Source: Chloroflexota bacterium
GTDB taxonomy: Bacteria > Chloroflexota > Dehalococcoidia > Lucifugimonadales > JADFKI01
DNA: 64,000 nucleotides
Direction of reading: 5' to 3'
Assembly (NCBI GenBank): GCA_009840355.1
Contig: VXNZ01000050.1
Span: forward strand, 33,099 to 97,098
Made by a program: the position numbers and the translations under genes. Positions 1-64,000 of this stretch are shown here, piece after piece (positions within the stretch are counted from its first letter, which is position 1; the number at the start of each line of letters is the position of its first letter). The notes below the pieces were generated by a model. The model had not been told where the DNA came from. It was given only the letters and a program-made list of their open reading frames with translations, and searched no databases.

Positions 1-597
1 GGCGTTTCTGCCATCCTGACAGCAGCCGGCGAATCACGGCGGATGGGGCGTCCCAAGCCGCTGCTGGCTTGGCGCGGCACGACTCTCGTAGAGCACCAGA
101 TTAGCGCGCTGTTCGATGGCGGCGCAGCAGAAGTTGTGGTCGTAGTGGGGCATGAGGCGGACGCCGTTGCAGCGCAGGTTGCACACACCGGCGCGCGCTG
201 CGTGCCGAACCCGGATTATCTTCAAGGCAAGACGACATCCATCAAGTCGGGCTTGAGCGCCATCAGCGCGGACGCCGACGCCATAATGCTGCTCGCCGTT
301 GACCAGCCGCGCACTGCGTCCATCGTGTCTGCCGTAGTGCGGGCGCACATAGCCGGCGACGCGTTGATAACCTCGCCGCGCTACGAAGGCCACGGCGGCC
401 ATCCCCTGATATTCGCGGCGTCATTGCGAGGCGAACTCTCGCGCATCACCGAAGAGCGACAAGGCATCCGCGAAGTATTCCAAGCACACCGCAACAGCGT
501 GCAAGAATACGCCCTCGACGACCCAATGATTCGCCTGGACCTGAACACGCCGGAAGCGTATGAGGCTGCGTTGCGGCGGTACGGGGGCGGAGTCTAA
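1..597 (+). CDS. MobA-like NTP transferase (molybdenum cofactor nucleotidyltransferase family), 5' end cut by window edge
   Basis: Frame 1 is open from nt 1 (GVSAILTAAGESRRMGRPKPLL...). This is the LAAGxSxRMGxxK-type nucleotide-binding N-terminus of MobA/MocA enzymes. An AVDQP motif lies further on. The track ORF 43..597 is the same frame. Confidence 0.7.
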   Translation, partial: GVSAILTAAGESRRMGRPKPLLAWRGTTLVEHQISALFDGGAAEVVVVVGHEADAVAAQVAHTGARCVPNPDYLQGKTTSIKSGLSAISADADAIMLLAVDQPRTASIVSAVVRAHIAGDALITSPRYEGHGGHPLIFAASLRGELSRITEERQGIREVFQAHRNSVQEYALDDPMIRLDLNTPEAYEAALRRYGGGV

Positions 598-638
598 CAG
601 GGATGTACAAGATGGGGAGGATAAGGGAAGGGAGAACT

Positions 639-839
639 ATGAAACTCCATGTTGATAAGGAAGCCGACGCCTTGCATCTACGCCTTGACGATTCCAAGAT
701 AGTCGAATCCGAAGAAGTCGCGCCGGGCATTGTGCTCGACTACAACGAATTCGACGAAGTAGTGGGCGTGGAGATGCTGTATCTTTCGCGGCGTTCCTCC
801 GAACTGAACCTGTCCGCTTTGGAATTCGAGACGGTGTGA
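639..839 (+). CDS. DUF2283-family small protein
   Basis: MKLHVDKEADALHLRLDDSKIVESEEV...VVGVEMLYLS matches the DUF2283 pattern as I remember it. The start is moved to the ATG at 639 because 601-632 is a dispersed intergenic repeat and a GGGAAGGGAG purine tract precedes 639. Confidence 0.6.
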   Translation: MKLHVDKEADALHLRLDDSKIVESEEVAPGIVLDYNEFDEVVGVEMLYLSRRSSELNLSALEFETV

Positions 840-855
840 GCGCGTGCGCTCTGTG

Positions 856-2013
856 CTAATAGTTGTTAATAGAAAAAGTGAGTCCAGCAGAACTGTTCAC
901 TTCAAATTCAACGAGCCGCAGCCTTTCGCAAGTGCTGCCTGAATTGTGGTCGTTGAATCTTTGAATTTCTTGTCGTACAGCGTATGAAAGTGGACTCTGC
1001 GAATTCAGGGTAATGAGCGTTGGGGATATGATACTTGGAAGATTAGGAATGTAATATTGTTGAACCCAATCAACGTACCTCTGAACTTGCCTAACATGTG
1101 CTGGCTGAATCCGCACGCTCTTTAGCTCGACGGGCGATACATACCTAATCCCGTCTCTGATGAACGCAAACATCACATCAATCTTCTGCATTCCGACTCC
1201 ACAAGACACCTCATTCCCCAGCCATTCAATTGTAGATTCGCCAATCAGCATCTTGCTGAGAGCATCAGAATCTCTCCCAAGCCCACCTACGATTTCCGCT
1301 TGTAGGTGGGCTTCAAACGACCTTCCGTCAAGATACTTTAACGCTAGTCTCGGGAACAGATTGATCGATTCTTTTCGCCCGGAATATTCTGTAGGAATGA
1401 GATCGCTACAGAATATCCGTTGAGTGTTTATATCGAAGTCAAGAGATTGATCATCACAGTCCAAGACAAATCCTTCGTTCTTCCTGTCCAGTAGGTCATA
1501 CAGCCTATCTTGCTCATACTCAGTGATCATTGTGCAGCCACGATTACCCTTGAGTTTCCGGTAGATCAGACTCCATATCATTTGGTTTGGCTTGGATATT
1601 CCTTTGATTTCATCAAGAGCTTCCCATTCGGTCACGCCTTCCGGATAAACTCTGTCAGGCTCAAATATAGTGCGGAAGGTAAGGGACTTACCAAGAGAAT
1701 TCTTTAAGAACTGACTGCCATCATTGTTGTCAATAAAAGAGTAGTCTTCAGCGGCGCGGAAAATCCCGTAAAACTTGCCTTCTGGTATTCTTGGCGCTCT
1801 CTGTTGCAAATAGAATATAATGCTATCGCCTCGGCGAATCCGACCAATATCTGCCATCATGCCCGCCAGCATGTTTTCTGGCGTGTGATGCAAGGACGAA
1901 TTTACTGAGTTGTTGAAATCAATTTGATGCTCCCGCGCTCCCGTGCCTGCGAATTTGTATCTCAAGTGTACAGGGAAAGTCTTGGTGTCAACGACGAAAA
2001 CATGCGCCGTCAT
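856..2013 (-). CDS. Putative type II restriction endonuclease (partner of the adjacent methyltransferase)
   Basis: 385-aa ORF whose ATG overlaps the methylase stop by 1 nt (TAATG on the minus strand). The C-terminal KIDVMFAFIRDGIRYVSPVELKS fits a PD-(D/E)xK core (D-x8/16-E-x-K). It is AT-rich like the methylase. I recognised no family by eye. Confidence 0.45.
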   Translation of the reverse strand: MTAHVFVVDTKTFPVHLRYKFAGTGAREHQIDFNNSVNSSLHHTPENMLAGMMADIGRIRRGDSIIFYLQQRAPRIPEGKFYGIFRAAEDYSFIDNNDGSQFLKNSLGKSLTFRTIFEPDRVYPEGVTEWEALDEIKGISKPNQMIWSLIYRKLKGNRGCTMITEYEQDRLYDLLDRKNEGFVLDCDDQSLDFDINTQRIFCSDLIPTEYSGRKESINLFPRLALKYLDGRSFEAHLQAEIVGGLGRDSDALSKMLIGESTIEWLGNEVSCGVGMQKIDVMFAFIRDGIRYVSPVELKSVRIQPAHVRQVQRYVDWVQQYYIPNLPSIISPTLITLNSQSPLSYAVRQEIQRFNDHNSGSTCERLRLVEFEVNSSAGLTFSINNY

Positions 2014-2966
2014 TATTTCACCTTCTTGAAGAGCAGAATGTATTCATGTCGGAAGACGTAGAATCCGCCCGCCAAAGCGCGGTAGCGCCATAGGTTTTCC
2101 AAGTTGCGTTTCGCGCGGTTGTTTACCATGTTCTTCACGATGATGCTCTTCAATGACAGGTTGTTCCCGCGCATGAGCGTTTCACTCATTAAGTGAAATC
2201 CCAAGGGAATGAGTTCGCTGTTGACATACTTATCCCCAATAACGATTGCTAGATAATGCTTGGGTTCAAGCATTTCGCTAAACCCTTCGACGATATCGCC
2301 AAATTTGGTGACAAAGTCATTCACCGTTGGGGCATTGGACAGGTCCCTTTGGTCATCGCTGAAGGGTATTATGTCGTGGTAGGGTGGATGCATGATTACC
2401 AATTGCGCTTGCGTTCTGCCCATGCTTTCTAGAGATACAAGTACGCTATTTTGTACATCTACGCAACTGCTGTCGCCAACGATTATTTCTGTATGCACTT
2501 CTTCGTTTATGCCTTGAAGTTGTACATATCGTTCGGAATGTTCTGCCATTTCGGGCAGCAACTCCACACCAATGCAATTCCTCCCCAATCTCTGTGCCTC
2601 AAGCATTGTTGTGCCGCTGCCTAAGAACGGATCAATGACAATATCACCTGGGCGAGTGTAGCGTCGCATCAATTGATACGGAATCTGCGGAACAAAGTTA
2701 CCGTGATACCCGGCATTGTGAACGCCTGACCTGTCTCTGTCTCCAATCAGCCACAAACTATCCGTGAGAATCTCCTCAAATTCTCTCCACTCCGACAAAG
2801 GCAAATCACTTATTCCACTTGACGCCGTTCTTCCCGAAGAACTTTTCTTAGGTTCATCATTGCGCCTAATGCTTGATGCCTGCTCAAGCATCGGGTGGGT
2901 CATGTTGTTAATTTCGTCGTTCACGAAGGAAACTCCATCGTTTACTATTGCTTCTACTTCGCACAA
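2013..2966 (-). CDS. N6-adenine/N4-cytosine DNA methyltransferase
   Basis: DPFLGSGTT (AdoMet motif I, residues ~112-120) is followed ~73 aa later by HPPY (motif IV, residues ~193-196). YHGNFVPQIP precedes motif I. Confidence 0.8.
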   Translation of the reverse strand: MCEVEAIVNDGVSFVNDEINNMTHPMLEQASSIRRNDEPKKSSSGRTASSGISDLPLSEWREFEEILTDSLWLIGDRDRSGVHNAGYHGNFVPQIPYQLMRRYTRPGDIVIDPFLGSGTTMLEAQRLGRNCIGVELLPEMAEHSERYVQLQGINEEVHTEIIVGDSSCVDVQNSVLVSLESMGRTQAQLVIMHPPYHDIIPFSDDQRDLSNAPTVNDFVTKFGDIVEGFSEMLEPKHYLAIVIGDKYVNSELIPLGFHLMSETLMRGNNLSLKSIIVKNMVNNRAKRNLENLWRYRALAGGFYVFRHEYILLFKKVK

Positions 2967-3097
2967 GAATACACATCCTATCCTATGAGTTCAATGAGGT
3001 TGCACTTCAAGAATTGTTATGTTCTTGATTATTATCTGTACGCGCAAGGATGGAAATGCAATAGTGGTGAAAAACAAATCGGGTGCGCCGCCTGAAT

Positions 3098-5002
3098 CTA
3101 CGACAACTCGCTCCAGTCTTCCCACGCCTGCTCTAACCGCGCTTGCGTTGCATTGTACTGCTTGCCGAGCCGCGTGATTTCGGCGATGTTCTGGCGCTCA
3201 GTGGCTGATTCGAGGGCGGCGTTAATATCGACTAGCTGCGCCTCCAGATTGCTTATCTGCTCCTCGTAGTCTCTGATGACTGCCTGTTTCGCGCGCTTCT
3301 GCGCTGCCGATGTGCGCCGCTGTCTGTCCGCATTTCTGCTGCGCGGTTTGGGCATTGGCGCTTGCCGTGACACAGTGTTGCGGATTGGCTGCTGGGCGTC
3401 TTGGCGTTGGCGTATCCATTCCTCAAAGTTGCCCCTGAACAGCGTGGCTTCGCCGTCTTCGACTATCCAGAGCTGGGACGCGAGCTGCGAAATCAGGCGG
3501 CGGTCGTGCGACACGAACAGCAGCGTGCCGCCGTAGTTGTCGAGCAGGCTTTCGAGCGCCTCACGGCTTGGGATGTCGAGGTGCGTTGTCGGCTCGTCGA
3601 GGACGAGTAGGTTCGGCTCGGTGATGAGCAGGCGAGCGAGCGCGAGACGGCTGCGCTCGCCACCGCTCAGGGCTGACGTGGACTTGAACACGTCGTCGCC
3701 CCGGAACAGGAAGCGCGCAAGATAGTTTCGCGCCTCCGGGATGCGAAGGTTGCGGGCGTCTATCAGCGCGTTCAGGACGGTGGAATGCTGCGGAAGGTCG
3801 GTGCTGCCCTGCGAATAGTAGCCCGGCTCCACATTGTATCCGAGGCTCGCGCTGCCCGCGATGGGCGGCGTCCCGCCGAGTATCGTGCGCAGCAGCGTGG
3901 TCTTTCCGATGCCGTTGCTGCCCACGATGGCGGTGCGCGAGCCGCGTTCCAGCTGCGTGTCGGCTACGGTCAGCAACGGCACACCCTGCCCGTCTTGCTG
4001 GTATCCGACCGACAGCTTGCTGGTGCGGATGGCGATTTGCCCGGTGCGGAATGCGCTAAGGCTGCCGAGATGCACCTCTTCGTTCGTGTGCGGCTTTTCG
4101 ATGCGCTCCAAGCGGTCGAGGCGGGTTTGGCGCCCACGCGCCTCACGCGCTCGCTGGCCTGCCTTGTACCTGCGGATGAAGGCTTCTTCGCGCGCGATGT
4201 ACTCCTGCTGCCGCTCGTATTCTATGAGCTGGCGCCGCCGCTGCTCTTCCTTGAGCTCGCGGTACTTCGAGAAGTTGCCGGGATATGATCGCAGCTTGCC
4301 ATTGTCGAGTTCCAGGATGCGGTCCGCCACCTTGTCGAGAAAGTAGCGGTCGTGCGAGACGACCATGAAGCCGCCGGTGAAACTCGCGAGAAAATCTTCG
4401 AGCCAGTCCAAGCCGCGAAAGTCTAGGTAATTTGTCGGCTCGTCTAATATGAGGAAATCCGGCTCGGACAGCAGCGCTCTTGCGAGTGCCGCGCGTGTGC
4501 GCTCGCCGCCGCTTGCATCCGCCGCGAGAGTTGCCAGCGTCTCTTCGGGCAGCCCCACGCCGTCTAGCACGCGCTCCATGCGATGTTCGTAGTCGTAGCC
4601 GCCCAGCGCCTCGAACTCCCGCAGCAGGGCATCGTAGCGGCGCTCCGCGTCTCGTCGTGCGCTGCCGTCCGCGACCTGAATATCCAGCGCGCTCGATGCG
4701 AGTTCGTCTTCGACGCGGCGCAGTCGCGCGAAGGCTTGCATTACTTCGTCGCGGACGGTGCCGGATGCGGCTTGCGCCGGCGTCTGCGGCACATAGCCGA
4801 TGCGCGCGCCGCGCTGCCAAGTGTAATTGCCGCCGTTCGCCTCAATCTCGCCCGCAAGAATGCGGATGAGCGAAGTTTTGCCCGCGCCGTTCGGACCGAC
4901 GATGCCGATGCGATCGCGTTCTTCGATCTGAAGGTCGAGGTTGGCGAAAATCTCGATTTCGCCGTAGAGCAGGGCTAGGTTTGTAGCGGTGAGGAAGGGC
5001 AT
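3098..5002 (-). CDS. ABC-F family ATPase (two ABC cassettes, no membrane domain)
   Basis: Walker A GPNGAGKTS and GSNGIGKTT. Signatures LSGGERTR and LSGGERSR. Walker B ILDEPTN and VLDEPTTHLD. Charged inter-domain linker and C-terminal coiled-coil tail. Confidence 0.9.
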   Translation of the reverse strand: MPFLTATNLALLYGEIEIFANLDLQIEERDRIGIVGPNGAGKTSLIRILAGEIEANGGNYTWQRGARIGYVPQTPAQAASGTVRDEVMQAFARLRRVEDELASSALDIQVADGSARRDAERRYDALLREFEALGGYDYEHRMERVLDGVGLPEETLATLAADASGGERTRAALARALLSEPDFLILDEPTNYLDFRGLDWLEDFLASFTGGFMVVSHDRYFLDKVADRILELDNGKLRSYPGNFSKYRELKEEQRRRQLIEYERQQEYIAREEAFIRRYKAGQRAREARGRQTRLDRLERIEKPHTNEEVHLGSLSAFRTGQIAIRTSKLSVGYQQDGQGVPLLTVADTQLERGSRTAIVGSNGIGKTTLLRTILGGTPPIAGSASLGYNVEPGYYSQGSTDLPQHSTVLNALIDARNLRIPEARNYLARFLFRGDDVFKSTSALSGGERSRLALARLLITEPNLLVLDEPTTHLDIPSREALESLLDNYGGTLLFVSHDRRLISQLASQLWIVEDGEATLFRGNFEEWIRQRQDAQQPIRNTVSRQAPMPKPRSRNADRQRRTSAAQKRAKQAVIRDYEEQISNLEAQLVDINAALESATERQNIAEITRLGKQYNATQARLEQAWEDWSELS

Positions 5003-5081
5003 GGTAGGGAGAGTTTGGCTGATGGTGTGATGTGCTTATTATACGGCAAATGATTGCGATAGCGCAGGAGTATGTGGATAT

Positions 5082-5960
5082 ATGGCTGACGAACAGGGGC
5101 CTATTGTCGTTTCAGTGATAAACATGAAGGGTAGTGTTGGGAAGACGACCGTTGCGGCGATGCTGGCACGGGTTTCTGCATTAGTCTTTAAGCAGGACGT
5201 CCTAGCAATTGATTTAGACCCACAAGCTAACCTGTCCCAATCGCTTATGGGAGAATACGGCTATAAACGCTTTTTGGAAAATAAATCGCCCTCAATTGTT
5301 GAGATATTCAAGGGTTACCAACCTCCCACACCGCTTAATCCCTCTTCAAGTCCATTGGACATTGACAATGTTGTTCATGAAGTTACATCTAATCTTCATG
5401 TGATCCCTTCAAGATTCGATTTTTCGGACAACTTGATAAGCTCAATCGGAACTGATCCAAGAGTTCTCGCACGACTTATCGCTAATAGTTTCCAGAGCAA
5501 GGACTTAATTCTTATAGATTGTGCTCCTACCGAATCGATCCTTACGCAGACGGCTTACCATGCATCAGGTTACATACTTGTGCCCGTCAAACCGGAGTTC
5601 TTTGCTACCATTGGTTTTCCTCTACTCAATGATTCCCTTAACGCTTTCAAAAGTTCAAACCCAGGACATCAGATTGCTGTTATCGGTATCGTAATCAACA
5701 ACTCCTTTTATGACGGTGGAAACGATGTAGGACCGGAAAAAGAAAGGTCTATGAAAGAAATTTCTGAAGAAGCGTCTGAAAACTCTTGGCATATTTTTAG
5801 GAATCAACTTGTACATTCCCGTGGATTTCCTAAAATAATGCGGGGAGATTTCAGATATACTGGAAATGCGCTCAAGTCATTTCAGCCTTTCGCAGGTGAG
5901 TTCTTATTAAGACTGGTGGAATCAGGTTGGATTCCGGCGGAGATTAACAAAAATGACTAA
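5082..5960 (+). CDS. ParA/MinD-superfamily ATPase (orphan)
   Basis: Deviant Walker A VINMKGSVGKTT, DLDPQANLS, and LILIDCAP (Walker B-like). AT-rich relative to the flanks. Confidence 0.75.
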   Translation: MADEQGPIVVSVINMKGSVGKTTVAAMLARVSALVFKQDVLAIDLDPQANLSQSLMGEYGYKRFLENKSPSIVEIFKGYQPPTPLNPSSSPLDIDNVVHEVTSNLHVIPSRFDFSDNLISSIGTDPRVLARLIANSFQSKDLILIDCAPTESILTQTAYHASGYILVPVKPEFFATIGFPLLNDSLNAFKSSNPGHQIAVIGIVINNSFYDGGNDVGPEKERSMKEISEEASENSWHIFRNQLVHSRGFPKIMRGDFRYTGNALKSFQPFAGEFLLRLVESGWIPAEINKND

Positions 5961-6453
5961 CCCAAAACTTGAAAGTGCATTGCGGCCAATAGTCCGTGAG
6001 TATGGTCTCGGGAACGTCCTTCAGTCTTTAGGGAAGATTGCAGTTACTGATGACCATAATGGGAAGTTGACAAACGGTTATTCGGCAAGGAGCCCAAGAA
6101 TAAAGAAGTCAAAGCCCAACGCCGCCGAATACGCCGACAAGATGGAGTTGCGGCCGGATAAGCAGGATGCGATAACGGCGCTTGCGGAGCGGTTCGAGCG
6201 CAAGGACTTCCTACCCACATTCGGCGATATTCGGAACTTCTGTGACATTTACGGCATCGATGTGCCAGCGTCCAAGACACGCGCAAGCGCCATACCGAGG
6301 GTGTTCAAGTTCTTGGCGAATGAGATGGAAGCGGACGAAGTTCAGCGCATACTGGACTACGATCTGTTCTCAGGACCGTCGCGGCTCGGTCCTATCGCGG
6401 ATGCGATACGGCGCAATGGCAGGGCGAGTCGCGCATCAAGACTTGCCAAGTAA
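5953..6453 (+). CDS. Hypothetical protein, translationally coupled to the ParA-like gene
   Basis: Its start overlaps the ParA-like stop by 8 nt. 166 aa with a basic N-terminal half. No family recognised. Confidence 0.4.
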   Translation: MTNPKLESALRPIVREYGLGNVLQSLGKIAVTDDHNGKLTNGYSARSPRIKKSKPNAAEYADKMELRPDKQDAITALAERFERKDFLPTFGDIRNFCDIYGIDVPASKTRASAIPRVFKFLANEMEADEVQRILDYDLFSGPSRLGPIADAIRRNGRASRASRLAK

Positions 6454-6567
6454 CTCGCCGAGGCGTCGGTTTTTCTCAAGGCTTGCCTTGAAGTGTGCCA
6501 TGGTGTCAGGACGCACGTTTGTCTTGCTTACCTTCTGATTGTTTTTTCGCTCTTTCATTACTTTATT

Positions 6568-7989
6568 CTACACCCCCGCCATCCCCCGCGCCTCTTCCAG
6601 CAGCATTGCCACATCATCCGGCGATTCTGCCTCCGCGTATATCCGCAGCAATGGTTCGGTGCCGGAGAAGCGGATTAGCGCCCAGTAGCCGCCCTCCAAC
6701 AGGTAACGGAAGCCGTCTTGTGTGTCCACTTGCTCTACCGGCAAGCCCGCTATTGTCGATGGCGCGGCGGCTTGCAGTCGTGCCATTATGGTGGCGCGCA
6801 GGCTCTCGTCGAAGTGCAGGTCGAGGCGGTCGTAGTGGTGGGGGCCTACTTTGTCTTCCAGCTCGCCGAGTAGATCGGCGATGCCCATGTCGGTCTTGAC
6901 CATGAGGTCCAACAACATTAAGCCGCTCAGGATGCCGTCGCGCTCCGGCACATTGCCTTGGAACGCGTAACCGCCGCTTTCTTCGCCTGCTATGAGGGCG
7001 TCATGAGCCATCATGACGGGGCCCAGGTACTTGAAGCCGACGGGGGTTTCGTGGACGGGGACATCGTAGATTGCGCCGAGCTTGTCTATCATGCCGGTCA
7101 TGGTGATGGAGCGGACTAGCGGCCCGCGCCTGCCGAGCGTGTCGAGCTGGTGCATGCACAGCAGCGCGAAAGTTTGCAGGGTGGTGAGGAAGTTGCCGTC
7201 GTCGTCCACGACGCCTAGACGGTCCGCGTCGCCGTCCGTGGCTAGACCGATGTCGGCGGTTCTGTCTTCCACCTCGTCGATGAGTGGCGCGAGGTTGTGC
7301 GCGAGCGGCTCCGGCTGCGCCATTCCGGGGAATGCCGGGTTCGGCTCGCCGCGAATCTCAATGACGCGGGTCGAGCCGCCGGACAGCAAATCAGCGAGGT
7401 ATCCCGCGCCCGCGCCGTGCATGGAGTCCACGATGATGTCCAAGCCCGCGTTGCGTATCGCCGCTAGGTCAACGAACGATGCGACATGATTGAGATAATC
7501 GGGCTGCGGGTCGAACAGTTCGAGCAGCCCGTTGGCTTGCGCCTGCTGAATGGGCATTCGCTGCGAGCCGCCGGAAGATTCCGCCGCCGCGATGCGCGAT
7601 TCCAGCTCAGCGACGATTTCCGGAGATGCGCTGCCGCCGTAGTCGGGCTTGTACTTGAAACCGTTGTAGGCGGCGGGATTGTGGCTCGCCGTAATGACCG
7701 CGCCGGCGCCGGCGTCCTTCGCCACGAGGTTGTACGCGACGACAGGAGTCGGCGCCGCCCTGTCGCATAGCAGTGTGGGGATGCCATTACCGGCAGTCAC
7801 TTCTGCGACCGCGGCGGCGAATTCGGCGGACGCAAAGCGCGTGTCGTAACCCACGACGAAGCCGCGATACGCTAGGCTGTGGTACTTCATCAGGTCGGCG
7901 GCGCCCTGCGCGCACAAGCGCACATTGTCGAAGGTGAAGTCCTCAGCGATGATGGCTCGCCAGCCGTCCGTTCCAAATTTGATAGGCAT
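6568..7989 (-). CDS. Phosphoglucomutase/phosphomannomutase family protein
   Basis: Phosphoserine loop TASHNPAAYNGFK, metal-binding DGDADRLGV, and sugar-binding GEESGG. Confidence 0.9.
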   Translation of the reverse strand: MPIKFGTDGWRAIIAEDFTFDNVRLCAQGAADLMKYHSLAYRGFVVGYDTRFASAEFAAAVAEVTAGNGIPTLLCDRAAPTPVVAYNLVAKDAGAGAVITASHNPAAYNGFKYKPDYGGSASPEIVAELESRIAAAESSGGSQRMPIQQAQANGLLELFDPQPDYLNHVASFVDLAAIRNAGLDIIVDSMHGAGAGYLADLLSGGSTRVIEIRGEPNPAFPGMAQPEPLAHNLAPLIDEVEDRTADIGLATDGDADRLGVVDDDGNFLTTLQTFALLCMHQLDTLGRRGPLVRSITMTGMIDKLGAIYDVPVHETPVGFKYLGPVMMAHDALIAGEESGGYAFQGNVPERDGILSGLMLLDLMVKTDMGIADLLGELEDKVGPHHYDRLDLHFDESLRATIMARLQAAAPSTIAGLPVEQVDTQDGFRYLLEGGYWALIRFSGTEPLLRIYAEAESPDDVAMLLEEARGMAGV

Positions 7990-8046
7990 GCTAAAGGCTC
8001 TTTGTCAGTCTATCCTATCTATCGTGTCCATCCTGTATATCCGTAA

Positions 8047-8184
8047 GATGATTTCACGAATCCCTAATGTTGTCATTCCGAACGCAGTGAGGAATCCAAA
8101 ATCGTTGTATGCGAACCTGTTTCCAACGCTAGATTTCTCGCTTCGCTCGAAATGACAGGGGTAAATTGCATTTGTGAGATCGTC
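8047..8184. repeat. Nested inverted-repeat (MITE-like) element, copy 1
   Basis: Outer arms GATGATTTCACGAATCC / GACGATCTCACAAATGC (reverse complement). Inner arms GTCATTCCGAACGCAGTGAGGAATC and AGATTTCTCGCTTCGCTCGAAATGAC are near reverse complements of each other. The same family occurs at 9572-9808 and 59019-59108. Confidence 0.7.
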
Positions 8185-8200
8185 TTATCCATGTAAAGAT

Positions 8201-9412
8201 TTACAGCCCTGCCGCTTTGCGGAGTTTGTCTGCCTTGTCCGTGCGCTCCCAGGGCAGCTCCAAGTCGTCGCGGCCGAAGTGCCCATAGGTCGAGGTCTGC
8301 TTATACAGCGGGCGGCGCAACTGCAGGTCGCGGATGATGCCGCCGGGCGTCAGGTCGAAGTTCGCCGCTACTAGCGCTTCTATCTTGTCATCCGCTATCT
8401 TGCCGCTGCCGAATGTTTCGATGGAAATGGATGTTGGCTCGCGCTTGCCGATGGCGTATGACACGATGACTTCCATCCTGTCCGCGAGACCGGCTGCGAC
8501 CACATTCTTGGCGACATAGCGCGCCGCATACGCTGCGGAGCGGTCAACCTTCGTCGGGTCTTTGCCGGAGAACGCGCCGCCGCCATGCCGCGCGAAACCG
8601 CCGTATGTGTCCACCAGAATCTTGCGTCCTGTCAAGCCCGTGTCGCCGACGGGACCGCCGGTTACGAACCGCCCGGATGGGTTAATCCAATACTGTGTGT
8701 CGTCGTCGAGCAGCTCGGCGGGGATGATTGCCTTGGCAGCATGCTCTATGAGGTCGCGCGATATTGTCTCCTGGCTCACATCTTCGCTGTGCTGCGTGCT
8801 CATCACGACCGTATGGATGCGCTTTGGAACGCCATAAGCGTACTCGACCGTAACCTGCGACTTGCCATCGGGACGCAGATACGGCAGTGTGCCATCCTTG
8901 CGCAGCTGCGCCATTCGCTGGCAGAGCTTATGTGACAGGGAAATGGGCAGCGGCATCAATTCGGGCGTCTCGTTGCAGGCGAAGCCGACCATCATGCCCT
9001 GGTCGCCCGCGCCGACAGCCTCTAGGTCGTCGTAGTCGCCCGCCTCGCCGCGCAGTTCGATAGCGGTGTCAACGCCGTGCTGGATGTCCGGCGACTGCTC
9101 GTGCACCGATATGGCGACGCCGCAGGACTGGTAGTCGAAGCCGTAAGTGGAATCGATATATCCGGCGTCTCGGATGGTGTCGCGGACGATGGTGGCAATG
9201 TCCACATAGGTCTCGGTGGTGATTTCCCCCATGACGACGACCAAGCCGGTGGTGGTGCAGACCTCGCAGGCAACGCGCGCCTTCGGGTCGTCCGCGATAA
9301 TCGCGTCTAGCACCGCGTCCGAAATTTGGTCGCAGAGTTTATCAGGGTGCCCCTCCGTAACCGATTCGGAAGTGAACAGGTACGAAGGGGAGTCGGTAAA
9401 GGTATGGCTCAA
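8201..9412 (-). CDS. metK: S-adenosylmethionine synthetase
   Basis: [30 protein letters not shown] and [19 protein letters not shown] start at 9412-9410 preceded by CAGGAG. Confidence 0.95.
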
Positions 9413-9571
9413 TTTATTCTTCTCCTGGGACAGTTGTTGAAAAGTAAGGGTGCTGCGGGACTGGCTGCTCCGTTAGGGATGGCGCAATTATGGCATAATC
9501 GGCGCTCTTCGCCGCCATCCTAGTCCTAGCCTAGCCCCATCGATTCATCTCAAGCCTTGCTCTTTATCTGA

Positions 9572-9808
9572 GACGATTTCACAAATCCTTAATGTTGTCA
9601 TTCCGCGCTATTTTTGTCATTCCGCGCTGTCTTTATAATTCCGCGCCTTTTCTTGTCATTCCGAACGCAGTGAGGAATCTGAAGCATGTCCCTGCGAAGG
9701 CAGGGATCGTCGCATGCAAACCTGTTTCCGACTTTAGATTTCTCGCTTTCGCTCGAAATGACAGGTATAAATCGCAAATGACAAGAAAAATTGCATTTGC
9801 GAAATCGG
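9572..9808. repeat. Nested inverted-repeat (MITE-like) element, copy 2 (expanded)
   Basis: Same outer arm (GACGATTTCACAAATCC ... CGATTTCGCAAATGCAA reverse complement) and same inner arms as copy 1. It also carries three partial tandem copies of GTCATTCCGCGC (9597-9660) and an internal hairpin GTCCCTGCGAAGGCAGGGAT. Confidence 0.7.
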
Positions 9809-9809
9809 C

Positions 9810-11683
<1,874 letters not shown>

Positions 11684-11725
11684 TTATCGCCCTGCCCTAT
11701 CCGTTTTTGGTATAGCGTGCCGTGT

Positions 11726-12697
11726 CTATCGAGAAGGCACGATGCGTTCGCCGTCATCGAGTGGCGCGAACGATGTGAGTTTCGTGAATGCGCGGAAGCG
11801 GCCTTCGATGTCTTGCATCGTGAGCGTGCGCACCCTGTCCGAGCTGAAGTCTTGCACGCAGAACGAGCCCATGACCGAGCCGAGCACGGTGGCACGGCGG
11901 TAACCTGCGGGCGTCGTGTCGCCGGTGGCTGCGATATAACCTACGAAGCCGGAAGCGAATGTGTCGCCCGCGCCGGTGGGATCGACAACATGGTCGAGCG
12001 GATACGCCGGCGCGGAGAAAACGTCATCGCCCATGTCAGTGCGGCCCAAGTCAGTGCGATTGAACACCAGCACGCCGTGCGCGCCGCGCTTCACCACGAC
12101 CACGCCGGGACCCATCGCCATAATGCGCCGCGCCGCGAGCACAAGGTTGCCTTCCTGCGCGTAGTCGCGCGCCTCGCCTTCGTCCATGAACAGCACATCG
12201 GCGCTGCTGACTATCTTGTCGAGCGAATCGCGCTTGGAATCTATCCAGAAGTTCATGGAATCAAGGGCGACGAGTTGGGGACGCCGTTCCATCTGTTGCA
12301 GAACGTCGAGTTGCAGTTCAGGGTCGATATTGGCGAGGAACAGGTACGGGCATTGGCGCTGTTCGGCGCTGAGATTGGGCGAGAAATCTGCGAACACGTT
12401 CAGCTGCGTGTCCAGCGTATCGCGCGCGTTGAGGTCTGCGCCGTAGTATTCGCCTGCCCAGCGGAATGTGCTGCCCGCCACTCTCCGCAAGCCGCTGACA
12501 TCGACGCCGCGAGAGCGCATCGCTTCGACATCCTTGTCCTGAAAGTCATCGCCAACAACAGCGACCACGCTGACGGGCGCGAACCGGCTGATGCCGATGG
12601 AGAAGTACATAGCAGACCCGCCGAGCGAAGTCTCACGGCTGGCAACCGGCGTTTTCACGGAGTCGTAGGCGACCGAGCCGACGACGAGTACGGTCAT
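11726..12697 (-). CDS. PfkB-family carbohydrate/nucleoside kinase (adenosine kinase suggested by context)
   Basis: PfkB signature DPTGAGDTFASGF near the C-terminus and a glycine-rich N-terminus. It lies directly upstream of ahcY on the same strand. Confidence 0.8.
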   Translation of the reverse strand: MTVLVVGSVAYDSVKTPVASRETSLGGSAMYFSIGISRFAPVSVVAVVGDDFQDKDVEAMRSRGVDVSGLRRVAGSTFRWAGEYYGADLNARDTLDTQLNVFADFSPNLSAEQRQCPYLFLANIDPELQLDVLQQMERRPQLVALDSMNFWIDSKRDSLDKIVSSADVLFMDEGEARDYAQEGNLVLAARRIMAMGPGVVVVKRGAHGVLVFNRTDLGRTDMGDDVFSAPAYPLDHVVDPTGAGDTFASGFVGYIAATGDTTPAGYRRATVLGSVMGSFCVQDFSSDRVRTLTMQDIEGRFRAFTKLTSFAPLDDGERIVPSR

Positions 12698-12774
12698 TGT
12701 TCGTCCTTTGGTGATGATAGGTGATGATTAGCGACAATAATTTAGCAGCAGATGAAGTCGGCGTTTGACAATAG

Positions 12775-12808
12775 TCCCTCCCCCTTCGGGAAAGGCTGGG
12801 ATTGGGGC
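12775..12808. repeat. REP-like hairpin element (degenerate copy)
   Basis: CCCTCCCCCTTCGGGAAAGGCTGGGATTGGGGC resembles the CCTTCCCCC-loop-GGGGGAAGGTTAGGATGGGGG family seen at 8 other sites. Confidence 0.5.
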
Positions 12809-12886
12809 AAACTGAATTACTTGATATAGCGATTACCGTAAGCCCGACCCGTCTAGCGCCACATTCTAGCTACACTAGGCAGCAGC

Positions 12887-13240
12887 CTATTCGTCCGCCC
12901 CGTAGCTAGTAGGCTTGCCGGCTTCGATCCATGCAGGCGTGCCCTCTTCGATGTTGTACAGGCGCTCGGAGTCGAAGCCCATCGCGGCTGCCATCTCGGC
13001 GGCGAGTCCGCTGCGCACGCCGATAGCGCAGATGAACAGCAGGTTCTTGTCTTCTGGCAGCTCGTCTATGCGCCCTAGCAGGGTGTCCACATGGATGAAG
13101 AGCGCGCCTTTGACATGGCCATCGGCGTATTCGTCGAGCGCGCGCACATCCACGACGACGGAATCGCCGGATGCCTGCATTTCCTCTGCCTCGTCGATGC
13201 TGATGCGGTAATATGGCTCGCCCGGGTTCTTGGTAGGCAT
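12887..13240 (-). CDS. Single-domain rhodanese-like sulfurtransferase
   Basis: Active-site loop FICAIGVRS (C-x4-R). 117 aa. GGAGG RBS upstream. Confidence 0.85.
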   Translation of the reverse strand: MPTKNPGEPYYRISIDEAEEMQASGDSVVVDVRALDEYADGHVKGALFIHVDTLLGRIDELPEDKNLLFICAIGVRSGLAAEMAAAMGFDSERLYNIEEGTPAWIEAGKPTSYGADE

Positions 13241-13307
13241 TGATATTCCTCCGTGATTTCTTGCGTGATTTCTTGGACTATGTGTGGTATGTCGGCGTTA
13301 TTTTAGA

Positions 13308-13338
13308 CAAAAAAATACTTCTCCCGATGAGAGAAGTT
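13308..13338 (-). terminator. Intrinsic terminator forming the expression platform of the SAM riboswitch
   Basis: Minus strand reads ACTTCTC-TCATCGG-GAGAAGT followed by ATTTTTTTG. The 5' arm contains CTCTCATC, which can alternatively pair with the P1 3' strand GATGAGAG (antiterminator logic). Confidence 0.75.
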
Positions 13339-13352
13339 CGTGTAATGCGCCG

Positions 13353-13469
13353 CTCTCATCTCCGAGCCGTCATAGGCTCTCCGGAATTAGCACCGATTCA
13401 CGCGCCGCAAGACGCGAAAAGGTTGCCGGGCTTCACAGGGCCGGTCCCTCAGCCACTCTTGATAAGAGA
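13353..13469 (-). promoter_or_regulatory. SAM-I (S-box) riboswitch aptamer
   Basis: Minus strand: CTCTTATCAAGAGTGGCTGAGGGACCGGCCCTGTGAAGCCCGGCAACC...GGTGCTAATTCCGGAGAGCC...GGCTCGGAGATGAGAG. This matches the conserved S-box blocks (CUUAUCAAGAG, GAGGGAC-GGCCC, UGAA-CCCGGCAACC, GGUGCUAAUUCC, AGAUGAGAG) and has P1 pairing. Confidence 0.9.
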
Positions 13470-13596
13470 TATTTGTATTCGATTGTTAACGCAATCAATA
13501 GTACAGGGCGGTATAGTGGGTGTCAAGGAAATGTGCGGGAGCTGACATCAATTTACAGGATGGATAGGATAAGGCAAATTGGAGTATTGGCTGGGG

Positions 13597-13638
13597 ATAA
13601 AGAAAATCCCCCGTGTGCCTGCGCCGAAAACGGGGGAT
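13597..13638 (-). terminator. Intrinsic terminator downstream of the Cys-rich ORF
   Basis: Minus strand ATCCCCCGT-loop-ACGGGGGAT (9-bp stem) followed by TTTCTTTAT. Confidence 0.6.
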
Positions 13639-13661
13639 GATTCTAAGTTCGGAGTTATGAG

Positions 13662-14006
13662 CTAAGCAACGATGTCCAATCCTCTATTGCTGTGCCCGAT
13701 GTGCCAATAACTGCAATATCGGCATTTGTATGGATACACTTCCGCATACTTTATACAACGGAAGTGATTTATATCAATAGCGGCTTGCGCCGCTTCTGTT
13801 TGTGTCTGATACTTGCCCGTTTTTCTAATGCATGAGCACCACTCACAAGAACACCTTCCAAGTTTTGCCTTAACGCAGTTCCTAATATATCTAATGTTTT
13901 CATTGTCTTTTCTCCAATGCCTCTTCTTCTGATGCTTATTGGGTACAAATCCGCCATGATTCAGGTCCTCATCTTCATATCCATACGACCAACCAAAATG
14001 GAGCAT
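13662..14006 (-). CDS. Cys/His-rich hypothetical protein (probable zinc-binding), AT-rich orphan
   Basis: 114 aa with CSCEWCSC and C-x9-CRYC-x3-H-x2-H (KCRYCSYWHIGH) clusters. It has its own terminator. A sampled line is ~43% GC by hand count. Confidence 0.5.
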   Translation of the reverse strand: MLHFGWSYGYEDEDLNHGGFVPNKHQKKRHWRKDNENIRYIRNCVKAKLGRCSCEWCSCIRKTGKYQTQTEAAQAAIDINHFRCIKYAEVYPYKCRYCSYWHIGHSNRGLDIVA

Positions 14007-14154
14007 AGAGCGCCTCCTCGACTAAAGGCGCAGACAACCTAAGCCTAACACAAAAGCAAGAAATTTCAAGGATCAACCCGCCGCCAAATTGACACTTGTC
14101 TGAAGGCGGTGCTACCATTGGCTTGTTGTTGGGCTTGGTATTCGGAGGGGCGCT

Positions 14155-14523
14155 TTGGCTGAAGAATACGCGGCAAATTGGACTGCGGCGCTCATCGTGG
14201 CGGGCGTTGGCGCGGCTGCTGTCGTCGGCATGTTCCTCGCATCCTACATCGTCGCGCCCAAGCGTCCGTCAGCCGTCAAGGACATCCCATACGAATGCGG
14301 CATCGAACCTGCGCCCTTTCGCTGGTCGCAGATTCAGATTCGCTACTATGTGTTCGCCATCCTGTTCCTGATATTCGACGTGGAAGCGGTATTCCTCTTC
14401 CCCTGGGCGGTCGTCTTCCTAGACACCATCCCCGCCGTCTTCTACGCGATGCTCATCTTCATCGCCATCCTGTTCTTCGGCGTGGTCTATGGCTGGCGCA
14501 AGGGGGTGCTGCATTGGCGATAA
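14155..14523 (+). CDS. nuoA: NADH-quinone oxidoreductase subunit A
   Basis: YECGIEP motif and three hydrophobic segments. TTG start with a GGAGGGG RBS. Confidence 0.9.
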
Positions 14524-14600
14524 CGCCGGAGACGAATCCGCAGGACGGCATTTCACAACAGGACGAATTATCACTGGGCCCCCTGGCGCAGCACGGCGGT

Positions 14601-15152
14601 ATGACCCCATTGCCTATGGCGGACATGAAGCCGCTGGGCGTAGGGTACGAGCCCGGCAGGGGCAATTCGCCCGCCGACAGCGTACTGCACCGCGCGCTCC
14701 CCAACGCGCTCGTAGCCAAGTCGGACGAACTCTTCGCGCTCGCACGCAAGTCCTCGCTATGGACGCTTTCGTTCGGTCTCGCCTGCTGCGCCATCGAGAT
14801 GATAAGCGCGCACATGTCGCACCACGACATAGACCGCTTCGGCATCGTTACCTGGCCATCGCCGCGTCAGGCGGATGTGATGATTGTCGCCGGCACGGTC
14901 GTCAAGAAGATGGCAGACCCGATAAAGCTGCTGTACGAGCAGATGCCCGACCCGAAATGGGTCATCGCGATGGGCAGCTGCGCCACGAACGGCGGACCAT
15001 ACTACCGCTCGTACTCGGTCGTGATGGGCGTTGACCACCTGATACCCGTCGATGTGTATGTGCCCGGCTGCCCACCGCGACCGGAGGCGCTGATGTTCGG
15101 CTTGATGCAGCTGCAGGAGAAAATCCGGCAAGACGCCAAGCAGCGCGAATAG
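14601..15152 (+). CDS. nuoB: NADH-quinone oxidoreductase subunit B
   Basis: [26 protein letters not shown] and PGCPPRPE (N2 cluster cysteines). The start is set at the first ATG after the nuoA stop. The upstream part of track ORF 14178..15152 overlaps nuoA in another frame. Confidence 0.9.
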
Positions 15153-15211
15153 GCGTCATCCACCATCATCTCCATCCTGTCCATCCTGTCAATTGCCTAC
15201 GGTGAGCCGAG

Positions 15212-15754
15212 ATGACAACGCCTTCAAATCGCCCTGCACGCCCACGCCGACCGCGCCGCGAACCAGTGAGCCCGACCGCGCCCGTAGCCCTAGACGCGCG
15301 CGGAGAGTCGCTGTCCGCCGTGCTGCAGGATGTGTTCGCAGACTTTGATGCGCAAGTCGGCGCCGCTGTGGACGAAGTTACGCTCACGGTGCGCCCGGAC
15401 GATGTGCCAGCCGTATGCCGCATCGCGCGACAGCATCCCGATATAGACTGCGGCTACCTGCGCTGCCTGTCCGTAGTGGACTATGTGGAGCGTTTGGAGG
15501 TGAACTATCATCTGTTCTCTCTGGACAAGCGGCACAAGTTCGTGGTGAAGACAAACTTGCCGTCGGACGAGCCCGTCGTGCCAACCATAGTGTCCATTTG
15601 GCGCGGCGCAAACTGGTTCGAACGCGAGGCTCACGACCTGTTCGGCGTAGTCTTCGACGGCCATCCCGATATGTCGCCACTGCTGCTGTACGACGGGTTC
15701 GAGGGCTTTCCGGGGCGTAAAAGCTTCCCGTTTCATGATTATGATGAGTGGTAG
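15212..15754 (+). CDS. nuoC: NADH-quinone oxidoreductase subunit C
   Basis: ANWFEREAHDLFGVVFDGHPD, the typical 30-kDa subunit motif. Confidence 0.9.
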   Translation: MTTPSNRPARPRRPRREPVSPTAPVALDARGESLSAVLQDVFADFDAQVGAAVDEVTLTVRPDDVPAVCRIARQHPDIDCGYLRCLSVVDYVERLEVNYHLFSLDKRHKFVVKTNLPSDEPVVPTIVSIWRGANWFEREAHDLFGVVFDGHPDMSPLLLYDGFEGFPGRKSFPFHDYDEW

Positions 15755-15818
15755 AATTGATAGAGCCGACATCGATGAACAGGGTATTTCAGGATAGCAG
15801 CGAGGGAGCGTAGGCGCG

Positions 15819-16079
15819 ATGGTTGAGCAGAAAGAGAAGAGTTACACGGCAACGACGCCTAGTGGATATGAGATAACGGTCGTTCACATGAGCAGAGAAG
15901 ATGTCGAGCGCGAGCTTGCGCGCTTCGAGGCGAAGTATGCCATGAGTTCGGCAGAGTTCGCGGCGAAGTGGAACGCAGGCGAGTTGGATTGCGCCGTTCG
16001 GGATTACTTCAAGTGGGAAGCATACTGCGACTTCATGGCAGAAAGGCATGGCGCCAAGGAATTGGCAATCGAGCATTAG
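15819..16079 (+). CDS. Small hypothetical protein (antitoxin-like), first gene of the cassette inserted in the nuo operon
   Basis: 86 aa. The SAEFAAKWNAGELD...FKWEAY pattern recurs in small TA-associated proteins as I recall. No firm family. Confidence 0.4.
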   Translation: MVEQKEKSYTATTPSGYEITVVHMSREDVERELARFEAKYAMSSAEFAAKWNAGELDCAVRDYFKWEAYCDFMAERHGAKELAIEH

Positions 16080-16115
16080 AATGTTCAAGAACTGATAATT
16101 GACTGAGGCAGGCGC

Positions 16116-16514
16116 GTGGACCCACTGCTGTACGATTATTTGGAGCACTGTATCGATGTCCTCACATCTGCGGGAAGTTACTCGATAGAAGATCGCGCCA
16201 TAAGATATTTGAGAGAGTCGCTTGCAATAATGAGCGTCACTTTGAAATTCTATGGAGGCAGCCACCTGAGCGCGCAAATGAGAGTAGGTTTAGTCAGGAA
16301 CATGCCTTTGCTGATCAGATATTCATTCCACTACATGGCGGCAGACGACAGTACCATATTCTACGACAATGCGCGCCATCACCAAGGATTGGAACACTTC
16401 CCGCATCACAAGCACATCGGCGCGAGCGAGCGCGTCATCGACTGCCCGCAGCCGACAATAGCGCAGATACGCGATGAAATTGTGGAACACTTGATTGGAG
16501 AGAGTTGCCAATGA
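16116..16514 (+). CDS. DUF6516/TumE-like putative toxin
   Basis: YDNARHHQGLEHFPHHKH motif (from memory, the hallmark of DUF6516/TumE proteins). The stop overlaps the hicB start (ATGA). Confidence 0.5.
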   Translation: MDPLLYDYLEHCIDVLTSAGSYSIEDRAIRYLRESLAIMSVTLKFYGGSHLSAQMRVGLVRNMPLLIRYSFHYMAADDSTIFYDNARHHQGLEHFPHHKHIGASERVIDCPQPTIAQIRDEIVEHLIGESCQ

Positions 16515-16777
16515 CAAAGGTAATGTACAAGGCAGAGATATTCCAAGAGGACGACTGCTTTGTCGGATATTGCCGCGAACTGGATGTATCAAGTTTCGGA
16601 GATACGCCCGAAGATGCCAAGGTGTCGCTGCAAGAAGCAATCGAGGCGTTCTTGGAGGGGTGCGAATATCTAGGGACGCTGGACAATGTGCTGACGGAAT
16701 CGGGATTCGCAAAGTTCGGCGACACATGGAAATTGAGAGAACGCATAACTGAAGACAAAATTGCGGTTGTAGGTTGA
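16511..16777 (+). CDS. hicB: HicB-family antitoxin
   Basis: YKAEIFQEDDCFVGYCRELDVSSFGDTPEDAKVSLQEAIEAFLE matches the HicB/UPF0150 N-terminal fold pattern. ATGA overlap upstream and TTGA overlap downstream. Confidence 0.75.
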   Translation: MTKVMYKAEIFQEDDCFVGYCRELDVSSFGDTPEDAKVSLQEAIEAFLEGCEYLGTLDNVLTESGFAKFGDTWKLRERITEDKIAVVG

Positions 16778-17022
16778 GTTCATCAGCAAGGCGACTTACG
16801 CCCATACCATATCTGACCTTGGTGAGGTTATTTGAACTGGAAGGCTTCCGAATTGTGCGACAAAGGGGCGACCACATAATAATGACCAAGCCGGGTGTAA
16901 ACCGTCCTGTTGTCATTAAGAGCAGCCCGCGCATGGTTGCCGTGACTCATATTCGCACTAATATGCGGACGGCGGGCATGAGCAGGGAGCGATATTTTCA
17001 ATTGCTGGAACGGGTCAGATAA
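16774..17022 (+). CDS. hicA: HicA-family mRNA interferase toxin
   Basis: LVRLFELEGFRIVRQRGDHIIMTKPG...VVI matches the HicA/YcfA pattern with the catalytic His context (GDH). Confidence 0.75.
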   Translation: MSSSARRLTPIPYLTLVRLFELEGFRIVRQRGDHIIMTKPGVNRPVVIKSSPRMVAVTHIRTNMRTAGMSRERYFQLLERVR

Positions 17023-17024
17023 CA

Positions 17025-18155
17025 ATGCAACTCCACCAACAGCAAACCGATCAAGCAGACGCTCTTGACCTGATGGTCAATATGGGACCGCAGCATCCTA
17101 GCACGCATGGCGTGTTTCGCGTCGTCATTTGGGTGGACGGCGAGCGCATCGTCCGGGCGGAGCCGCATATAGGCTATTTGCATCGCGGCTCGGAGAAGCT
17201 TTGCGAGGGCGAGCTATATAGCCAAGTCATCACGCTGTTCGACCGCCTCGACTATGTGGGCAACCTGAACTGCGAACTCGCCTTCGTGCTTGCCACCGAG
17301 AAGCTGATGGGAATCGAAGTGCCGGAACGCGCCGAGCACATCCGCGTCATACTCGCCGAGCTGAACCGCATCGCAAGCCATCTGCTCTTCTACGGCGTCT
17401 ATGGGCTGGACATGGGCGCGATGACGCCGATGCTCTACGGATTTCGCGAGCGCGAGCGCATTCAAGAACTGTTCGAGAGCGTTACCGGCGCGCGCCTGAT
17501 GCACAACTACTTCCGCATCGGCGGCGTCAAGGAAGACCTACCGGCCGACTTCCCGGCGCGCATGCACCGCCTTATGGAGCAACTGCGGCAAGGCATCGCC
17601 GAGTGTGACGCGCTTCTATCGCAGAACGAAATGTTCCTCGCGCGCACGAAGGGCATCGGCGCAATAAGCGCTGAAGACGCCCTAGACTACGGCATCACCG
17701 GACCGGCGCTGCGAGCGAGCGGCGTGCCGGAAGATGTGCGCATATCCGAGCCGTATTCCATCTACGACCGCTTCGATTTCGGCATACCCGTCGGAACATA
17801 CGGCGACTGCTGGGACAGGTACTATGTGCGCGTGGAAGAGATGCGCCAATCCGTTCGCATCATCGAGCAGGCGATGGCGTCGATGGAGTCGGGTCCCGTA
17901 ATGGCAAGCGATAGGCGCATAGCGCGCCCGCGTCCGCCAAAGGGCGAGGTGTATGTCCGCACGGAATCGCCGCGCGGCGACTTCGCCGTCTTCCTGGTCA
18001 GCGACGGCACGGACAAGCCTTATCGCGTCAAAGTGCGCGCGCCGTCATTCGCCAACCTGCAAGCGTTCCAGCACATGCTACGCGACGCCTATGTCGCCGA
18101 CGCCGTGGTGATTCTCGGCTCGATAGACATCATCCTGGGCGAAGTGGACAGGTAA
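17025..18155 (+). CDS. nuoD: NADH-quinone oxidoreductase subunit D
   Basis: NMGPQHPSTHGVFR, and RAPSFANLQ near the C-terminus. The ATG lies 2 nt after the hicA stop. Confidence 0.95.
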   Translation: MQLHQQQTDQADALDLMVNMGPQHPSTHGVFRVVIWVDGERIVRAEPHIGYLHRGSEKLCEGELYSQVITLFDRLDYVGNLNCELAFVLATEKLMGIEVPERAEHIRVILAELNRIASHLLFYGVYGLDMGAMTPMLYGFRERERIQELFESVTGARLMHNYFRIGGVKEDLPADFPARMHRLMEQLRQGIAECDALLSQNEMFLARTKGIGAISAEDALDYGITGPALRASGVPEDVRISEPYSIYDRFDFGIPVGTYGDCWDRYYVRVEEMRQSVRIIEQAMASMESGPVMASDRRIARPRPPKGEVYVRTESPRGDFAVFLVSDGTDKPYRVKVRAPSFANLQAFQHMLRDAYVADAVVILGSIDIILGEVDR

Positions 18156-18220
18156 CGCGGGCGTTTAACAGGATGAGGTAGGATAGCGTTAACGACAAGA
18201 ACAGAATCTCGGAGGATTAC

Positions 18221-19372
18221 ATGCAAATCACTGACATTACGGCGCACCTTGTGCATCCGGGCAAGGCGAAAAACCTGTGTTTCGTGAAGATTGACACGGA
18301 CGAGGGCATACATGGCTGGGGAGAGTGCTACACGCAGTCCGACCGCGACACACAGATTGTCGCGCATGTGGAGCAGCTCAAGCGCTACCTCATCGGGCGC
18401 GACCCCACTAACATCAAGCACTTCATGCAGATGGCATTCGACGACTTTGCCGGCAGGCGCGGCGCGATGGACTACTACTGCGCCATCAGCGGCCTCGAGC
18501 ACGCCATGTGGGACATCGCGGGCAAGGCTTATGGCGCGCCCGTGCATAAGCTCATCGGCGGCGCGTGTCGAGATAAGATTCGCGTCTATGCCAACGGCTG
18601 GTCCGGCGGCAACCCCACGCCCGAATCGCTCGCCGAGCGCGCATCCGAGGTCATAGAAGCAGGCTTCACCGCGCTCAAGTTCGACCCCATACCCGGACGC
18701 TGGCGCACATTTGTCGGCAAGGAAGTGGAAGACGCAGCCGTGGCGAATGTGCGCGCCGTCCGCGAAGCCGTAGGTCCCGATGTGGACATACTCGTTGAGA
18801 TGCACCGCCGACTCGCGCCCATGCACGCCGTCCGCATCGCCCACGAGATCGAGCAGTACCGCCCGTTCTGGTACGAAGAACCCGTGCTCGCCGAGAACAT
18901 CCCCGCGCTCGCCTCCGTGCGCCAGAAGATAAACATCCCCGTCGTGACCGGCGAGGAGCTTTACACCAAGTTCGAGTTCCGCGAGGTCTTCGAGAAGCAG
19001 GCGGCAGACATCCTCAACCCCGATGTCTGCAACGTCGGTGGCATCCTAGAACTCAAGGAAATCGCGGCAATGGCAGAGCCATACTTCGTCGTCATCTCGC
19101 CGCACAACTTCAACAGCACCACCGTCGGCTTGGCAGCAACCATACAAGTCTCAGCAGCCATACCCAACTTCCTCATAACCGAATACTTCGTCAACCTCGA
19201 AGACCTCGGCAACGACATCGCCAAGAACCCCTTCGAGGTCAAAGACGGCTACATCCAACTGCCCGATACCCCCGGACTAGGCATAGACCTAGACGAAGAG
19301 CGCCTCGCCGCCTATCCATACAAGCCCTTCCCGCCGCGCTCGCCCGCCCAAATCTGGGACGAGGGACCATAA
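18221..19372 (+). CDS. Enolase-superfamily (mandelate racemase/muconate lactonizing, galactonate-dehydratase-like) enzyme
   Basis: N-terminal capping domain pattern (KIDTDEGIHGWGEC), a LKFDP-type barrel strand, and VEMHRRL / WYEEP metal-ligand contexts. Confidence 0.85.
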   Translation: MQITDITAHLVHPGKAKNLCFVKIDTDEGIHGWGECYTQSDRDTQIVAHVEQLKRYLIGRDPTNIKHFMQMAFDDFAGRRGAMDYYCAISGLEHAMWDIAGKAYGAPVHKLIGGACRDKIRVYANGWSGGNPTPESLAERASEVIEAGFTALKFDPIPGRWRTFVGKEVEDAAVANVRAVREAVGPDVDILVEMHRRLAPMHAVRIAHEIEQYRPFWYEEPVLAENIPALASVRQKINIPVVTGEELYTKFEFREVFEKQAADILNPDVCNVGGILELKEIAAMAEPYFVVISPHNFNSTTVGLAATIQVSAAIPNFLITEYFVNLEDLGNDIAKNPFEVKDGYIQLPDTPGLGIDLDEERLAAYPYKPFPPRSPAQIWDEGP

Positions 19373-19411
19373 CTCACATCGATGTACAGGATAAGCAAGA
19401 TGAATTTTGTG

Positions 19412-19448
19412 CCTTCCCCCTCGATGGGGGAAGGTTAGGATGGGGGTG
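19412..19448. repeat. REP-like hairpin element
   Basis: CCTTCCCCC-TCGAT-GGGGGAAGG followed by TTAGGATGGGGGTG. Confidence 0.7.
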
Positions 19449-19477
19449 TAGTGAATGAATTATGCTCAGTCCTATTG

Positions 19478-19505
19478 TTGTCAACTGACACTTGACACTT
19501 GACAA
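19478..19505 (+). promoter_or_regulatory. Putative higBA operator/promoter
   Basis: TTGTCAA-CTGACA-CTTGACA-CTTGACAA: an inverted repeat TTGTCAA/TTGACAA enclosing tandem TTGACA (-35-like) boxes, 23 nt upstream of the higB ATG. Confidence 0.4.
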
Positions 19506-19527
19506 CGCAACCCCGTAGTCTGTTGGC

Positions 19528-19806
19528 ATGATAGTGTCGTTCAGAAATCGTCGGCTCGAAGCTCTCTACAACGGCAACGAGCGCAGGGTAGCGCCCCAAC
19601 ACTTGCGGAAGTTGAAGCGCATTCTCGGCCTCCTAGATATAAGCAGCACGCCAAGGGATATGGACATACCGGGCTTTCGTCTGCACTCCCTGACGGGCGA
19701 CCTCAGAGGACACTACGCTGTCTGGGTATCGGCGAACTGGCGAGTAACTTTCAGGTTCGATGAAGACGGTAACGCCGCCGATGTCGATTACACCGATTAC
19801 CACTAA
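19528..19806 (+). CDS. higB: HigB-type toxin (RelE/ParE superfamily, plasmid maintenance killer protein)
   Basis: IVSFRNRRLEALYNG...LKRILGLLD...PGFRLHSLTGDLRGHYAVWVSANWRVTFRF, the typical HigB/killer-protein pattern. Confidence 0.8.
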   Translation: MIVSFRNRRLEALYNGNERRVAPQHLRKLKRILGLLDISSTPRDMDIPGFRLHSLTGDLRGHYAVWVSANWRVTFRFDEDGNAADVDYTDYH

Positions 19807-19818
19807 GGAGACGCTGCT

Positions 19819-20118
19819 ATGCCTATGCACAACCCGCCCCATCCCGGAGAAATCGTTAAGTATGAATGTCTCGAACCACTGGGCTTGACCGTAACGCGCG
19901 CCGCTGAAGGCTTAGGCATAACCCGGCAGGCGCTGTCCAATCTCGTGAATGAAAAGTCGGACATGTCGGTTGACATGGCGCTGCGGCTCTCGCAGGCGTT
20001 CGGCTCAACCCCGGAGACATGGCTGAGATTGCAGATGGCTCACGACCTGTGGCAAGCGCGAGAGCAAGCCGAACAAATCAAGGTCGAGCGATTCGCCGCA
20101 GCGAATACGGCCGATTAA
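19819..20118 (+). CDS. higA: HigA-family antitoxin (XRE-type HTH)
   Basis: HPGEIVKYECLEPLGLTVTRAAEGLGITRQALSNLVNEKSDMSVDMALRLSQAFG. Confidence 0.85.
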   Translation: MPMHNPPHPGEIVKYECLEPLGLTVTRAAEGLGITRQALSNLVNEKSDMSVDMALRLSQAFGSTPETWLRLQMAHDLWQAREQAEQIKVERFAAANTAD

Positions 20119-20161
20119 GCGGCTGACGTTGATGTACAGGACAAGGTGAAAGCTGGACGAC

Positions 20162-21301
20162 ATGGAAGAAACCAAGATATGGTCCGTTGATGGCGATGGA
20201 ACTTCTACAACGCAACTGGACACCACGAACCGGATGGAAACCGAAGGACGTCTTGAGGACATCCTGACTCGGAACCCGGACATGCTCGAAGATGGTTTAC
20301 AGCTAGTTGGACGGCAAACATCAACCGCAGGTGGATGGCTCGACCTGCTCGGCGTGGACACCGACGGCAGGCTTGTTGTGTACGAACTGAAGCGCGGACG
20401 GCTGAACCGTGACGCAGTAGCGCAGGTGATAGACTATGCTTCAGACCTGGACACAAAGGAACAGGACGACCTGAGCAGTCATATAGAGCGACAATCGGGC
20501 AAGTATGGAATCGAGAAAATTGATGACTTCAAGGACTGGTATAGCAAATTGCGCGAAAGCAACGAGTTGCCAGAGGATGACCTTGAAGCCCTTAAGCCTC
20601 CCAGGATGGTCCTTGTAGGGCTAGGCGTTGATGACACTACTGAACGCATGGTGGGCTATATGGCGAGTGGTGGAATGGACATTTCGTTGCTAACATTCTA
20701 CGGCTTCGCCAACACCGACGGCAAAATACTACTTGCCAGAAATGTAGAGGTGGGCAGCGACAGAATACCAGTAAACCAAGGCCCGCGCAGTCGCCACAGA
20801 AATCGTCGAGCGCAATTTGAGAGGAAAGCTCAAACTCTGCCGACGGATGTCCAAAATGTGCTGACCGAAATAGAGATCATGTTCAGAAGGCAACACAGCA
20901 GGTTCAGCAAAGGCTATTCAACCACACGGATGAATTTCAGCTTGGACTACTCATGGTATGACTTTCCGGGAATGGAATGGAAAAACAAAGCCGTAACGCT
21001 GTTTGTTGAAATTTCCAACGGCGACTATGTAAATCTTGGTTTTCATCCGGCAGCTGTCCACTTTGCGTCTGACGACGAGATTAACAAACTCAGGGACGAA
21101 GGCGTCAATTTTGAAAGAGTCGAATTAGCGGATAGTGGGTATGAGGCCATGCGACACTTTGAACAGATTAAGCATGAAATCAAATACCCGCTACGGTCGC
21201 TCGCCGATTGGGAAGAACACAGAGAAACGCTGACGGCGCTAACGCAGAAGGTCTGCAAGGCGTATGACGCCGCCAGAGAGGAGGCATTGTCAAACCAATA
21301 G
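20162..21301 (+). CDS. Hypothetical protein with N-terminal NucS/DUF91-like PD-(D/E)xK nuclease domain
   Basis: LEDGLQLVGRQTSTAGGWLDLLGVDTDGRLVVYELKRGRLNRDAVAQVIDYA matches the D...ELK core plus the Q..DY motif typical of the NucS C-terminal/DUF91 fold. The C-terminal ~170 aa is unrecognised. Confidence 0.5.
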   Translation: MEETKIWSVDGDGTSTTQLDTTNRMETEGRLEDILTRNPDMLEDGLQLVGRQTSTAGGWLDLLGVDTDGRLVVYELKRGRLNRDAVAQVIDYASDLDTKEQDDLSSHIERQSGKYGIEKIDDFKDWYSKLRESNELPEDDLEALKPPRMVLVGLGVDDTTERMVGYMASGGMDISLLTFYGFANTDGKILLARNVEVGSDRIPVNQGPRSRHRNRRAQFERKAQTLPTDVQNVLTEIEIMFRRQHSRFSKGYSTTRMNFSLDYSWYDFPGMEWKNKAVTLFVEISNGDYVNLGFHPAAVHFASDDEINKLRDEGVNFERVELADSGYEAMRHFEQIKHEIKYPLRSLADWEEHRETLTALTQKVCKAYDAAREEALSNQ

Positions 21302-21357
21302 ATAACATCCCCTCCATCCCGTCCATCAATGTCAAACCCCAAGAAGGAGCCACCCCC

Positions 21358-21555
21358 ATGCCCCAACAAACCACCCCCGACGACTTCCGCGCCCTCACGC
21401 AGCGCGCCGGTCTCAACCTCACCGACGACGAGCTTGAGCACCTCAAGCCGATGTACGACCACTATCTTGAACCCATCGCCCGCATGAATGCGCTGAACCT
21501 TGACGCCGAAGACTTGGCGGTCGTCTATTCGCCGGGCTGGGACCCGGAGGTGTAG
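21358..21555 (+). CDS. Small GatC/AtzG-like protein preceding the amidase
   Basis: 65 aa. LTQRAGLNLTDDELEHLKPMYDHYLE resembles the GatC-like helical adaptor pattern. The stop is 2 nt before the amidase ATG. Confidence 0.4.
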   Translation: MPQQTTPDDFRALTQRAGLNLTDDELEHLKPMYDHYLEPIARMNALNLDAEDLAVVYSPGWDPEV

Positions 21556-21557
21556 CC

Positions 21558-22955
21558 ATGACCACAGAATTGCATTATCTCACCATCGGCGAAGCAAGCG
21601 GGCTGCTGCAAAGCGGCGAGCTATCGCCCGTCGAGCTTACCCGCGCATTCCTCGAGCGCATCGACGCGCTCGACGACACGCTTGAATGCTACATCACGGT
21701 GCTGCACGACGGCGCTATGGCTGAGGCGCGGCAGGCGGAAGCCGAAATCCTGCGCGGCGACTATCGCGGTGCCATGCACGGCATACCCATCGCCCTCAAG
21801 GACCTCTACGATACTGAAGGCGTCCTCACCACCGCAAGCTCCAAGGTAATGGCAGACCGCGTTCCCACTGAGGACGCCACCACGACGGCGCGCCTGAGAG
21901 AGGCGGGCGCTGTGCTGCTAGGCAAGCTCGCCATGCACGAATTCGCGCTCGGCGGCCCCGACCCAACGAACGGCTTTCCACTCGCGCGCAACCCGTGGAA
22001 CCTCGACCACATCCCCGGCGGATCGAGCAGTGGCTCCGGCGCGGGCATCGCCGCCGGGCTGTGCATGGGCACGCTCGGCTCTTGCACCGGCGGCAGCATT
22101 CGCGGACCGGCCGCGTTCTGCAGCATCGCCGGCATCAAGGCAACATACGGGCGCGTGAGCCGCTACGGCGTCGTGCCACTGAGCTGGACGCTCGACCACT
22201 GCGGGCCCATGACTTGGACTGTCGAAGATTCCGCCATTATGTTGCAGGCGATTGCCGGCTATGACCCGAAAGACCCGACGACCAGCCGCGCGCCGGTGCC
22301 GGACTACTCCGAGTCGCTGATAGATGACATTGAAGGCATGCGTATCGGCGTGCCGCGCCATTTCTTCTTCGCGGACGACCCCACGATCGACAAGGATGTT
22401 CTCTCAGCGGTGGACGACGCCCTGCAAGTCATGGAAGAATTGGGCGCGCATGTCGAAGAGGTCAATATCCCCATGCTGGAGCACGCAGGCGCAGCGCAGC
22501 CGGTCATAATGCTCAGCGAAGCGTTCGCCTATCACCAGAACAACCTGCGCGACACGCCCGAGCTTTTCGGCGAGATGGTGCGCGCGCGATTCCGCACGGG
22601 CGGGCTGTTCTCAGGCGGCGACTATGTGCAGGCGCAGCGCGTACGCAACGTGCTCAAGCGCGAGTTCGCCGAAGTGCTGCGCAATGTCGATGTCATCGTG
22701 TCGCCAACGATGTCCAACCCGGCGCCGCGCTTCGACGCGATGGACGCCATGACCACCTCGCGCGTGCCAAGCTTCACCGGACCGTACAACCTGACCGGCA
22801 TGCCCGCCATATCCGTGCCGTGCGGCTTCACGCCGGCCGGCCTGCCCGTCGGGCTGCAAATCGCGGGCAAGCCCTTCGATGAACCGACGGTCTTCCGCGC
22901 CGCCCACGCCTACGAACGGCAAGCCCGCTTATTCGAGCGCCGCCCGGCAGTGTAA
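21558..22955 (+). CDS. Amidase-signature family amidase
   Basis: GGSSSGSGAGIAAG (AS signature), catalytic Lys context IALKDLY, and a Ser-cisSer-Lys layout. Confidence 0.9.
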   Translation: MTTELHYLTIGEASGLLQSGELSPVELTRAFLERIDALDDTLECYITVLHDGAMAEARQAEAEILRGDYRGAMHGIPIALKDLYDTEGVLTTASSKVMADRVPTEDATTTARLREAGAVLLGKLAMHEFALGGPDPTNGFPLARNPWNLDHIPGGSSSGSGAGIAAGLCMGTLGSCTGGSIRGPAAFCSIAGIKATYGRVSRYGVVPLSWTLDHCGPMTWTVEDSAIMLQAIAGYDPKDPTTSRAPVPDYSESLIDDIEGMRIGVPRHFFFADDPTIDKDVLSAVDDALQVMEELGAHVEEVNIPMLEHAGAAQPVIMLSEAFAYHQNNLRDTPELFGEMVRARFRTGGLFSGGDYVQAQRVRNVLKREFAEVLRNVDVIVSPTMSNPAPRFDAMDAMTTSRVPSFTGPYNLTGMPAISVPCGFTPAGLPVGLQIAGKPFDEPTVFRAAHAYERQARLFERRPAV

Positions 22956-23009
22956 CGGAGAGCGCTAGAGCCCAATCCTCCCCACCCTGTAAATCAAGTT
23001 AAGTCAAAC

Positions 23010-23366
23010 CTACGGCGCTTGCAGCAACTGCAACAGGTTGCCGTCCGGGTCTTTGAAGGTGGCGACCCAGCCGCCCCAATGCTCGCGCTCCGGCGTTCTG
23101 ACGAAGCGCACGCCGGAGGCGGTCAGCCGTTCGTGCAGCGCGTGGATTTCCGATGTGCCGAAGTTCACCATAATGCGCTGCGGCTCGGCGTTCTTGCCGC
23201 TCACTTCGGAGTGCTCGCCGATGTTGAAGCGCATGTCGCCCCACCTGAATGCGACGAAGTCCGGCCGTATGACATGCACGGGAAGCCGCAGCGTATCGCG
23301 GTAGAACGCCGTCATCGATTCCATGTGTTCTGTCCAAATTATCACGCCCACGATGCCGTCAATCAT
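23010..23366 (-). CDS. VOC/glyoxalase-family protein
   Basis: 118 aa from MIDGIVGVIIWTEHMESMTAFYRDTLRL... to ...FKDPDGNLLQLLQ. The longer track ORF (to 23801) only adds non-coding-looking sequence. Confidence 0.8.
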   Translation of the reverse strand: MIDGIVGVIIWTEHMESMTAFYRDTLRLPVHVIRPDFVAFRWGDMRFNIGEHSEVSGKNAEPQRIMVNFGTSEIHALHERLTASGVRFVRTPEREHWGGWVATFKDPDGNLLQLLQAP

Positions 23367-23588
23367 TGTTAATTTCCTTATTGTCTTTGTTGCTAGGCGT
23401 ACTGCTTTGCACCATTCTAACCTGCCCCATAGGGGGATATGACTAGGTGAATGTTGGGGCATGGATAATTGTAGCATTTGCGCCCGTCGTTGATGTCCGT
23501 GCTTCCCTGTCCCGATTCTGCCATCCTTTAAGCCCCATCCTGGGCGGGATGGCGAACCTTTGCTAAAAATTCGGCGGCGGCTTTCGCC

Positions 23589-23790
23589 TTCAATTCTGGC
23601 GAAGTATGTGTATAATAGGTAACCAGAGACAGATGGGTGGTGGCCGAAAGCTAACTGAGGGTCTCTAGAAAGGAGGTTGCTGCATTGGATAGTAGTATGA
23701 GGAGGTGCTCCAGGTAGGTGTTCCCAGGAGCATCTTCTACACCAGGGAGGGGCTTTCCCGCTAGTCGGGGAAGCCCCTCTCTTTTCTTCA
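23589..23790 (+). ncRNA. Candidate orphan small RNA unit (promoter, two hairpins, strong terminator)
   Basis: TTCAAT-16 nt-TATAAT (23589-23616). Hairpins AGAGAC...GGTCTCT (23625-23666) and GCTCCAGG...CCAGGAGC (23706-23730). A 13-bp terminator stem GAGGGGCTTTCCC-GCTAGTC-GGGGAAGCCCCTC is followed by TCTTTTCTTC (23748-23790). No plus-strand CDS follows. Confidence 0.3.
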
Positions 23791-23831
23791 ACATGTATCA
23801 CATGATGGAGGTTTAACGCCGGTGGGCGATG

Positions 23832-24782
23832 TTATTGCCGCCCCTCGAAGAAGCGGCGCGGGTTGTCCACCATGATGTTGTGGATGTCCTCTTCGGTCGC
23901 GCCCAATTCACGCAGGCGTGGCAGCACCTGCCGCGTGATGAACAGGTAGCCGTGCGGATTCAGAACTTCGCGCATCTGCCGCGCTTCCTGATTGGCGATG
24001 AGCAGCGTCACCGCCCAGTCGTGCCCCAGCATTATGCGCCGCGCGTAGCCCGCCTCGATGAGGTTGTACGCCGTCTGCGTTCGCGCCTCCCAGTCGAGCG
24101 CTTCCGGTCTGCCGGGGTAGCGGTCCAGCCCGACCCAAACGCCCTTTTCCAGCAAGCCGGTCAGGTATTCCATATCGTCCGTGTCGTTGCTATGCCCGAT
24201 ATACACCTTGTTCAGGTCGATGCCTTCGTCCTCGAAAATGGCGACTTGCTGGTCGCCGACGCGTTCCGGCGCCCAGGTGTGCGTGGAGATTGGCACGCCT
24301 GTTACCCGCTGCGCCCGAGCCGCCGCGCGCAGGATAACCTCGCCCTCCGGCGTAACGCCTCCCATGTCGTTGGCGACCTTGATAATCCCCGCCTTTATGC
24401 CGGTGTCTTCGATGCCTTCTTCAATCTCGCGGATGTATAGCGGCGCGATGTCTTCCGGCGTCGCCGTCCAGAACACGCGCGGGATGTCGCGCCAAGTGCC
24501 GGTCGCGCAGACGATGTTCACGCCCGACCCACGCGACACCTCTGCGATGAGGCGGACGTCGCGTCCCAAGTCGATTGTCGAAACATCGACCATGCTGCGC
24601 AGCCCTTCGTCGTATGCCGCTTTAAGGTCGCGTATGCCGCGTTCAATAGAGCCGGCGCGGTCTATGAACTCCGGGTAAACCTGCTGAATCCCCGCAGACG
24701 ACACAATCACATGCTCATGCGACAGCGTGAATCCCAAGTCCGCCGTGTCCATCGGCCCCAGCACCGAATTGATCGTCGCCAT
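23832..24782 (-). CDS. Phosphotriesterase-family (PTER-like) amidohydrolase
   Basis: GFTLSHEHV N-terminal metal-binding HxH context and a TIM-barrel length of 316 aa. Confidence 0.85.
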   Translation of the reverse strand: MATINSVLGPMDTADLGFTLSHEHVIVSSAGIQQVYPEFIDRAGSIERGIRDLKAAYDEGLRSMVDVSTIDLGRDVRLIAEVSRGSGVNIVCATGTWRDIPRVFWTATPEDIAPLYIREIEEGIEDTGIKAGIIKVANDMGGVTPEGEVILRAAARAQRVTGVPISTHTWAPERVGDQQVAIFEDEGIDLNKVYIGHSNDTDDMEYLTGLLEKGVWVGLDRYPGRPEALDWEARTQTAYNLIEAGYARRIMLGHDWAVTLLIANQEARQMREVLNPHGYLFITRQVLPRLRELGATEEDIHNIMVDNPRRFFEGRQ

Positions 24783-24833
24783 ATCGGTAAAACCTCCGGT
24801 TTTAGTATGTCAGTATTTCGGTATTTCAGTTAG

Positions 24834-25199
24834 TCAGAACTTCGCTTTCTTAACGCAGGCGGTAATCAATGAAGCGAGCATACGCTTGACGCTAATTACT
24901 TGCTGGTTAACTCTATCGTAAGTCTGGTTGTCAATGTATGCCAAGTCGCGCGTCAGCAGTATGTGATATTCCAGTTCGCTGGCAGAACCCATGGCTATCT
25001 GCAAGAAGCGTCTCAACTCTGCATTGCCATACCTACCGCAGCCTTCAGCGATATTGGCGGGGACGGATGCCGCCGACCTGCGTAGCTGGCTGGTCAATCC
25101 GTATTGCTCATTGCGCGGAAGATTTTGCGTGATATTGTACACATCCAGAGTCAACTGATGACCATGCTTCCATACCCTCAAGTTCCTGAAATCCTGCAC
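24834..25199 (-). CDS. Four-helix-bundle protein (23S rRNA intervening-sequence protein / Avd-like family)
   Basis: FRNLRVWKHGHQLTLDVYNIT...LTSQLRRSAASVPANIAEGCGR...FLQIAMGSASELEYHILL, the canonical pattern of this family. Confidence 0.85.
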   Translation of the reverse strand: MQDFRNLRVWKHGHQLTLDVYNITQNLPRNEQYGLTSQLRRSAASVPANIAEGCGRYGNAELRRFLQIAMGSASELEYHILLTRDLAYIDNQTYDRVNQQVISVKRMLASLITACVKKAKF

Positions 25200-25247
25200 C
25201 GCGTAAACCTCTGACTTACTGATATACCGACAAACCGATATACCGAC

Positions 25248-26027
25248 TTACTGACCAACTACACTATTACTCAGCACGCCGATACCGCTTATCTCCACAT
25301 CGCACACGTCGCCCACCTTCATGTTGTCCGTCGCGCCGTCCGTGCCCATCCATATCATGTCGCCCGGATACAGCGTCAGGTAGCGTGTCATCGCGCTGAT
25401 GTATGTTTCCACGCCGAAGACCATGTTGTTAGTGGCGAACTCCGAGACGACTTCGCCGTTCAGCCGTACCGTCGTCCGCAGCGAGTCCAGGTCAACATCG
25501 GTCTCGATCCACGGGCCCATCGGCTTAAAAGTGTCGCTGTTCTTGGCGCGCCACATCGTGCGGTCGCCTGCCTGCCAGGTGCGCTCGCTCACGTCGTTGC
25601 CGATAGTGTAGCCCAGCACGCAGGACAGCGCGTCCTCTTCTGACAGGTGCTTCGCTTCCTTACCGATAACCACCACCAGCTCGCCTTCGTACTGAAAGCG
25701 CTCGGTGGAGTCTGCCGGCTTGACGATGGGTTCGCCGTGCGCGATAAGCGCGTTGTTCGCACGGTAGCCGATATCCGGCTTTTGCGGAATATCCGGCTCG
25801 CGTCCGAGCAGCGCCGCCGCCTCACGCACATGCTCTTCGTAATTCACACCCGCCGCGTAAAACGTCTTCGGCTCAAAAGGCACGAGCAGCCGCGCATCCG
25901 CAAGCGCGCTGCGTCCGCCCGTGCGCTCATACCCATCGAACGGATCGCCGCTCACCTCCGCAATCTCATCGCCTTCTACAATCCCAAAAGCCGCGCCGCC
26001 ATCCGCTTCATATCTTACCCAGCGCAT
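25248..26027 (-). CDS. Fumarylacetoacetate hydrolase (FAH) family protein
   Basis: YEGELVVVIGK and GYTIGNDVS...D, with a GDMIWMGT-type C-terminus typical of FAH-fold hydratases/isomerases. Confidence 0.9.
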   Translation of the reverse strand: MRWVRYEADGGAAFGIVEGDEIAEVSGDPFDGYERTGGRSALADARLLVPFEPKTFYAAGVNYEEHVREAAALLGREPDIPQKPDIGYRANNALIAHGEPIVKPADSTERFQYEGELVVVIGKEAKHLSEEDALSCVLGYTIGNDVSERTWQAGDRTMWRAKNSDTFKPMGPWIETDVDLDSLRTTVRLNGEVVSEFATNNMVFGVETYISAMTRYLTLYPGDMIWMGTDGATDNMKVGDVCDVEISGIGVLSNSVVGQ

Positions 26028-26077
26028 TGCAAGCCTCCTTACATATCCAACAGCACATATCCAACAGCGTCTTTCGA

Positions 26078-27124
26078 TTATCCATCCTGTTCATCGCTGT
26101 TAAATTTCTCCAGCCCAAACGCTTCTGCGACCAATTCATACGACCGCACTCTGTCCGCGAAATCGTAGCATATCGTTACGACGCCGATGTCGTTGGTGTC
26201 GTAGGCGTACGCGAGCGCCTCTATCTTGTCGCGCACATACTCGGGCGTGCCGTCGATGTAGCTTTCCTTTAGCTTCGACAGATACGCCCATTCGTCGGGA
26301 CGGTATTCGTATGCGAGCGCCTCTTCGATGGGCGGCACGCCTTCGCGGATGTTCTGCACCGAGCGCACTCGCGACAGATTGCGGCTCGCGCCGATTCGCT
26401 GCGCATCCTCGTCCGTCTCGGCGCACAATACCTGCAGCGCGACATTCACCTTCGGCTCGGACAGATACTCGGACGGCTGGAAGTTCTGCCGATACATCTC
26501 GGCGATCGCCGGTCCGTGCTCTGTCGCCAGGCCGAAGAAGTGCGCGAAACTGAACGGCAAGCCCATCTCGGCTGCCATCGCCGCGCTGTCCGCACGCGAG
26601 CCGAGCAGCCACACATCGGGCGTGGTGAACTCGCCGGGACCGGCGTGCAGCGACGCGAAGGGATGCTCGCCGTCCACCGTGTCGTGCAGAAAGTTCAGCA
26701 GATCGCGCACGACGACCGGGTAGTGGCGCACATCGAGTTGCGGACGCGGATACGACAGCGCTGCCGCCGTAATCTGGTCGCTGCCCGGCGCGCGCCCAAT
26801 GCCGAGGTCTATCCTGCCGGGGAAGAGCGTCTCCAACATACGGAACACCTCGGCGACCTTGAACGCGCTGTAGTGTGGCAGCATCACGCCGCCGCTGCCT
26901 ACGCGAATGCTCTCCGTGTTCGCGGCAATCTGCCCGATGAGGATTTCCGGGCTAGTCCCGGCGAAGTTCGCCAAGTTGTGGTGCTCCGCCACCCAGAAGC
27001 GCCGGTAGCCCAGCCGCTCGACGGCGCGCGCCAGCTCGACGGTTTCCGTCAGCGCGTCTCGCGCCGTGCCGCCCTTCCGCACCGGCGACTGGTCCACGAC
27101 ACTGAGTTGTATATTGCTGCTCAA
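26078..27124 (-). CDS. LLM-class (luciferase-like) flavin-dependent oxidoreductase
   Basis: ELARAVERLGYRRFWVAEHHN and GSGGVMLPHYS. The last 7 codons (NSDEQDG) are encoded by a dispersed GGATGG-type repeat. Confidence 0.9.
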   Translation of the reverse strand: MSSNIQLSVVDQSPVRKGGTARDALTETVELARAVERLGYRRFWVAEHHNLANFAGTSPEILIGQIAANTESIRVGSGGVMLPHYSAFKVAEVFRMLETLFPGRIDLGIGRAPGSDQITAAALSYPRPQLDVRHYPVVVRDLLNFLHDTVDGEHPFASLHAGPGEFTTPDVWLLGSRADSAAMAAEMGLPFSFAHFFGLATEHGPAIAEMYRQNFQPSEYLSEPKVNVALQVLCAETDEDAQRIGASRNLSRVRSVQNIREGVPPIEEALAYEYRPDEWAYLSKLKESYIDGTPEYVRDKIEALAYAYDTNDIGVVTICYDFADRVRSYELVAEAFGLEKFNSDEQDG

Positions 27125-27268
27125 TATTGCACCTTATTTCTCAGGTTGTACGGGCCTGCATCGCGCACGGTTCATCCCTCATCCTGCTCGTTCTGCCCAT
27201 CCTGTCCATCGATGTTAATTCCCCGCCCTATCGGGGCATTGGCAGGCATGGAAAGAGACCTATATGCG

Positions 27269-28969
27269 CTAAATCGGCACTATCGTGTGGCTTTTCCACC
27301 GATTGATGGCAGACTGTCCGCGCGGGCTGACTTGGCGCTGCACTTGCACGTTGATGAGCGCAGGGCGTTCCAGTTTCAGGCAGCGTTCGAGCGCGGGATG
27401 AAGTTCCTCCGGGTTCTCTACGATTTCGCCGTGCCCGCCTAGTCCGCGCACCACTTGGTCGTAGCGCGTGGGCAGCAGGTCGGTGGCGACGGGCTTGCCA
27501 TATACCCCAAGCTGAATCTGCCGGTCGATGCCCCACGCGGAGTCGTTTCCCATCACGCAGACGAACGGCAGGTTGTGCCGCACCGCCGTATCGTACTCCA
27601 TGCCGTTGAAACCGAACGCGCCGTCGCCGCTGAACGCGATTACCCGTCTGTCCGGATGCGCCAATTTCGCCGCGAGCGCAGTCGGTATCGTGTGCCCAAG
27701 CATGCCGGACGGCGTTACATACAGCCAGCTCTTGGGAAACCGCGCAGGCAGGTACGCGCGCGCGAAATGGCAGTAGTCGCCGCCGTCGAATATCAGGTAG
27801 TCGTCCGGCGACAGCTGCTGCATCACGGTGCGGTGCACAAACATCGCATGCATCGGCGCGTCCGGCACTGCCAGCGATTCCAGGTGCTCCTGCCAAGCCC
27901 TGCGCTCTGCGCGAAGTTCGTTAAGCCAGGGCAAGTCCGACCACGCATGCTTGCCCGCCTCCGCCGTGAGCTGCCGCAGCGTGGCTTCGACATCGCCGGC
28001 GATTCCCACCGCCACCCCGCGATTGCGCCCGATTTCCGCTTCGGACGGATCGATCTGTATGACGGCGGCGTCCGCGCCTATCGTCGGCGCCATTGCGTAG
28101 CCGATAATCAGGTCTTGCTTGCGTCCGAGCATCAGCACGGCATCCGCATCGCGTATCTTGCGCGACGCTTGACTAAGCCCTTGATCGAAGAAACCTAGGC
28201 AGTAGGGATGTTCGTCCGACACCAGACCGCGCGCGTCTCCCTCTGTCAGCAGCGGGATGCGTGTCGTCTCGATGAACGCCTGCATCACCTCGCCGGAGCG
28301 CGAGTACGCCGCCGCGCTGCCCGCGACGATGAGCGGGCGCTCGGCGGCATGCAATATCGCAATCGCCTGCTCGATGTCCGCCTGCGATGCCTGTGCCGCG
28401 CCGATGCCGCGATATTCGTTCGGCGCGTAGAGCGCGACTTCGTCTTCGCTGACCATGTTCTGCTGAATGTCAACCGGAATGGTCAGATGCACGGGACCCC
28501 GCCGCCCGCTGTACGCCACGCGAAGGGCGTGCGCTATCATGTCCGGGATGCGCCGCGTGTCGGTAACCATCCACGCGCCCTTGCAGACGGGACGCGCCAT
28601 GCCGACCTGATCGATCTCTTGCATCGCGCCGCGTCCCAGCTCAGCGAGTTCCGCGGAGCCGCTGATGGACAGCAGCGGACTTTCCGAGTGCTGCGCGTTG
28701 GCGAGACCGGGTATTGCGTTGGAAAAGCCCGGCGTCGTGTACATCGCCACGCCCGGCTCGCCGGTAATGCGGCCCCAAGCGTCCGCCATGTGCGCCGCCG
28801 CCTGCTCGTGCCGCGTGTCCACGAAGCGAAAGCCCATATCCGCCATCGTATCCAGTGCGGGCAGCACATGGTCGCCCGCAATCGTGAACACATTCTTCAC
28901 GCCTTCAAGCGCCAGCGCCCTGCCAATCAGCTCACTGCCGCTCACCATCCCCGAACTTGGTGTAGTCAT
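27269..28969 (-). CDS. Thiamine pyrophosphate-dependent enzyme (acetolactate synthase-like)
   Basis: N-terminal pyrimidine-binding domain (HEQAAAHMADAWGR) and C-terminal TPP motif GDGAFGFNGMEYDTAVRHNLP. Confidence 0.9.
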   Translation of the reverse strand: MTTPSSGMVSGSELIGRALALEGVKNVFTIAGDHVLPALDTMADMGFRFVDTRHEQAAAHMADAWGRITGEPGVAMYTTPGFSNAIPGLANAQHSESPLLSISGSAELAELGRGAMQEIDQVGMARPVCKGAWMVTDTRRIPDMIAHALRVAYSGRRGPVHLTIPVDIQQNMVSEDEVALYAPNEYRGIGAAQASQADIEQAIAILHAAERPLIVAGSAAAYSRSGEVMQAFIETTRIPLLTEGDARGLVSDEHPYCLGFFDQGLSQASRKIRDADAVLMLGRKQDLIIGYAMAPTIGADAAVIQIDPSEAEIGRNRGVAVGIAGDVEATLRQLTAEAGKHAWSDLPWLNELRAERRAWQEHLESLAVPDAPMHAMFVHRTVMQQLSPDDYLIFDGGDYCHFARAYLPARFPKSWLYVTPSGMLGHTIPTALAAKLAHPDRRVIAFSGDGAFGFNGMEYDTAVRHNLPFVCVMGNDSAWGIDRQIQLGVYGKPVATDLLPTRYDQVVRGLGGHGEIVENPEELHPALERCLKLERPALINVQVQRQVSPRGQSAINRWKSHTIVPI

Positions 28970-29123
28970 TGTTAACCTCTCATCAATTCTTTTGGTCTCC
29001 CTAATGTTAGATTGTTACGCCTTTAGGCACAACCACGCGCAGATTGCACAATAGCCGTCTCAATAGTCGTCCCCCCCACCAAGAAATGATATTAAATATC
29101 CGATAAATTGCACCAGAAACTAT

Positions 29124-32100
29124 GTGCGCTTTCTTCGAAATCCTGCTAACATTAATCGTTGCCCTACCGCCTTATCTCTCCGCCCTCTTCGAGAAAGATT
29201 AGTAGAGAAGGTTAGAGTAAGGGGGCAAGCCCGGATTACGCCACACAAAGCCCAACTGAGAGTCGCCACATTGCTTTCAATCCACACCGATCCGTTTGAC
29301 GATGCTTGGGTCGCCTTCGACCTCGAAACGACCGGACTCAACGCCGATAGAGGCGATGCCATTATCGAGATTGGTGCTGCCAAGTTTCAGGGCGGTAAAA
29401 CGCTCGACACATTCGAGCGCTTCGTGAATCCACAGCGGAGAATATCCCCCTTCATCACGGCGCTGACCGGCATTCAACAGCGCGAGCTAGACCGCGCGGA
29501 CACCATCGACCGCGTTGCGCCTGAATTCGTCGCATTCGTTGGCACTGCGCCCCTCATCGCACACAACGCAGGCTTTGACCTCGGCTTCTTGCGAAATAGC
29601 GGTATCGAGTTGCCGAACCCCATCGTGGATACATACGACCTTGCGTATGTTCTGCGACCGGACGAACCGAGTTACGCGTTGGAACAATTAGCGCAGAACT
29701 TGGAACTTCCGAATATCCGCAAGCAGCGCAAACAGGACAGGGCGCACCGCGCTGTCTATGACGCCATTGTAAGCAAAATGCTCTTCCTGAGCCTGCTGGA
29801 AGACGCCGCCGCGCTCGATCCGATGACGCTCGCCGCCATGCAGCGTATAGCGCAATCGTCTGGCTGGTCGATGTCGTATCTGCTTGATGGCATCGCCGCC
29901 AACCCGCGCGTTATATCCGGCGGTTACCCGCCTCTAACATCGTCAGCGATTGCGGAATCGTCCGATGCGTCTATACAGGATGCGAATTCAGACGAGGATG
30001 AGTCTAAAGTCGGCTTGAACGGATTGGATATGCAGCGCATCACCCGCAGATTGCACAGCGGCGGTGCGCTGAAAGAGAACGAGCGAATAACGCCCATCGA
30101 TGCGGATATGGTCGCGTCGATGTTCAGCGAAGGCGGCGAGCTTTCGCGGGCGCTGGACGGCTTTGAGTCGCGCGCCGAACAAGTACAGATGGCGCAGGCG
30201 GTTACGGAGGCTATCAACGACGGCGAGCGCATCATCATCGAGGCGGGCACCGGCGTCGGCAAGTCGCTCGCGTACCTGCTGCCCGCCGCGCTCTACGCCC
30301 TCGCCAACGGCAAGCGCGTGGTCATTTCCACCAACACCATAAACCTTCAAGAGCAGCTGCTGAACAAGGATGTGCCCATCCTCGTAGAGGCGCTGAAGTT
30401 TGCGGACGACGACGGCGAAGAAGACGAAGACGGGCTGCGATTCGCCTCGCTGAAGGGACGCGCGAATTACCTGTGCATGCGCCGCTGGAACGCAATGTAC
30501 GCCTCCGAGCCGACTTCTGAAGAGGCGCGACTGCTCGCCAAGACTATGCTCTGGCTGCAATCGACCGCGAGCGGCGACCGCGCCGAAATCAACTTAGGGC
30601 ATCGCGACGCAGCCGCTCCGTGGGACAGGTTGTCTGCGAACAACGCGCGTGGCTGTATGCGAAATGAGAGCGTCTGCTTCCTGCGCGCTGCCCGCGAACG
30701 CGCCGCCGCGTCGCACCTGATTGTCGTCAACCACGCGCTGCTTCTGTCGAACGCGCTCGTAGGCAGGATAATTCCGGACTACGATGTGCTAATCATCGAC
30801 GAAGCGCACCATCTCGAAGAGGAAGCCACCAAGCATCTCGGCTTCGAGCTGACGCAGGCGCGCTTCGGCGAACATTTCCAGAATCTAAGCGGCGACGCCG
30901 GGCTGCCCAATCAGGCAACTATGGCATTCCGCACCGCGCTGTCGGATGTTACAGACCGCAAGGAAACCGTGGATACGGTCGTCGATGAGATTGCGAGGCT
31001 GATGCCCCGCGTGCGCGATTATGTCCCGCGTACTTTGGCGCAAATGGGAACGATGGTGAAGCCCACGGACAGCGGACGCCAGCAGCCGGCATACGCGCAG
31101 CAGGTTCGCGTCACGAAGGGCATGCGGGCGAATCCGAAGTGGTCCGAGATAGAAATCGGCTGGGAGAACGCGGACCTTGCGCTCCTAGAACTGGGCAAGC
31201 TGCTGGGGAATTTGCACAAGGCATTGGAAGGCATGGACGAGGCGGGCTTGCTAAACTACGAATCGCTGATGAACGATCTTGCCGACGCAGCGCAGGCGAA
31301 CGATACGCTGCGCCGCAATCTGCACGAATTCGTGGTCGCGCCGGAGGACGACGCAATTTACTGGCTCACGCTGTCGGCACAGCGCCAAGACTTGTCGCTG
31401 CACGCCGCGCCGCTGCATGTCGCGGAACATCTGGACGACCTGATATTCTCGCAGACCCGCAGCGTCATAATGACCAGCGCGACGCTCAGCACAGAGCAGA
31501 ACTTCAATCACATCGTGGAACGCACCGGCTTCAAGGACGCGCGCGCACTGCTGCTAGGCTCTCCATTCGACTACCCGAATGTCGCCGCGCTCTGCCTGCC
31601 GAACGACATACCCGCGCCGAATTCGTGGGCGTATCAGGATGCGCTGGACAACACTATAAAGGATACCGCGATCGCCGCCGATGGACGCACGATGGCGCTC
31701 TTCACATCGTACAGCGCGCTGCGCAAGACGGCGTCCAACATCAGGAACGACCTGAAGGCGCGCGGCATAGAGGTCTTGCAGCAGGGCAATGATGGTCCGC
31801 CGGCTCAGATCGTGCGCCGCTTCATGCAGAATCCGCGCGCCGTGCTGCTGGGCACCGCCAGCTTCTGGGAGGGCGTTGATCTGCCCGGCGATGCGCTCAG
31901 CGCACTGATAATCGCCAAACTGCCCTTCGATGTGCCCAATGAGCCAGTCTTCCAGGCGCGCTCCGAGTTGTACGACAACGCCTTTATGCAGTACAGCGTG
32001 CCCCGCGCGATACTGCGTCTGCGGCAGGGCTTCGGCCGCCTAATCCGCACCAAAACCGACAGAGGCGTGGTCGTAATCCTAGACGGCAGAGTAACCGGCA

Positions 32101-32204
32101 GCCGCTACGGCTCCGCCTTCCTGCGCTCCCTACCCCCAGCCCGCCAAGTGAAGTGCAGCCTACACGAGATACCAGCGGTTGTCCGGAAGCAGCTGCACGG
32201 TTAG
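29124..32204 (+). CDS. dinG: DnaQ-like 3'-5' exonuclease fused to DinG-family ATP-dependent helicase
   Basis: ExoI motif VAFDLETTGL plus AHNAGFDLGFL and HRAVYDA. Helicase Walker A AGTGVGKSLAYLLPA and DEAH box IIDEAHHLEE. The true start may be a downstream TTG near 29268 because the first ~45 codons look non-conserved. Confidence 0.85.
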   Translation: MRFLRNPANINRCPTALSLRPLRERLVEKVRVRGQARITPHKAQLRVATLLSIHTDPFDDAWVAFDLETTGLNADRGDAIIEIGAAKFQGGKTLDTFERFVNPQRRISPFITALTGIQQRELDRADTIDRVAPEFVAFVGTAPLIAHNAGFDLGFLRNSGIELPNPIVDTYDLAYVLRPDEPSYALEQLAQNLELPNIRKQRKQDRAHRAVYDAIVSKMLFLSLLEDAAALDPMTLAAMQRIAQSSGWSMSYLLDGIAANPRVISGGYPPLTSSAIAESSDASIQDANSDEDESKVGLNGLDMQRITRRLHSGGALKENERITPIDADMVASMFSEGGELSRALDGFESRAEQVQMAQAVTEAINDGERIIIEAGTGVGKSLAYLLPAALYALANGKRVVISTNTINLQEQLLNKDVPILVEALKFADDDGEEDEDGLRFASLKGRANYLCMRRWNAMYASEPTSEEARLLAKTMLWLQSTASGDRAEINLGHRDAAAPWDRLSANNARGCMRNESVCFLRAARERAAASHLIVVNHALLLSNALVGRIIPDYDVLIIDEAHHLEEEATKHLGFELTQARFGEHFQNLSGDAGLPNQATMAFRTALSDVTDRKETVDTVVDEIARLMPRVRDYVPRTLAQMGTMVKPTDSGRQQPAYAQQVRVTKGMRANPKWSEIEIGWENADLALLELGKLLGNLHKALEGMDEAGLLNYESLMNDLADAAQANDTLRRNLHEFVVAPEDDAIYWLTLSAQRQDLSLHAAPLHVAEHLDDLIFSQTRSVIMTSATLSTEQNFNHIVERTGFKDARALLLGSPFDYPNVAALCLPNDIPAPNSWAYQDALDNTIKDTAIAADGRTMALFTSYSALRKTASNIRNDLKARGIEVLQQGNDGPPAQIVRRFMQNPRAVLLGTASFWEGVDLPGDALSALIIAKLPFDVPNEPVFQARSELYDNAFMQYSVPRAILRLRQGFGRLIRTKTDRGVVVILDGRVTGSRYGSAFLRSLPPARQVKCSLHEIPAVVRKQLHG

Positions 32205-32272
32205 CGGCGCGATACGAATCCGTTCTCCCATGCTATACTGTCGCTAAATCAGACTACGGATAATGGAAGAAT

Positions 32273-32719
32273 TTGACAACCCTGCGCGACGACTCCGAGC
32301 AAAGAGTGGCGATATGGTCGATAGCGCCCCAGGCAATCGGGGCGTACTTCGCCATATTCTTGGCGCAATACATACCGCTGGTGACGATGGAAGCATACGC
32401 GCGCATACAGCAGGCGCAAGGCGATTCGTTCAGCGAGATAGCGCGCGACATCGTAAGGTCATCAGGTCCCCTGGGTGGTGGCGCCGCAATGAACGCCCTA
32501 GCCGTCGCGCTATGTGTGGAGGCAATAATGGTTCTAGCAAGCTGGCTAAGAAAAAAACAACTCGAGGAGGGAATCAAGATAGGGCGCACGGAAGGCGTTG
32601 AAATCGGCGTTCAGAAAGAGCGCAGGCGGACGCACGCCAAACTGCGCGCATGGGCGAAAGAGAACGGCGTTCCTTTCGAAAACCTGCCGATTGATATTGG
32701 GGATGAGGACGACGATTAG
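32273..32719 (+). CDS. Hypothetical protein (two hydrophobic segments, acidic tail)
   Basis: 148-aa ORF in a gap with no competing gene. No family recognised. Confidence 0.35.
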   Translation: MTTLRDDSEQRVAIWSIAPQAIGAYFAIFLAQYIPLVTMEAYARIQQAQGDSFSEIARDIVRSSGPLGGGAAMNALAVALCVEAIMVLASWLRKKQLEEGIKIGRTEGVEIGVQKERRRTHAKLRAWAKENGVPFENLPIDIGDEDDD

Positions 32720-32773
32720 CGCCTGACTTCGCTTGCCACGCGAAATCATATCATCCGCACGAAGCTGCACGGC

Positions 32774-33724
32774 TTATCCTGACGCGCCATCCAAATAGCG
32801 CTTATGGTGGAACATGTACTGGTTCGCGTAGCCGGCGTGCATGCCGTAGCGGTCTAGCGCCCACTCGCGCATCTCGCGCTTTTGTTTTTCGGTGGGCGCG
32901 GACTTGTTGCCGTTGCGGTTTAGTGGCGGTGGAACGGGGGCGTCCGGATACCAGTCTCGCAGCGCCTTCACTATCCACACATCCACCGGGAACGCCTGCG
33001 GCTTGTCCAGCGAGAACAACAGCACGCAGTTCGCCACCTTGTCCGCGACTCCGCGCAGCTTGACCAATTCTGCGAGCGCGTGGTCGTACTCTGACTCTCT
33101 CAGCGCGTACAAATCCGGACCGTCGCCCGCGACAATCCCTTGCGCTGCCCCTATCACGTTCTGCGCGCGAAAGCCTAACTTCAGGTCGCGCAATGCTTGC
33201 TCACCGGCATCGCATAGTGCGCCGGGAGGCGGGAATGCGCTTCTGCTGCCAGCCGACTCCACACCCGAATCGCCGTTATCCTCCGGCGACATATCAAACT
33301 GCGGCAGCGCACTGCCATAGTTCGCCGCCATGTTCTCGACGTTCTGCGTGATGCGTGGGATGTTGTTGTTCGCAGAGCAGATGAAGGATACTAGGCACTC
33401 CCAAGGCTCCTGTCGCAGCACACGCAGCCCACGATGCCGCTCAACCGCGTCAGCGAGATGCTCGTCCTCGCTCAGCGCCGTGTATATCGCGTCCATGTCA
33501 TCGTCCACGCGAAGATAGTCGCGCACAAGCGGCTCAAGCGACGCCTCCCTGTCCGGCGCACTCGTGAACTCGATGCCATCATCGACGCGGCGCATCCTGA
33601 CCGCATTGCCAAATATCACGCCGCCGAACCAGCCATCACCCTCATCGCGCCACCGGAACGCCTGCCCGCCGCAAAGCGTGGCGCGCAAGTCATAAGCCCC
33701 CGCAAACGGAATCAGCATAGCCAA
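32774..33724 (-). CDS. ogg: 8-oxoguanine DNA glycosylase (OGG1-type, HhH-GPD superfamily)
   Basis: LCGGQAFRW N-terminal motif. HhH-GPD region GVADKVANCVLLFSL...AFPVDVWI with catalytic Lys and Asp contexts. Confidence 0.8.
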   Translation of the reverse strand: MAMLIPFAGAYDLRATLCGGQAFRWRDEGDGWFGGVIFGNAVRMRRVDDGIEFTSAPDREASLEPLVRDYLRVDDDMDAIYTALSEDEHLADAVERHRGLRVLRQEPWECLVSFICSANNNIPRITQNVENMAANYGSALPQFDMSPEDNGDSGVESAGSRSAFPPPGALCDAGEQALRDLKLGFRAQNVIGAAQGIVAGDGPDLYALRESEYDHALAELVKLRGVADKVANCVLLFSLDKPQAFPVDVWIVKALRDWYPDAPVPPPLNRNGNKSAPTEKQKREMREWALDRYGMHAGYANQYMFHHKRYLDGASG

Positions 33725-33839
33725 ACCTTCCTACGCAAATATCAACTGAAAGGCGATTATACCATCCTATACATCCTGTCTATCCTGTTAATTCCGGTGT
33801 TGAGAATAGGGCATCGTAGTTTCTGCTAGAATCAGGGAC

Positions 33840-35330
33840 ATGCTTGCATCCGCACTTGTTGACAAGCCGACTTACCGCTGGTGGGTGTTTTCCGCCGTTG
33901 CGCTGGGGACTTTGACCTCGGTCGTCAATCACGGCGGTATGTCTGTCGCACTTCCGACCATCGCGCAGTACTTCGACGCTGACCTATCGACGGTGCAGTG
34001 GGTTGTCATAGCAGAAGGGCTGGCGATAAGCGCCCTTCTGCTGCCGATGGGCAGGCTATCCGACATCGTGGGCAGGAAGCTCATATATGTCGTCGGGCTT
34101 GTCATCTTTGTCGCGGCAGCTATATTCGCCGCGACCTCTGGCAGCATTATCGCGCTGATTGCCGCCAAAGCCGTGCAGGGGCTTGGCGCGGCGATGACGC
34201 AGGGCACCGGCATGGCGATGATTACCACCGTCTTCCCCAGCGAAGAGCGCGGCAAAGGTATCGGATCGCATGCGAGCGTCGTTGGTACGGGCGGCGTGCT
34301 TGGTCCCATCGCCGGTGGCTTCCTGATAACCGCATTCGACTGGCGGTGGCTGTTCTACATCAACATCCTGATGGGCATCGCCACGATGATTGTCGTGCTG
34401 CTGATAATCCGCGGCGATGTGTTCCGGCAGGACTCGCGCAACCGCAGCTACGACTACGCAGGCGCGGCGCTGTCCACCGCGGTGCTGCTATCCTTCCTGC
34501 TCACCGTGTCCAACGGCTCGCGCATGGGCTGGACGTCTCCGCCGATAATGCTCGGCGCGATGGGATTTTTCGCGTTCCTAGTAGCGTTCATCTGGTGGGA
34601 AATGCGCGCATCGTCGCCTATGCTGGATATGTCAATGTTCCGCAGCAGGGTGTTCAGCATCGGCATCGGTACGAACTTCATGTCGTTCTTGGGCATAACG
34701 TCGTCGCGATTTTTGCTGCCATTCTACCTTCAGGCGGCGCTGGGATACACACCGGCGCTGGTGGGCTTGGCGCTGCTGCCCAATGCCGCAAGCAGGATTG
34801 TGATGGGGCCAGTCAGCGGACGCCTGTCCGACCGATACGGCTGGAAGCCATTCAACATCATCGGGCTGCTGCTGTCCGCGAGCGGTTTGGTTGTCCTCGC
34901 ATTCCTCTCCGCATCGACATCCATAGTCATTGTAATCGCCGGCATACTCTTGCAGAGCATCGGGTCCGGACTCTTCCAATCGCCCAACTCCGCGTCGATA
35001 TTCAGCGCGGCTACGCCGGAGCGGCACGGCGTGGTCGCTGCGTTCGTGAACCTATCTCGCAACTCCGGCAATGTGACGGGCACGGCAGTCGCCGCGTCCA
35101 TCGTTACCGCTGTAATGGTCGGCGCAGGCTTTGAAGTGAAGATAGACGCCGTGCTCGACGCGGCACCCGGCTCGGCACTGCTGGACTCGTTCTTGGACGG
35201 GCTGCAGACGGCGTTTCTAACAATGGCGACGCTGCAAATCATCGGCGCGATAGCATCCGTATTCAAGACCGACCCAAAACCCGAAATACCGGCAGACCTG
35301 ACGCCCGACACGGTTGGCGCGCGGCGGTGA
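33840..35330 (+). CDS. MFS transporter (14-TMS drug:H+ antiporter-like)
   Basis: GRLSDIVGRKLIY (MFS motif A), many hydrophobic segments, 496 aa. Confidence 0.85.
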   Translation: MLASALVDKPTYRWWVFSAVALGTLTSVVNHGGMSVALPTIAQYFDADLSTVQWVVIAEGLAISALLLPMGRLSDIVGRKLIYVVGLVIFVAAAIFAATSGSIIALIAAKAVQGLGAAMTQGTGMAMITTVFPSEERGKGIGSHASVVGTGGVLGPIAGGFLITAFDWRWLFYINILMGIATMIVVLLIIRGDVFRQDSRNRSYDYAGAALSTAVLLSFLLTVSNGSRMGWTSPPIMLGAMGFFAFLVAFIWWEMRASSPMLDMSMFRSRVFSIGIGTNFMSFLGITSSRFLLPFYLQAALGYTPALVGLALLPNAASRIVMGPVSGRLSDRYGWKPFNIIGLLLSASGLVVLAFLSASTSIVIVIAGILLQSIGSGLFQSPNSASIFSAATPERHGVVAAFVNLSRNSGNVTGTAVAASIVTAVMVGAGFEVKIDAVLDAAPGSALLDSFLDGLQTAFLTMATLQIIGAIASVFKTDPKPEIPADLTPDTVGARR

Positions 35331-35554
35331 AATTGACATTCACATACAGGGAAATACAGGATGGGCAGGATTTGGCTTGGCGCGTTGTATCCTGCACTTC
35401 CTGTCCATCGACCTTAATTGTATCGATGAAATTATGTAGGCGCTGAAACGATTGACGACATCGGGGTGCGGTGCTATCGTCAAGGTAGATAACACGCGGC
35501 GGCAAGTTGCATCGGACAACGGACATGTCTGCCGCCCGGCTAAGGTAGGCATTT

Positions 35555-36844
35555 TTGGCACAGAGCACAATAAGGGCGCCGGCGTCCACTGCCGCCGGTG
35601 CCGCCGAACGGCAGTCCTTCGCTGAGCGACTCAGGCAATCTCCCATCGCCGAGACACTAGCGATCCCCGACTTTCGCTGGATTTGGCTTGGGTCGTTTGC
35701 GTCGTTCACCGCAATGAACATGCAAATGATTACCCGCGGATGGCTTGTGTTGCGGCTAGAAAACGACTCGCCGTCCGCGCTAACCTGGGCGATGGTGTCG
35801 TTCGCCGCGCCGATGGCTATTATCTCCCTGTTCGGCGGCGCGCTGTCGGACAGAATGCCGAAGAAGTACCTTATATTCGGCAGCCAGTTGGGGAACGCCG
35901 CTCTCACCCTTGTCGTGGGTATGATGGACGCCACCGGCACCATCTGGCTCGGCGCATTGATGGCGTTGGGAGTGCTGAACGGCTCGATGTTCGCGCTCAA
36001 CATGCCAAGCCGCCAAGCCATCATATCCGAGATTGTGCCGCGTGACCGCGTGATGAACGCCGTCGCCCTGAACAACGCATCCATGAACCTGACGCGCGCG
36101 GCAGGACCTGCAGTCGCCGGCATTCTCATTGCCTTCTTCAGCACCGCTCTCGTCTTCTATATCGTGTCCATCGTGTATGTCATCTCTGGCTTTTCCGTTC
36201 TGCGCGTCAAGAGCATGGGAGTCCGGGCAAGCGGGCCACGCAAAAGCGTAACCGGCGACATCAAGGAAGGCTTGAATTACGCCTTGGGAGACAAGACACT
36301 CAGGGGCCTCATCATCATGGCGTTTCTGCCGGCGATGTTCGGCTTCACGCTCTTCGCCCTAATGCCCGCGTGGGCGCGCGAGCAGCTCAACGTAACATCG
36401 TTCGACCTCGGTTACCTGATGGCTGTTATGGGCATAGGCGCTCTGGTCGGCACCCTCGGGCTGGCGTCTATGCGGAACCTCGGCAATCGTGGCATAATCC
36501 TTCTCGTCATCAGCGTGATATGGGGTATATCCGTCGTGGGCGTCGCGTTCTCCGCCGAGTTCGTCTCCGCGATATTCTTCCTTGTCATTAACGGCCTCCT
36601 CAGCTCGCTCTACATGTCGCTGAACATGACCCTGTCGCAGATATACGCCGACCCCGAGAAGCGCGGTCGAGTCATGAGCCTGTTCATGATGACGTTCGGG
36701 CTGATGCCCATCGGCGCGATACCGTTCGGCGAATTCGCCGAAGTAATCGGCACGGGGCAGGCGCTCAGCATAAGCGGCATGATTCTGACCGGACTGACTA
36801 TCATATTCGCCTTCGCGTATCCCCACTTCCGCCGGATACAATAG
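35555..36844 (+). CDS. MFS transporter
   Basis: GGALSDRMPKK motif-A-like loop and ~12 hydrophobic segments. Confidence 0.8.
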   Translation: MAQSTIRAPASTAAGAAERQSFAERLRQSPIAETLAIPDFRWIWLGSFASFTAMNMQMITRGWLVLRLENDSPSALTWAMVSFAAPMAIISLFGGALSDRMPKKYLIFGSQLGNAALTLVVGMMDATGTIWLGALMALGVLNGSMFALNMPSRQAIISEIVPRDRVMNAVALNNASMNLTRAAGPAVAGILIAFFSTALVFYIVSIVYVISGFSVLRVKSMGVRASGPRKSVTGDIKEGLNYALGDKTLRGLIIMAFLPAMFGFTLFALMPAWAREQLNVTSFDLGYLMAVMGIGALVGTLGLASMRNLGNRGIILLVISVIWGISVVGVAFSAEFVSAIFFLVINGLLSSLYMSLNMTLSQIYADPEKRGRVMSLFMMTFGLMPIGAIPFGEFAEVIGTGQALSISGMILTGLTIIFAFAYPHFRRIQ

Positions 36845-36856
36845 CAACCTTGATGA

Positions 36857-36892
36857 TCCCTTTCCTCTAAGGGGGAAGGTTAGGAAAGGGGC
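36857..36892. repeat. REP-like hairpin element (variant)
   Basis: CCCTTTCCTCTAAGGGGGAAGGTTAGGAAAGGGGC. Confidence 0.6.
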
Positions 36893-36916
36893 ATTGTATG
36901 CATTATGCCATCTTCG

Positions 36917-37128
36917 GGTTTCGCGGCAGGGCAATCGCATCTTGCTATGCTTGGAATAATGATTGCTCTGATGTATCTGATTGAGTGAATATCGGCTGTG
37001 TATTTGACTGAACAACTCTTTAGATTGTGTATTTCAGCAAATATCTGCCGTTTGAAAGAAGTGGCGACGGCTGACTTTCCGAAGTTTCGCGTCAGACAAA
37101 TTAGATGCGATTGCCCTGGGTTTCGCGG
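36917..37128. mobile_element. MITE-like non-autonomous element with 16-bp terminal inverted repeats and 10-bp direct flanking repeats
   Basis: TIRs CAGGGCAATCGCATCT (36927-36942) and AGATGCGATTGCCCTG (37103-37118) are perfect reverse complements. They are flanked outside by the direct repeat GGTTTCGCGG (36917-36926 and 37119-37128). The ~160-bp interior is AT-rich with no ORF. Confidence 0.55.
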
Positions 37129-37275
37129 TATAAACTCGGATTACGAGACGAATGTCTGCTATGATTGACGCCTGACAAGTAAGGCGCGGCAGTCATAGGC
37201 GCAGCCGCGGCAATTATAGCCAGCCAATAAAGACTAGATGAAACCCTCTGGGCAAAGCATAACACCCCGCTCCAA

Positions 37276-38136
37276 GTGATTATCGACTTCCATACGCACA
37301 TATTCCCGCCGTCCATGCGTAAGAACCGCGAGCGACACATACGGCGAGACCGTACATTCGCCGCGCTGTACGCCAATCCCAAAGCACGCATGGCGACCGC
37401 CGAAAACCTGATTGCCGCGATGGACGAAGACGGCGTGGATGTCGCGGTAGCGATGGGCATCGGCTGGACAGACCATGACACCGCGCGCGAGGCGAACGAC
37501 TACATCATCGAAGCGTCACAGCGCTACGAAGGACGCATCGTAGGTTTCGCGAGCGTCAATCCGGCGTGGGGTACGGCTGCGAACGGCTGCGACTTAGCGG
37601 CGCGTGAAGCCGAACGATGCGCGGACGCCGGACTGAGCGGCATCGGCGAGCTGCACCCGGATACGCAGGCATTCGACCTCGGCGACAGGGACACGATGGC
37701 AAGCCTAATGTCGGTCATCGAAGAGCGCGGTTTAATCCTGAATACGCATTCGTCTGAGCCTGTGGGACACATTTACGCTGGCAAGGGCAGCGTTACGCCG
37801 GACATCCTGATGCGATTCATCGGCAACTTCCCGGATGCCACGATAGTCTGTGCCCACTGGGGCGGCGGGTTGCCATTCTACGCGCTGATGCCGGAAGTTA
37901 AAGCAGCGCTGCGCAATGTCTATTTCGACAGCGCGGCATCGCCATTCCTGTACACGCCGCAGATTTATTCGACGGTATCGTCGCTAGTCGGCGTGGATAA
38001 GGCGCTATTCGGCAGCGACTACTCGCTCCTGCGCCCACGCCGCCTGCTAGCCGAAATCGCCGCCGCTAATCTATCGCCGCAAGACCGCGCCGCCATACAA
38101 GGCGGGAACGCCGCGCGCCTGCTGGGGCTGGCGTAG
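37276..38136 (+). CDS. Amidohydrolase-2 (ACMSD-like) family metal-dependent hydrolase
   Basis: IIDFHTHIFPP N-terminal HxH motif and a later CAHWGGG. GTG start. Confidence 0.8.
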   Translation: MIIDFHTHIFPPSMRKNRERHIRRDRTFAALYANPKARMATAENLIAAMDEDGVDVAVAMGIGWTDHDTAREANDYIIEASQRYEGRIVGFASVNPAWGTAANGCDLAAREAERCADAGLSGIGELHPDTQAFDLGDRDTMASLMSVIEERGLILNTHSSEPVGHIYAGKGSVTPDILMRFIGNFPDATIVCAHWGGGLPFYALMPEVKAALRNVYFDSAASPFLYTPQIYSTVSSLVGVDKALFGSDYSLLRPRRLLAEIAAANLSPQDRAAIQGGNAARLLGLA

Positions 38137-38137
38137 T

Positions 38138-38545
38138 TCACATCAGCTTCACAGGCTCTTCTTCCCACCTGCCTTGTGAAGGACGCCACATGCGCATCTC
38201 ACCCCTCAGCGTGTCGCGCGGTTGAAGAAAGTCGTGAATAGCCGCCGCCCAATCAAGGTATGGCGTAGAAAGCCGCGTCTGATAAATTGTCAGAATGCCG
38301 CCGTGCTCCTCATGCAGTACGCCCCATTTGTAGAGCGCCGTCCAAAGCCAGTGCAGCCTGCGAAAGTCCCTGCGATCCTGAGTCACCAGCACCCAATCTC
38401 TTTCCGCGCTCAGTCGAAGGTGTGTAGCATCGTCCTCTGAAGAAGTTCCCACTTCATAAACCGTATGCACCGTGTAACCCATGCCGCGCAGAATGCCTTC
38501 CATTTCACGCGGCATGTTCTCATCGAAGTAGAGATGCTCAATCAC
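38138..38545 (-). CDS. DUF5615-family PIN-like putative toxin
   Basis: YFDENMPREM...GYTV...DDATHL...WVLVTQDRRDF, the typical DUF5615 pattern. Overlaps the upstream DUF433 gene by 8 nt. Confidence 0.6.
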   Translation of the reverse strand: MIEHLYFDENMPREMEGILRGMGYTVHTVYEVGTSSEDDATHLRLSAERDWVLVTQDRRDFRRLHWLWTALYKWGVLHEEHGGILTIYQTRLSTPYLDWAAAIHDFLQPRDTLRGEMRMWRPSQGRWEEEPVKLM

Positions 38546-38825
38546 GATGCCAGACCTCTTCAGGTTCAGGCTTGTATCTGTCCCAGTCTATCAGCCAGGG
38601 GTACTTCTCGGCGAAGTCAAGTGCGGCATTTATTTCCTCCAAGGTGAGGTAGCCTTTCCATCCATTATTCAAAATTTCCTCGGGCGTCAGTCCACGGTAT
38701 CTGGCATCAGATGCAAACAGGCAAACCTTTGGACCCTTTCCCTTTATTATCGGTTCGCCGTGCTTGCCTGGGCCCGTCGGTATCTCTATGAACTCGTTCT
38801 CATAGTCTTTTGTGGTTCTAACCAT
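38538..38825 (-). CDS. DUF433-like putative antitoxin
   Basis: GEPIIKGKGPKV...GLTPEEILNNGWKGYLTLEEINAALDFAEKY resembles the DUF433 pattern. Pairing with DUF5615 supports the call. Confidence 0.55.
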   Translation of the reverse strand: MVRTTKDYENEFIEIPTGPGKHGEPIIKGKGPKVCLFASDARYRGLTPEEILNNGWKGYLTLEEINAALDFAEKYPWLIDWDRYKPEPEEVWHRD

Positions 38826-38828
38826 CTG

Positions 38829-40034
38829 TTATACCTCCATATCTCTGTGCTTCGGACGAAAAATCCCGAATGAGCTAGTGTAGCCATGCAGGAATGTTGC
38901 GTCGCCCACTTGCCCTATTTCGCCGTTGCAGAAGAAGCCGGTCAGCGGCACGGCACCCACCATGTCCGTGAACATGCTCGTGTCGTGGTCCGGTCTGCCG
39001 TACAGGTACGACCCGCGACCAAGGCACTGGAACAGCAGCGCGCCTGCCTCGGAGCGCCCGGATTGTGGCAATTCGGAGACATATTGCTCCAGCATCGCGC
39101 TCAAGTCCTGCGACGATGTTTCGGCATCGCGTAGGTGGAACTGCACAGTCTGCCCTTCTTTCAGCATCTCCCCCACTGCGAGCGCGCCGCGCTGCGCGTC
39201 AACACCCACGATGTTGCGAATCAGGAAGTCGCCCAATTGCGGGTCGTCGTTCAGTTCGTCCATCACTACGCCCAAGAACAGCGAGTGCTGCGCAAGTTCG
39301 CGGTCGCGTTCGTCCAGCGTTATGAATATCTCTTTCAACACCTCGAACGGCGTGCGCCCGTCAACTTCAAGCAGGATATTGCGCCGGCTCGATGTGATGT
39401 GCAGCAGCTCGCCGATGGGACGGCATCCCTGCGCGACAACCGTGTCGATTTGCACATCGCCCTCAAACGCCACGCCCACAACGCCATCGGTGTAGGTTTC
39501 GTCATCGAGATATAGCGCATTGCCGCCTTCTTGGTGCGCGCCGCTTGCCAGCCCGCCAATCTTCGCACTGCGCGGGAATGCGTAGTCCAGTCCCATCAGC
39601 AGCTGCTCGCCTTGCATGCTGAACGGGTCCGCGAGGATGAGGAAGTCCACATCCGCGCCGATGGGCGTGTTGACCAAACTGCCCCATTCGTCCGGCGGCG
39701 CGTCTCCGTCGGGCAGCGCACCGTATTGGATATGGAACGGCGTCAGTTGCACATTAGGCAAATGTGCCGCCGTGAGCGCGAGTGCTGGGCGATTTTCCAC
39801 CTCGGTCGCTGCGCCGATGACGCCGCCGCCGCTGCATCCGACCAGCAGCGCATCGCCGAACCGATCAGCCGCGAGCCCCGTCATCGCCTGATATTCGTGA
39901 GCGTAGTGCGGCGAAACGAACGCCACTATTATATGCGCCGCCAGCCCGCCGAGTTCGTCCTCCAGCCTGCGCGCGCAATCCTCGAACGCGCCGGTAAGGG
40001 TAGATTCTTCCGATATTGCCGAACTCCACTTCAT
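38829..40034 (-). CDS. FIST-domain (FIST_N + FIST_C) sensory protein
   Basis: Overall pattern: FVSPHY...GCSGGGVIG in the N-terminal half and GFFCNGEIG near the C-terminus, as in FIST proteins. Confidence 0.75.
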   Translation of the reverse strand: MKWSSAISEESTLTGAFEDCARRLEDELGGLAAHIIVAFVSPHYAHEYQAMTGLAADRFGDALLVGCSGGGVIGAATEVENRPALALTAAHLPNVQLTPFHIQYGALPDGDAPPDEWGSLVNTPIGADVDFLILADPFSMQGEQLLMGLDYAFPRSAKIGGLASGAHQEGGNALYLDDETYTDGVVGVAFEGDVQIDTVVAQGCRPIGELLHITSSRRNILLEVDGRTPFEVLKEIFITLDERDRELAQHSLFLGVVMDELNDDPQLGDFLIRNIVGVDAQRGALAVGEMLKEGQTVQFHLRDAETSSQDLSAMLEQYVSELPQSGRSEAGALLFQCLGRGSYLYGRPDHDTSMFTDMVGAVPLTGFFCNGEIGQVGDATFLHGYTSSFGIFRPKHRDMEV

Positions 40035-40571
40035 GGCGCTCCCTCAACTCTCTGACGCCTAACGTCCCATGAAAAACCTGACCGGCGCAAATGTCGCCGA
40101 CCTGTGTCGTATATTTGTCCGTAGTGTGCCTGTCTATTCGCCCATGCCACGAGGCAACGATGCCCCGATGTCGCTATTCTAGCAGACGCCCGCTGCCGTC
40201 AGACGATTGGTGGCTATTAGTGGGAACAATTAGTGGATAGACTAGCGGCAATTTCAGTAATACGGGCAATATACGCAAGCGGCGATATTCAGCGGGCATG
40301 TTCTGCGCGATGCCTGTTCGAGACCTGCATAGATAAACACGGCAAGGTGGCGCGGCGCCCGTCCCGAAGAAAAGCGGAATGCGAAAGAAGGGAAGCCAAT
40401 CTATATTGCCGATTGGCACGGTACTTGGAAATCTAAAACAAGTGGCGTGTGGCGCTTGTCCAGCGCTGCAAGGGCTTTGCAAAGGTCGCTAATTGCCTAC
40501 GATGATGGCTCACGGACAGAGGAATAACGCAACAAAGCGCGGCGGATTTGCGTGTAAAGAACAGGCAGCGC

Positions 40572-41336
40572 TTACTCGCCGCGCAGCCTCCGAAGTTCGG
40601 CTTCCATCTCCGCCAGACGAAATTCGGCTCGTTCAGCGCGTGCTCGCTCTTCGTCCGCGCGTGCTTGCTCTTCGTCCGCGCGAGACTCTGCCGCCATACG
40701 GCCTATTCGTTCTTCTTCAGCGCGCAGATGCTCTTGTTCATGGTTCAGCAGCCACTGCTCGGCAAGCGGATTCCAGAACCGCAACTCGCCATCTATCCAC
40801 CAGAGGTCAAGATTCAACGCATCGCTGTGTGCCCACACACTTCCGTCAGCCTCGACACGCCTCTCCAAACGCTGATACTCACCGTCCACAAGCCGTTCAC
40901 CCACAAGCGGCTCGCCGTAGAAATCGCCGCCCGTACCATCGTATTTCCAGTACTCGCGAATGCCTAATTCGGCGTACAGGTCTCTCTTGCTGCCCAAGTC
41001 ATTCTGCGCCGTGCTTGGCGAGCCTATCTCAAGAATGAAGTCAGGCGCTTTTCCCACTTCCCATGTCAGATAGACGTTTCTGCGCACTATAGATTCTATG
41101 GATTCCTCTGAAAGATCAGTCGCCACATAGCAGTCCGGTGAAAAGAAAATGCGCGGGTTGCCTTCAACATAATATATGAAAGTATCGCCGTTAACTCTGC
41201 TGCCGGGAACATCGCGAAAGAAAAGTCTTAGGGTACTGACTGCCGCAGAAAACAGTGGCGATTGATACTCTCCATCAGGCAATGGCATACCATCCGAATC
41301 TGGATAAACTATGGAAGTCGTGGCTGGTGTGGTCAT
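40572..41336 (-). CDS. Uma2-family (DUF820) endonuclease with C-terminal coiled-coil extension
   Basis: YPDSDGMPLPDGEYQ, SPDCYV and YAELGIREYWKYD. The tail RADEEQARADEERARAERAEF is encoded by a 2 x 21-bp tandem repeat (40639-40680). Confidence 0.8.
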   Translation of the reverse strand: MTTPATTSIVYPDSDGMPLPDGEYQSPLFSAAVSTLRLFFRDVPGSRVNGDTFIYYVEGNPRIFFSPDCYVATDLSEESIESIVRRNVYLTWEVGKAPDFILEIGSPSTAQNDLGSKRDLYAELGIREYWKYDGTGGDFYGEPLVGERLVDGEYQRLERRVEADGSVWAHSDALNLDLWWIDGELRFWNPLAEQWLLNHEQEHLRAEEERIGRMAAESRADEEQARADEERARAERAEFRLAEMEAELRRLRGE

Positions 41337-41481
41337 AAGCGCCTCCTTGCTACGATTGATTCTACCACAGGCGGGGTAGGGGTTAGATTTCTGAAACTGC
41401 TTATCTCCCCGCGCATCTATAATTGAAAGTTGGACGATAAACGTTCATAATTAATGAACTTTGTTTAGGGAGGGCAGGTGA

Positions 41482-41871
41482 TTGAATGAGAGGTACGGGG
41501 CGCTAGGCACGCACCTTTTGGTGGAATTGAACGACTGCAACCCATCGCTACTCGACGATATGCCGCTGCTCCGGCGAGTGCTGCTTCGCGCCGCGGAGGA
41601 GGCGGGCGCCACCATCGTCGGCGAGGTGTTCCACAAGTTCTCGCCCATCGGCGTAACCGGCATCGTCTGCATCGCCGAGTCGCACATCAGCATCCACACC
41701 TGGCCCGAACACGCCTACGCAGCCGTGGACATCTTCACCTGCGGCGAGGATTTCAAGCCACGCAAGGCGGCAAACTTCATCGCAGAAAGCCTGCAATCCC
41801 GCCAATGCGACATCACCGAAGTGCAGCGCGGCGGCGTCAGCGCGTCCTTGTCCGCGGCGTTCGGCGACTGA
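41482..41871 (+). CDS. speH: S-adenosylmethionine decarboxylase proenzyme (small, class 1A)
   Basis: Self-processing site context AESHISIHTWPE and DIFTCG. TTG start with a GGGAGGGCAGG RBS. Confidence 0.9.
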   Translation: MNERYGALGTHLLVELNDCNPSLLDDMPLLRRVLLRAAEEAGATIVGEVFHKFSPIGVTGIVCIAESHISIHTWPEHAYAAVDIFTCGEDFKPRKAANFIAESLQSRQCDITEVQRGGVSASLSAAFGD

Positions 41872-41987
41872 CCACTGACGACTGACATACGGCGGCATCG
41901 CGCCGACCGGGGACATCGCCGGCGCCTTGCGCTGATGAAGATACGACTTCGTAGAACGCGCGCCCTTATCGGCATTTTCAGACTACC

Positions 41988-42022
41988 TCACCCATCCTAA
42001 CCTTCCCCTTAATGGCGAAGAA
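41988..42022. repeat. REP-like element, reverse orientation (degenerate)
   Basis: CACCCATCCTAACCTTCCCCTTAATGGCGAAG is the reverse complement of the family consensus. Confidence 0.55.
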
Positions 42023-42070
42023 ACTTATACTCCGCGACCCACCCCGTATATCCGAGCAAGTAATAATTCC

Positions 42071-43000
42071 ATGAGAACTCCGCCCGAAGGCAACTGGCAC
42101 TACGAACTTATCACCGAAGGCTTGATGCAGCTCGAGCGCATACGCGAGGTGCTGTTCGAGGGCGACTCGCCGTATCAGCATGTGCTCATCCACGACGCCG
42201 AGTGCTTCGGCAGGACGCTGGTGCTGGACGACAAGACGCAGTCCACGGAACTCGACGAATTCGTGTATCACGAGGCGCTCGTGCAGCCGGCAATGCTGGC
42301 GCATCCCGAACCGCGCTCGGTGTTCATCGCGGGCGGCGGCGAAGGCGCGACGGCGCGAGAGGCGCTGCGGCACAAGTCCGTCGAGCGCGTGGTAATGGTT
42401 GACCTAGACGAGCTGGTCGTGAGCATGTGCAGGCAGCACCTGCCGAATCACCACCAAGGCGCGTTTGACGACCCGCGCCTGACGCTGCTGCACCAGGACG
42501 CGCTGCGATACATCGAGACAACCGACGAGCGCTTCGACATCGCAATCATCGATGTGCCAGACCCGCTAGAGGCAGGTCCGGCGTACCTGCTATTCACGCA
42601 GGAGTTCTATCGTTCGCTGCGATCGCGGCTGAATCCGGGCGGCATAATGGTGGCGCAATCCGGACCGACGGGCGCGACATTCTACGAGCAGTGCTTCTCC
42701 GCCGTGGCGAACACCGCCGCGTCCATGTTCCCGGCCGCGCACCTATGCGAAGCGTTCATCCCATCATTCGGCACGACCTGGGGATTCGTAGTTAGCGCGC
42801 CCGACGACACGGTGCTCACGCTCACCGCCGGCGAGATAGACCGCCGCATCGCCCAACGCATCGCAGGGGGAAGCGGCGCGCTACGCAGCTACGACGGCAT
42901 CGCGCACCGTGGCATGTTCGCCGTCCCCAAGTTCCTGCGCGAGGCGGTGGCGGCAGAGACACAGGTGATTACGCGCGCGTCTCCGCTGTTTGTGGTGTGA
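42071..43000 (+). CDS. speE: Spermidine synthase (polyamine aminopropyltransferase)
   Basis: IAGGGEGATAREALRH, MVDLD and IIDVPDP motifs. Confidence 0.9.
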   Translation: MRTPPEGNWHYELITEGLMQLERIREVLFEGDSPYQHVLIHDAECFGRTLVLDDKTQSTELDEFVYHEALVQPAMLAHPEPRSVFIAGGGEGATAREALRHKSVERVVMVDLDELVVSMCRQHLPNHHQGAFDDPRLTLLHQDALRYIETTDERFDIAIIDVPDPLEAGPAYLLFTQEFYRSLRSRLNPGGIMVAQSGPTGATFYEQCFSAVANTAASMFPAAHLCEAFIPSFGTTWGFVVSAPDDTVLTLTAGEIDRRIAQRIAGGSGALRSYDGIAHRGMFAVPKFLREAVAAETQVITRASPLFVV

Positions 43001-43083
43001 AAGGCTTCGCCCTTTGCGTGATATAGTTCTACTCTATTCATTTCAGGTAGAAAGCCAAAATTCTTAACAGGTGATGAACGAAA

Positions 43084-43875
43084 ATGGCGGCTAGACCTGG
43101 TTTTCGTAGATGGACACGCGAAGAAACCATCATAGTGTTCAACCTGTACTGCCAGATTCCATTCAAGGACTCCAACAAGTCCCATCCAGATGTTCAACGA
43201 TTTGCTAAATTGGTCAATCGTTCCCCCTCTGCCGTCAACATGAAAATCGGGAACTTTGGCAGCTTCGACCCGGAATTGAAGAAACGCGGCATAACAGGAC
43301 TTCGCAACGCATCTCGCTTAGACAGACAAATATGGGACGAGTTTCACAATGACTGGCAGACGCTCATTGAGGAGAGTGAGCGACTAATCGCAGAAAAAGA
43401 GAAAACACTTGACGATGCCCCTGCGGTTGACCCTGTCCCTGAGAATAAGGAGTTGCCCGAAAGATTGGGTGGGGAAAGGCTGGCCGTTCGCAGAGTCAGG
43501 GAAAATCAGCCGTTCTTCCGTAAGGCGATATTATCTGCCTATGAAAGTGAATGCTGTATCACCGGCATTGACATAGAGACTCTGTTAGTCGCAAGCCATA
43601 TTAAGCCCTGGGCGGAATCCGACAGCACCGAAAAACTAAATCCGCAAAATGGATTGTGCTTGAACGCCCTGCATGACCGCGCGTTTGACAGGGGACTAAT
43701 CACCGTCGCGGACGATTACACCATTATGGTCAGTGAGCAAGTTTCGCGTTCAACAAACGACGCTGTGCGTGATTTGTTGTTGACATACGAGGGGCGACAA
43801 ATCAAACTCCCAAGCCGATTTGTTCCCCGTACCGACTTTATCCAATGGCATAGGAACAATGTTTTCGCGCACTGA
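43084..43875 (+). CDS. HNH endonuclease (HNH_2-type, restriction-endonuclease-like)
   Basis: C-terminal ASHIKPW...NGLCLNALHDRAFDRGLI is the HNH_2 core. N-terminal domain WTREETIIVFNLYCQIPF...SPSAVNMKIGNF. AT-richer than the flanks. Confidence 0.8.
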   Translation: MAARPGFRRWTREETIIVFNLYCQIPFKDSNKSHPDVQRFAKLVNRSPSAVNMKIGNFGSFDPELKKRGITGLRNASRLDRQIWDEFHNDWQTLIEESERLIAEKEKTLDDAPAVDPVPENKELPERLGGERLAVRRVRENQPFFRKAILSAYESECCITGIDIETLLVASHIKPWAESDSTEKLNPQNGLCLNALHDRAFDRGLITVADDYTIMVSEQVSRSTNDAVRDLLLTYEGRQIKLPSRFVPRTDFIQWHRNNVFAH

Positions 43876-43987
43876 TAAGTGCCTCATAATGTGCATTAAT
43901 ATCCTTTATGCAATTAGAGTTTTTGTGCTATATTAGCCAGAGGAAAATGGTCATGTATGTGAAGGGCTTGAGGCATAGGAGCACTGG

Positions 43988-45652
43988 ATGGACTGGCATA
44001 TCCCCACAACCACTGGGCAATCCACGACAGTAAGCCTAACCACTGGAGAGCCGCTACTTATAGTTGGACCCAACGGATCTGGTAAGTCGGCATTGCTACA
44101 ACAGTTCATTTCGTCGCATCCTAATGAGAATATCAAGCGTATCACGGCATATCGGCAGACATGGCTTGAATCAGGAAGTGTTGACTTGACTCCTGCAAGA
44201 CGTAAAGGACTCGACGATCAGATCAGAAACTACGAGCGTCAAGCAGAATCTTTATGGAAGGAAGGCGCAAACTATTATGGTTATGGAGTCCAACATTCTG
44301 CAATCCTATTCGATCTGGTCGCAAGTGAAAATATGCGCGCACGAGCAATCACCCGTCAAGTTGATGAAGAAAATATAGATGGGGCGAAAGAACTGTCCCG
44401 ATCATCAGTGTCTGCACTCAGCCAACTCAATGATCTAATACGACTCGGAAACTTAGCGGTTAAAATCGAGATTTCTGATGATGATACCGAGATACTGGCT
44501 TTACATCAGAATGCCAACGCACCATTTAGTATTTCCCAAATGTCGGATGGCGAACGTAATGCAGTCTTGATTGCAGCACAAGTGCTTACCGTCGAAGATG
44601 GAACTATACTACTGATTGACGAACCCGAGCGTCATCTTCACAGGTCCATCACTGAGCCATTCCTGTCAGCCCTATTTGAACGGCGCACTGATTGTACATT
44701 CGTCGTATCGACACACGAAATAGCCCTGCCAATCGCTCATCCAAATGCGCAAGTGATAATAACTCGGTCGTGTCAATGGAACGGCAATGCCCCTAGTTCT
44801 TGGGATATAGATGTACTTGAAAGGGATACAGATTTACCAGAGGACATCAAACGGTCAATCCTAGGGTCAAGAAAGAGGATGCTCTTTATAGAGGGCAAAC
44901 AAGACAGTTTGGATATTCGACTTTACCAGCAATTGTTCCCGGACGTTACAGTGATTCCAATAGGAACTTGTGATGATGTCCAGAGAGCAGTCAGTGGTCT
45001 AAGGAAAACACAATCCCTTAATGATGTTGAAGCGTTCGGTCTGATAGACAGGGACAACCGAACGGAAGAAAACATTGAGAAACTCGCAGATGACTATGTG
45101 TATGTTCTTGACGCTTACTCAGTTGAATCGCTCTACTATTGCTCGGAAGCTATCAGAGCAGTCGCCAAACGACAGGCGGAGACCTTGAATACAGACGCCG
45201 AAGCAATGAATGCTTCGGCAACAACCCGCGCACTCAATGTCGTTGGCCATCAAGATGTTGTCGAAAGAATGGCTAAGAAATTGTGTGTCCGCAAGATACG
45301 AAGCTCGCTACTGTCCAAAGTCCCAGACTGGAATTCCATTGGAGCAAGTGAGGATTTGGCAGTCACAATCCCATCATCCTGCGATTACAAGAATGAATTG
45401 TCCCATTACCAAAAATTAGTCGCACAGAGAAAATTGGATATCATCGTCGCTCGTTATCCCATCCGAGAATCGGCGGCTTTTGGTGAAATTGTAAAATCAC
45501 TTCGGTTCAAGGATCGAAAAGACTATGAGAAAGCGGTCATCGCGCTAATTCGGAAGGATAAGGAATTGGCCGACGCCATCAAATATCGTATCGAGCCTCT
45601 TGCTGATGCTCTTGCGAATTCGGTACCACACCTTCCAATATCTTCAGCATGA
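43988..45652 (+). CDS. ABC-type ATPase fused to a DUF4435/TOPRIM-like domain (OLD/PARIS AriA-AriB-like single protein)
   Basis: Walker A GPNGSGKSA, signature-like MSDGERN, Walker B ILLIDEPERHLH and H-loop VVSTHE. Then RMLFIEGKQDSLDIRLY...GLIDRDNRTEE...SVESLYY, which fits the DUF4435 E...DxD TOPRIM-like pattern as I remember it. Confidence 0.65.
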   Translation: MDWHIPTTTGQSTTVSLTTGEPLLIVGPNGSGKSALLQQFISSHPNENIKRITAYRQTWLESGSVDLTPARRKGLDDQIRNYERQAESLWKEGANYYGYGVQHSAILFDLVASENMRARAITRQVDEENIDGAKELSRSSVSALSQLNDLIRLGNLAVKIEISDDDTEILALHQNANAPFSISQMSDGERNAVLIAAQVLTVEDGTILLIDEPERHLHRSITEPFLSALFERRTDCTFVVSTHEIALPIAHPNAQVIITRSCQWNGNAPSSWDIDVLERDTDLPEDIKRSILGSRKRMLFIEGKQDSLDIRLYQQLFPDVTVIPIGTCDDVQRAVSGLRKTQSLNDVEAFGLIDRDNRTEENIEKLADDYVYVLDAYSVESLYYCSEAIRAVAKRQAETLNTDAEAMNASATTRALNVVGHQDVVERMAKKLCVRKIRSSLLSKVPDWNSIGASEDLAVTIPSSCDYKNELSHYQKLVAQRKLDIIVARYPIRESAAFGEIVKSLRFKDRKDYEKAVIALIRKDKELADAIKYRIEPLADALANSVPHLPISSA

Positions 45653-45695
45653 TATGCTCTATTGAACCCCTATCGTTGAAAAGAGACAGCAATCA

Positions 45696-45833
45696 ATGAA
45701 CAGATGCCAGCGATGTGGGACATGGTGGCCTACCTTGAAATGCTACGGCTGCGGTCAAGACCTCTGCGACACTTGCTGGGATGAGCACGCCGAATTTGGC
45801 TGCACTAAAGCGAACTATCCGCCAACTCGATAG
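45696..45833 (+). CDS. Possible 45-aa double zinc-ribbon micro-ORF (below the ORF-track cutoff)
   Basis: MNRCQRCGTWWPTLKCYGCGQDLCDTCWDEHAEFGCTKANYPPTR: CxxC-x8-CxxC-x4-CxxC-x3-H-x4-C, 7 Cys plus 1 His in 45 aa. The RBS is weak. Confidence 0.3.
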   Translation: MNRCQRCGTWWPTLKCYGCGQDLCDTCWDEHAEFGCTKANYPPTR

Positions 45834-45909
45834 GTAGGATCTGTGTCTTCAAGGGCGGAGCCGCGTCCCAGCGTATGACGGCTATCACTGCTAAAGAAAG
45901 GCTTTCAAC

Positions 45910-46230
45910 ATGCTTAAGAAGGTAAGAGCAAGATACTCCGAAGGCTCGCTCACGCCGCTCACGCCGCTCGACCTGTCCGAAGGCGAAATCGTGTCGCTGA
46001 CCGTCGAGGTGGAATCGAAACTCTCTAAGGAAGAGCGTGCCGAGAAAGTGAAGCCTGCTGCGGACGTGTGGACAGAACAAGAAGACCTCGAAAGAATCAG
46101 GCGCGCAGTGAACGGTCCTAAGCTTTCTACAGATGAGTGGCTTGAAAAGGTACGCAAGCGCAGAGTTGCGTCCCGAACGCGGATTACGGCAGATGAAATC
46201 ATTGAAATGCGCGACGCGGACCGCACATGA
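45910..46230 (+). CDS. Antitoxin (DUF104/AF2212-like N-terminus) of the VapBC-type pair
   Basis: RYSEGSLTPLTPLDLSEGEIVSLTVE matches the DUF104 pattern. The stop overlaps the vapC start by 4 nt. Confidence 0.6.
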   Translation: MLKKVRARYSEGSLTPLTPLDLSEGEIVSLTVEVESKLSKEERAEKVKPAADVWTEQEDLERIRRAVNGPKLSTDEWLEKVRKRRVASRTRITADEIIEMRDADRT

Positions 46231-46622
46231 CTGCCGTCGCCGATTCTTCCGCGCTGGTCGCGTCTGTGGTGGACCACGGCAGCGACACTAGATGGGTAGA
46301 TGCCGCCTTTGCAGGCGAAGACTTAGCTTGTCCGGAACTGGCGCTTGCGGAAGCCAGCAACATCTTGCGTCGGATGGAACTCGCCGGGCAACTATCGTAC
46401 ACAGAAGCGACGGCTGCCTATACTGAACTGTTCGATATCGACATTGTTCTGTATCCCTTCACCCCATTCGCCGAGCGGATATGGCAGTTGCGGAATAATC
46501 TGACAATCTACGACGCATGGTTTGTTGCGTTGGCAGAGGCACTCGATTGCCCGCTTGTTACACTTGACCGCAGGCTCAGTCGTGCGCCAGGTCCAACCTG
46601 CGCTATCTTATCCCCTGACTAA
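46227..46622 (+). CDS. vapC: PIN-domain toxin
   Basis: N-terminal acidic residue context AVADSSALV, later YDAWFVALAE and LVTLDRRL (PIN conserved Asp positions). Confidence 0.8.
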   Translation: MTAVADSSALVASVVDHGSDTRWVDAAFAGEDLACPELALAEASNILRRMELAGQLSYTEATAAYTELFDIDIVLYPFTPFAERIWQLRNNLTIYDAWFVALAEALDCPLVTLDRRLSRAPGPTCAILSPD

Positions 46623-46646
46623 AATCTCCCCCCGCCGCACAAAACA

Positions 46647-46674
46647 TTGATACATCCCACGAATGCGATACAAT
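46647..46674 (+). promoter_or_regulatory. Sigma70-like promoter upstream of ileS
   Basis: TTGATA-16 nt-TACAAT, ~55 nt upstream of the ileS ATG. Confidence 0.4.
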
Positions 46675-46729
46675 AGACTAATCGCCCGTCTATCCCATGT
46701 ATCAATGCCGGTTTCAGGAGATTTCACCC

Positions 46730-49700
46730 ATGTTCAATCCCGTCGATACCAAGACCGATTTCACTGCTATGGAACGCGACATCCTCGACTGGTGGGAGCG
46801 CAACGACATCCCGACCAAGTATATGCAGCGCAATTCCGGCGCCGATAAGACTCATTCGTTTATCGACGGGCCCATCACCGCCAACAATCCTATGGGCGTT
46901 CATCACGCCTGGGGCAGATCCTACAAGGACATCTTCCTGCGTTTTCGCGCTATGCAGGGCTACGACCAGCGCTATCAGAACGGCTTCGACGGGCAAGGGC
47001 TTTGGATCGAAGTCGAAGTGGAAAAGGAACTCGGCTTCAAGTCCAAACGCGACATCGAAGCGTTCGGCGTCGGCAAGTTCGTGGATATGTGCAAGCAGCG
47101 CGTTGACCGCTTCGCCGACATCATCTCGCAGCAGAGCATCCGGCTCGGCTATTGGATGGACTGGGACGATTCGTATCACACCAAGTCCGACGAGAATAAC
47201 TACACCATCTGGCACTTCCTGAAGACTTGCCACCGGAAGGGCTGGCTGTACGAAGGGCGCGATGTTATGCCGTGGTGCCCTCGCTGCGGCACGGGTCTGT
47301 CCGAGCACGAAATCGTAACCGAAGGCTACAAGGAAATCGTACACCCCGGTCTGTTCGTCAAGTTCCCCCTCATAAATGTCCCTTCCCCCTCGATGAGTGA
47401 AGGTCAGGATGGGAGTGAAGAAAGCAAAGAATCCTTGCTGGTCTGGACGACCACGCCTTGGACGCTCACCGCGAACGCCGCCGCCGCCGTACATCCCGAA
47501 AAGACCTACATCAAGGTGCGGCAGGGCGACGATACACTGTATCTCATCAAAGAACGCGCGTCCGTGCTGAAGGGCGACTACGAAGTGCTGGGCGAACTGC
47601 CGGCAAGCGAACTTGTCGGCGCGCGATACCGGGCGCCGTTCGGGGAATTGCCCGTGCAGGAAGGTGTTGAACACCGCGTCGTCGCGTGGGACGAGGTGAG
47701 CGAGAGCGAAGGCACGGGCATCGTGCACATCGCGCCGGGCGCCGGTAAGGAAGACTTCGAGCTGGGCAATGAGAACGGCATCCCCGCCATCGCGCCGTTG
47801 GACGAATACGGAGATTTCGTGGACGGCTTCGACTGGCTGACCGGACGGAATGTCTATGACACGAACGACGCCATCTACGACAGCCTCAAGGCCAAGGGCG
47901 TCTTCTACAATCTGGAACGATATTCGCACCGCTACCCGGTCTGCTGGCGCTGCGATTCGGAGCTGGTCTTCCGGCTGGTGGACGAATGGTTCATCAGCAT
48001 GGGCGAAAAGCACGACAAGCCCCGCGAAGAACTGACCGGCGCGGAAAAGGCGGACAGCCTGCGCTACCAGATTATGGATGTGGTGGACGATATCCGCTGG
48101 GTGCCGGAGTTCGGCTACGCGCGCGAACTCGACTGGCTGCGCAACATGGATGACTGGATGATCTCCAAGAAGCGCTACTATGGCTTAGCGCTGCCCATCT
48201 ACAAATGCGCCGAGTGCGGCTGGTTCGATGTCATCGGCAGCGAGACTGAGCTGCAATGTCGCGCCGTAGAAGGCTGGGATGAATTCGCCGGCAACTCGCC
48301 GCACCGCCCTTGGGTTGATTCGGTGAAGATTCGCTGCGACAAGTGCGGCGCAACCGTTAGCCGCATCGAAGATGTTGGCAACGCCTGGCTGGACGCGGGC
48401 ATCGTGTCGTTCTCCACTATCCAGTATCGCCACGACCAGGAATACTGGCGCAAGTGGTTCCCCGCCGACTGGATTTCTGAGAGTTTCCCCGGACAGTTCC
48501 GCAACTGGTTTTACTCTCTGCTCACGATGAGCACAGTGCTGGAAAACACTGCACCGTTCAAGTCGGTCTTCAGCTACGCCCTGATGCGCGACGACAAGGG
48601 CGAGGAGATGCATAAGAGCAAGGGTAACGCCATCTGGTTCGAGGACGCCGCCGAGCGCATGGGCGTCGACGCGATGCGCTGGGTGTTCCTGCGCCAAAAT
48701 CCCGCGCTCAACATCAACTTCGGCTTCCGTTCCGCCGACGAAGTGCGCCGCCGCTTCATCATCCCGCTGTGGAATGTCTATTCGTTCTTCGTAACATACG
48801 CGAACATCGACCGCTACGATGCCACGGCAACGCCGCCGCCGGTGTCGGAGCGCGCCGAATTAGACCGTTGGATACTGTCCGAGCTGAACCAGCTTGTCAG
48901 GGAAGTAACGGACGCGTTCGAGAACTTCGATCCGGATAGGGCGGCGCGCCATGTCGAGGGCTTCGTCGAATACCTGTCGAACTGGTATGTACGCCGCAGC
49001 CGCCGCCGCTTCTGGAAGGCGGGAATCCTCGCCGAGAACGCGGACGCCGACAAGCACGGCGCATACGCCACGCTGTACGAATGCTTGCTCACGCTGATAA
49101 AGCTCATCGCGCCGGTGACGCCGTTCATGACCGAGCAGATGTATGGCAATCTGACGAATGGGCAAAGTAAAGAAAGTGTCCATCTGGACGACTTCCCTGT
49201 CGCGGATGAATCGCTGATAGATGAAAGCCTGTCACGCGCAACCCGTATGATAATGCAGCTCTCAAGCATGGGACGCGCTGCGCGGCAGAAGGCGGGCATC
49301 AAGGTGCGCCAGCCCGTGCAGACGATGAAGGTGCTGGTGTCCGGCGAGTCCGACAAAGCGACGGTGGAGGCGCTGTCCGACCAGCTCAGGGAGGAGCTGA
49401 ATGTCAAGGATGTAGAGGTAATCTACGACAGCGAAGGCATGGGAGACATACACTTCTGGGACTGGAAAGTATCGCCGAACATGCGAGTCCTGGGACCGAA
49501 GTACGGGCCGCGCCTGCGCGAGATTACCGAAGGGCTGACAGAAATGGACCCGCGCGAGGTCGTAACCAAACTGCGGCAGCGCGAAAAAGTCGTCATCCCG
49601 CCAAAGGACGTATCGCTACCCCGAATAGAGTTGGGCGCATCCGAGGAAGAGATAGTTCGAATGTCTGAAGACGCTCCTCAGACCGCTACTTATGTCTTCA

Positions 49701-50101
49701 CGAAAGGACCCGATGACCCCGTACTGAGTTCCGGGCTGTTCGACATTTTAGAAGAAAGAATCGCTCCAGAAGGCTTTGCGGCAGAAGAAGACAGGGCATA
49801 CTCGGTCGCGCTGTCGACGGAAATTACACCAGACCTGCGCCTCGAAGGCGACGCCCGCGAGCTTGTGCACGGCATTCAGAACATGCGCCGCTCCGCCGAC
49901 TTCGACATAGCCGATCACATCGTCACGTACTACGAGAGCAGCCCGGAACTCCACGCCGTAATCGCGGCGCACGGCGACTATATCCGGCAGGAGACGCTGT
50001 CGCAGGAGCTGGTGAGCCAGTTGCCCGCCGATGACGCCTACACCGAGACGCTGAAGGTGAATAGCATACAGGCAACCATCGGAGTGCGGCGGGCTGGATA
50101 G
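46730..50101 (+). CDS. ileS: Isoleucine--tRNA ligase (long, type-2-like)
   Basis: PMGVHHAWG (HIGH-type), WTTTPWTL (editing-domain entry) and KMHKSKGN (KMSKS-type). The start is set at the ATG at 46730, preceded by CAGGAG. Confidence 0.95.
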   Translation: MFNPVDTKTDFTAMERDILDWWERNDIPTKYMQRNSGADKTHSFIDGPITANNPMGVHHAWGRSYKDIFLRFRAMQGYDQRYQNGFDGQGLWIEVEVEKELGFKSKRDIEAFGVGKFVDMCKQRVDRFADIISQQSIRLGYWMDWDDSYHTKSDENNYTIWHFLKTCHRKGWLYEGRDVMPWCPRCGTGLSEHEIVTEGYKEIVHPGLFVKFPLINVPSPSMSEGQDGSEESKESLLVWTTTPWTLTANAAAAVHPEKTYIKVRQGDDTLYLIKERASVLKGDYEVLGELPASELVGARYRAPFGELPVQEGVEHRVVAWDEVSESEGTGIVHIAPGAGKEDFELGNENGIPAIAPLDEYGDFVDGFDWLTGRNVYDTNDAIYDSLKAKGVFYNLERYSHRYPVCWRCDSELVFRLVDEWFISMGEKHDKPREELTGAEKADSLRYQIMDVVDDIRWVPEFGYARELDWLRNMDDWMISKKRYYGLALPIYKCAECGWFDVIGSETELQCRAVEGWDEFAGNSPHRPWVDSVKIRCDKCGATVSRIEDVGNAWLDAGIVSFSTIQYRHDQEYWRKWFPADWISESFPGQFRNWFYSLLTMSTVLENTAPFKSVFSYALMRDDKGEEMHKSKGNAIWFEDAAERMGVDAMRWVFLRQNPALNINFGFRSADEVRRRFIIPLWNVYSFFVTYANIDRYDATATPPPVSERAELDRWILSELNQLVREVTDAFENFDPDRAARHVEGFVEYLSNWYVRRSRRRFWKAGILAENADADKHGAYATLYECLLTLIKLIAPVTPFMTEQMYGNLTNGQSKESVHLDDFPVADESLIDESLSRATRMIMQLSSMGRAARQKAGIKVRQPVQTMKVLVSGESDKATVEALSDQLREELNVKDVEVIYDSEGMGDIHFWDWKVSPNMRVLGPKYGPRLREITEGLTEMDPREVVTKLRQREKVVIPPKDVSLPRIELGASEEEIVRMSEDAPQTATYVFTKGPDDPVLSSGLFDILEERIAPEGFAAEEDRAYSVALSTEITPDLRLEGDARELVHGIQNMRRSADFDIADHIVTYYESSPELHAVIAAHGDYIRQETLSQELVSQLPADDAYTETLKVNSIQATIGVRRAG
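47381..47418. repeat. REP-like element copy embedded in frame inside ileS
   Basis: CCTTCCCCCTCGATGAGTGAAGGTCAGGATGGGAGTGA versus the intergenic copy CCTTCCCCCTCGATGGGGGAAGGTTAGGATGGGGGTGT (19412-19448): ~5 mismatches over 38 nt. It encodes PSPSMSEGQDGSE. Confidence 0.7.
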
Positions 50102-50158
50102 TTAGGAAGGTGAAGCCTATATTTGCTCCTCGGTAAGTGAAGGTGTTACTTTCCGATA

Positions 50159-50488
50159 ATGATTGAAGTCATCGCATACACTGACCACAGAGGGCGCAAT
50201 CCCTTTCGGCGCTGGCACGACAGGCTGGATAGCATCGCGGCAAATAGAATAGAGTCGGCTTTGTTTCAGATGCGGGCGGGAAACTTATCCAATGCTAGAA
50301 GCGTCGGGCGCGGCGTATCGGAATACCGTATTAACTTCGGACCCGGATACAGAATCTACTTCGGCAGAGACGGCGACACACTAATCATCCTGCTCGGTGG
50401 CGGCACAAAGAGCCGCCAGCATAGAGATATTCAGAACGCTCATACTCTTTGGCGAGAGTACAGACATAACAAGCGGCGAGAGGCTTAA
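50159..50488 (+). CDS. RelE/ParE-superfamily addiction-module killer protein (Gp49-like)
   Basis: RNPFRRWHDRLD...GRGVSEYRINFGPGYRIYFGRDGDTLIILLGGGTKSRQHRDI, the typical pattern. Confidence 0.8.
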   Translation: MIEVIAYTDHRGRNPFRRWHDRLDSIAANRIESALFQMRAGNLSNARSVGRGVSEYRINFGPGYRIYFGRDGDTLIILLGGGTKSRQHRDIQNAHTLWREYRHNKRREA

Positions 50489-50490
50489 AC

Positions 50491-50874
50491 ATGGCTAACA
50501 AGCTTGGCATACCCATTGACGACATTTTCCGGGAACGCGCGCAATGGGACCCTGTATATCGTGCAATGATGCTCCCAAGCGCAATCGACCTTCTTCTCTC
50601 CGATGATGTCAGAGTCGGGAAAATCGCACTACACTCTTGCATCTACTCCACCATCGGCTACGAAAAGCTTGGCGAGCTTATGGGCAAGACGCCCGACGAC
50701 ATCAAGCGCATGTGCCATCCCGACCACGACACAAGCGTGAACGACCTCTTCGACATAATCAAGCATATCCGGCAGCACGAAGGCATTCGCCTCGAAGTAA
50801 AGGGATGCTCTAGCGAGCAGGACTGCGAATCCGTTGCTCACGACGAGCCTGCCGAAACTGTCGCTGCTACATAA
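50491..50874 (+). CDS. Putative addiction-module antidote protein (HTH)
   Basis: Position 3 nt after the killer gene. IGYEKLGELMGKTPDDIKRM is HTH-like and is followed by GIRLEV. Moderate resemblance only. Confidence 0.55.
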   Translation: MANKLGIPIDDIFRERAQWDPVYRAMMLPSAIDLLLSDDVRVGKIALHSCIYSTIGYEKLGELMGKTPDDIKRMCHPDHDTSVNDLFDIIKHIRQHEGIRLEVKGCSSEQDCESVAHDEPAETVAAT

Positions 50875-50876
50875 TT

Positions 50877-50956
50877 CCTTCCCCCTTGACGGGGGAAGGT
50901 TAGGATGGGGGTGACGAACATCCCCTCTCCCGGAAGGAGAGGCTTAGGGTGAGGGC
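50877..50956. repeat. Two adjacent REP-like hairpin elements
   Basis: CCTTCCCCC-TTGAC-GGGGGAAGGTTAGGATGGGGGTG, then the variant CCCCTCTCCC-GGAA-GGAGAGGCTTAGGGTGAGGG. Confidence 0.7.
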
Positions 50957-50963
50957 AAAACCA

Positions 50964-51467
50964 ATGAACCTCTACATACTCAGGCACGGCATCGCTGCCG
51001 ACCGCGATAGCCGCGAATACCCGGACGACGATTTGCGTCCTCTTACCGGCAGGGGCATTGACCGCATGCGCCGCCAAGTTGCGGGGATGAACGCCATTGG
51101 CATCGCTCCGGATGTGCTTATCGCCAGCCCGCTCGTGCGCGCCGCGCAGACGGCTGACATTGTGCGGCAAGGATTGGAATCGCCGCCGCGTATGGTGTCG
51201 TCCATTGCCCTTGTGCCTGAAGCGCACCCGAGCGCGATTCTTCACGACATTGCCACGCATCACTCCGCCGTTGCCGATGTGATGGTCGTCGGGCACGAGC
51301 CGCACCTTAGCAACCTTGTCGCCTTTGCGCTCACCGGCAGCGTCGCTGACATCGTCAAGCTCAAGAAAGGCGCGCTCTGCAAACTGTCGATTGACCCCGC
51401 GAACACGCCGGAACGCGCCCGCCTGCTATGGGCGCTGACGCCGCGCCAGATATTGAAAATGGCATAA
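50964..51467 (+). CDS. sixA: Phosphohistidine phosphatase SixA-like (histidine phosphatase superfamily)
   Basis: MNLYILRHGIA (RHG motif), SPLVRAAQTA and GHEPHLS. The start is moved to 50964 because the upstream codons belong to the REP element. Confidence 0.8.
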   Translation: MNLYILRHGIAADRDSREYPDDDLRPLTGRGIDRMRRQVAGMNAIGIAPDVLIASPLVRAAQTADIVRQGLESPPRMVSSIALVPEAHPSAILHDIATHHSAVADVMVVGHEPHLSNLVAFALTGSVADIVKLKKGALCKLSIDPANTPERARLLWALTPRQILKMA

Positions 51468-51552
51468 TCGACGCGGCAGAGTATAATCACTCGCAGATAC
51501 TGTCTGATAGGATTGACGCGACCGAAGTGAGATACGCAAAGGGAGGTTCGTT

Positions 51553-51996
51553 ATGACGGAACTGAGTCTGGCTTACGCCGTGCGGAGTTACAGCACCGGC
51601 ACGCTTGGGCGCGCGATATGCAACGCGCGCAACCATCACTGGGTCGCCGACGACTCCGGCGGCGAGGAAATTGGCGCAGGTGAGCTATTCCTCGGCGGCA
51701 TATCGGCATGCGCGGTCAATATGATCGAGCGCGTCGCGCAAGAGGAAGAGCGCCCGCTCGAATGGATGGACGTCAGCGTCGAGGCGTACCGCGACCCGAA
51801 CCCGCCGCCGTCGGACAGGCTGGTGTACGACGACATCCGCATCCACTTCAAGATGTGGGGCGTGAGCGACGAAGACGGCGAAGCGCTGGTGGACACATGG
51901 AAACGCCGTTGACCGCTCTACGGTTCGGTTGCGGTCGCAACCCCAAGCACATCAGTAACGGCAGAGTTCAGCGCAGACCCGCACCCACGGAGTTAG
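51553..51996 (+). CDS. OsmC/Ohr-family protein, candidate selenoprotein (in-frame TGA at 51910-51912 read as Sec). Alternatively a nonsense-truncated gene ending at 51912.
   Basis: The first conserved Cys is at residue 53 (GGISACAVNM). The TGA is codon 120 and is followed in frame by PLYGSVAVATPSTSVTAEFSADPHPRS and a TAG, which reconstitutes the family C-P motif spacing and a ~147-aa length. A hairpin lies 14 nt downstream. Confidence 0.55.
51927..51942 (+). promoter_or_regulatory. SECIS-like hairpin
   Basis: GGTTGC-GGTC-GCAACC: a perfect 6-bp stem with a GGUC loop starting 14 nt after the TGA codon. It resembles the apical part of the E. coli fdhF SECIS as I recall it (GGUUGCA-GGUCU-GCACC). 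Confidence 0.5.
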
Positions 51997-52045
51997 AAGC
52001 GAACAGCAGAAAGGTACGCCAGCAAGAGCCTTGGGCGAGCGCATA

Positions 52046-52435
52046 TCAGAGCCTCAGGCCTCTGTATTCGTCCGATAGCCTGCCGTTTGGCGAGAGGAAC
52101 TTGGCGAAGGGACGCGGTTCGTTCGTGTCAACTCCTTCGAGAGTTTCCCACACCCTAAGCAAGGTAAGCAGAACTCTGGGAGGGCGTTCTTCGCCGGTCG
52201 TCAGGAATATGATGCCAATACCTGCATCTACGATCGCCTGGCGCTCGGTAGAAATAAGTAGCATCTTCTTGTTGCAGCTAAGAACCAGCATCCCAAGGCT
52301 TCCGGCCAAAGCCAGCCACTCCACATCGGGCATGCCTCCCCATCCTTGCCTCACAAGCGCCCTTGCGTCATATCCAACAGCAGTTAAAGCGATGGGAACT
52401 CCGGTGCCTATATCCTCATCGCAGAGAAGTATCAC
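52046..52435 (-). CDS. DUF5615-like PIN-like putative toxin
   Basis: ILLCDEDIGTGVP...GYDA...DVEWLALAG...LVLSCNKKM resembles the DUF5615 layout. Overlaps the upstream DUF433 gene by 4 nt. Confidence 0.5.
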   Translation of the reverse strand: MILLCDEDIGTGVPIALTAVGYDARALVRQGWGGMPDVEWLALAGSLGMLVLSCNKKMLLISTERQAIVDAGIGIIFLTTGEERPPRVLLTLLRVWETLEGVDTNEPRPFAKFLSPNGRLSDEYRGLRL

Positions 52436-53112
52436 GCTGCAATTCCGTCCCCATACTGCAACACAGTTTCCACGACATCGGCTTCCATCTCCAAATCTTC
52501 GGCGATGAATCCAATCTTGTTACCCGCGCGCCAACGCTTGAAGACGGCGTTCACGCTGATTCCTCTGCCTTTGATAGTAGGGATGCCAGAGCTAATACGC
52601 GGGTCGATTACGATGGGATACTCTTTGCCTAAGGGGAACCATTTCGCCGCAAGTTCATCTTCGTACTCGACTTGGAGAATTGTGTCGATGATAAGCCCGG
52701 GCAAGGACCACTGCGCCGGGTTGTCAAACGCTTGCAGGCTGCCTCCAATATCTTCGCCTTCAAGCCGAGCGATGATATGTCCCCCCAGCGACTCCAATTT
52801 CAGATGAGCAAAGGGATACTCGACTTTCAAGATTTCCGCGGCGTTCCGATAGGCGGCATGCACATCACGATAACGCGCATTGTCAACCATTCTGAATCGC
52901 GCGGCAACGACTGTTTCCATTAGCTGAAGGTAGGACAGCATTGACCCACCGGCGACACCTCCGGGGAACAACGGAGGCACAGCGCCTTTGGCTTTCGTTG
53001 AGTATCCAAGGAACCAGTTTTTGACGGTGGTCGTTGACACATTGGCGAGGCGCGCGGCTTCAACGAAGCTATACATCGGTTGGGTTCGCCATTTGTCGGC
53101 AATGGCAGTCAT
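52432..53112 (-). CDS. HTH + DUF433 domain putative antitoxin
   Basis: N-terminal YSFVEAARLANVSTTTVKNWF (HTH). C-terminal SSGIPTIKGRGISVNAVFKRWRAGNKIGFIAEDLEMEADVVETVLQY (DUF433 pattern). Confidence 0.6.
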   Translation of the reverse strand: MTAIADKWRTQPMYSFVEAARLANVSTTTVKNWFLGYSTKAKGAVPPLFPGGVAGGSMLSYLQLMETVVAARFRMVDNARYRDVHAAYRNAAEILKVEYPFAHLKLESLGGHIIARLEGEDIGGSLQAFDNPAQWSLPGLIIDTILQVEYEDELAAKWFPLGKEYPIVIDPRISSGIPTIKGRGISVNAVFKRWRAGNKIGFIAEDLEMEADVVETVLQYGDGIAA

Positions 53113-53219
53113 ACATCGCCTCCTCGAATTCGCCCTGCTGAAGCGGTGTGCTTGATATTATCATACCAGCGTCATTTCATACTAATGTGGACGAACCCTA
53201 GCCGCCGTTCTCATGCCCC

Positions 53220-53639
53220 TTACCCCCGCGCCATGAAGACAAACCGGAAATCCGCGCCTACGCAGTTTGCGCCGCGTGTCTTGCGAGCGCCGATGTTGTC
53301 CACGCTTAGCAGGTGGCCATAGTCCACGGCACCGTCCCAGCTTGGGTCGGTGTTCGCTGCCGCCTCGATGCTGCGCGCGCCCTGCGGCTCTACCAGCGCG
53401 TCTAGCATCGCTTCTGCCTGCCGCGCGTCCGCCGCCGAAACTAGCACTTCCACGCGCATGCTCCCCCTGACCGCGCCGCCAAGCGTCTCCACCGACTCGC
53501 GCGATTCCAGACGCACAATTGCCGCCGGGAATTCGTGCACGCTGTCCGGCGCGTGGTCGAATACCCGCAGCCCGTCTATGTTCGACAGAACAGACGCCAG
53601 CCCCCGCTTCGCTACACCGATTTCGTTCGCCATCACCAT
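53220..53639 (-). CDS. Phage-like hypothetical protein (possible head-tail joining/tail-completion, DUF3168-like)
   Basis: Position downstream of the connector gene. The VFDHAPDSVHEFPAAIV pattern is reminiscent of DUF3168. Weak. Confidence 0.35.
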   Translation of the reverse strand: MVMANEIGVAKRGLASVLSNIDGLRVFDHAPDSVHEFPAAIVRLESRESVETLGGAVRGSMRVEVLVSAADARQAEAMLDALVEPQGARSIEAAANTDPSWDGAVDYGHLLSVDNIGARKTRGANCVGADFRFVFMARG

Positions 53640-53674
53640 TCCCTCAAAATCCTAACCATCCTGTCCATCGGTTA

Positions 53675-54508
53675 TTAATAGACACCAAGCGCGGGCTTGC
53701 GGTAGGCGCCTAGCAGCAAGCCGATGTCGGAGTCCATGCCGATTTCGCTTGTTTGCCAGTCGTCCACGCCGCCGCGCGCTCCGTGCCAAAGGCGCACCGC
53801 GAGCAGCAACGCAGCCTCGCCCACGGGCGGCGGATATTCATAGATGTCTATCGGCGCGTTTTGCGCTATCGATGCCGCCGTCGTGCCGTTCACTCCGCGC
53901 CGCACTGCCATCGTATCGCCGTCGCGCGCCAGCACATATATCTGCTCGCTGCCAATCAGCAGCGTGTTGCCCGCGCCAACTTCGGCACTCCCACTTACGG
54001 CAGCGGACAGCAAGATAGTCGCAGTATCGGCACCGGCGTTTGCGCCCACGACACGCGATATGCGCCGCAGATGCTGCCACCAACCCCATACGCCTTCGAC
54101 CTCAACATTGCCGCGACCGGCCGGGAATATCGCCCTGCCGATCGCCGCGCCGGTGGCAAGCAGCCGCGTGTATGGACGCGAATACGGATTGCCCGCCGAT
54201 GCCGGATCCGCGTCGTAGGGCAGCAGGTCGTAGTCGGCCGCGCTCCATGGCGTCGCCGGTCCTCTGATGCCGCCATAAATCCGCACGCCGTCCACGCTCA
54301 CGAGATCCGGCACGCCGATAGTCGTTTCGCCGCTTCCGTCCAGCCGTATCGTCGCCCGCCGCGCGTAAAAGTGCCGGTTGCACCAGCGATCTATCGCGCC
54401 GCTCGCCGCCTCTGCCAGCGCCAGCAGCCTGTCATCATTCGCCGTCCCGGTGATGTTCAGCGCGGACGGACTTTTCAGCGCGTCCGGCGTTATGTATGCA
54501 TGTGTCAT
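53675..54508 (-). CDS. Phage head-tail connector (gp6-like) domain protein with long C-terminal extension
   Basis: MTHAYITPDALKS...DDRLLALAEAASGAIDRWCNRHF matches the gp6-like connector N-terminus. The start is set at MTHAY because the upstream codons are dispersed-repeat sequence. Confidence 0.5.
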   Translation of the reverse strand: MTHAYITPDALKSPSALNITGTANDDRLLALAEAASGAIDRWCNRHFYARRATIRLDGSGETTIGVPDLVSVDGVRIYGGIRGPATPWSAADYDLLPYDADPASAGNPYSRPYTRLLATGAAIGRAIFPAGRGNVEVEGVWGWWQHLRRISRVVGANAGADTATILLSAAVSGSAEVGAGNTLLIGSEQIYVLARDGDTMAVRRGVNGTTAASIAQNAPIDIYEYPPPVGEAALLLAVRLWHGARGGVDDWQTSEIGMDSDIGLLLGAYRKPALGVY

Positions 54509-54599
54509 AGAACAATCCTTCAAGCAAACATGGATGTACAAGATGGAAGGGATATATCCTGTCCATCCCCTCCATCCCATGTCCCATGTCGGTCTGGTG

Positions 54600-56075
54600 T
54601 TACGCTAGGTCGATGTTGTATTGCAAGCCTGTGTGCGTCGCCGTGCCGCGCGATCCGCTGCGCTCCGCCAGCGCGTGCCGGAAGCTCACCGTCACGACCG
54701 TCTGGCGTTTCTGCGTGTCGCGGTCAACGTCTATCATCAGCTGCCGGCGGAAGCCCTGCGCCCACTGCGTGCGGTTCACCAGCAGCAGACGACCCTTTGT
54801 GTTCGTCGCCGCGCCGTCCGTAATCTTGCCGTCCGCGTCCGCGAGCGCCATCTGCTCGGACACGATGACCGGTATGCCCTCGACCGCGCCCAGCATGCCC
54901 GTAAGCAGCGTGGCGTTCGGTCCGAGCTTGTCCATCGTCCTGAACTGCTCCACCGACTGCGCGCGGATGAAAGTGTTCACATCCATAACCCACGCCAACT
55001 GCGACGGGCGCGCGCCGTACTTGCCCAGCTTCGTCCGCAGCTCGTTGAACATATCATCCGACACGGCTGCGTTGTGATTGTTCGCCTGCGATGTGTTGTC
55101 CACCAGCGGCAGATGAATGATGCCGTCGTAGCCCACCAGCCAGTGCGCCTTGCCCGAAGTGCTCGCCGAAATCGTCGCGCCGTCCGTGTTGATGCCGTTC
55201 GTCTTGGTTCTGTCCGCATTCAGGATGATGTCGTCCAGTACCTCCGCGACATTGCGCACCAGACTAGCGCGAATCTCCGGCAGCATCGCGATAACGCCGT
55301 CCTCTTCCAGCGTGAAACTGTACGGCACCTGCCCGACAAGCTCGAACGCGGTCAGCGTTGTCCTGCCGGTGGCGAGCGCGGTGTCCGTGCTCGCCGTGTT
55401 CTCCGTGCCGGGGAAGAAGTTCACATCGCCGAGCTGACGCGGCACTTCAAACGGGTTAGACGGCATCGGGAATGTCGGCACGAGCGGCGCGACAAGCGTC
55501 TGCAAGTTCACATCCTGCCACAGTTCGCGCGCTTCGAGCGTTGCCACCAGTTCGTCGCCGCTGCCTGCGGTCGTGCTGTCCATCGCCGCGCGTGTCATTG
55601 CGCCCAGCAGCTGACGGCTGAAGCCCTGAAACTGCCCGGTGTCTTTCGAGTCCACGCTGAACCAGCGTTCGAGCTGCCGCTCCGCCGCCGTGTGCGACGC
55701 CTGTATGTCCGATGACGTGATACTCGCCGCAAGCAGCCGCTTCGCCTCTTCCGCGCGCTCGATCCAAGCGGGACCGAAGCCTTCGCGCCGCTGCGAATGC
55801 GCGAACCGCCGCACCAGCGCCAAATCCAGAATGTCCATGCCCGCGTAAGCGCCCGACGGCACGGTGGGCAGCGCGGCATCCTGCGCGTAGCCGCTCAGCG
55901 CATTGCGCCGGACGCTGCGCTCGCGCTCGACCGCCGAGTTCACCGTCCGCGCGATGCGCTCCGTCTCTTCGCGCAGCAGCCCAATCTCGCCGCTCACCGG
56001 CTCGAACCGCTCGCGCACGAACGAATTGATGTCCGCTAAGTCCTTCTTGATTCCCTGAATGTCCGTAGTCGTCAT
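54600..56075 (-). CDS. HK97-family phage major capsid protein (with N-terminal delta/scaffold-like segment)
   Basis: An internal ATG at 56075 is preceded by GGGAGG. MTTTDIQGIKKDLADINSFVRERFE is a coiled-coil delta-domain-like start. The remaining ~400 aa has the HK97 MCP length and pattern (FPMPSNPFEVPR...GTENTAST...). Confidence 0.75.
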   Translation of the reverse strand: MTTTDIQGIKKDLADINSFVRERFEPVSGEIGLLREETERIARTVNSAVERERSVRRNALSGYAQDAALPTVPSGAYAGMDILDLALVRRFAHSQRREGFGPAWIERAEEAKRLLAASITSSDIQASHTAAERQLERWFSVDSKDTGQFQGFSRQLLGAMTRAAMDSTTAGSGDELVATLEARELWQDVNLQTLVAPLVPTFPMPSNPFEVPRQLGDVNFFPGTENTASTDTALATGRTTLTAFELVGQVPYSFTLEEDGVIAMLPEIRASLVRNVAEVLDDIILNADRTKTNGINTDGATISASTSGKAHWLVGYDGIIHLPLVDNTSQANNHNAAVSDDMFNELRTKLGKYGARPSQLAWVMDVNTFIRAQSVEQFRTMDKLGPNATLLTGMLGAVEGIPVIVSEQMALADADGKITDGAATNTKGRLLLVNRTQWAQGFRRQLMIDVDRDTQKRQTVVTVSFRHALAERSGSRGTATHTGLQYNIDLA

Positions 56076-56714
56076 CCCAATCCTCCCTTTCTCATCCACT
56101 CCGTTAAATCCCTTCCCCCTTGATAGGGGAAGGTTAGGATGGGGGTGATAGTCTTCCCCATCCCATCCATCCATGTCAGTTCCGTCCTCTATCAGCGAAT
56201 CGAGCATTCTCCGGTGAGTCTCGCGCAGCGCGTCCGGGTCTGCCGGCACGGACACGATTGACCATTCCAGCAGTTCCGCCCGCACATCCCGCACGCCGCC
56301 TTGCTTGGCGGGTACGCTCTCCGTGGGCAGCCAGCTTATCGACGCCGCTTGCAGAAAACCCTTGTCCCATGCGTTCCGTATGCGCTGCGCGAACGGGTCG
56401 TCCTCCAGGAACTCGAACTCCGCCACGATACCGCCGTCCTCAGCGCGGCTGATGTTCAGCGTTCTGCCGATGGGCAGCCCGCCGGACGGCGACCGCCCCG
56501 TCGAATCGTGCGCCCACATCACCACCGGATTGCGGCGATAATTGTCGAACCGCAGCCCCGCAAGGTCTATCTCCGGCGCCGTCCGCGCTCTATCGTTCGC
56601 CGCGATGACCACACTGCGCCGAGTGTCGTCCATCGCGTCACGCCGCACGATGCTCATGCTCATCGACCGAATCCTATCTTCCATCCATAACCTCCGTTCT
56701 CTCCGTCCCATCAC
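56076..56714 (-). CDS. HK97-family prohead protease domain. It has no stop codon of its own and the frame continues through repeat DNA into the capsid gene (track ORF 54600..56714).
   Basis: NPVVMWAHD...GLPIGR and EWSIVSVPADPDA, typical of S78/U35 prohead proteases. Residues DMDGWDGEDYHPHPNLPLSRGKG are translated intergenic-type repeats. Confidence 0.7.
56111..56146. repeat. REP-like hairpin element lying in frame between the protease and capsid segments
   Basis: CCTTCCCCC-TTGATA-GGGGAAGGTTAGGATGGGGGTG. Confidence 0.7.
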
Positions 56715-56915
56715 GCAAACATATTAGGACTATTGTTCGTATATGTCAAGCCATTTTATGTATTGATATGCGGGATGGGCAGGGCGAGATACGACAATTA
56801 TGCTTGGCTATCAAGGACTATGCCGCGTATCAATGTTAATTATCCGCGCTTGATATACTCATGTGCCGATGTTACACTCTTGCCCAATCTACGCTCGTTG
56901 CCGGAGGTTCGCACT

Positions 56916-58778
56916 ATGAAACTGGGTAAAATCGCGTTTGGACTATTGGCAATCACGATTACCGCGCTGTTCGTAGCGGCTTGCGGCGGCGCGGCGACTC
57001 CACAGCCTGCCAGCGCGCCACAGCAGCAGGCGGCGCCGGCGGCAGCGCCCGCACAGGCACCTGCGCCACAGCAGCAAGCGGCGCCGGCTCAGCCACAAGC
57101 ACCGGCGCAACCCGCGCCCGCTGCGCCCGCTGCGCCCGTGCAGTCCGGCGCGCCGCTCCCTGTGCCGACAGTGGCGATAGCGGCAGTCGCGCAGGAACGC
57201 AGACCGGCTCCTACGCCGACCGGTCAGCAGGCGATTCCCGGCGGCATCCTAGTCCCCCTTGCGGGCTTCGACCTAGGGCACACCGACCCGCACCGCAACA
57301 CATCGGTCGCCGAACTGTCGTACATGACGCACATCTACCCCGGCATCTTGCAGTACAGCACCGAGACTTGGGTTGATGTTGTCCCTGACCTCGCCACTTC
57401 GTGGGAAGTGGATTCCAGCGGCAAGGTCTATACCTTCAAGGTGCGCGACGGAGTAACATACAGCGACGGCACGGCGGTCAGCTCGGAAGATATGGCGTAC
57501 TCGCTCAACCGCATGGTAGAACGCCCCAACGACATCGCGATGCCGCGTTCCGGCTGCATCCGCGGCTTTATGGACGGCGCGCAGGCGGTAGATCCGGCGA
57601 CGCTGCAAGTCTCGCTGAAAGACCCGGCGGTCGGATTCCTTGGCTGCGTCGCATCGCCGTGGATTTCCATTCCGCCAAAGTCCATCCTTGAAGAGGTTGA
57701 CACCGGCGCGGACCCCGGACGCCAGCTTGAACTCGACGAAGTGATAGGCGCAGGACCGTTCATCTTGAAGAACTACCAGCGCGGCATATCGTTCGAGGTG
57801 GAGCGCAACGCGAGCTACTACGACCAGCCATTCCCGTATCTCGACGGCGTGCGGCATGTCATCGTAACCGACCCTAGTTCGCGCGTGGCGGCGTTCCGCA
57901 CCGGACACGCGCACAAGGAAGCCGTCTTCCCCGCATTCGGCGCGGACGACGACATTGCCATTCGCGAACAGATGGGCGACCGGCTCTTCGTGAGCGAGAC
58001 GGTAGGCTTTGGAGTGGGCGGCATCCACATCAACTTGCGCAACGCTCCCTTCGATGATGTGCGTGTGCGCCAAGCCTTGCAGCTCGCCACCGACCGCGAA
58101 GCGATGATTGAGCTGATTCACCCGGCAGGCGGCGAGCCGCAGTGCTATTACCCCTGCATTTTCGATTGGATTTACACTGTTGAAGACTACATGCAAATCC
58201 CCGGCTTCCGCTTCGACCAAAAGGCAGAGGACATCGAAGAGGCAAAGCGCCTGCTAGCCGAAGCGGGATACCCGGACGGCTTCGACGCGACCATCACCTT
58301 CCGCAAGGTCGGACCGTATCCGGACTACTCGGCGATAGTCGCGCAGCAGTGGAAGGAAATCGGCATCGACCTGACGCTGCGCCCGATGGAGAGCGCGGCA
58401 GGGTTCGCCGCCTACCAGCAGGGCGACTTCGAGATTAACTGGCAGGGCACCGGGCTTAACTTCCTTGACCCGGACGCCGCGAACGACCTGCTCTGGCTGC
58501 CCACCGCCGGCCGCAACTATCAAGGCTGGGAGAACGCCGAGTTCATCGCGCTGTTCAATGAAGAAAAGCAGGAAGTCGATCAGAGCAAGCGCGGCGAGCT
58601 GCTGCGCCAGATGACCGACATTCTGCTGCAGGATGTGCCGTACATACCCGGCACGCAGGGCATTGGCTTCCACTTGCAGTACAGCTGCGTAAAGGACTAC
58701 ACTCAGCCCCGCGCGCTCGGACAAAACAACTACCGCTTCGACCGCGTCTGGCTGGACCAAGAAGAGCCCTGCCGCTAG
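56916..58778 (+). CDS. ABC transporter substrate-binding lipoprotein, family 5 (peptide/nickel type)
   Basis: The ATG at 56916 follows a GGAGG RBS. Lipobox LFVAACGG, a Pro/Ala/Gln-rich linker, then family-5 SBP-length sequence. Confidence 0.9.
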   Translation: MKLGKIAFGLLAITITALFVAACGGAATPQPASAPQQQAAPAAAPAQAPAPQQQAAPAQPQAPAQPAPAAPAAPVQSGAPLPVPTVAIAAVAQERRPAPTPTGQQAIPGGILVPLAGFDLGHTDPHRNTSVAELSYMTHIYPGILQYSTETWVDVVPDLATSWEVDSSGKVYTFKVRDGVTYSDGTAVSSEDMAYSLNRMVERPNDIAMPRSGCIRGFMDGAQAVDPATLQVSLKDPAVGFLGCVASPWISIPPKSILEEVDTGADPGRQLELDEVIGAGPFILKNYQRGISFEVERNASYYDQPFPYLDGVRHVIVTDPSSRVAAFRTGHAHKEAVFPAFGADDDIAIREQMGDRLFVSETVGFGVGGIHINLRNAPFDDVRVRQALQLATDREAMIELIHPAGGEPQCYYPCIFDWIYTVEDYMQIPGFRFDQKAEDIEEAKRLLAEAGYPDGFDATITFRKVGPYPDYSAIVAQQWKEIGIDLTLRPMESAAGFAAYQQGDFEINWQGTGLNFLDPDAANDLLWLPTAGRNYQGWENAEFIALFNEEKQEVDQSKRGELLRQMTDILLQDVPYIPGTQGIGFHLQYSCVKDYTQPRALGQNNYRFDRVWLDQEEPCR

Positions 58779-58889
58779 GTCGGGGCAATGCCCTGTGCCG
58801 CTGCCGTATCCGGGCGGGCATCCCCAATGCCCCGAAACGCCTAACAAGCGCGTTAAGTATCATGATGTACAGAATGGGTAGGATAAGTG

Positions 58890-58927
58890 CCTTCCCCCGC
58901 GTCAAGGGGGAGGCACGAGACGGGGGC
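58890..58927. repeat. REP-like hairpin element (variant)
   Basis: CCTTCCCCC-GCGTCAA-GGGGGAGGCACGAGACGGGGGC. Confidence 0.55.
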
Positions 58928-59018
58928 ACGAATCACCACGAATACCGTAGCGAAGAGTCTGCCAAGTGCACCGTTTCGTTTTGGGCTGCCTAGGCAGCGT
59001 TGACATTTCGCCATTTCC

Positions 59019-59108
59019 CTGTCATTTCGAGTGAAGCGAGAAATCTAAAGTCGTGAACCGGCTTACGCGCAATGATTTTAGATTCCTCACTGCGTTCGGA
59101 ATGACAGG
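59019..59108. repeat. Nested inverted-repeat (MITE-like) element, copy 3, reverse orientation
   Basis: GTCATTTCGAGTGAAGCGAGAAATCT ... GATTCCTCACTGCGTTCGGAATGAC is the reverse complement of the layout at 8047-8184. Confidence 0.7.
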
Positions 59109-59228
59109 ATAAAGTCGGGAATGACATGACAAATGGTGTGGCATGGCAGAATAGATTTGATTTTCAAGTCCGAAACGCTTCATTAACCAAATGTCAACAG
59201 AACCTAGTATGACAGGGAAGGTTGACTG

Positions 59229-60188
59229 TTGCGCGCCTATGTAGTCCGAAGACTGCTCCTCTTCTTCCCAACCCTGATTGGGGTATCCCTCATCGTATTC
59301 ATCATCCTGCGAATCGTGCCGGGCGACCCTGCGTTCATAATGCTCGCCGGGTACGAAGGCGAAGGTTCGTTCACGCAGGATGAGTTGGACCGTGTGCGCC
59401 GGCGTTTGGGCTTGGACGCGCCCATCTATGTGCAGTATGTCAAGTGGATCGCCAGCGCGGTGCAGTTGGACTTCGGCGATTCGTTCTTCACCAACCGCCC
59501 GATATGGGAAGAAGTGCGACCGCGCCTGCCGCTGACATTCCAGTTCGCGTTTATGGCGATATTCCTCGCCATAGCCTTCGCCGTGCCAATGGGCATCATA
59601 TCCGCCACGCGCCAAGACACCTGGATAGACTACTTCCTGCGCATCTTCGCCATCATCGGCTTGGCAATGCCAACATTCTGGGTTGGCGCGCTGCTGCTAT
59701 TATGCCTGTCGCTCTGGTTCAACTGGTTTCCGCCGCTCGGCTACACCGCGCCGTGGGTTGATCTGAAGACGAACTTCATACAGCTCATATTCCCCGCCGT
59801 CGCGCTTGCGTATTCCACGAACGCGGTCGCAGCCAGGATGACACGCTCGCAGATGCTCGAAGTGCTGCGCGAAGACTACATCCGCACCGCAATGGCGAAG
59901 GGCTTACTAGAGCGCGTAGTCGTACTCCGACATGCCTTGAAGAACGCCGCGCTGCCCGTGCTAACATTATTCGGCGTGCAGTTCGGCTTTCTACTGGGCG
60001 GCTCGGTCGTCATCGAGAGCGTCTTCAGCCTGCCGGGAATAGGACGGCTGCTCATCTTCGCCATCAACACGCGGGACTTCCCGATGGTGCAATTCCTGGT
60101 GATGTTCATCGCGTTCATCTTCCTGTCCGTCAACCTAATGGTTGACCTGCTGTACGGCTGGCTAGACCCACGCATACGCTACGAATAG
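59229..60188 (+). CDS. ABC transporter permease (DppB/OppB-like)
   Basis: MRAYVVRRLLLFFPTLIGVSLIVF N-terminus and the EAA-like loop DYIRTAMAKGL. TTG start. Confidence 0.9.
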   Translation: MRAYVVRRLLLFFPTLIGVSLIVFIILRIVPGDPAFIMLAGYEGEGSFTQDELDRVRRRLGLDAPIYVQYVKWIASAVQLDFGDSFFTNRPIWEEVRPRLPLTFQFAFMAIFLAIAFAVPMGIISATRQDTWIDYFLRIFAIIGLAMPTFWVGALLLLCLSLWFNWFPPLGYTAPWVDLKTNFIQLIFPAVALAYSTNAVAARMTRSQMLEVLREDYIRTAMAKGLLERVVVLRHALKNAALPVLTLFGVQFGFLLGGSVVIESVFSLPGIGRLLIFAINTRDFPMVQFLVMFIAFIFLSVNLMVDLLYGWLDPRIRYE

Positions 60189-60269
60189 TTGCCCCGCGAG
60201 CAATCCCAATCCCCAATCTACGCACGAAGAACCACACCGGAATAATCTCGCACCGCCAAAGGCGTCATA

Positions 60270-61175
60270 ATGACCGACAAGTCCGTTGAAGCGACCCTCG
60301 CCGTAGAGTTCGGCATGAGCAGGAAGCAAAGCCTGCTCATACGGGCGTGGTGGCTTGTGAAATCGAAGCCGCTCGGCGCGCTCGGCGGGTTCATTCTGAT
60401 TTTCGCCATTCTGGTGGCGATATTCGCGCCGGTCATCAGCCCGTATGACCCGGAAATATCCGACCGCACATCGCGGCTGACGCCGCCGGACACGAAACAC
60501 TGGTTCGGCACAGACCATATCGCGCGCGATGTGCTGAGCCGAGTAATCTACGGCTCGCGCGTGTCTCTGCTGGTGGGCTTCATAGCGGTCGTAACGAGCA
60601 GCGTACTAGGCACGGCGCTAGGGGTGGCAAGCGCATACTTCGGCAAGACGCTCGACCTGCTGCTGCAGCGCGTCGTGGACTCTATGCAGGCGCTGCCGGG
60701 ACTTGTGCTCGCGCTCACGCTGATGGCGGCGATGGGACCATCGCTGACGGCGGTCATCATCGCGATAACGGCGGTGCGCGTGCCGGGCACGGTCAGAACG
60801 GTGCGCTCCGTCGCGCTCAGCGTCAAGGCGAGCCAGTACGCGGAGGCGGCGCGTGCCGTTGGCGCAGACGACTGGCGGGTAATGTTCCGTCACATAACGC
60901 CGAACTGCATGGCGCCCGTCATAGTCGTGGGCTCAGCGGTGCTAGGCGGCGCAATCGTAACGGAGGCAAGCCTAAGCTTCCTCGGGCTAGGCGTGCCGCC
61001 CAACATCCCGACTTGGGGCAACATGCTAGGACAGGCGCAGGAGCGCTACATCGCCGCGGGACCCTGGACGAGCGTCTTCCCCGGATTAGCCCTGACCTTC
61101 ACCGCCTTCGGCATCAACCTACTAGGTGACGCCCTCCGCGACATCCTAGACCCAAGACTCCGCGGCAGCCGGTAA
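60270..61175 (+). CDS. ABC transporter permease (DppC/OppC-like)
   Basis: HWFGTDHIARDVLSRVIYG and YAEAARAVGADDWRVMFRHITPN. Confidence 0.9.
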   Translation: MTDKSVEATLAVEFGMSRKQSLLIRAWWLVKSKPLGALGGFILIFAILVAIFAPVISPYDPEISDRTSRLTPPDTKHWFGTDHIARDVLSRVIYGSRVSLLVGFIAVVTSSVLGTALGVASAYFGKTLDLLLQRVVDSMQALPGLVLALTLMAAMGPSLTAVIIAITAVRVPGTVRTVRSVALSVKASQYAEAARAVGADDWRVMFRHITPNCMAPVIVVGSAVLGGAIVTEASLSFLGLGVPPNIPTWGNMLGQAQERYIAAGPWTSVFPGLALTFTAFGINLLGDALRDILDPRLRGSR

Positions 61176-61209
61176 ACGCAGCCGGTAAGACTGGATAGCG
61201 ATGTAAAGG

Positions 61210-62208
61210 CTAGATATTAAACTGCGGGTCGTCGTAGTTGTCTAGCTTGTTGTATATCTGTATCCGCCAGCGCTGTGGGTCAACCACCAGCAGCCGCGAC
61301 TTCACCGGGTCGAACTCCACCGCCATCGGCAGCGCGAACCGCCACTCGGGTTCGAGGCTGTACACCCGCCGCCGCGCCTTGTACACGTCCGGGTTGCTCA
61401 GCACATACTCGTGCTGCCACTTAGACAACTCTTGCGCGTCCCCGGAGAATGTCGTGATGTAGTTGGCGTCCGCGTCATACGCCTGCACGCGGTTGTTCAC
61501 CCAGTCGCACACATATATGTCGCCTTCCGGATCGACCGCGACATCGGTCGGGTGATCGAACTGCGCCTCGCCGTCGCCAAGCTCGCCCAGCCTGAACACA
61601 AACTCGCCGTCCGCGTCGAATTTCTGTATGCGGTGGTTCTTGTGGTCGGCGACATACACGCATCCGCAGGAGTCCACGGTCAAGCCCCACGGCGCGTTCA
61701 ACTCGCCGTCGCCATCGCCACGCTGCCCGAACACAATGCTCGGGTTGCCGAACTTGTCCAACTTCTGCACGCGGTGATTGAGCGTGTCGGACACATACAG
61801 GTCGTCGTTGTTGTCGATCGCGATGCCGGACGGGCGGTTGAACTGCCCCGGACCGCTGCCAAGCTCGCCGAACATCCGCAGAAAGCCGCCGTCCTTGTCG
61901 AACACCGATACGCGGTGCAGCCACTCGTCGGTTACATACACATTCTCGTCGCTGTCCACCGCCACGCCTGCGGGCCACATAAACTCCCCGCCGCCGTCGC
62001 CGCACGTGCCGAACTGAGTCAAAATCTCTTCGTCGCCGGGCATATCTCCGATGGTAATCTTCGTGATATTGCTGTTCTGCGGGCGGCGCAGCAGCACGAA
62101 AACATCGTCGTCCTGCCCGACCGTCAGCGTCAGCATCCCCGTTATCTGCCGCCCGCCCACGACATGGCTGTAGTCGTACACTCTATCGGCAACTATTCTC
62201 GTCAGCAT
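61210..62208 (-). CDS. NHL-repeat beta-propeller protein
   Basis: Five to six repeats of the G-x-F-x-x-P-x-G-(I/V)-A-V-D...(I/V)YV-x-D-x-x-N-H-R-(I/V)Q pattern. Confidence 0.85.
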   Translation of the reverse strand: MLTRIVADRVYDYSHVVGGRQITGMLTLTVGQDDDVFVLLRRPQNSNITKITIGDMPGDEEILTQFGTCGDGGGEFMWPAGVAVDSDENVYVTDEWLHRVSVFDKDGGFLRMFGELGSGPGQFNRPSGIAIDNNDDLYVSDTLNHRVQKLDKFGNPSIVFGQRGDGDGELNAPWGLTVDSCGCVYVADHKNHRIQKFDADGEFVFRLGELGDGEAQFDHPTDVAVDPEGDIYVCDWVNNRVQAYDADANYITTFSGDAQELSKWQHEYVLSNPDVYKARRRVYSLEPEWRFALPMAVEFDPVKSRLLVVDPQRWRIQIYNKLDNYDDPQFNI

Positions 62209-62287
62209 AGGCGCTTACCTCGCAGTCAAGCGGTTTTGTGTGTTGTGGTGGGACTATACAGAAATATCGCGGAAATCTCGCAAGACG

Positions 62288-63682
62288 CTACGCAAACATA
62301 TACTCTCGCGTGGACACGATGAGCTGCAGAAGCTCCGCAATCTCTCGCGCGCCCTCGGCGTCGGACTTGCCGTCGCCGCCGCACACGCCGTTCTGCACGG
62401 CATGCGCCACGAGTTCGGCGCGTGTGCCTTCGTTGAACTGCAACGGCCCCATCAAGTCGAGGCATGCATCCACCAGTGCCTCGGGCGTGGTCGACTCCGC
62501 TTGCGCGCGCTCGATAAGCCTGCGTATGCCGGGTCGGTCCGTCTCGTTCACCATATCCGCGACGAAGTTCGTTCGCTTCATCAACGCGCCGCTGTTTATC
62601 CACTCGACACCGGAGTGCCAGCCTTCTACGCTCGGCGGATTGAGCAGTTCCTGCCCCATATAGGTGATGTGGTTCGCCCACGCGTATATGTCCGGCGTGG
62701 GCAGCTCGGCGTCGCCTGCCATCCGCAGTGTGCTGACGACGACTTCGGTCGGGTTCTTCACCTTGCGGAACAGCGCCGCCTTGAAGAAGTCGGAGTTGAA
62801 GAGCATACGCAGCACGGCGCGAATATCGTAGTCCGTCTCCATCAGCGCATTCGACAGGAAGTCGATGGCTTCGGGATCGTTCGGCGGCGTCACCGGCCAC
62901 GCGGGCACCTGCACCTCGTCAGCCACGAAGAAGCTGTACAGGTGTCGCGCCACGAACCGCGCCGTGGCGGGCTGCTTCAGGATGATATCGATGATGTCTT
63001 CACCATTGAAGTCGCCCGTCTCGCCGAGGAATGTCTTATCGCCGTGGTCGTGGTCGTCTTCCCTGTACTCGAAGTACCAGTCCCACCTGCCCATGTGGAA
63101 GCGCGGCAACTTGGGCGTCATAGTCCAGCCGGTGAACGCGCGAGAGCATTCGCGCACATCGTCTTCGGTGTAGTTGCTCACGCCCATGCTGAACAGCTCG
63201 AGCAGTTCTCTGCCCCAGTTTTCGTTCACGGCGGTCGCGTGGTTCTCGTTGTTGTCCAGCCAGAATAGCATCGCCGGGTTCTTCGACACCGCCAGCAGCA
63301 GGTCACGGTACTTGCCCATGCCCTTCTCGCGGAACATGTCGATCATATCCGTAATTTCGTCATAGTGATCGACCTTCGACACGCCCGTTGCGAAAATCTG
63401 GTGCCAGAACAGGCACATTTTTTCTTCCAGTGGCGCCTTCGTGTTAATCATCCGCCAGACCCAGCTTACCTGCCCGACGCCGCCGAGCGTGCCCGGCTTC
63501 CACTGCAAATGGTGATAGCGCAGGAACTCGTAGATGTCCACCGGCTCCTGCCGCTCCGGGTGCAGCAAGTCTTCGACCGTCTCTTCATACCCGACGGCAA
63601 GCCGCCGTTCCAGCTCTTCGCGCGAAGCGCCAAAGCCTGCGCGCCGCATCAAGTGGGCTATCATTGCAAGGTCGCTGCTCAT
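62288..63682 (-). CDS. DUF1800-family protein
   Basis: AHLMRRAGFGASREELE N-terminus and overall length typical of DUF1800. Confidence 0.75.
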   Translation of the reverse strand: MSSDLAMIAHLMRRAGFGASREELERRLAVGYEETVEDLLHPERQEPVDIYEFLRYHHLQWKPGTLGGVGQVSWVWRMINTKAPLEEKMCLFWHQIFATGVSKVDHYDEITDMIDMFREKGMGKYRDLLLAVSKNPAMLFWLDNNENHATAVNENWGRELLELFSMGVSNYTEDDVRECSRAFTGWTMTPKLPRFHMGRWDWYFEYREDDHDHGDKTFLGETGDFNGEDIIDIILKQPATARFVARHLYSFFVADEVQVPAWPVTPPNDPEAIDFLSNALMETDYDIRAVLRMLFNSDFFKAALFRKVKNPTEVVVSTLRMAGDAELPTPDIYAWANHITYMGQELLNPPSVEGWHSGVEWINSGALMKRTNFVADMVNETDRPGIRRLIERAQAESTTPEALVDACLDLMGPLQFNEGTRAELVAHAVQNGVCGGDGKSDAEGAREIAELLQLIVSTREYMFA

Positions 63683-63930
63683 CGTTGACCTCCTACCGCC
63701 GGTACGAGGGTACCGGCCCGGACACTATCTCGAAACACCGCTACGGGAATACACGGCAAAATGCGGCACAGCCGCACGTCAGTCGCCTGTCCGCAATTAT
63801 ATGGCATGCAAGTTAAACACCGCAACGCGCGGCGATGCAGTCCGACTTGTTCATACAACCGGACAATTCATAATAATAAGGCGCGCGCTCCGGTGGCATC
63901 TGCGTTGTGCCGCGAAGATTAGCGGATTCG

Positions 63931-63983
63931 CCCACATCCTAACCTTCCCCGTCTAGCCTTCCCTATCAAAGCGTGAAGGGGCT
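63931..63983. repeat. REP-like element, reverse orientation (degenerate)
   Basis: CCCACATCCTAACCTTCCCCGTCTAGCCTTCCC...GAAGGGGC. Confidence 0.5.
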
Positions 63984-64000
63984 TTTTGCCTCAAACCGCA

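Follow-up and report, generated by a model that had tools for sequence, protein, structure and literature searches.

REP and BIME elements and REPINs are mobilized by RAYT transposases, and REPs are extragenic by definition. Another group of palindromic repeats, the Rickettsia palindromic elements (RPE; Ogata et al., 2000, Science; Ogata et al., 2002, Genome Res), is summarized in PMC10969869. Intrastrand triplex motif repeats of the TMECO type, whose consensus is 37 nt long, were described by Holder et al. (2015, NAR; PMC4666352), a paper that also cites earlier work on such motifs by Hoyne et al. TMECO was shown by CD, NMR, and footprinting to form a stable intramolecular triplex, and the E. 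coli K-12 motif was reported to be always intergenic (PMC4666352). Here we describe a dispersed repeat, TM1, in a window of 64,000 nucleotides (the whole stretch of DNA that we analyzed), one copy of which is read in frame in ileS, the gene of the isoleucyl-tRNA synthetase (IleRS). The host of this copy is a SAR202-type Chloroflexota bacterium; a literature search for SAR202 together with REP found nothing relevant.

A Dispersed Repeat Lies in Frame in ileS

The window contains an intact ileS ORF whose product matches Pfam tRNA-synt_1, Anticodon_1, and DUF5915 and has all the class-I motifs. M12, at 46730, is probably the true start, as homologs begin with MFNPV. Three nested features are needed here:

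46697..50101, + strand: ileS, type-2-like isoleucyl-tRNA synthetase, intact ORF of 1134 aa
47375..47428, + strand: the whole derived segment N227-K244, NVPSPSMSEGQDGSEESK, 54 nt and 18 residues, delimited by ortholog comparison and AlphaFold
47381..47417, + strand: decayed TM1 copy in the ileS frame, translated as PSPSMSEGQDGS(E)

The earlier note had reported at this place a 38-nt sequence resembling an intergenic element at 19412. We found that sequence where it had been placed, within the intact ORF, and reproduced the 5 mismatches over 38 nt; over the 37 nt of the repeat (47381-47417 against 19412-19448) 33 positions are identical and 4 differ. Under a uniform model, the expectation for a match with at most 4 mismatches over 128,000 positions is 3.8e-11, and 100 dinucleotide shuffles yielded no match to the repeat. 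The translation of the repeat in the ileS frame, PSPSMSEGQDGSE, lies directly upstream of ...ESLLVWTTTPWTL, which agrees with the segment that had been read just before LLVWTTTPWTL. Outside ileS, the window holds the following related elements:

19412..19448, + strand: canonical intergenic TM1 copy, 40 nt past the stop of an enolase-superfamily gene (18221-19372)
36857..36893, + strand: degenerate intergenic TM1 copy, 13 nt past the stop of an MFS transporter gene
41987..42023, - strand: degenerate TM1 copy without the C-arm, intergenic, upstream of speE
50877..50913, + strand: canonical intergenic TM1 copy, 3 nt past the stop of ORF 50491-50874, two genes downstream of ileS
50922..50955, + strand: TMECO-like element of a sister family, CCCCTCTCCC-GGAA-GGAGAGG-CTTA-GGGTGAGGG, according to the pattern in PMC4666352
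56111..56147, + strand: TM1 copy in the linker of a phage ORF, with the minus-strand translation HPHPNLPLSRGKG
63929..63965, - strand: degenerate TM1 copy close to the window's end

The copies at 50877 and 56111 differ from 19412 at 2 positions each and are thus close copies, as had been proposed; the one at 36857, named together with them, turned out to be degenerate and to contain an indel. No other 37-mer in the whole window, on either strand, came within 10 mismatches. The TMECO-like element at 50922-50955 adjoins the TM1 copy at 50877.

TM1 has a 9/5/9/3/9 layout in which a C-rich arm is followed by the G-rich arm that pairs with it in Watson-Crick fashion and, past a TTA loop, by a second, mirror-image G-rich arm. 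Short AT-rich flanks border the core, CCTTCCCCC-N5-GGGGGAAGG-TTA-GGATGGGGG. From one family to another, the three arms vary together (CCTTCCCCC/GGGGGAAGG/GGATGGGGG, CCCTCTCCC/GGGAGAGGG/GGGTGAGGG, and TCCCCCCCT/AGGGGGGGA/AGGGGGGGT). We scanned 2.6 Mb with a rule requiring a 3-nt second loop and a mirror 9-nt G-rich arm, allowing only G*G, A*A, and T*A triads and at most one mismatch, and obtained 50 distinct motifs, compared with none in five second-order Markov simulations. Outside ileS there were about 40 hits in the 2.6 Mb, only 1 of them clearly intragenic, so TM1 is mainly intergenic in this sample, which is biased since all its loci were chosen through ileS. The repeat is also dispersed in the intergenic DNA of many Dehalococcoidia that have no TM1 in ileS. 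At gathering thresholds, Rfam gave no hit for the repeat, its sole match in the window being a SAM riboswitch. The TM1 pattern also occurs on nine IMG/VR contigs, in ambiguous contexts.

The ileS copy retains the C-arm CCTTCCCCC, which is followed by the G1 arm GAGTGAAGG, with 2 mismatches to the C-arm, and the G2 arm GGATGGGAG; its loop 2 is TCA where the canonical repeat has TTA. Two of its four changes fall in the 3' arm of the hairpin (GGGGGAAGG to GAGTGAAGG). Pairing between the C-arm and the G1 arm is perfect in the copies at 19412 and 50877, and in the ileS copies of six orthologous loci (L001, L161, L178, L002, L009, and L163), while the copy at 56111 has 1 mismatch. Intact copies are predicted to fold at about -21 to -24 kcal/mol, and the window ileS copy at -12.8 kcal/mol (z = -0.57), a value that shuffles reach as well. 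The hairpin of this copy is lost, and the statement that two differences in the G-rich arm destroy its stem therefore stands.

N227-K244, in which the repeat has its usual flanks, AT-rich-GTC on the 5' side and TGAA.. on the 3' side, replaces an ancestral turn of about 5 codons, with a net gain of 39 nt, or 13 codons. Between the window and L001, non-synonymous differences affect 5 of the 18 insert codons and 109 of the 1104 codons elsewhere. Judged from these codons, constraint is relaxed in the insert, and its peptide changes more quickly than the remainder of IleRS. In the AlphaFold model, which has a mean pLDDT of 75 and matches the type-2 IleRS structures 8C8V/8C9D, the segment is a coil at the tip of a hairpin between strands 211-226 and 244-251, at the entry into the CP1 editing domain, with the WTTTPWT editing motif 5 residues further downstream. 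The pLDDT is about 80 for both strands, 44 for the insert, and below 50 at 233-241, and the alignment with T. thermophilus 1ILE has gaps across the insert. From the pLDDT and the secondary structure, we infer that N227-K244 would form a solvent-exposed surface loop; the low-confidence hairpin tip in the model is what had been expected of a repeat kept as such a loop.

Reading Frames and the Phage Protease-Capsid ORF

The consensus repeat has a stop in 4 of the 6 frames, including a TAG in loop 2 in the frame used by ileS, which speaks against the general compatibility with reading frames that had been attributed to the family. The repeat in the tail of the LLM oxidoreductase (26078-26100), cited for the same view, is at the sequence level a different one, of the heptad type. 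A stop-removing substitution is present in every sequenced ileS copy that uses the TAG frame. Loop 2 has changed from TAG to CAG in the window, L001, L161, site 1 of L178, and site 2 of L179, and from TAG to CGG in site 2 of L178; in L092, TAA has become TCA. Only the two most hydrophilic translations occur at the IleRS site, PSPxMGEGxDGG in the forward and HPHPNLPPSRGKG in the reverse orientation.

A second gene of the window hosts TM1 in frame:

54600..56714, - strand: prophage-type fused head-maturation-protease/major-capsid ORF, 704 aa, the second in-frame TM1 host

In line with the earlier note, the repeat is translated here between the protease and the capsid parts of a continuous fusion. 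The counterpart in L165 is 93% identical and also continuous, and it does not have the HPHPNLPLSRGKG linker segment. After the phage-ORF copy there is a second hairpin, GGATGGGG/CCCCATCC.

The IleRS Site in Related Genomes

We compared 80 Dehalococcoidia/SAR202 genome loci, 71 of which were readable at the site. About 55 of these 71 have a turn of 4-5 residues (such as DRDGE or DSDDN), and the spacing between FP and LLVW is at most 9 residues in 54 of 120 protein homologs. Since most Dehalococcoidia/SAR202 orthologs have the short turn, N227-K244 is derived, a loop of some 13 extra residues that the majority of orthologs do not have, including sisters about 96-97% identical. None of the orthologs compared carried the same peptide in a genome devoid of the repeat family. 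The idea of a lineage-specific insertion holds as far as the derived state is concerned, but the segment is not private to the source genome, as other SAR202 alleles are filled too.

Among IleRS that are 80-90% identical, the site may be empty or may contain TM1 in the forward orientation (PSPSMGEGQDGG), its reverse complement (HPHPNLPPSRGKG), or other repeat families. Forward TM1 is intact in L001, L161, and L178, and exact reverse-complement copies are found in L002, L009, and L163; these perfect copies, in both orientations, come from independent assemblies. L001, L002, and L009 lie on the complete chromosomes OZ242018.1, OZ245324.1, and OZ242283.1, respectively. Other triplex-motif families occupy the site in L010, L011, and L092, whose IleRS are only 58-66% identical, L168 has a 28-nt perfect palindrome, and L166 a heptad tandem repeat. 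Nested or adjacent elements are present in L011, L092, and L179, and a second IleRS loop contains an intact TM1 in L178 and a copy with 1 mismatch in L179. A scan of metagenome contigs with IleRS yielded only relatives that were at most 65% identical, among them the informative L092.

Filled and empty alleles can be very similar, with nucleotide identities of 96.7% (L161 vs. L162), 95.9% (L163 vs. L164), and 97.0% (L166 vs. L167), and in a neighbor-joining tree the forward, reverse, empty, and other states are interleaved. The filled L163 and the empty L164 both come from ERZ25074053. Over the few hundred nt around the site, filled and empty sisters drop to an identity of 0.73-0.88, while L161 and L001 are 0.92-0.94 identical near it. 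L001, L161, and L178 have nearly the same repeat core, whereas synonymous differences affect 21-28% of the other codons. In every filled allele the neighboring codons also differ (CTGCTG of FPLL becomes ATAATC, ATATTG, or CTCATA), which gives the event the look of a replacement and not of a simple insertion. The comparisons of filled and empty sisters allowed no clean empty-site junction to be defined, and no target-site duplication of the kind that flanks a MITE was found in the three pairs, where divergence and recombination could hide a short one. The site is a recombining hotspot that has been hit again and again, and the insertion in the window is one of its alleles; apparently at least seven separate events have affected this one loop.

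Discussion

We consider it probable that TM1 is a selfish repeat that inserted in ileS and is tolerated in a permissive loop, as a passenger with no required function. A dispersed repeat of the intrastrand-triplex-motif type would have become coding sequence after landing in the beta-hairpin that connects the Rossmann fold with CP1, where it made the short turn at the tip into an 18-residue loop. It would survive there because the change in length is a multiple of three, because a loop 2 of TCA, and not TTA, turns TAG into CAG, because the frame used gives a peptide of Gly, Pro, Ser, and acidic residues, and because the loop is likely solvent-exposed and tolerant. Such a filter would explain the in-frame repeats at this loop, in the second IleRS loop, and in the phage protease-capsid linker, as well as why only the two most hydrophilic translations are seen. 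The filled allele, common to other SAR202 lineages, would move by short-tract homologous recombination. In the lineage of the window, three later substitutions would have abolished the hairpin and the triplex potential, leaving what may now be a fast-evolving disordered loop. The presence/absence polymorphism, the two orientations, the stop-removing variants, the loss of the hairpin, and the low model confidence are direct observations; the way in which the DNA was inserted, its near-neutrality, and tolerance rather than targeting as the basis of the hotspot are inferences.

Nevertheless, at least seven events at one loop, against the near-absence of intragenic copies in about 20 kb per locus, are not obviously predicted by passive tolerance, and targeting or local instability may contribute at the ileS site. 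A possible though doubtful alternative is that the DNA, and not the protein, makes this place a hotspot: the ileS position, or the repeat residing in it, would attract repeats or provoke breakage and template switching, and selection would keep the in-frame outcomes, generating a hypervariable loop. Triplex motifs have been tied to increased rearrangement of the flanking DNA among close E. coli strains (Holder et al., PMC4666352), and at our site several unrelated repeat families share one position, elements are nested or adjacent in three loci, the flanking codons are replaced in all filled alleles, identity drops around the site, and the neighboring genes are almost free of intragenic copies. 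However, distant empty sites have no obvious common target sequence beyond conserved codons, the second IleRS loop and the phage linker also carry the repeat, as a filter of protein tolerance predicts, and the sample, in which every locus was picked via ileS, is biased. A stronger version of this idea, which we think unlikely, is that the CP1-entry position is a genuine mutational or integration hotspot where repeats enter, invert, nest, and are exchanged, producing a strain-variable loop in an essential enzyme, and that the embedded DNA or mRNA structure or the loop might be used, for example in co-translational pausing at a domain boundary or in escape from IleRS inhibitors or toxins. We also considered a template switch primed where the FPL codons (TTCCCCCTC in the window) share microhomology with the C-arm, and set it aside because it does not reproduce a complete element with its own 5' flank and because the resulting frame ends in TGA.

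That the insert has a function in IleRS seems quite improbable to us. As a peptide it might, for instance, affect the hinge motion of CP1, touch the tRNA, or confer resistance to inhibitors or toxins; as a structure in the mRNA or the DNA it might make translation pause where the Rossmann fold gives way to the editing domain. The position of the insert, so close upstream of WTTTPWT, would suit such a role, intact hairpins of about -24 kcal/mol persist in ileS of L001, L002, L161, L163, and L178, and synonymous changes are fewer in the repeat core than elsewhere in the gene. On the other hand, close strains have no insert, or have an unrelated sequence or the opposite orientation in its place, the window copy has lost its own structure, and the peptide is predicted to be disordered and appears to evolve faster than the remaining protein. 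The near-identity of the core among diverged alleles could still reflect upkeep of the DNA structure by selection or gene conversion, which would count against pure neutrality. Finally, we rejected convergence, derivation of the repeat from ileS, a pseudogene, and an assembly artifact as extremely improbable: nothing but the low-complexity nature of the sequence speaks for them, while the match of 33/37 has an expectation of about 4e-11, perfect copies exist in both orientations in orthologs from independent assemblies, the family is dispersed in the intergenic DNA of many Dehalococcoidia whose ileS is free of it, and the ORF is intact with all its class-I motifs.

To our knowledge, selfish palindromes that colonize housekeeping genes in frame have been seen as a peculiarity of Rickettsia. 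A widespread marine and subsurface lineage, the SAR202 Dehalococcoidia, has such repeats in an essential aminoacyl-tRNA synthetase. Triplex-motif repeats, so far reported as strictly intergenic and of unexplained role, are here translated in an essential synthetase. The site is polymorphic in presence or absence, orientation, and family among near-identical strains and thus constitutes a natural experiment, which bears on how new peptide segments arise from short structured repeats, on which reading frames survive selection, and on whether local instability within genes can stem from non-B DNA motifs. The loop can also serve as a strain-level marker, and inserts such as 'PSPSMGEGQDGG' or 'HPHPNLPPSRGKG' in these phyla are repeat-derived, a warning for annotation and alignment.

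Comparison With Known Repeat Systems

The label REP-like, under which the element was originally noted, fits in part. REPs and REPINs, like TM1, are GC-rich palindromic sequences of 20-40 nt that are dispersed, often just downstream of genes, with some inverted pairs, but in TM1 the hairpin is joined by a third arm, a mirror repeat co-varying with it across families, which REPs do not need. It is better described as an intrastrand triplex-motif repeat. As in those motifs, a loop of 3-6 nt separates a C-rich arm of 9 nt from the 9-nt G-rich arm that is its complement; a 3-nt loop, TTA as in type A, then leads to another G-rich arm of 9 nt, a mirror of the first whose triads are G*G, A*A, or T*A. 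Both kinds of repeat exist in many highly conserved copies that are for the most part intergenic, lie in either orientation, and are sometimes found as inverted pairs. The arms CCTTCCCCC/GGGGGAAGG/GGATGGGGG, however, fail the published TMECO pattern CCCTCNCCC N3-6 GGGNGAGGG N3 GGGNGAGGG, which in these genomes is fitted by the sister family alone (CCCTCTCCC...GGGAGAGGG...GGGTGAGGG), alongside TM1 and at window 50922-50955. Since the arms are off-pattern but the layout fits, we class TM1 as a triplex-motif repeat by architecture and not as a strict TMECO; going by sequence, its triplex is putative. TM1 also differs in its host, a Chloroflexota (SAR202) bacterium where that of TMECO is Proteobacteria, and in ileS and the phage ORF its copies are inside genes and translated, unlike the intergenic triplex motifs.

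The closest precedent for the ileS insertion is the Rickettsia palindromic elements. According to the summary in PMC10969869, these are in-frame palindromic repeats in unrelated, often housekeeping genes, and the added peptide is compatible with fold and function, in all of which TM1 resembles them. Its dispersed repeat is in frame with the host ORF intact both in ileS and in the phage protease-capsid ORF, and the position in a loop appears compatible with the fold, given the modeled coil with pLDDT <50 and the gaps in 1ILE. As summarized there, RPE are about 100-150 bp long, have a conserved peptide and an open ORF of their own, are confined in that description to Rickettsia, and are intragenic in nearly half of the cases. 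TM1, by contrast, is 37-54 nt long, unrelated in sequence, overwhelmingly intergenic, and closed by a stop in most frames, and it enters one hotspot, in both orientations, with polymorphism for presence and absence.

The ileS copy of the repeat

The ileS ORF (46697-50101, forward strand) has 1134 codons and the Pfam domains tRNA-synt_1, Anticodon_1 and DUF5915, and the best solved relatives of its product are T. thermophilus 1ILE and the Priestia megaterium type-2 IleRS structures 8C8W, 8C9D, 8C8V and 8C8U. The listed start lies 11 codons 5′ of the MFNPV start common to most homologs (46697-46729), so the ATG at 46730 is probably the true start; the same upstream extension is found in L001 (L numbers denote fetched loci, mostly ileS-carrying loci of relatives). 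Small AF2212-like and PIN-domain gene pairs (toxin-antitoxin type) lie directly 5′ of ileS; in the window (45910-46622, forward strand) they are assigned by synteny. Relatives differ in their number, with one or two pairs in L161-L168, and L163 adds ParE/RelB.

Positions 47381-47417 of the window read CCTTCCCCCTCGATGAGTGAAGGTCAGGATGGGAGTG and have 4 mismatches in 37 to the intergenic reference copy (19412-19448) of a repeat that we call TM1. The copies at 50877 and 56111 each carry two mismatches to the same reference. Matches with four mismatches or fewer are expected by chance at about 4e-11, shuffled sequence gave none, and apart from these copies no 37-mer in the window came within 10 mismatches.

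Copies of TM1 in the window
19412-19448: reference copy, 40 nt downstream of an enolase-superfamily gene
36857: 13 nt downstream of an MFS transporter gene
47381-47417: in frame inside ileS
50877: 3 nt downstream of an ORF
56111: inside a phage ORF (54600-56714, reverse strand)

The ileS copy encodes PSPSMSEGQDGSE, directly upstream of ESLLVWTTTPWTL; the earlier note had described the match accurately in position, near-identity to the copy at 19412, frame and peptide. Its observation that two of the changes ruin the 3′ arm of the hairpin also holds: at −12.8 kcal/mol (z = −0.57) the ileS copy folds no better than shuffles, while the intact ones have −21 to −24 kcal/mol over comparable 51-61-nt stretches. 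Across all fetched loci nearly every copy lies between genes or at gene ends, and the only exceptions that are clearly intragenic are the ileS copies and the copy in the phage ORF of the window. Exact matches to the TM1 pattern also occur in nine viral-collection contigs (IMG/VR, L169-L177), with three matches in L173 alone; in some cases the match falls within a long, possibly coding open frame of GC-rich sequence.

Architecture of the repeat family

The window repeat has the form CCTTCCCCC-N5-GGGGGAAGG-TTA-GGATGGGGG. Through a sister sequence, AGGGTTAGGGTGAGGG, in literature text we reached the intrastrand triplex motifs of Holder et al. (2015; PMC4666352), whose pattern is C-arm(9) - loop(3-6) - G-arm(9) - loop(3) - G-arm(9), with a 37-nt consensus and TTA as the second loop in type A. 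These motifs are abundant and strongly conserved; in E. coli K-12 every one is intergenic, and local genomic instability has been associated with them. The architecture of the window repeat is exactly the same, and its third arm mirrors the second, with one A matched by T as in a purine-motif triplex. "REP-like" was thus reasonable at first sight, but with its three arms the repeat belongs, by predicted architecture, to the triplex-motif type.

A rule-based scan asked for a Watson-Crick hairpin and a mirror arm limited to G*G, A*A or T*A triads, each with no more than one mismatch. It recovered 50 distinct motifs from 2.6 Mb of Dehalococcoidia DNA; five Markov-2 simulations yielded none. The matches group into families whose three arms co-vary: TM1 (CCTTCCCCC, 22 copies), a family of the published E. 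coli (TMECO) pattern (CCCTCTCCC, 13 copies) and several rarer ones. An E. coli-type element at 50922-50955 of the window adjoins a TM1 copy. No Rfam family covers the repeat; the sole window match at the gathering threshold is a SAM-I riboswitch (RF00162, 13353-13468, reverse strand, 76.5 bits).

Two other kinds of repeat were seen. One dispersed family has the core TGTCATTCCGAACGCAGTGAGGAATC (8046-8160, 9571-9748 and 59012-59122) and arms of up to 90 nt, with 83% complementarity between 8071-8160 and 59017-59106. Intergenic heptad-like repeats, CATCCTGTCCATCC (ACAGGATGG on the other strand), lie at 8003, 15156, 26057-26105, 27172-27220, 33755, 35392, 53650, 56154 and other positions; one overlaps the last codons and stop of a luciferase-like monooxygenase ORF (26078-27124, reverse strand), whose tail reads ...EKFNSDEQDG*. 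In L166 the ileS insert is a related heptad tandem.

A derived and polymorphic segment of IleRS

The nearest IleRS sequences (80-90% identity) come from Dehalococcoidia/SAR202-cluster MAGs. The site, between FP(L/I)x and ESLLVWTTTPWT, was readable in 71 of 80 genome loci, and about 55 of these carry a turn of 4-5 residues (DRDGE, DREGE, DEDA, DSDDNE); of 120 protein homologs, 54 are of the short form. By this distribution the window segment N227-K244 is derived, which bears out the earlier suggestion that the 13 residues are an insertion.

State of the site in the 73 closest sequences
Short turn: 36
TM1 forward (xVPSPSMGEGQDGGExxK, window type): 12
TM1 reverse complement (HPHPNLPPSRGKGQEE): 10
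Heptad-repeat insert (GVRCQEGEG...): 4
Insert encoding ATGRSP: 3
Other long segments: 8

Every insert type was verified at the DNA level. Forward TM1 is perfect in L001 and L178 and has one third-arm mismatch in L161; exact reverse complements occur in L002, L009 and L163. L168 carries a perfect 28-nt palindrome (GTAGGGGCGACCGGCCGGTCGCCCCTAC), L166 carries (CAGGGAT)2(CAGGTGT)2, and L011 and L179 hold several nested elements each. More distant enzymes are filled at the same place: L010 (IleRS 66% identical) has a triplex motif of another family, and L092, a marine metagenome sequence (58% identical), has 75 residues at the same hairpin tip (1057-1365), which are an inverted pair of triplex motifs from two other families. 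Orientation and family together distinguish at least seven insertion events at this site.

An NJ tree with the variable regions excluded interleaves the site states. Filled and empty alleles are found in genes 95.9-97.0% identical, and filled L163 and empty L164 come from one and the same sample. Filled and empty sisters drop to 0.73-0.88 identity near the site and recover within a few hundred bases; over that stretch filled L161 resembles the distant L001, also filled, more closely (0.92-0.94). All forward alleles have boundaries and loop variants in common, as do all reverse alleles. Most simply, insertions were limited in number and then spread through short-tract homologous recombination.

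The DUF5915 region also has two allelic forms among IleRS 80-90% identical (residues ~967-1015, 49595-49740). The long, window-type form has ~45-50 extra residues, with pLDDT <50 at 994-1013; the short one is GNPVAVNGVVLEPDEVLV. The two forms divide the IleRS tree into two clades.

The insert as a loop

An AlphaFold2 model from a 52-sequence alignment (mean pLDDT 75, pTM 0.60) has strands at 211-226 and 244-251 (pLDDT ~80) joined by a coil with pLDDT <50 at 233-241, and Foldseek places it closest to type-2 IleRS structures. Aligned to 1ILE by HMMER, the additional residues of the insert stand opposite gaps in a shorter K-E-P-K-K-L-G-L-E-K-A loop. The isolated CP1 construct 1WK8 starts at query residue 210, which makes the site the tip of the editing domain's N-terminal beta-hairpin. 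The end of the insert is five residues upstream of the Thr-rich WTTTPWT editing motif, which is at the far end of that strand. The model and the gaps are consistent with a tolerated surface loop, as the earlier note had proposed.

Compared with L001, L161 and L178, the window copy has three unique substitutions (GGG to AGT, GGT to AGT), all non-synonymous and all in G-runs, which remove the hairpin and the mirror arm. They also create an exact 8-nt direct repeat, GAGTGAAG, at 47395-47402 and 47411-47418, where relatives have GGGGGAAG and GGGTGAA(A/G); the repeat may have arisen by chance, by local slippage or through conversion. Of the non-synonymous differences to L001, 5 lie in the 18-codon insert and 109 in 1104 codons elsewhere, so constraint on the insert peptide is relaxed. 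Among L001, L161 and L178 the repeat core is nearly invariant (one synonymous difference) and other codons are 21-28% synonymously different. This fits recent recombinational spread; conversion or selection on DNA could be an alternative.

Frames that survive translation

The consensus repeat has a stop in four of six frames and is open only in two reverse frames. Reverse frame 1 (HPHPNLPPSRGKG), clearly the most hydrophilic, is the one used by the reverse ileS alleles and the phage ORF. In the forward ileS frame (PSPxMGEG*DGG) the canonical repeat has a TAG spanning loop 2, and this stop is gone in every ileS copy so read: TTA became TCA (CAG) in the window, L001, L161, L178 site 1 and L179 site 2 (site 2 being a second IleRS loop), and TCG (CGG) in L178 site 2, while TAA became TCA in the forward copy, of a different family, in L092. 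A TCA-loop copy is also intergenic in L077, so suitable variants exist in the pool. The proposal that the family is compatible with reading frames stands only in part: particular variants and frames survive, with Gly/Pro/Ser/acidic peptides, and most consensus frames, including the forward ileS one, contain a stop.

The second IleRS hotspot follows MTEQMYxNLT (residues ~818-826, 49148-49174). There L178 has an intact TM1 (4425-4480), L179 a TM1 with one stem mismatch (4375-4430), and L002 (~12440-12520), L004 and L011 a heptad-like (xxxTCAG)n plus 'GSTSSPRT' element; the window IleRS has no repeat in this loop.

The phage ORF is continuous over 704 residues. Its first 190 residues match a head-maturation protease (phrog_80) and its C-terminal part major capsid protein families; phrog_617 (626 positions) spans both parts, so a protease-capsid fusion is a known architecture. 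The repeat is translated between them, as the earlier note had claimed. The syntenic ORF in L165, also continuous and 93% identical, has another, shorter linker that lacks the repeat, making the window copy a lineage-specific in-frame insertion between the domains.

Mode of insertion and known systems

The derived, polymorphic segment supports the main interpretation of the earlier note, that a repeat entered the coding sequence and was kept as a loop. No target-site duplication was definable at the ileS site in filled/empty comparisons. In all filled alleles the neighboring codons are changed too, to AT-rich ones resembling the repeat flanks (AAAGTC... / ...TGAAAACG), so the event looks as though the turn had been exchanged for ~50 nt of repeat with its flanks, possibly through break repair or template switching. 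Among loci all chosen for ileS, the clustering of events at this loop may reflect tolerance alone or also local instability or targeting; the latter would agree with the instability reported around triplex motifs (Holder et al., PMC4666352).

Translated selfish palindromes are known from Rickettsia, whose palindromic elements (reviewed in PMC10969869) are the closest precedent and differ from TM1 in size, sequence, lineage and coding design. New here are the triplex-motif type of the repeat, a recurrent, recombining hotspot across SAR202, and the survival of stop-free, hydrophilic frames only.

What the first reader, a model, noticed from the sequence alone, without database searches (positions are those of the whole stretch)
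51553..51996. In-frame TGA at the second conserved cysteine of an OsmC-family gene, followed by an fdhF-like hairpin: candidate selenocysteine protein
Seen:
- The ORF stops at TGA 51910-51912 directly after ...DTWKRR.
- The same frame continues without stops as PLYGSVAVATPSTSVTAEFSADPHPRS to a TAG at 51994-51996, giving 147 codons in total.
- The first Cys is residue 53 (GGISACAVNM) and the TGA is codon 120.
- A perfect hairpin GGTTGC-GGTC-GCAACC (51927-51942) starts 14 nt after the TGA.

Known:
- OsmC/Ohr proteins are ~140 aa with two conserved Cys about 65 residues apart. The second sits in a C-P motif some 20-25 residues from the C-terminus.
- Bacterial Sec decoding needs a hairpin shortly 3' of the UGA with G/U in the apical loop. 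From memory, the E. coli fdhF SECIS apex is GGUUGCA-GGUCU-GCACC.
- I recall OsmC-like selenoproteins from marine metagenome selenoproteome surveys, but I cannot cite details.

Inference: U-P replaces C-P and the gene encodes a full-length Sec-containing OsmC-like peroxidase or thiol oxidoreductase. The alternative is a simple TGC/TGT to TGA nonsense mutation.
Basis: partly seen in the sequence, partly recalled or inferred. Interest (0 to 1): 0.8.

Follow-up and report, generated by a model that had tools for sequence, protein, structure and literature searches.

The report
Selenocysteine-containing OsmC/Ohr-like protein gene
The "stop" codon in this small antioxidant-type gene very probably encodes the rare amino acid selenocysteine, read with the help of a conserved RNA hairpin just downstream; the full protein is 147 residues, but public databases annotate it as a truncated 119-residue protein.

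Summary
ORF 51553-51996 (+) is an OsmC-superfamily gene (Pfam PF02566). Its in-frame TGA (51910-51912) sits in the column where full-length homologs have the second conserved Cys (WKRR-C-PLYGSVA).

- 132 independent sequences carry TGA there: the window, 80 species-level Dehalococcoidia/SAR202 genomes and 51 metagenome contigs.
- None has a stop in the next 20 codons. Those codons vary mainly at third positions, like the upstream coding sequence.
- All 132 have a perfect 6-bp hairpin with an NGUN loop 14 nt after the TGA. Every variable stem or loop-closing site is a codon third position and changes together with its partner.
- Of 29 TGC/TGT homologs, 25 have a degraded stem. All but two have lost the GU in the loop.
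- The two that keep GU retain the whole hairpin and look like recent Sec-to-Cys switches.
- The hairpin meets the published bacterial SECIS consensus. It closely resembles the apex of E. coli fdhF.

OsmC-like selenoproteins have been known since 2005. This clade fails the curated NCBIfam model for them (12.8 versus 95 bits) and has U-P-L-Y, not UxxT. Sec lies at the position of Ohr's resolving Cys. The Sec machinery genes could not be checked in this genome.

The parts
51459..51487 (+). Promoter-like site (ATGGCA-17 nt-TATAAT) between the upstream His_Phos_1 gene and the OsmC-like gene. Weak, consensus-only evidence.
   Evidence: 1 site found versus 0.3 expected in shuffles
51541..51546 (+). 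Shine-Dalgarno-like GGGAGG, 6 nt before the ATG.
   Evidence: read directly
51553..51996 (+). Full selenoprotein ORF: 119 codons, Sec-TGA, 27 codons, TAG. The product is a 147-aa OsmC/Ohr-superfamily protein.
51709..51711 (+). Codon for Cys53 (TGC). It is invariant across the wider family and aligns with the peroxidatic Cys of Ohr (GYSAC*F).
51910..51912 (+). In-frame TGA, codon 120, read as selenocysteine. It occupies the column of the second conserved Cys (C-P-L-Y-G), which aligns with the resolving Cys of Ohr (VC*PYS).
51927..51942 (+). Bacterial SECIS core: 6-bp stem GGUUGC/GCAACC (51927-51932 with 51937-51942) and loop GGUC (51933-51936). There are 20 nt between the UGA and the loop. It lies inside codons Ser125-Thr130 (S-V-A-V-A-T).
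   Evidence: consensus criteria from PMC13188914
51913..51993 (+). C-terminal 27 codons (PLYGSVAVATPSTSVTAEFSADPHPRS). They are translated only if the UGA is decoded, and they are conserved with third-position-biased variation in all Sec forms.
51994..51996 (+). True stop codon (TAG).

Best explanation
ORF 51553-51996 encodes a 147-residue selenoprotein of the OsmC/Ohr superfamily.

Decoding. During translation, the hairpin at 51927-51942 would be bound by the Sec-specific elongation factor SelB carrying Sec-tRNA(Sec). The hairpin has a 6-bp stem and a GGUC loop, and the loop lies 20 nt 3' of the UGA. SelB would then deliver selenocysteine at UGA codon 120 in place of termination. Translation would continue for 27 more codons to the TAG.

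What is shown:
- the UGA/Cys correspondence with homologs;
- selection on the downstream reading frame;
- selection on the RNA hairpin, independent of the protein sequence;
- agreement with the bacterial SECIS consensus.

What is inferred:
- SelB binding and actual Se incorporation;
- the biochemical role, reasoned as follows.

Proposed chemistry, by homology with Ohr/OsmC. Cys53, with the family-invariant Arg20 and near-invariant Glu44, would be the peroxidatic centre that reduces an organic hydroperoxide. Sec120 sits where Ohr has its resolving Cys. It would attack the Cys53 sulfenic acid to form a selenenylsulfide, which a thiol reductant then reduces. It is equally possible that in this clade Sec120 is itself the primary nucleophile.

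Gene callers using the standard code truncate the protein to 119 aa in the public assemblies checked.
For: 1. Family and fold. Pfam OsmC matches across the TGA. An AlphaFold model of the Cys-form homolog P0005 (pLDDT 79) hits only OsmC/Ohr structures.

2. TGA equals the Cys column. Full-length homologs read WKRRCPLYGSVA where the window reads WKRR-TGA-PLYGSVA.

3. Breadth.
- TGA sits at this column in 80 of 80 genome loci, one per species, mostly Dehalococcoidia/SAR202.
- It is also in 51 of 78 metagenome loci that were retrieved with a Cys-form query.
- Relatives at 31-55% identity also end exactly before this column.

4. The downstream frame is under coding selection.
- No stop occurs in the next 20 codons in 132 sequences.
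- Mean variability at codon positions 1/2/3 is 0.17/0.13/0.39 downstream and 0.17/0.12/0.37 upstream.

5. RNA structure.
- In 67 distinct genome-derived sequences, 100% of cells are paired.
- Three pairs show changes on both sides and none shows a one-sided change.
- No shuffle out of 500 reaches the observed covariation score, and all slid controls collapse.
- Across all 132 sequences there are eight hairpin variants. The outer pair occurs as G-C, C-G, A-U and G-U. All variable sites are third codon positions.

6. Cys-form contrast.
- 27 TGC/TGT homologs have peptide VATAT, so the loop is NACN with no GU.
- Only 2 of those 27 have a perfect stem.
- Mean hairpin energy is -7.7 kcal/mol, against -10.4 for Sec forms.

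7. Two further TGC forms (L167, L168) keep the intact hairpin and VAVAT. L167's nearest relative in the set is the TGA form L078. This shows direct Sec/Cys interchange at this codon.

8. bSECIS consensus (PMC13188914): stem 4-16 bp, loop 3-9 nt with G in its first two positions, N1/N2 pairing, 16-37 nt spacing, MFE <= -7.5 kcal/mol. The window has 6 bp, loop GGUC, 20 nt spacing and -7.8 to -8.9 kcal/mol. The 5' arm and the loop are identical to the E. coli fdhF apex.

9. Not a terminator: no T-run follows and the scan found no terminator-like site.

10. Lineage. Two Dehalococcoidia MAGs are among the ten most selenoprotein-rich bacteria (PMC13326102). SelA and SelB are enriched in sponge-symbiont bins (PMC5649159). 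The exact protein occurs in sponge-associated assemblies.
Against: - No selA, selB, selD or tRNA-Sec is in the 64-kb window or in any held locus, so the decoding machinery is unverified for this genome.
- Only 28 of about 60 window ORFs were run through Pfam.
- There is no experimental evidence of Se incorporation.
- The hairpin alone is not rare in this G+C-rich window, and the extended fold is not significantly stable.
- No Rfam family matches the hairpin.
- Sec at the position of a resolving Cys, rather than a peroxidatic one, is atypical, so the proposed chemistry is uncertain.
- The match of Arg20 and Glu44 to Ohr's catalytic Arg and Glu is by inspection. The profile alignment offsets the Glu by one residue and does not reach the N-terminal region that holds Arg20.
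Confidence: 0.9

Rival explanations
1. The TGA is a simple TGC/TGT-to-TGA nonsense mutation, and the gene is a pseudogene or a strain-specific truncation.
For: TGA differs from TGC by a single base. Public gene calls give 119 aa.
Against: The TGA is present in 132 independent sequences spanning about 65-97% protein identity. More divergent relatives also end at this column. The downstream frame is intact and under codon-periodic constraint. The hairpin shows compensatory changes.
Confidence: 0.01
2. The TGA is a genuine stop. A 119-aa single-Cys OsmC-like protein is the product, and the conserved hairpin is a 3' regulatory or stability element.
For: Single-Cys OsmC-like proteins are conceivable. 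The hairpin begins only 14 nt after the stop.
Against: The 20 codons after the TGA never contain a stop. Their variation is third-position-biased, like coding sequence, also beyond the hairpin. The peptide PLYGSVA.AT is the same as in Cys-form homologs, where it is certainly translated. No T-run or terminator-like site is present.
Confidence: 0.03
3. The UGA is decoded, but not as Sec. Possibilities are near-cognate Trp or Cys read-through stimulated by the hairpin, or Cys delivered by the Sec pathway when selenium is scarce.
For: The Sec machinery is not demonstrated for this genome. Hairpins 3' of stops can stimulate read-through in some systems (my own knowledge).
Against: The column is Cys in homologs. 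The hairpin satisfies the SelB-type SECIS consensus, with an invariant GU in the loop that Cys forms lose. The class is documented as rich in selenoproteins. Other genes in the window end normally at TGA, for example AdoHcyase at 10310-10312, so there is no genome-wide reassignment.
Confidence: 0.05

Closest known systems
Published 'OsmC-like protein' selenoprotein family (Zhang, Fomenko & Gladyshev 2005, PMC1088965; GOS 2008, PMC2398784; reviews PMC9312934 and PMC13188914; NCBIfam NF041052 'OsmC-related (seleno)protein')
   Same: Both belong to Pfam superfamily PF02566. Both are bacterial Sec-UGA genes with a coding-region SECIS. Both occur in marine metagenomes and are presumed thiol/selenol redox proteins.
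   Different: The window protein scores 12.8 bits against NF041052, whose cutoff is 95. The published motif is UxxT and the family is assigned to COG1765/YhfA. Here the motif is U-P-L-Y-G-S/T and the nearest solved structures are Ohr proteins. I could not determine which Cys the published family replaces.
Ohr/OsmC two-Cys organic hydroperoxide reductases (for example P. aeruginosa Ohr 1n2f, Acinetobacter Ohr 9jxc)
   Same: The fold is shared. The two redox residues align: Cys53 with the first Cys of Ohr (SAC-F) and residue 120 with the Cys of Ohr's C-P motif. A family-invariant Arg and a near-invariant Glu precede the first Cys.
   Different: Similarity is only about 16-20% identity and E about 1e-3. 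The protein falls far below the TIGR03561 Ohr cutoff (15 versus 88.85 bits). Sec replaces the Cys that in Ohr is the resolving one; that assignment is from my own knowledge of the Ohr literature. The conserved GRA-x-x-AR-x-HH segment is specific to this family.
E. coli fdhF SECIS
   Same: Both have a hairpin immediately 3' of the Sec-UGA inside the ORF. The 5' arm GGUUGC and the tetraloop GGUC are identical. The spacing from UGA to loop is 18 nt in fdhF and 20 nt here.
   Different: The window hairpin is a perfect 6-bp stem. By my recollection of the literature, fdhF has a bulged U that is absent here. No conserved lower helix exists: a lower stem is predicted in some lineages only. Other lineages of this family use CGUG or AGUU loops.

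Membership tests
Bacterial selenoprotein gene (Sec-UGA plus bSECIS) | The in-frame UGA aligns with Cys in homologs. | tested here: met
   WKRR-[TGA or TGC/TGT]-PLYG
Bacterial selenoprotein gene (Sec-UGA plus bSECIS) | The reading frame downstream of the UGA is conserved as coding sequence. | tested here: met
   0 of 132 sequences have a stop within 20 codons; variation is biased to third positions, as upstream
Bacterial selenoprotein gene (Sec-UGA plus bSECIS) | [quoted passage not shown] | tested here: met
   6 bp, loop GGUC, 20 nt spacing, -7.8 kcal/mol for the 16-nt core and -8.9 with flanks
Bacterial selenoprotein gene (Sec-UGA plus bSECIS) | The hairpin is maintained by selection on RNA structure (covariation). 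| tested here: met
   100% paired; 3 pairs with double changes and no one-sided change among the genome sequences; 0 of 500 shuffles reach the score. Most Cys forms have a degraded stem.
Bacterial selenoprotein gene (Sec-UGA plus bSECIS) | selA, selB, selD and tRNA-Sec are present in the same genome. | not testable with these tools
   None was found in the window or in 168 loci. Class-level support comes from the literature only.
Bacterial selenoprotein gene (Sec-UGA plus bSECIS) | Selenium is demonstrably incorporated into the protein. | not testable with these tools
   Needs 75Se labelling or mass spectrometry.
OsmC/Ohr superfamily (Pfam PF02566) | The Pfam HMM score is above the gathering threshold. 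| tested here: met
   39.2 bits versus 27.5, residues 39-129
OsmC/Ohr superfamily (Pfam PF02566) | OsmC fold. | tested here: met
   the model of Cys-form homolog P0005 (62% identical to the window's closest homolog P0001 in A4) matches 6mjn, 1lql, 2egt, 9jxc and others. The window protein itself was not modelled.
OsmC/Ohr superfamily (Pfam PF02566) | Two conserved redox Cys: the first in the ..AC.. helix, the second in a C-P motif near the C-terminus. | tested here: met
   Cys53 and Sec/Cys120 align with the two Ohr cysteines
OsmC/Ohr superfamily (Pfam PF02566) | Hydroperoxide reductase activity. | not testable with these tools
   Needs a biochemical assay.
NCBIfam NF041052 OsmC-related (seleno)protein / published UxxT OsmC-like selenoprotein | HMM score at or above the curated cutoff (95 bits). 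| tested here: not met
   12.8 bits, E = 0.083
NCBIfam NF041052 OsmC-related (seleno)protein / published UxxT OsmC-like selenoprotein | Redox motif UxxT. | tested here: not met
   the motif is U-P-L/I-Y-G-S/T. Published motif.
Ohr subfamily (TIGR03561) | HMM score at or above the curated cutoff (88.85 bits). | tested here: not met
   15 bits

The most novel reading that the evidence does not exclude
This may be an uncatalogued and widespread selenoprotein family, an independent appearance of Sec within the OsmC superfamily.

- Sec occupies the position of Ohr's resolving Cys rather than the peroxidatic one. That implies a selenenylsulfide-based, or role-swapped, catalytic cycle.
- Sec appears ancestral in the sampled clade. 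At least four Sec-to-Cys reversions are inferred, and two of them are caught with a still-intact SECIS.
- The family is near-universal in the marine and sponge SAR202/Dehalococcoidia genomes retrieved, and common in soil metagenomes. Wherever the gene call was seen, it was truncated.
Probability: 0.45. Interest if true: 0.55.

Novelty: new variant of a known kind. Interest (0 to 1): 0.45.

Why it matters
Practical consequences:
- A protein found in 80 of 80 retrieved Dehalococcoidia/SAR202 species genomes, and in many soil metagenomes, is annotated as a 119-aa fragment. That fragment lacks one redox residue and 27 C-terminal residues.
- Correcting this changes selenoproteome counts and selenium-dependence estimates for an abundant ocean and sponge-symbiont lineage.

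Mechanistic interest:
- A selenol at the Ohr resolving-Cys position, with natural Cys variants available, is a ready-made system for asking what Sec contributes when it is not obviously the primary nucleophile.

Methodological value:
- The locus is a clean example of an RNA structure embedded in coding sequence.
- Every synonymous site in the stem covaries with its partner.
- The loop's GU dictates a Val codon that changes to Thr once Sec is lost.

The general phenomenon is well known: a bacterial selenoprotein with a SECIS, and OsmC-like selenoproteins in marine metagenomes. It is not a surprise to specialists.

Tried and rejected
- Rfam, at gathering threshold over the whole window and in permissive mode on 51850-52050, gave no SECIS or tRNA-Sec hit. 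It found only a SAM riboswitch elsewhere and a chance AsdA match.
- ARAGORN found no tRNA in the window and only two tRNA-Arg in 168 loci.
- Motif scans for SelD (GxGCGCK), the SelA PLP site and GHVDHGKT in all held sequence found nothing.
- Pfam on 28 window ORFs showed no sel genes.
- A scan of the window for other in-frame TGAs flanked by high-GC3 open frames gave only antisense-frame artefacts. The OsmC TGA itself did not pass this scan's thresholds.
- A single-sequence fold of the 71 nt after the TGA was not significant, so I relied on covariation instead.
- Neighbourhood clustering of the 80 genome loci gave no conserved redox partner. The only synteny, in closer relatives, is ileS, a toxin-antitoxin pair and a SixA-like His_Phos_1 gene.
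- I could not establish which Cys is replaced in the published UxxT family. The papers give only the motif, and BSepDB supplements are not held.
- Pseudogene, terminator hairpin and genome-wide UGA reassignment were considered and rejected, as set out under the rival explanations.

Full report
**1. The observation.**
- An ATG at 51553 follows a GGGAGG Shine-Dalgarno-like site.
- The ORF runs 119 codons to ...DTWKRR and then TGA at 51910-51912.
- The same frame continues for 27 codons (PLYGSVAVATPSTSVTAEFSADPHPRS) to TAG at 51994-51996.
- Cys53 (GGISACAVNM) is encoded at 51709-51711.
- The perfect hairpin GGTTGC-GGTC-GCAACC occupies 51927-51942, 14 nt after the TGA.
- Pfam's OsmC model (PF02566) matches residues 39-129, running through the TGA, at 39.2 bits against a cutoff of 27.5.

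Taken alone, the hairpin is not statistically remarkable. The window contains 20 perfect 6-bp/4-nt-loop hairpins per strand, and three on the + strand have an NGTN loop. The 71-nt fold has z = -0.82. The case therefore rests on comparative evidence.

**2. The TGA is in the Cys column, in very many relatives.**
A search with the read-through product returned two kinds of homolog. About 90 of the best 120 proteins cover 78-81% of the query at 69-97% identity, and most of them are exactly 119 aa. About 30 are full length, 144-197 aa at roughly 60-67% identity. In the alignment, the full-length proteins read WKRRCPLYGSVA.AT where the window reads WKRR-TGA-PLYGSVAVAT.

I then fetched DNA from two collections.
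- In a collection with one genome per species, 310 loci encode a relative. The best 80 were kept. Nearly all are Dehalococcoidia, SAR202 or Chloroflexota MAGs, and several are sponge-derived. All 80 have TGA in that column, followed by an open, conserved frame.
- A metagenome scan was deliberately seeded with a Cys-form alignment. It gave 51 TGA forms and 27 TGC/TGT forms.

A profile search of 1.8 billion cluster representatives found 382 clusters at E <= 1e-3. By my reading of the table, roughly 45 of the best 150 end exactly at the residue before this column. An alignment of relatives at 31-55% identity confirms it. Truncated ones stop after ...K.R, and full-length ones continue with CPLYG, CPLYR or CPLFG.

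**3. The downstream codons are translated.**
In 132 TGA-form sequences no stop occurs in the 20 codons after the TGA. Mean variability at codon positions 1/2/3 is 0.17/0.13/0.39 downstream and 0.17/0.12/0.37 upstream. The same periodicity holds beyond the hairpin. This excludes both a pseudogene and a genuine stop.

**4. The hairpin is under selection as RNA.**
I tested 81 genome-derived sequences, 67 of them distinct.
- The six stem pairs and the loop-closing positions are paired in 100% of cells.
- Three pairs show changes on both sides. These are G-C/C-G at the outer pair, U-A/C-G at the fourth pair, and G-C/A-U/C-G at the loop-closing positions.
- No pair shows a one-sided change.
- No shuffle out of 500 reaches the observed covariation score, and sliding the partners by 1-3 columns destroys the signal.

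Across all 132 Sec forms there are eight hairpin variants, all perfect. The metagenome set adds A-U and G-U at the outer pair. Every variable site is a third codon position of the S-V-A-V-A-T peptide, so the protein does not explain the coupling.

The loop is always N-G-U-N, and the GU forms the first two bases of a Val codon. The 27 Cys forms from the metagenome scan instead read V-A-T-A-T, which gives loop NACN. Their synonymous sites drift freely. Only 2 of 27 keep a perfect stem, and mean hairpin energy is -7.7 kcal/mol against -10.4 for Sec forms.

Two other TGC forms (P0005 = L167 and P0099 = L168) keep the intact GGTCGC-CGTG-GCGACC hairpin and VAVAT. L167's nearest relative in the set is the TGA form L078. 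They look like recent Sec-to-Cys switches with a relic SECIS. They show directly that Cys and the UGA-encoded residue are interchangeable at this codon. A rough NJ tree with Fitch parsimony infers Sec at the root of the sampled set and at least four Sec-to-Cys changes. This is indicative only.

**5. Comparison with the SECIS definition.**
The 2026 review of prokaryotic selenoproteomes (PMC13188914) gives this bacterial SECIS model:
- an upper stem of 4-16 bp;
- an apical loop of 3-9 nt with a G in its first two positions, usually followed by G or U, with flanking N1/N2 able to pair;
- 16-37 nt between the UGA and the loop;
- MFE <= -7.5 kcal/mol.

The window element has a 6-bp stem, loop GGUC, 20-nt spacing, and -7.8 kcal/mol for the core or -8.9 with flanks. 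The N1/N2 pairing in the model corresponds to the covarying loop-closing positions.

I verified the E. coli fdhF sequence in 5,419 of 5,426 genomes. It reads TGA-CACGGCCCATC-GGTTGCA-GGTC-TGCACC. The 5' arm GGUUGC and the loop GGUC are the same as in the window.

No intrinsic-terminator-like site is present. No Rfam family matches.

**6. What the protein is.**
- An AlphaFold model of the Cys-form homolog P0005 (pLDDT 79, pTM 0.77) matches only OsmC/Ohr structures.
- A profile of the family finds Ohr proteins as the closest solved relatives at E about 1e-3.
- In that alignment Cys53 aligns with the first Ohr Cys (AC-F). Residue 120 aligns with the Cys of the Ohr C-P motif.
- From established Ohr/OsmC biochemistry (my own knowledge), the first Cys is peroxidatic and the second is resolving.
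- Across the wider family, Arg20, Cys53 and Gly103 are invariant, and Glu44 is nearly so. Cys23 is not conserved.

My inference is an Ohr-like catalytic centre of Arg20, Glu44 and Cys53. Sec120 would be the partner that resolves the Cys53 sulfenic acid into a selenenylsulfide. Alternatively, Sec120 has taken over as the primary nucleophile. This part is inference, not shown.

**7. Relation to what is known.**
OsmC-like selenoproteins were reported from the Sargasso Sea in 2005: three sequences, COG1765, motif UxxT (PMC1088965). They recur in GOS and in later reviews. NCBIfam has a dedicated model, NF041052 'OsmC-related (seleno)protein'.

The window protein scores 12.8 bits against that model, whose cutoff is 95. 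It scores 15 bits against the Ohr model TIGR03561, whose cutoff is 88.85. Its motif is U-P-L-Y, not UxxT. So it works like the known kind, a bacterial Sec-UGA with a SECIS in an OsmC-fold redox protein. It fails the membership tests for the curated family.

I found no paper that describes this clade. Among the sources that name these proteins, the only name given is 'uncharacterized OsmC-like protein'. The identical window protein is called as 119 aa in all six places shown, out of 14 contigs, including NCBI, ENA and Logan assemblies. I could not check BSepDB's family tables, so prior cataloguing cannot be excluded.

**8. The gap.**
The Sec machinery was not found in the window or in any locus held. 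Support is indirect.
- Chloroflexi have selenoproteins and tRNA-Sec.
- Two Dehalococcoidia MAGs are among the ten bacteria with the most selenoprotein genes, at 49 and 46.
- SelA and SelB are enriched in sponge-symbiont bins.
- The conservation pattern itself is hard to explain unless the UGA is decoded.
- Other genes in the window terminate normally at TGA, so the code is not reassigned.

**9. Verdict.**
This is a genuine selenocysteine gene with a textbook-like SECIS that is exceptionally well supported by covariation. It belongs to a distinct, widespread and mis-annotated clade of the OsmC superfamily. Confidence that it encodes Sec is about 0.9. Confidence in the specific peroxidase and selenenylsulfide chemistry is about 0.5-0.6. 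Interest is moderate. The phenomenon is known. The clade, the position of the Sec and the caught-in-the-act Sec-to-Cys conversions are the new parts.

Noticed in passing
window 13353-13468 (-), with genes 12887-13240, 10310-11617, 9810-10313 and 8201-9412 (all -): A SAM (S-box) riboswitch at 76.5 bits sits upstream of a same-strand run of genes. They are a rhodanese-domain protein, S-adenosylhomocysteine hydrolase, a thioesterase-like protein and SAM synthetase (MetK). This looks like a methyl-cycle operon under SAM control.
   Followed up: partly
window 54600-56714 (-), plus 53675-54580 (-) and 53220-53639 (-): A 704-aa protein has an HK97-type Phage_capsid domain (PF05065) in its C-terminal half. 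Two ORFs without Pfam hits follow it. The three are conserved next to the OsmC-like locus in the five strains/assemblies shown that extend that far (L161-L165; cut short in L166). No other phage genes are nearby. It may be a domesticated or remnant capsid gene, or an encapsulin-like shell.
   Followed up: no
window 43084-45652 (+), compared with L161 and L163: A variable island lies between the spermidine synthase gene and ileS. The window and L162 carry an HNH_2 endonuclease and a low-GC3 (0.42) DUF4435/AAA_21 ATPase, which looks like an abortive-infection or OLD-type protein. L161 has an FRG/TPR protein there. L163 has a pentapeptide-repeat protein.
   Followed up: no
window 46227-46622 (+), 50159-50874 (+), 52046-53112 (-): Several toxin-antitoxin-like modules surround the locus: a PIN-domain protein, a small two-gene pair with no Pfam hit, and a PIN_10/DUF433 pair. 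This fits the reported enrichment of toxin-antitoxin systems in sponge symbionts (PMC5649159).
   Followed up: no
L167:581-640 and L168:428-487: Two metagenomic homologs have TGC (Cys) at the Sec column. They still carry the perfect SECIS hairpin GGTCGC-CGTG-GCGACC and the Val that encodes the loop GU. They appear to be very recent Sec-to-Cys conversions.
   Followed up: yes
L062 (NZ_FKIP01000209.1, 5.6 kb): A contig labelled 'Candidatus Entotheonella palauensis' carries a TGA-form gene 74% identical to the window protein, among otherwise Chloroflexota hits. It is possibly a mis-binned Chloroflexota contig from the same sponge, or a horizontal transfer.
   Followed up: no
L029:2461-3360: In one Dehalococcoidia genome the upstream SixA-like His_Phos_1 ORF runs in the same frame, without a stop, into the OsmC-like ORF. 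It could be a fusion or merely an open intergenic stretch.
   Followed up: no
representative proteins P0134, P0158, P0159, P0171, P0198, P0201, P0207, P0215, P0218, P0235, P0253: Proteins of 370-714 aa contain two to four stretches that match this family's profile. They are multi-domain or tandem fusions of the domain and were not examined.
   Followed up: no
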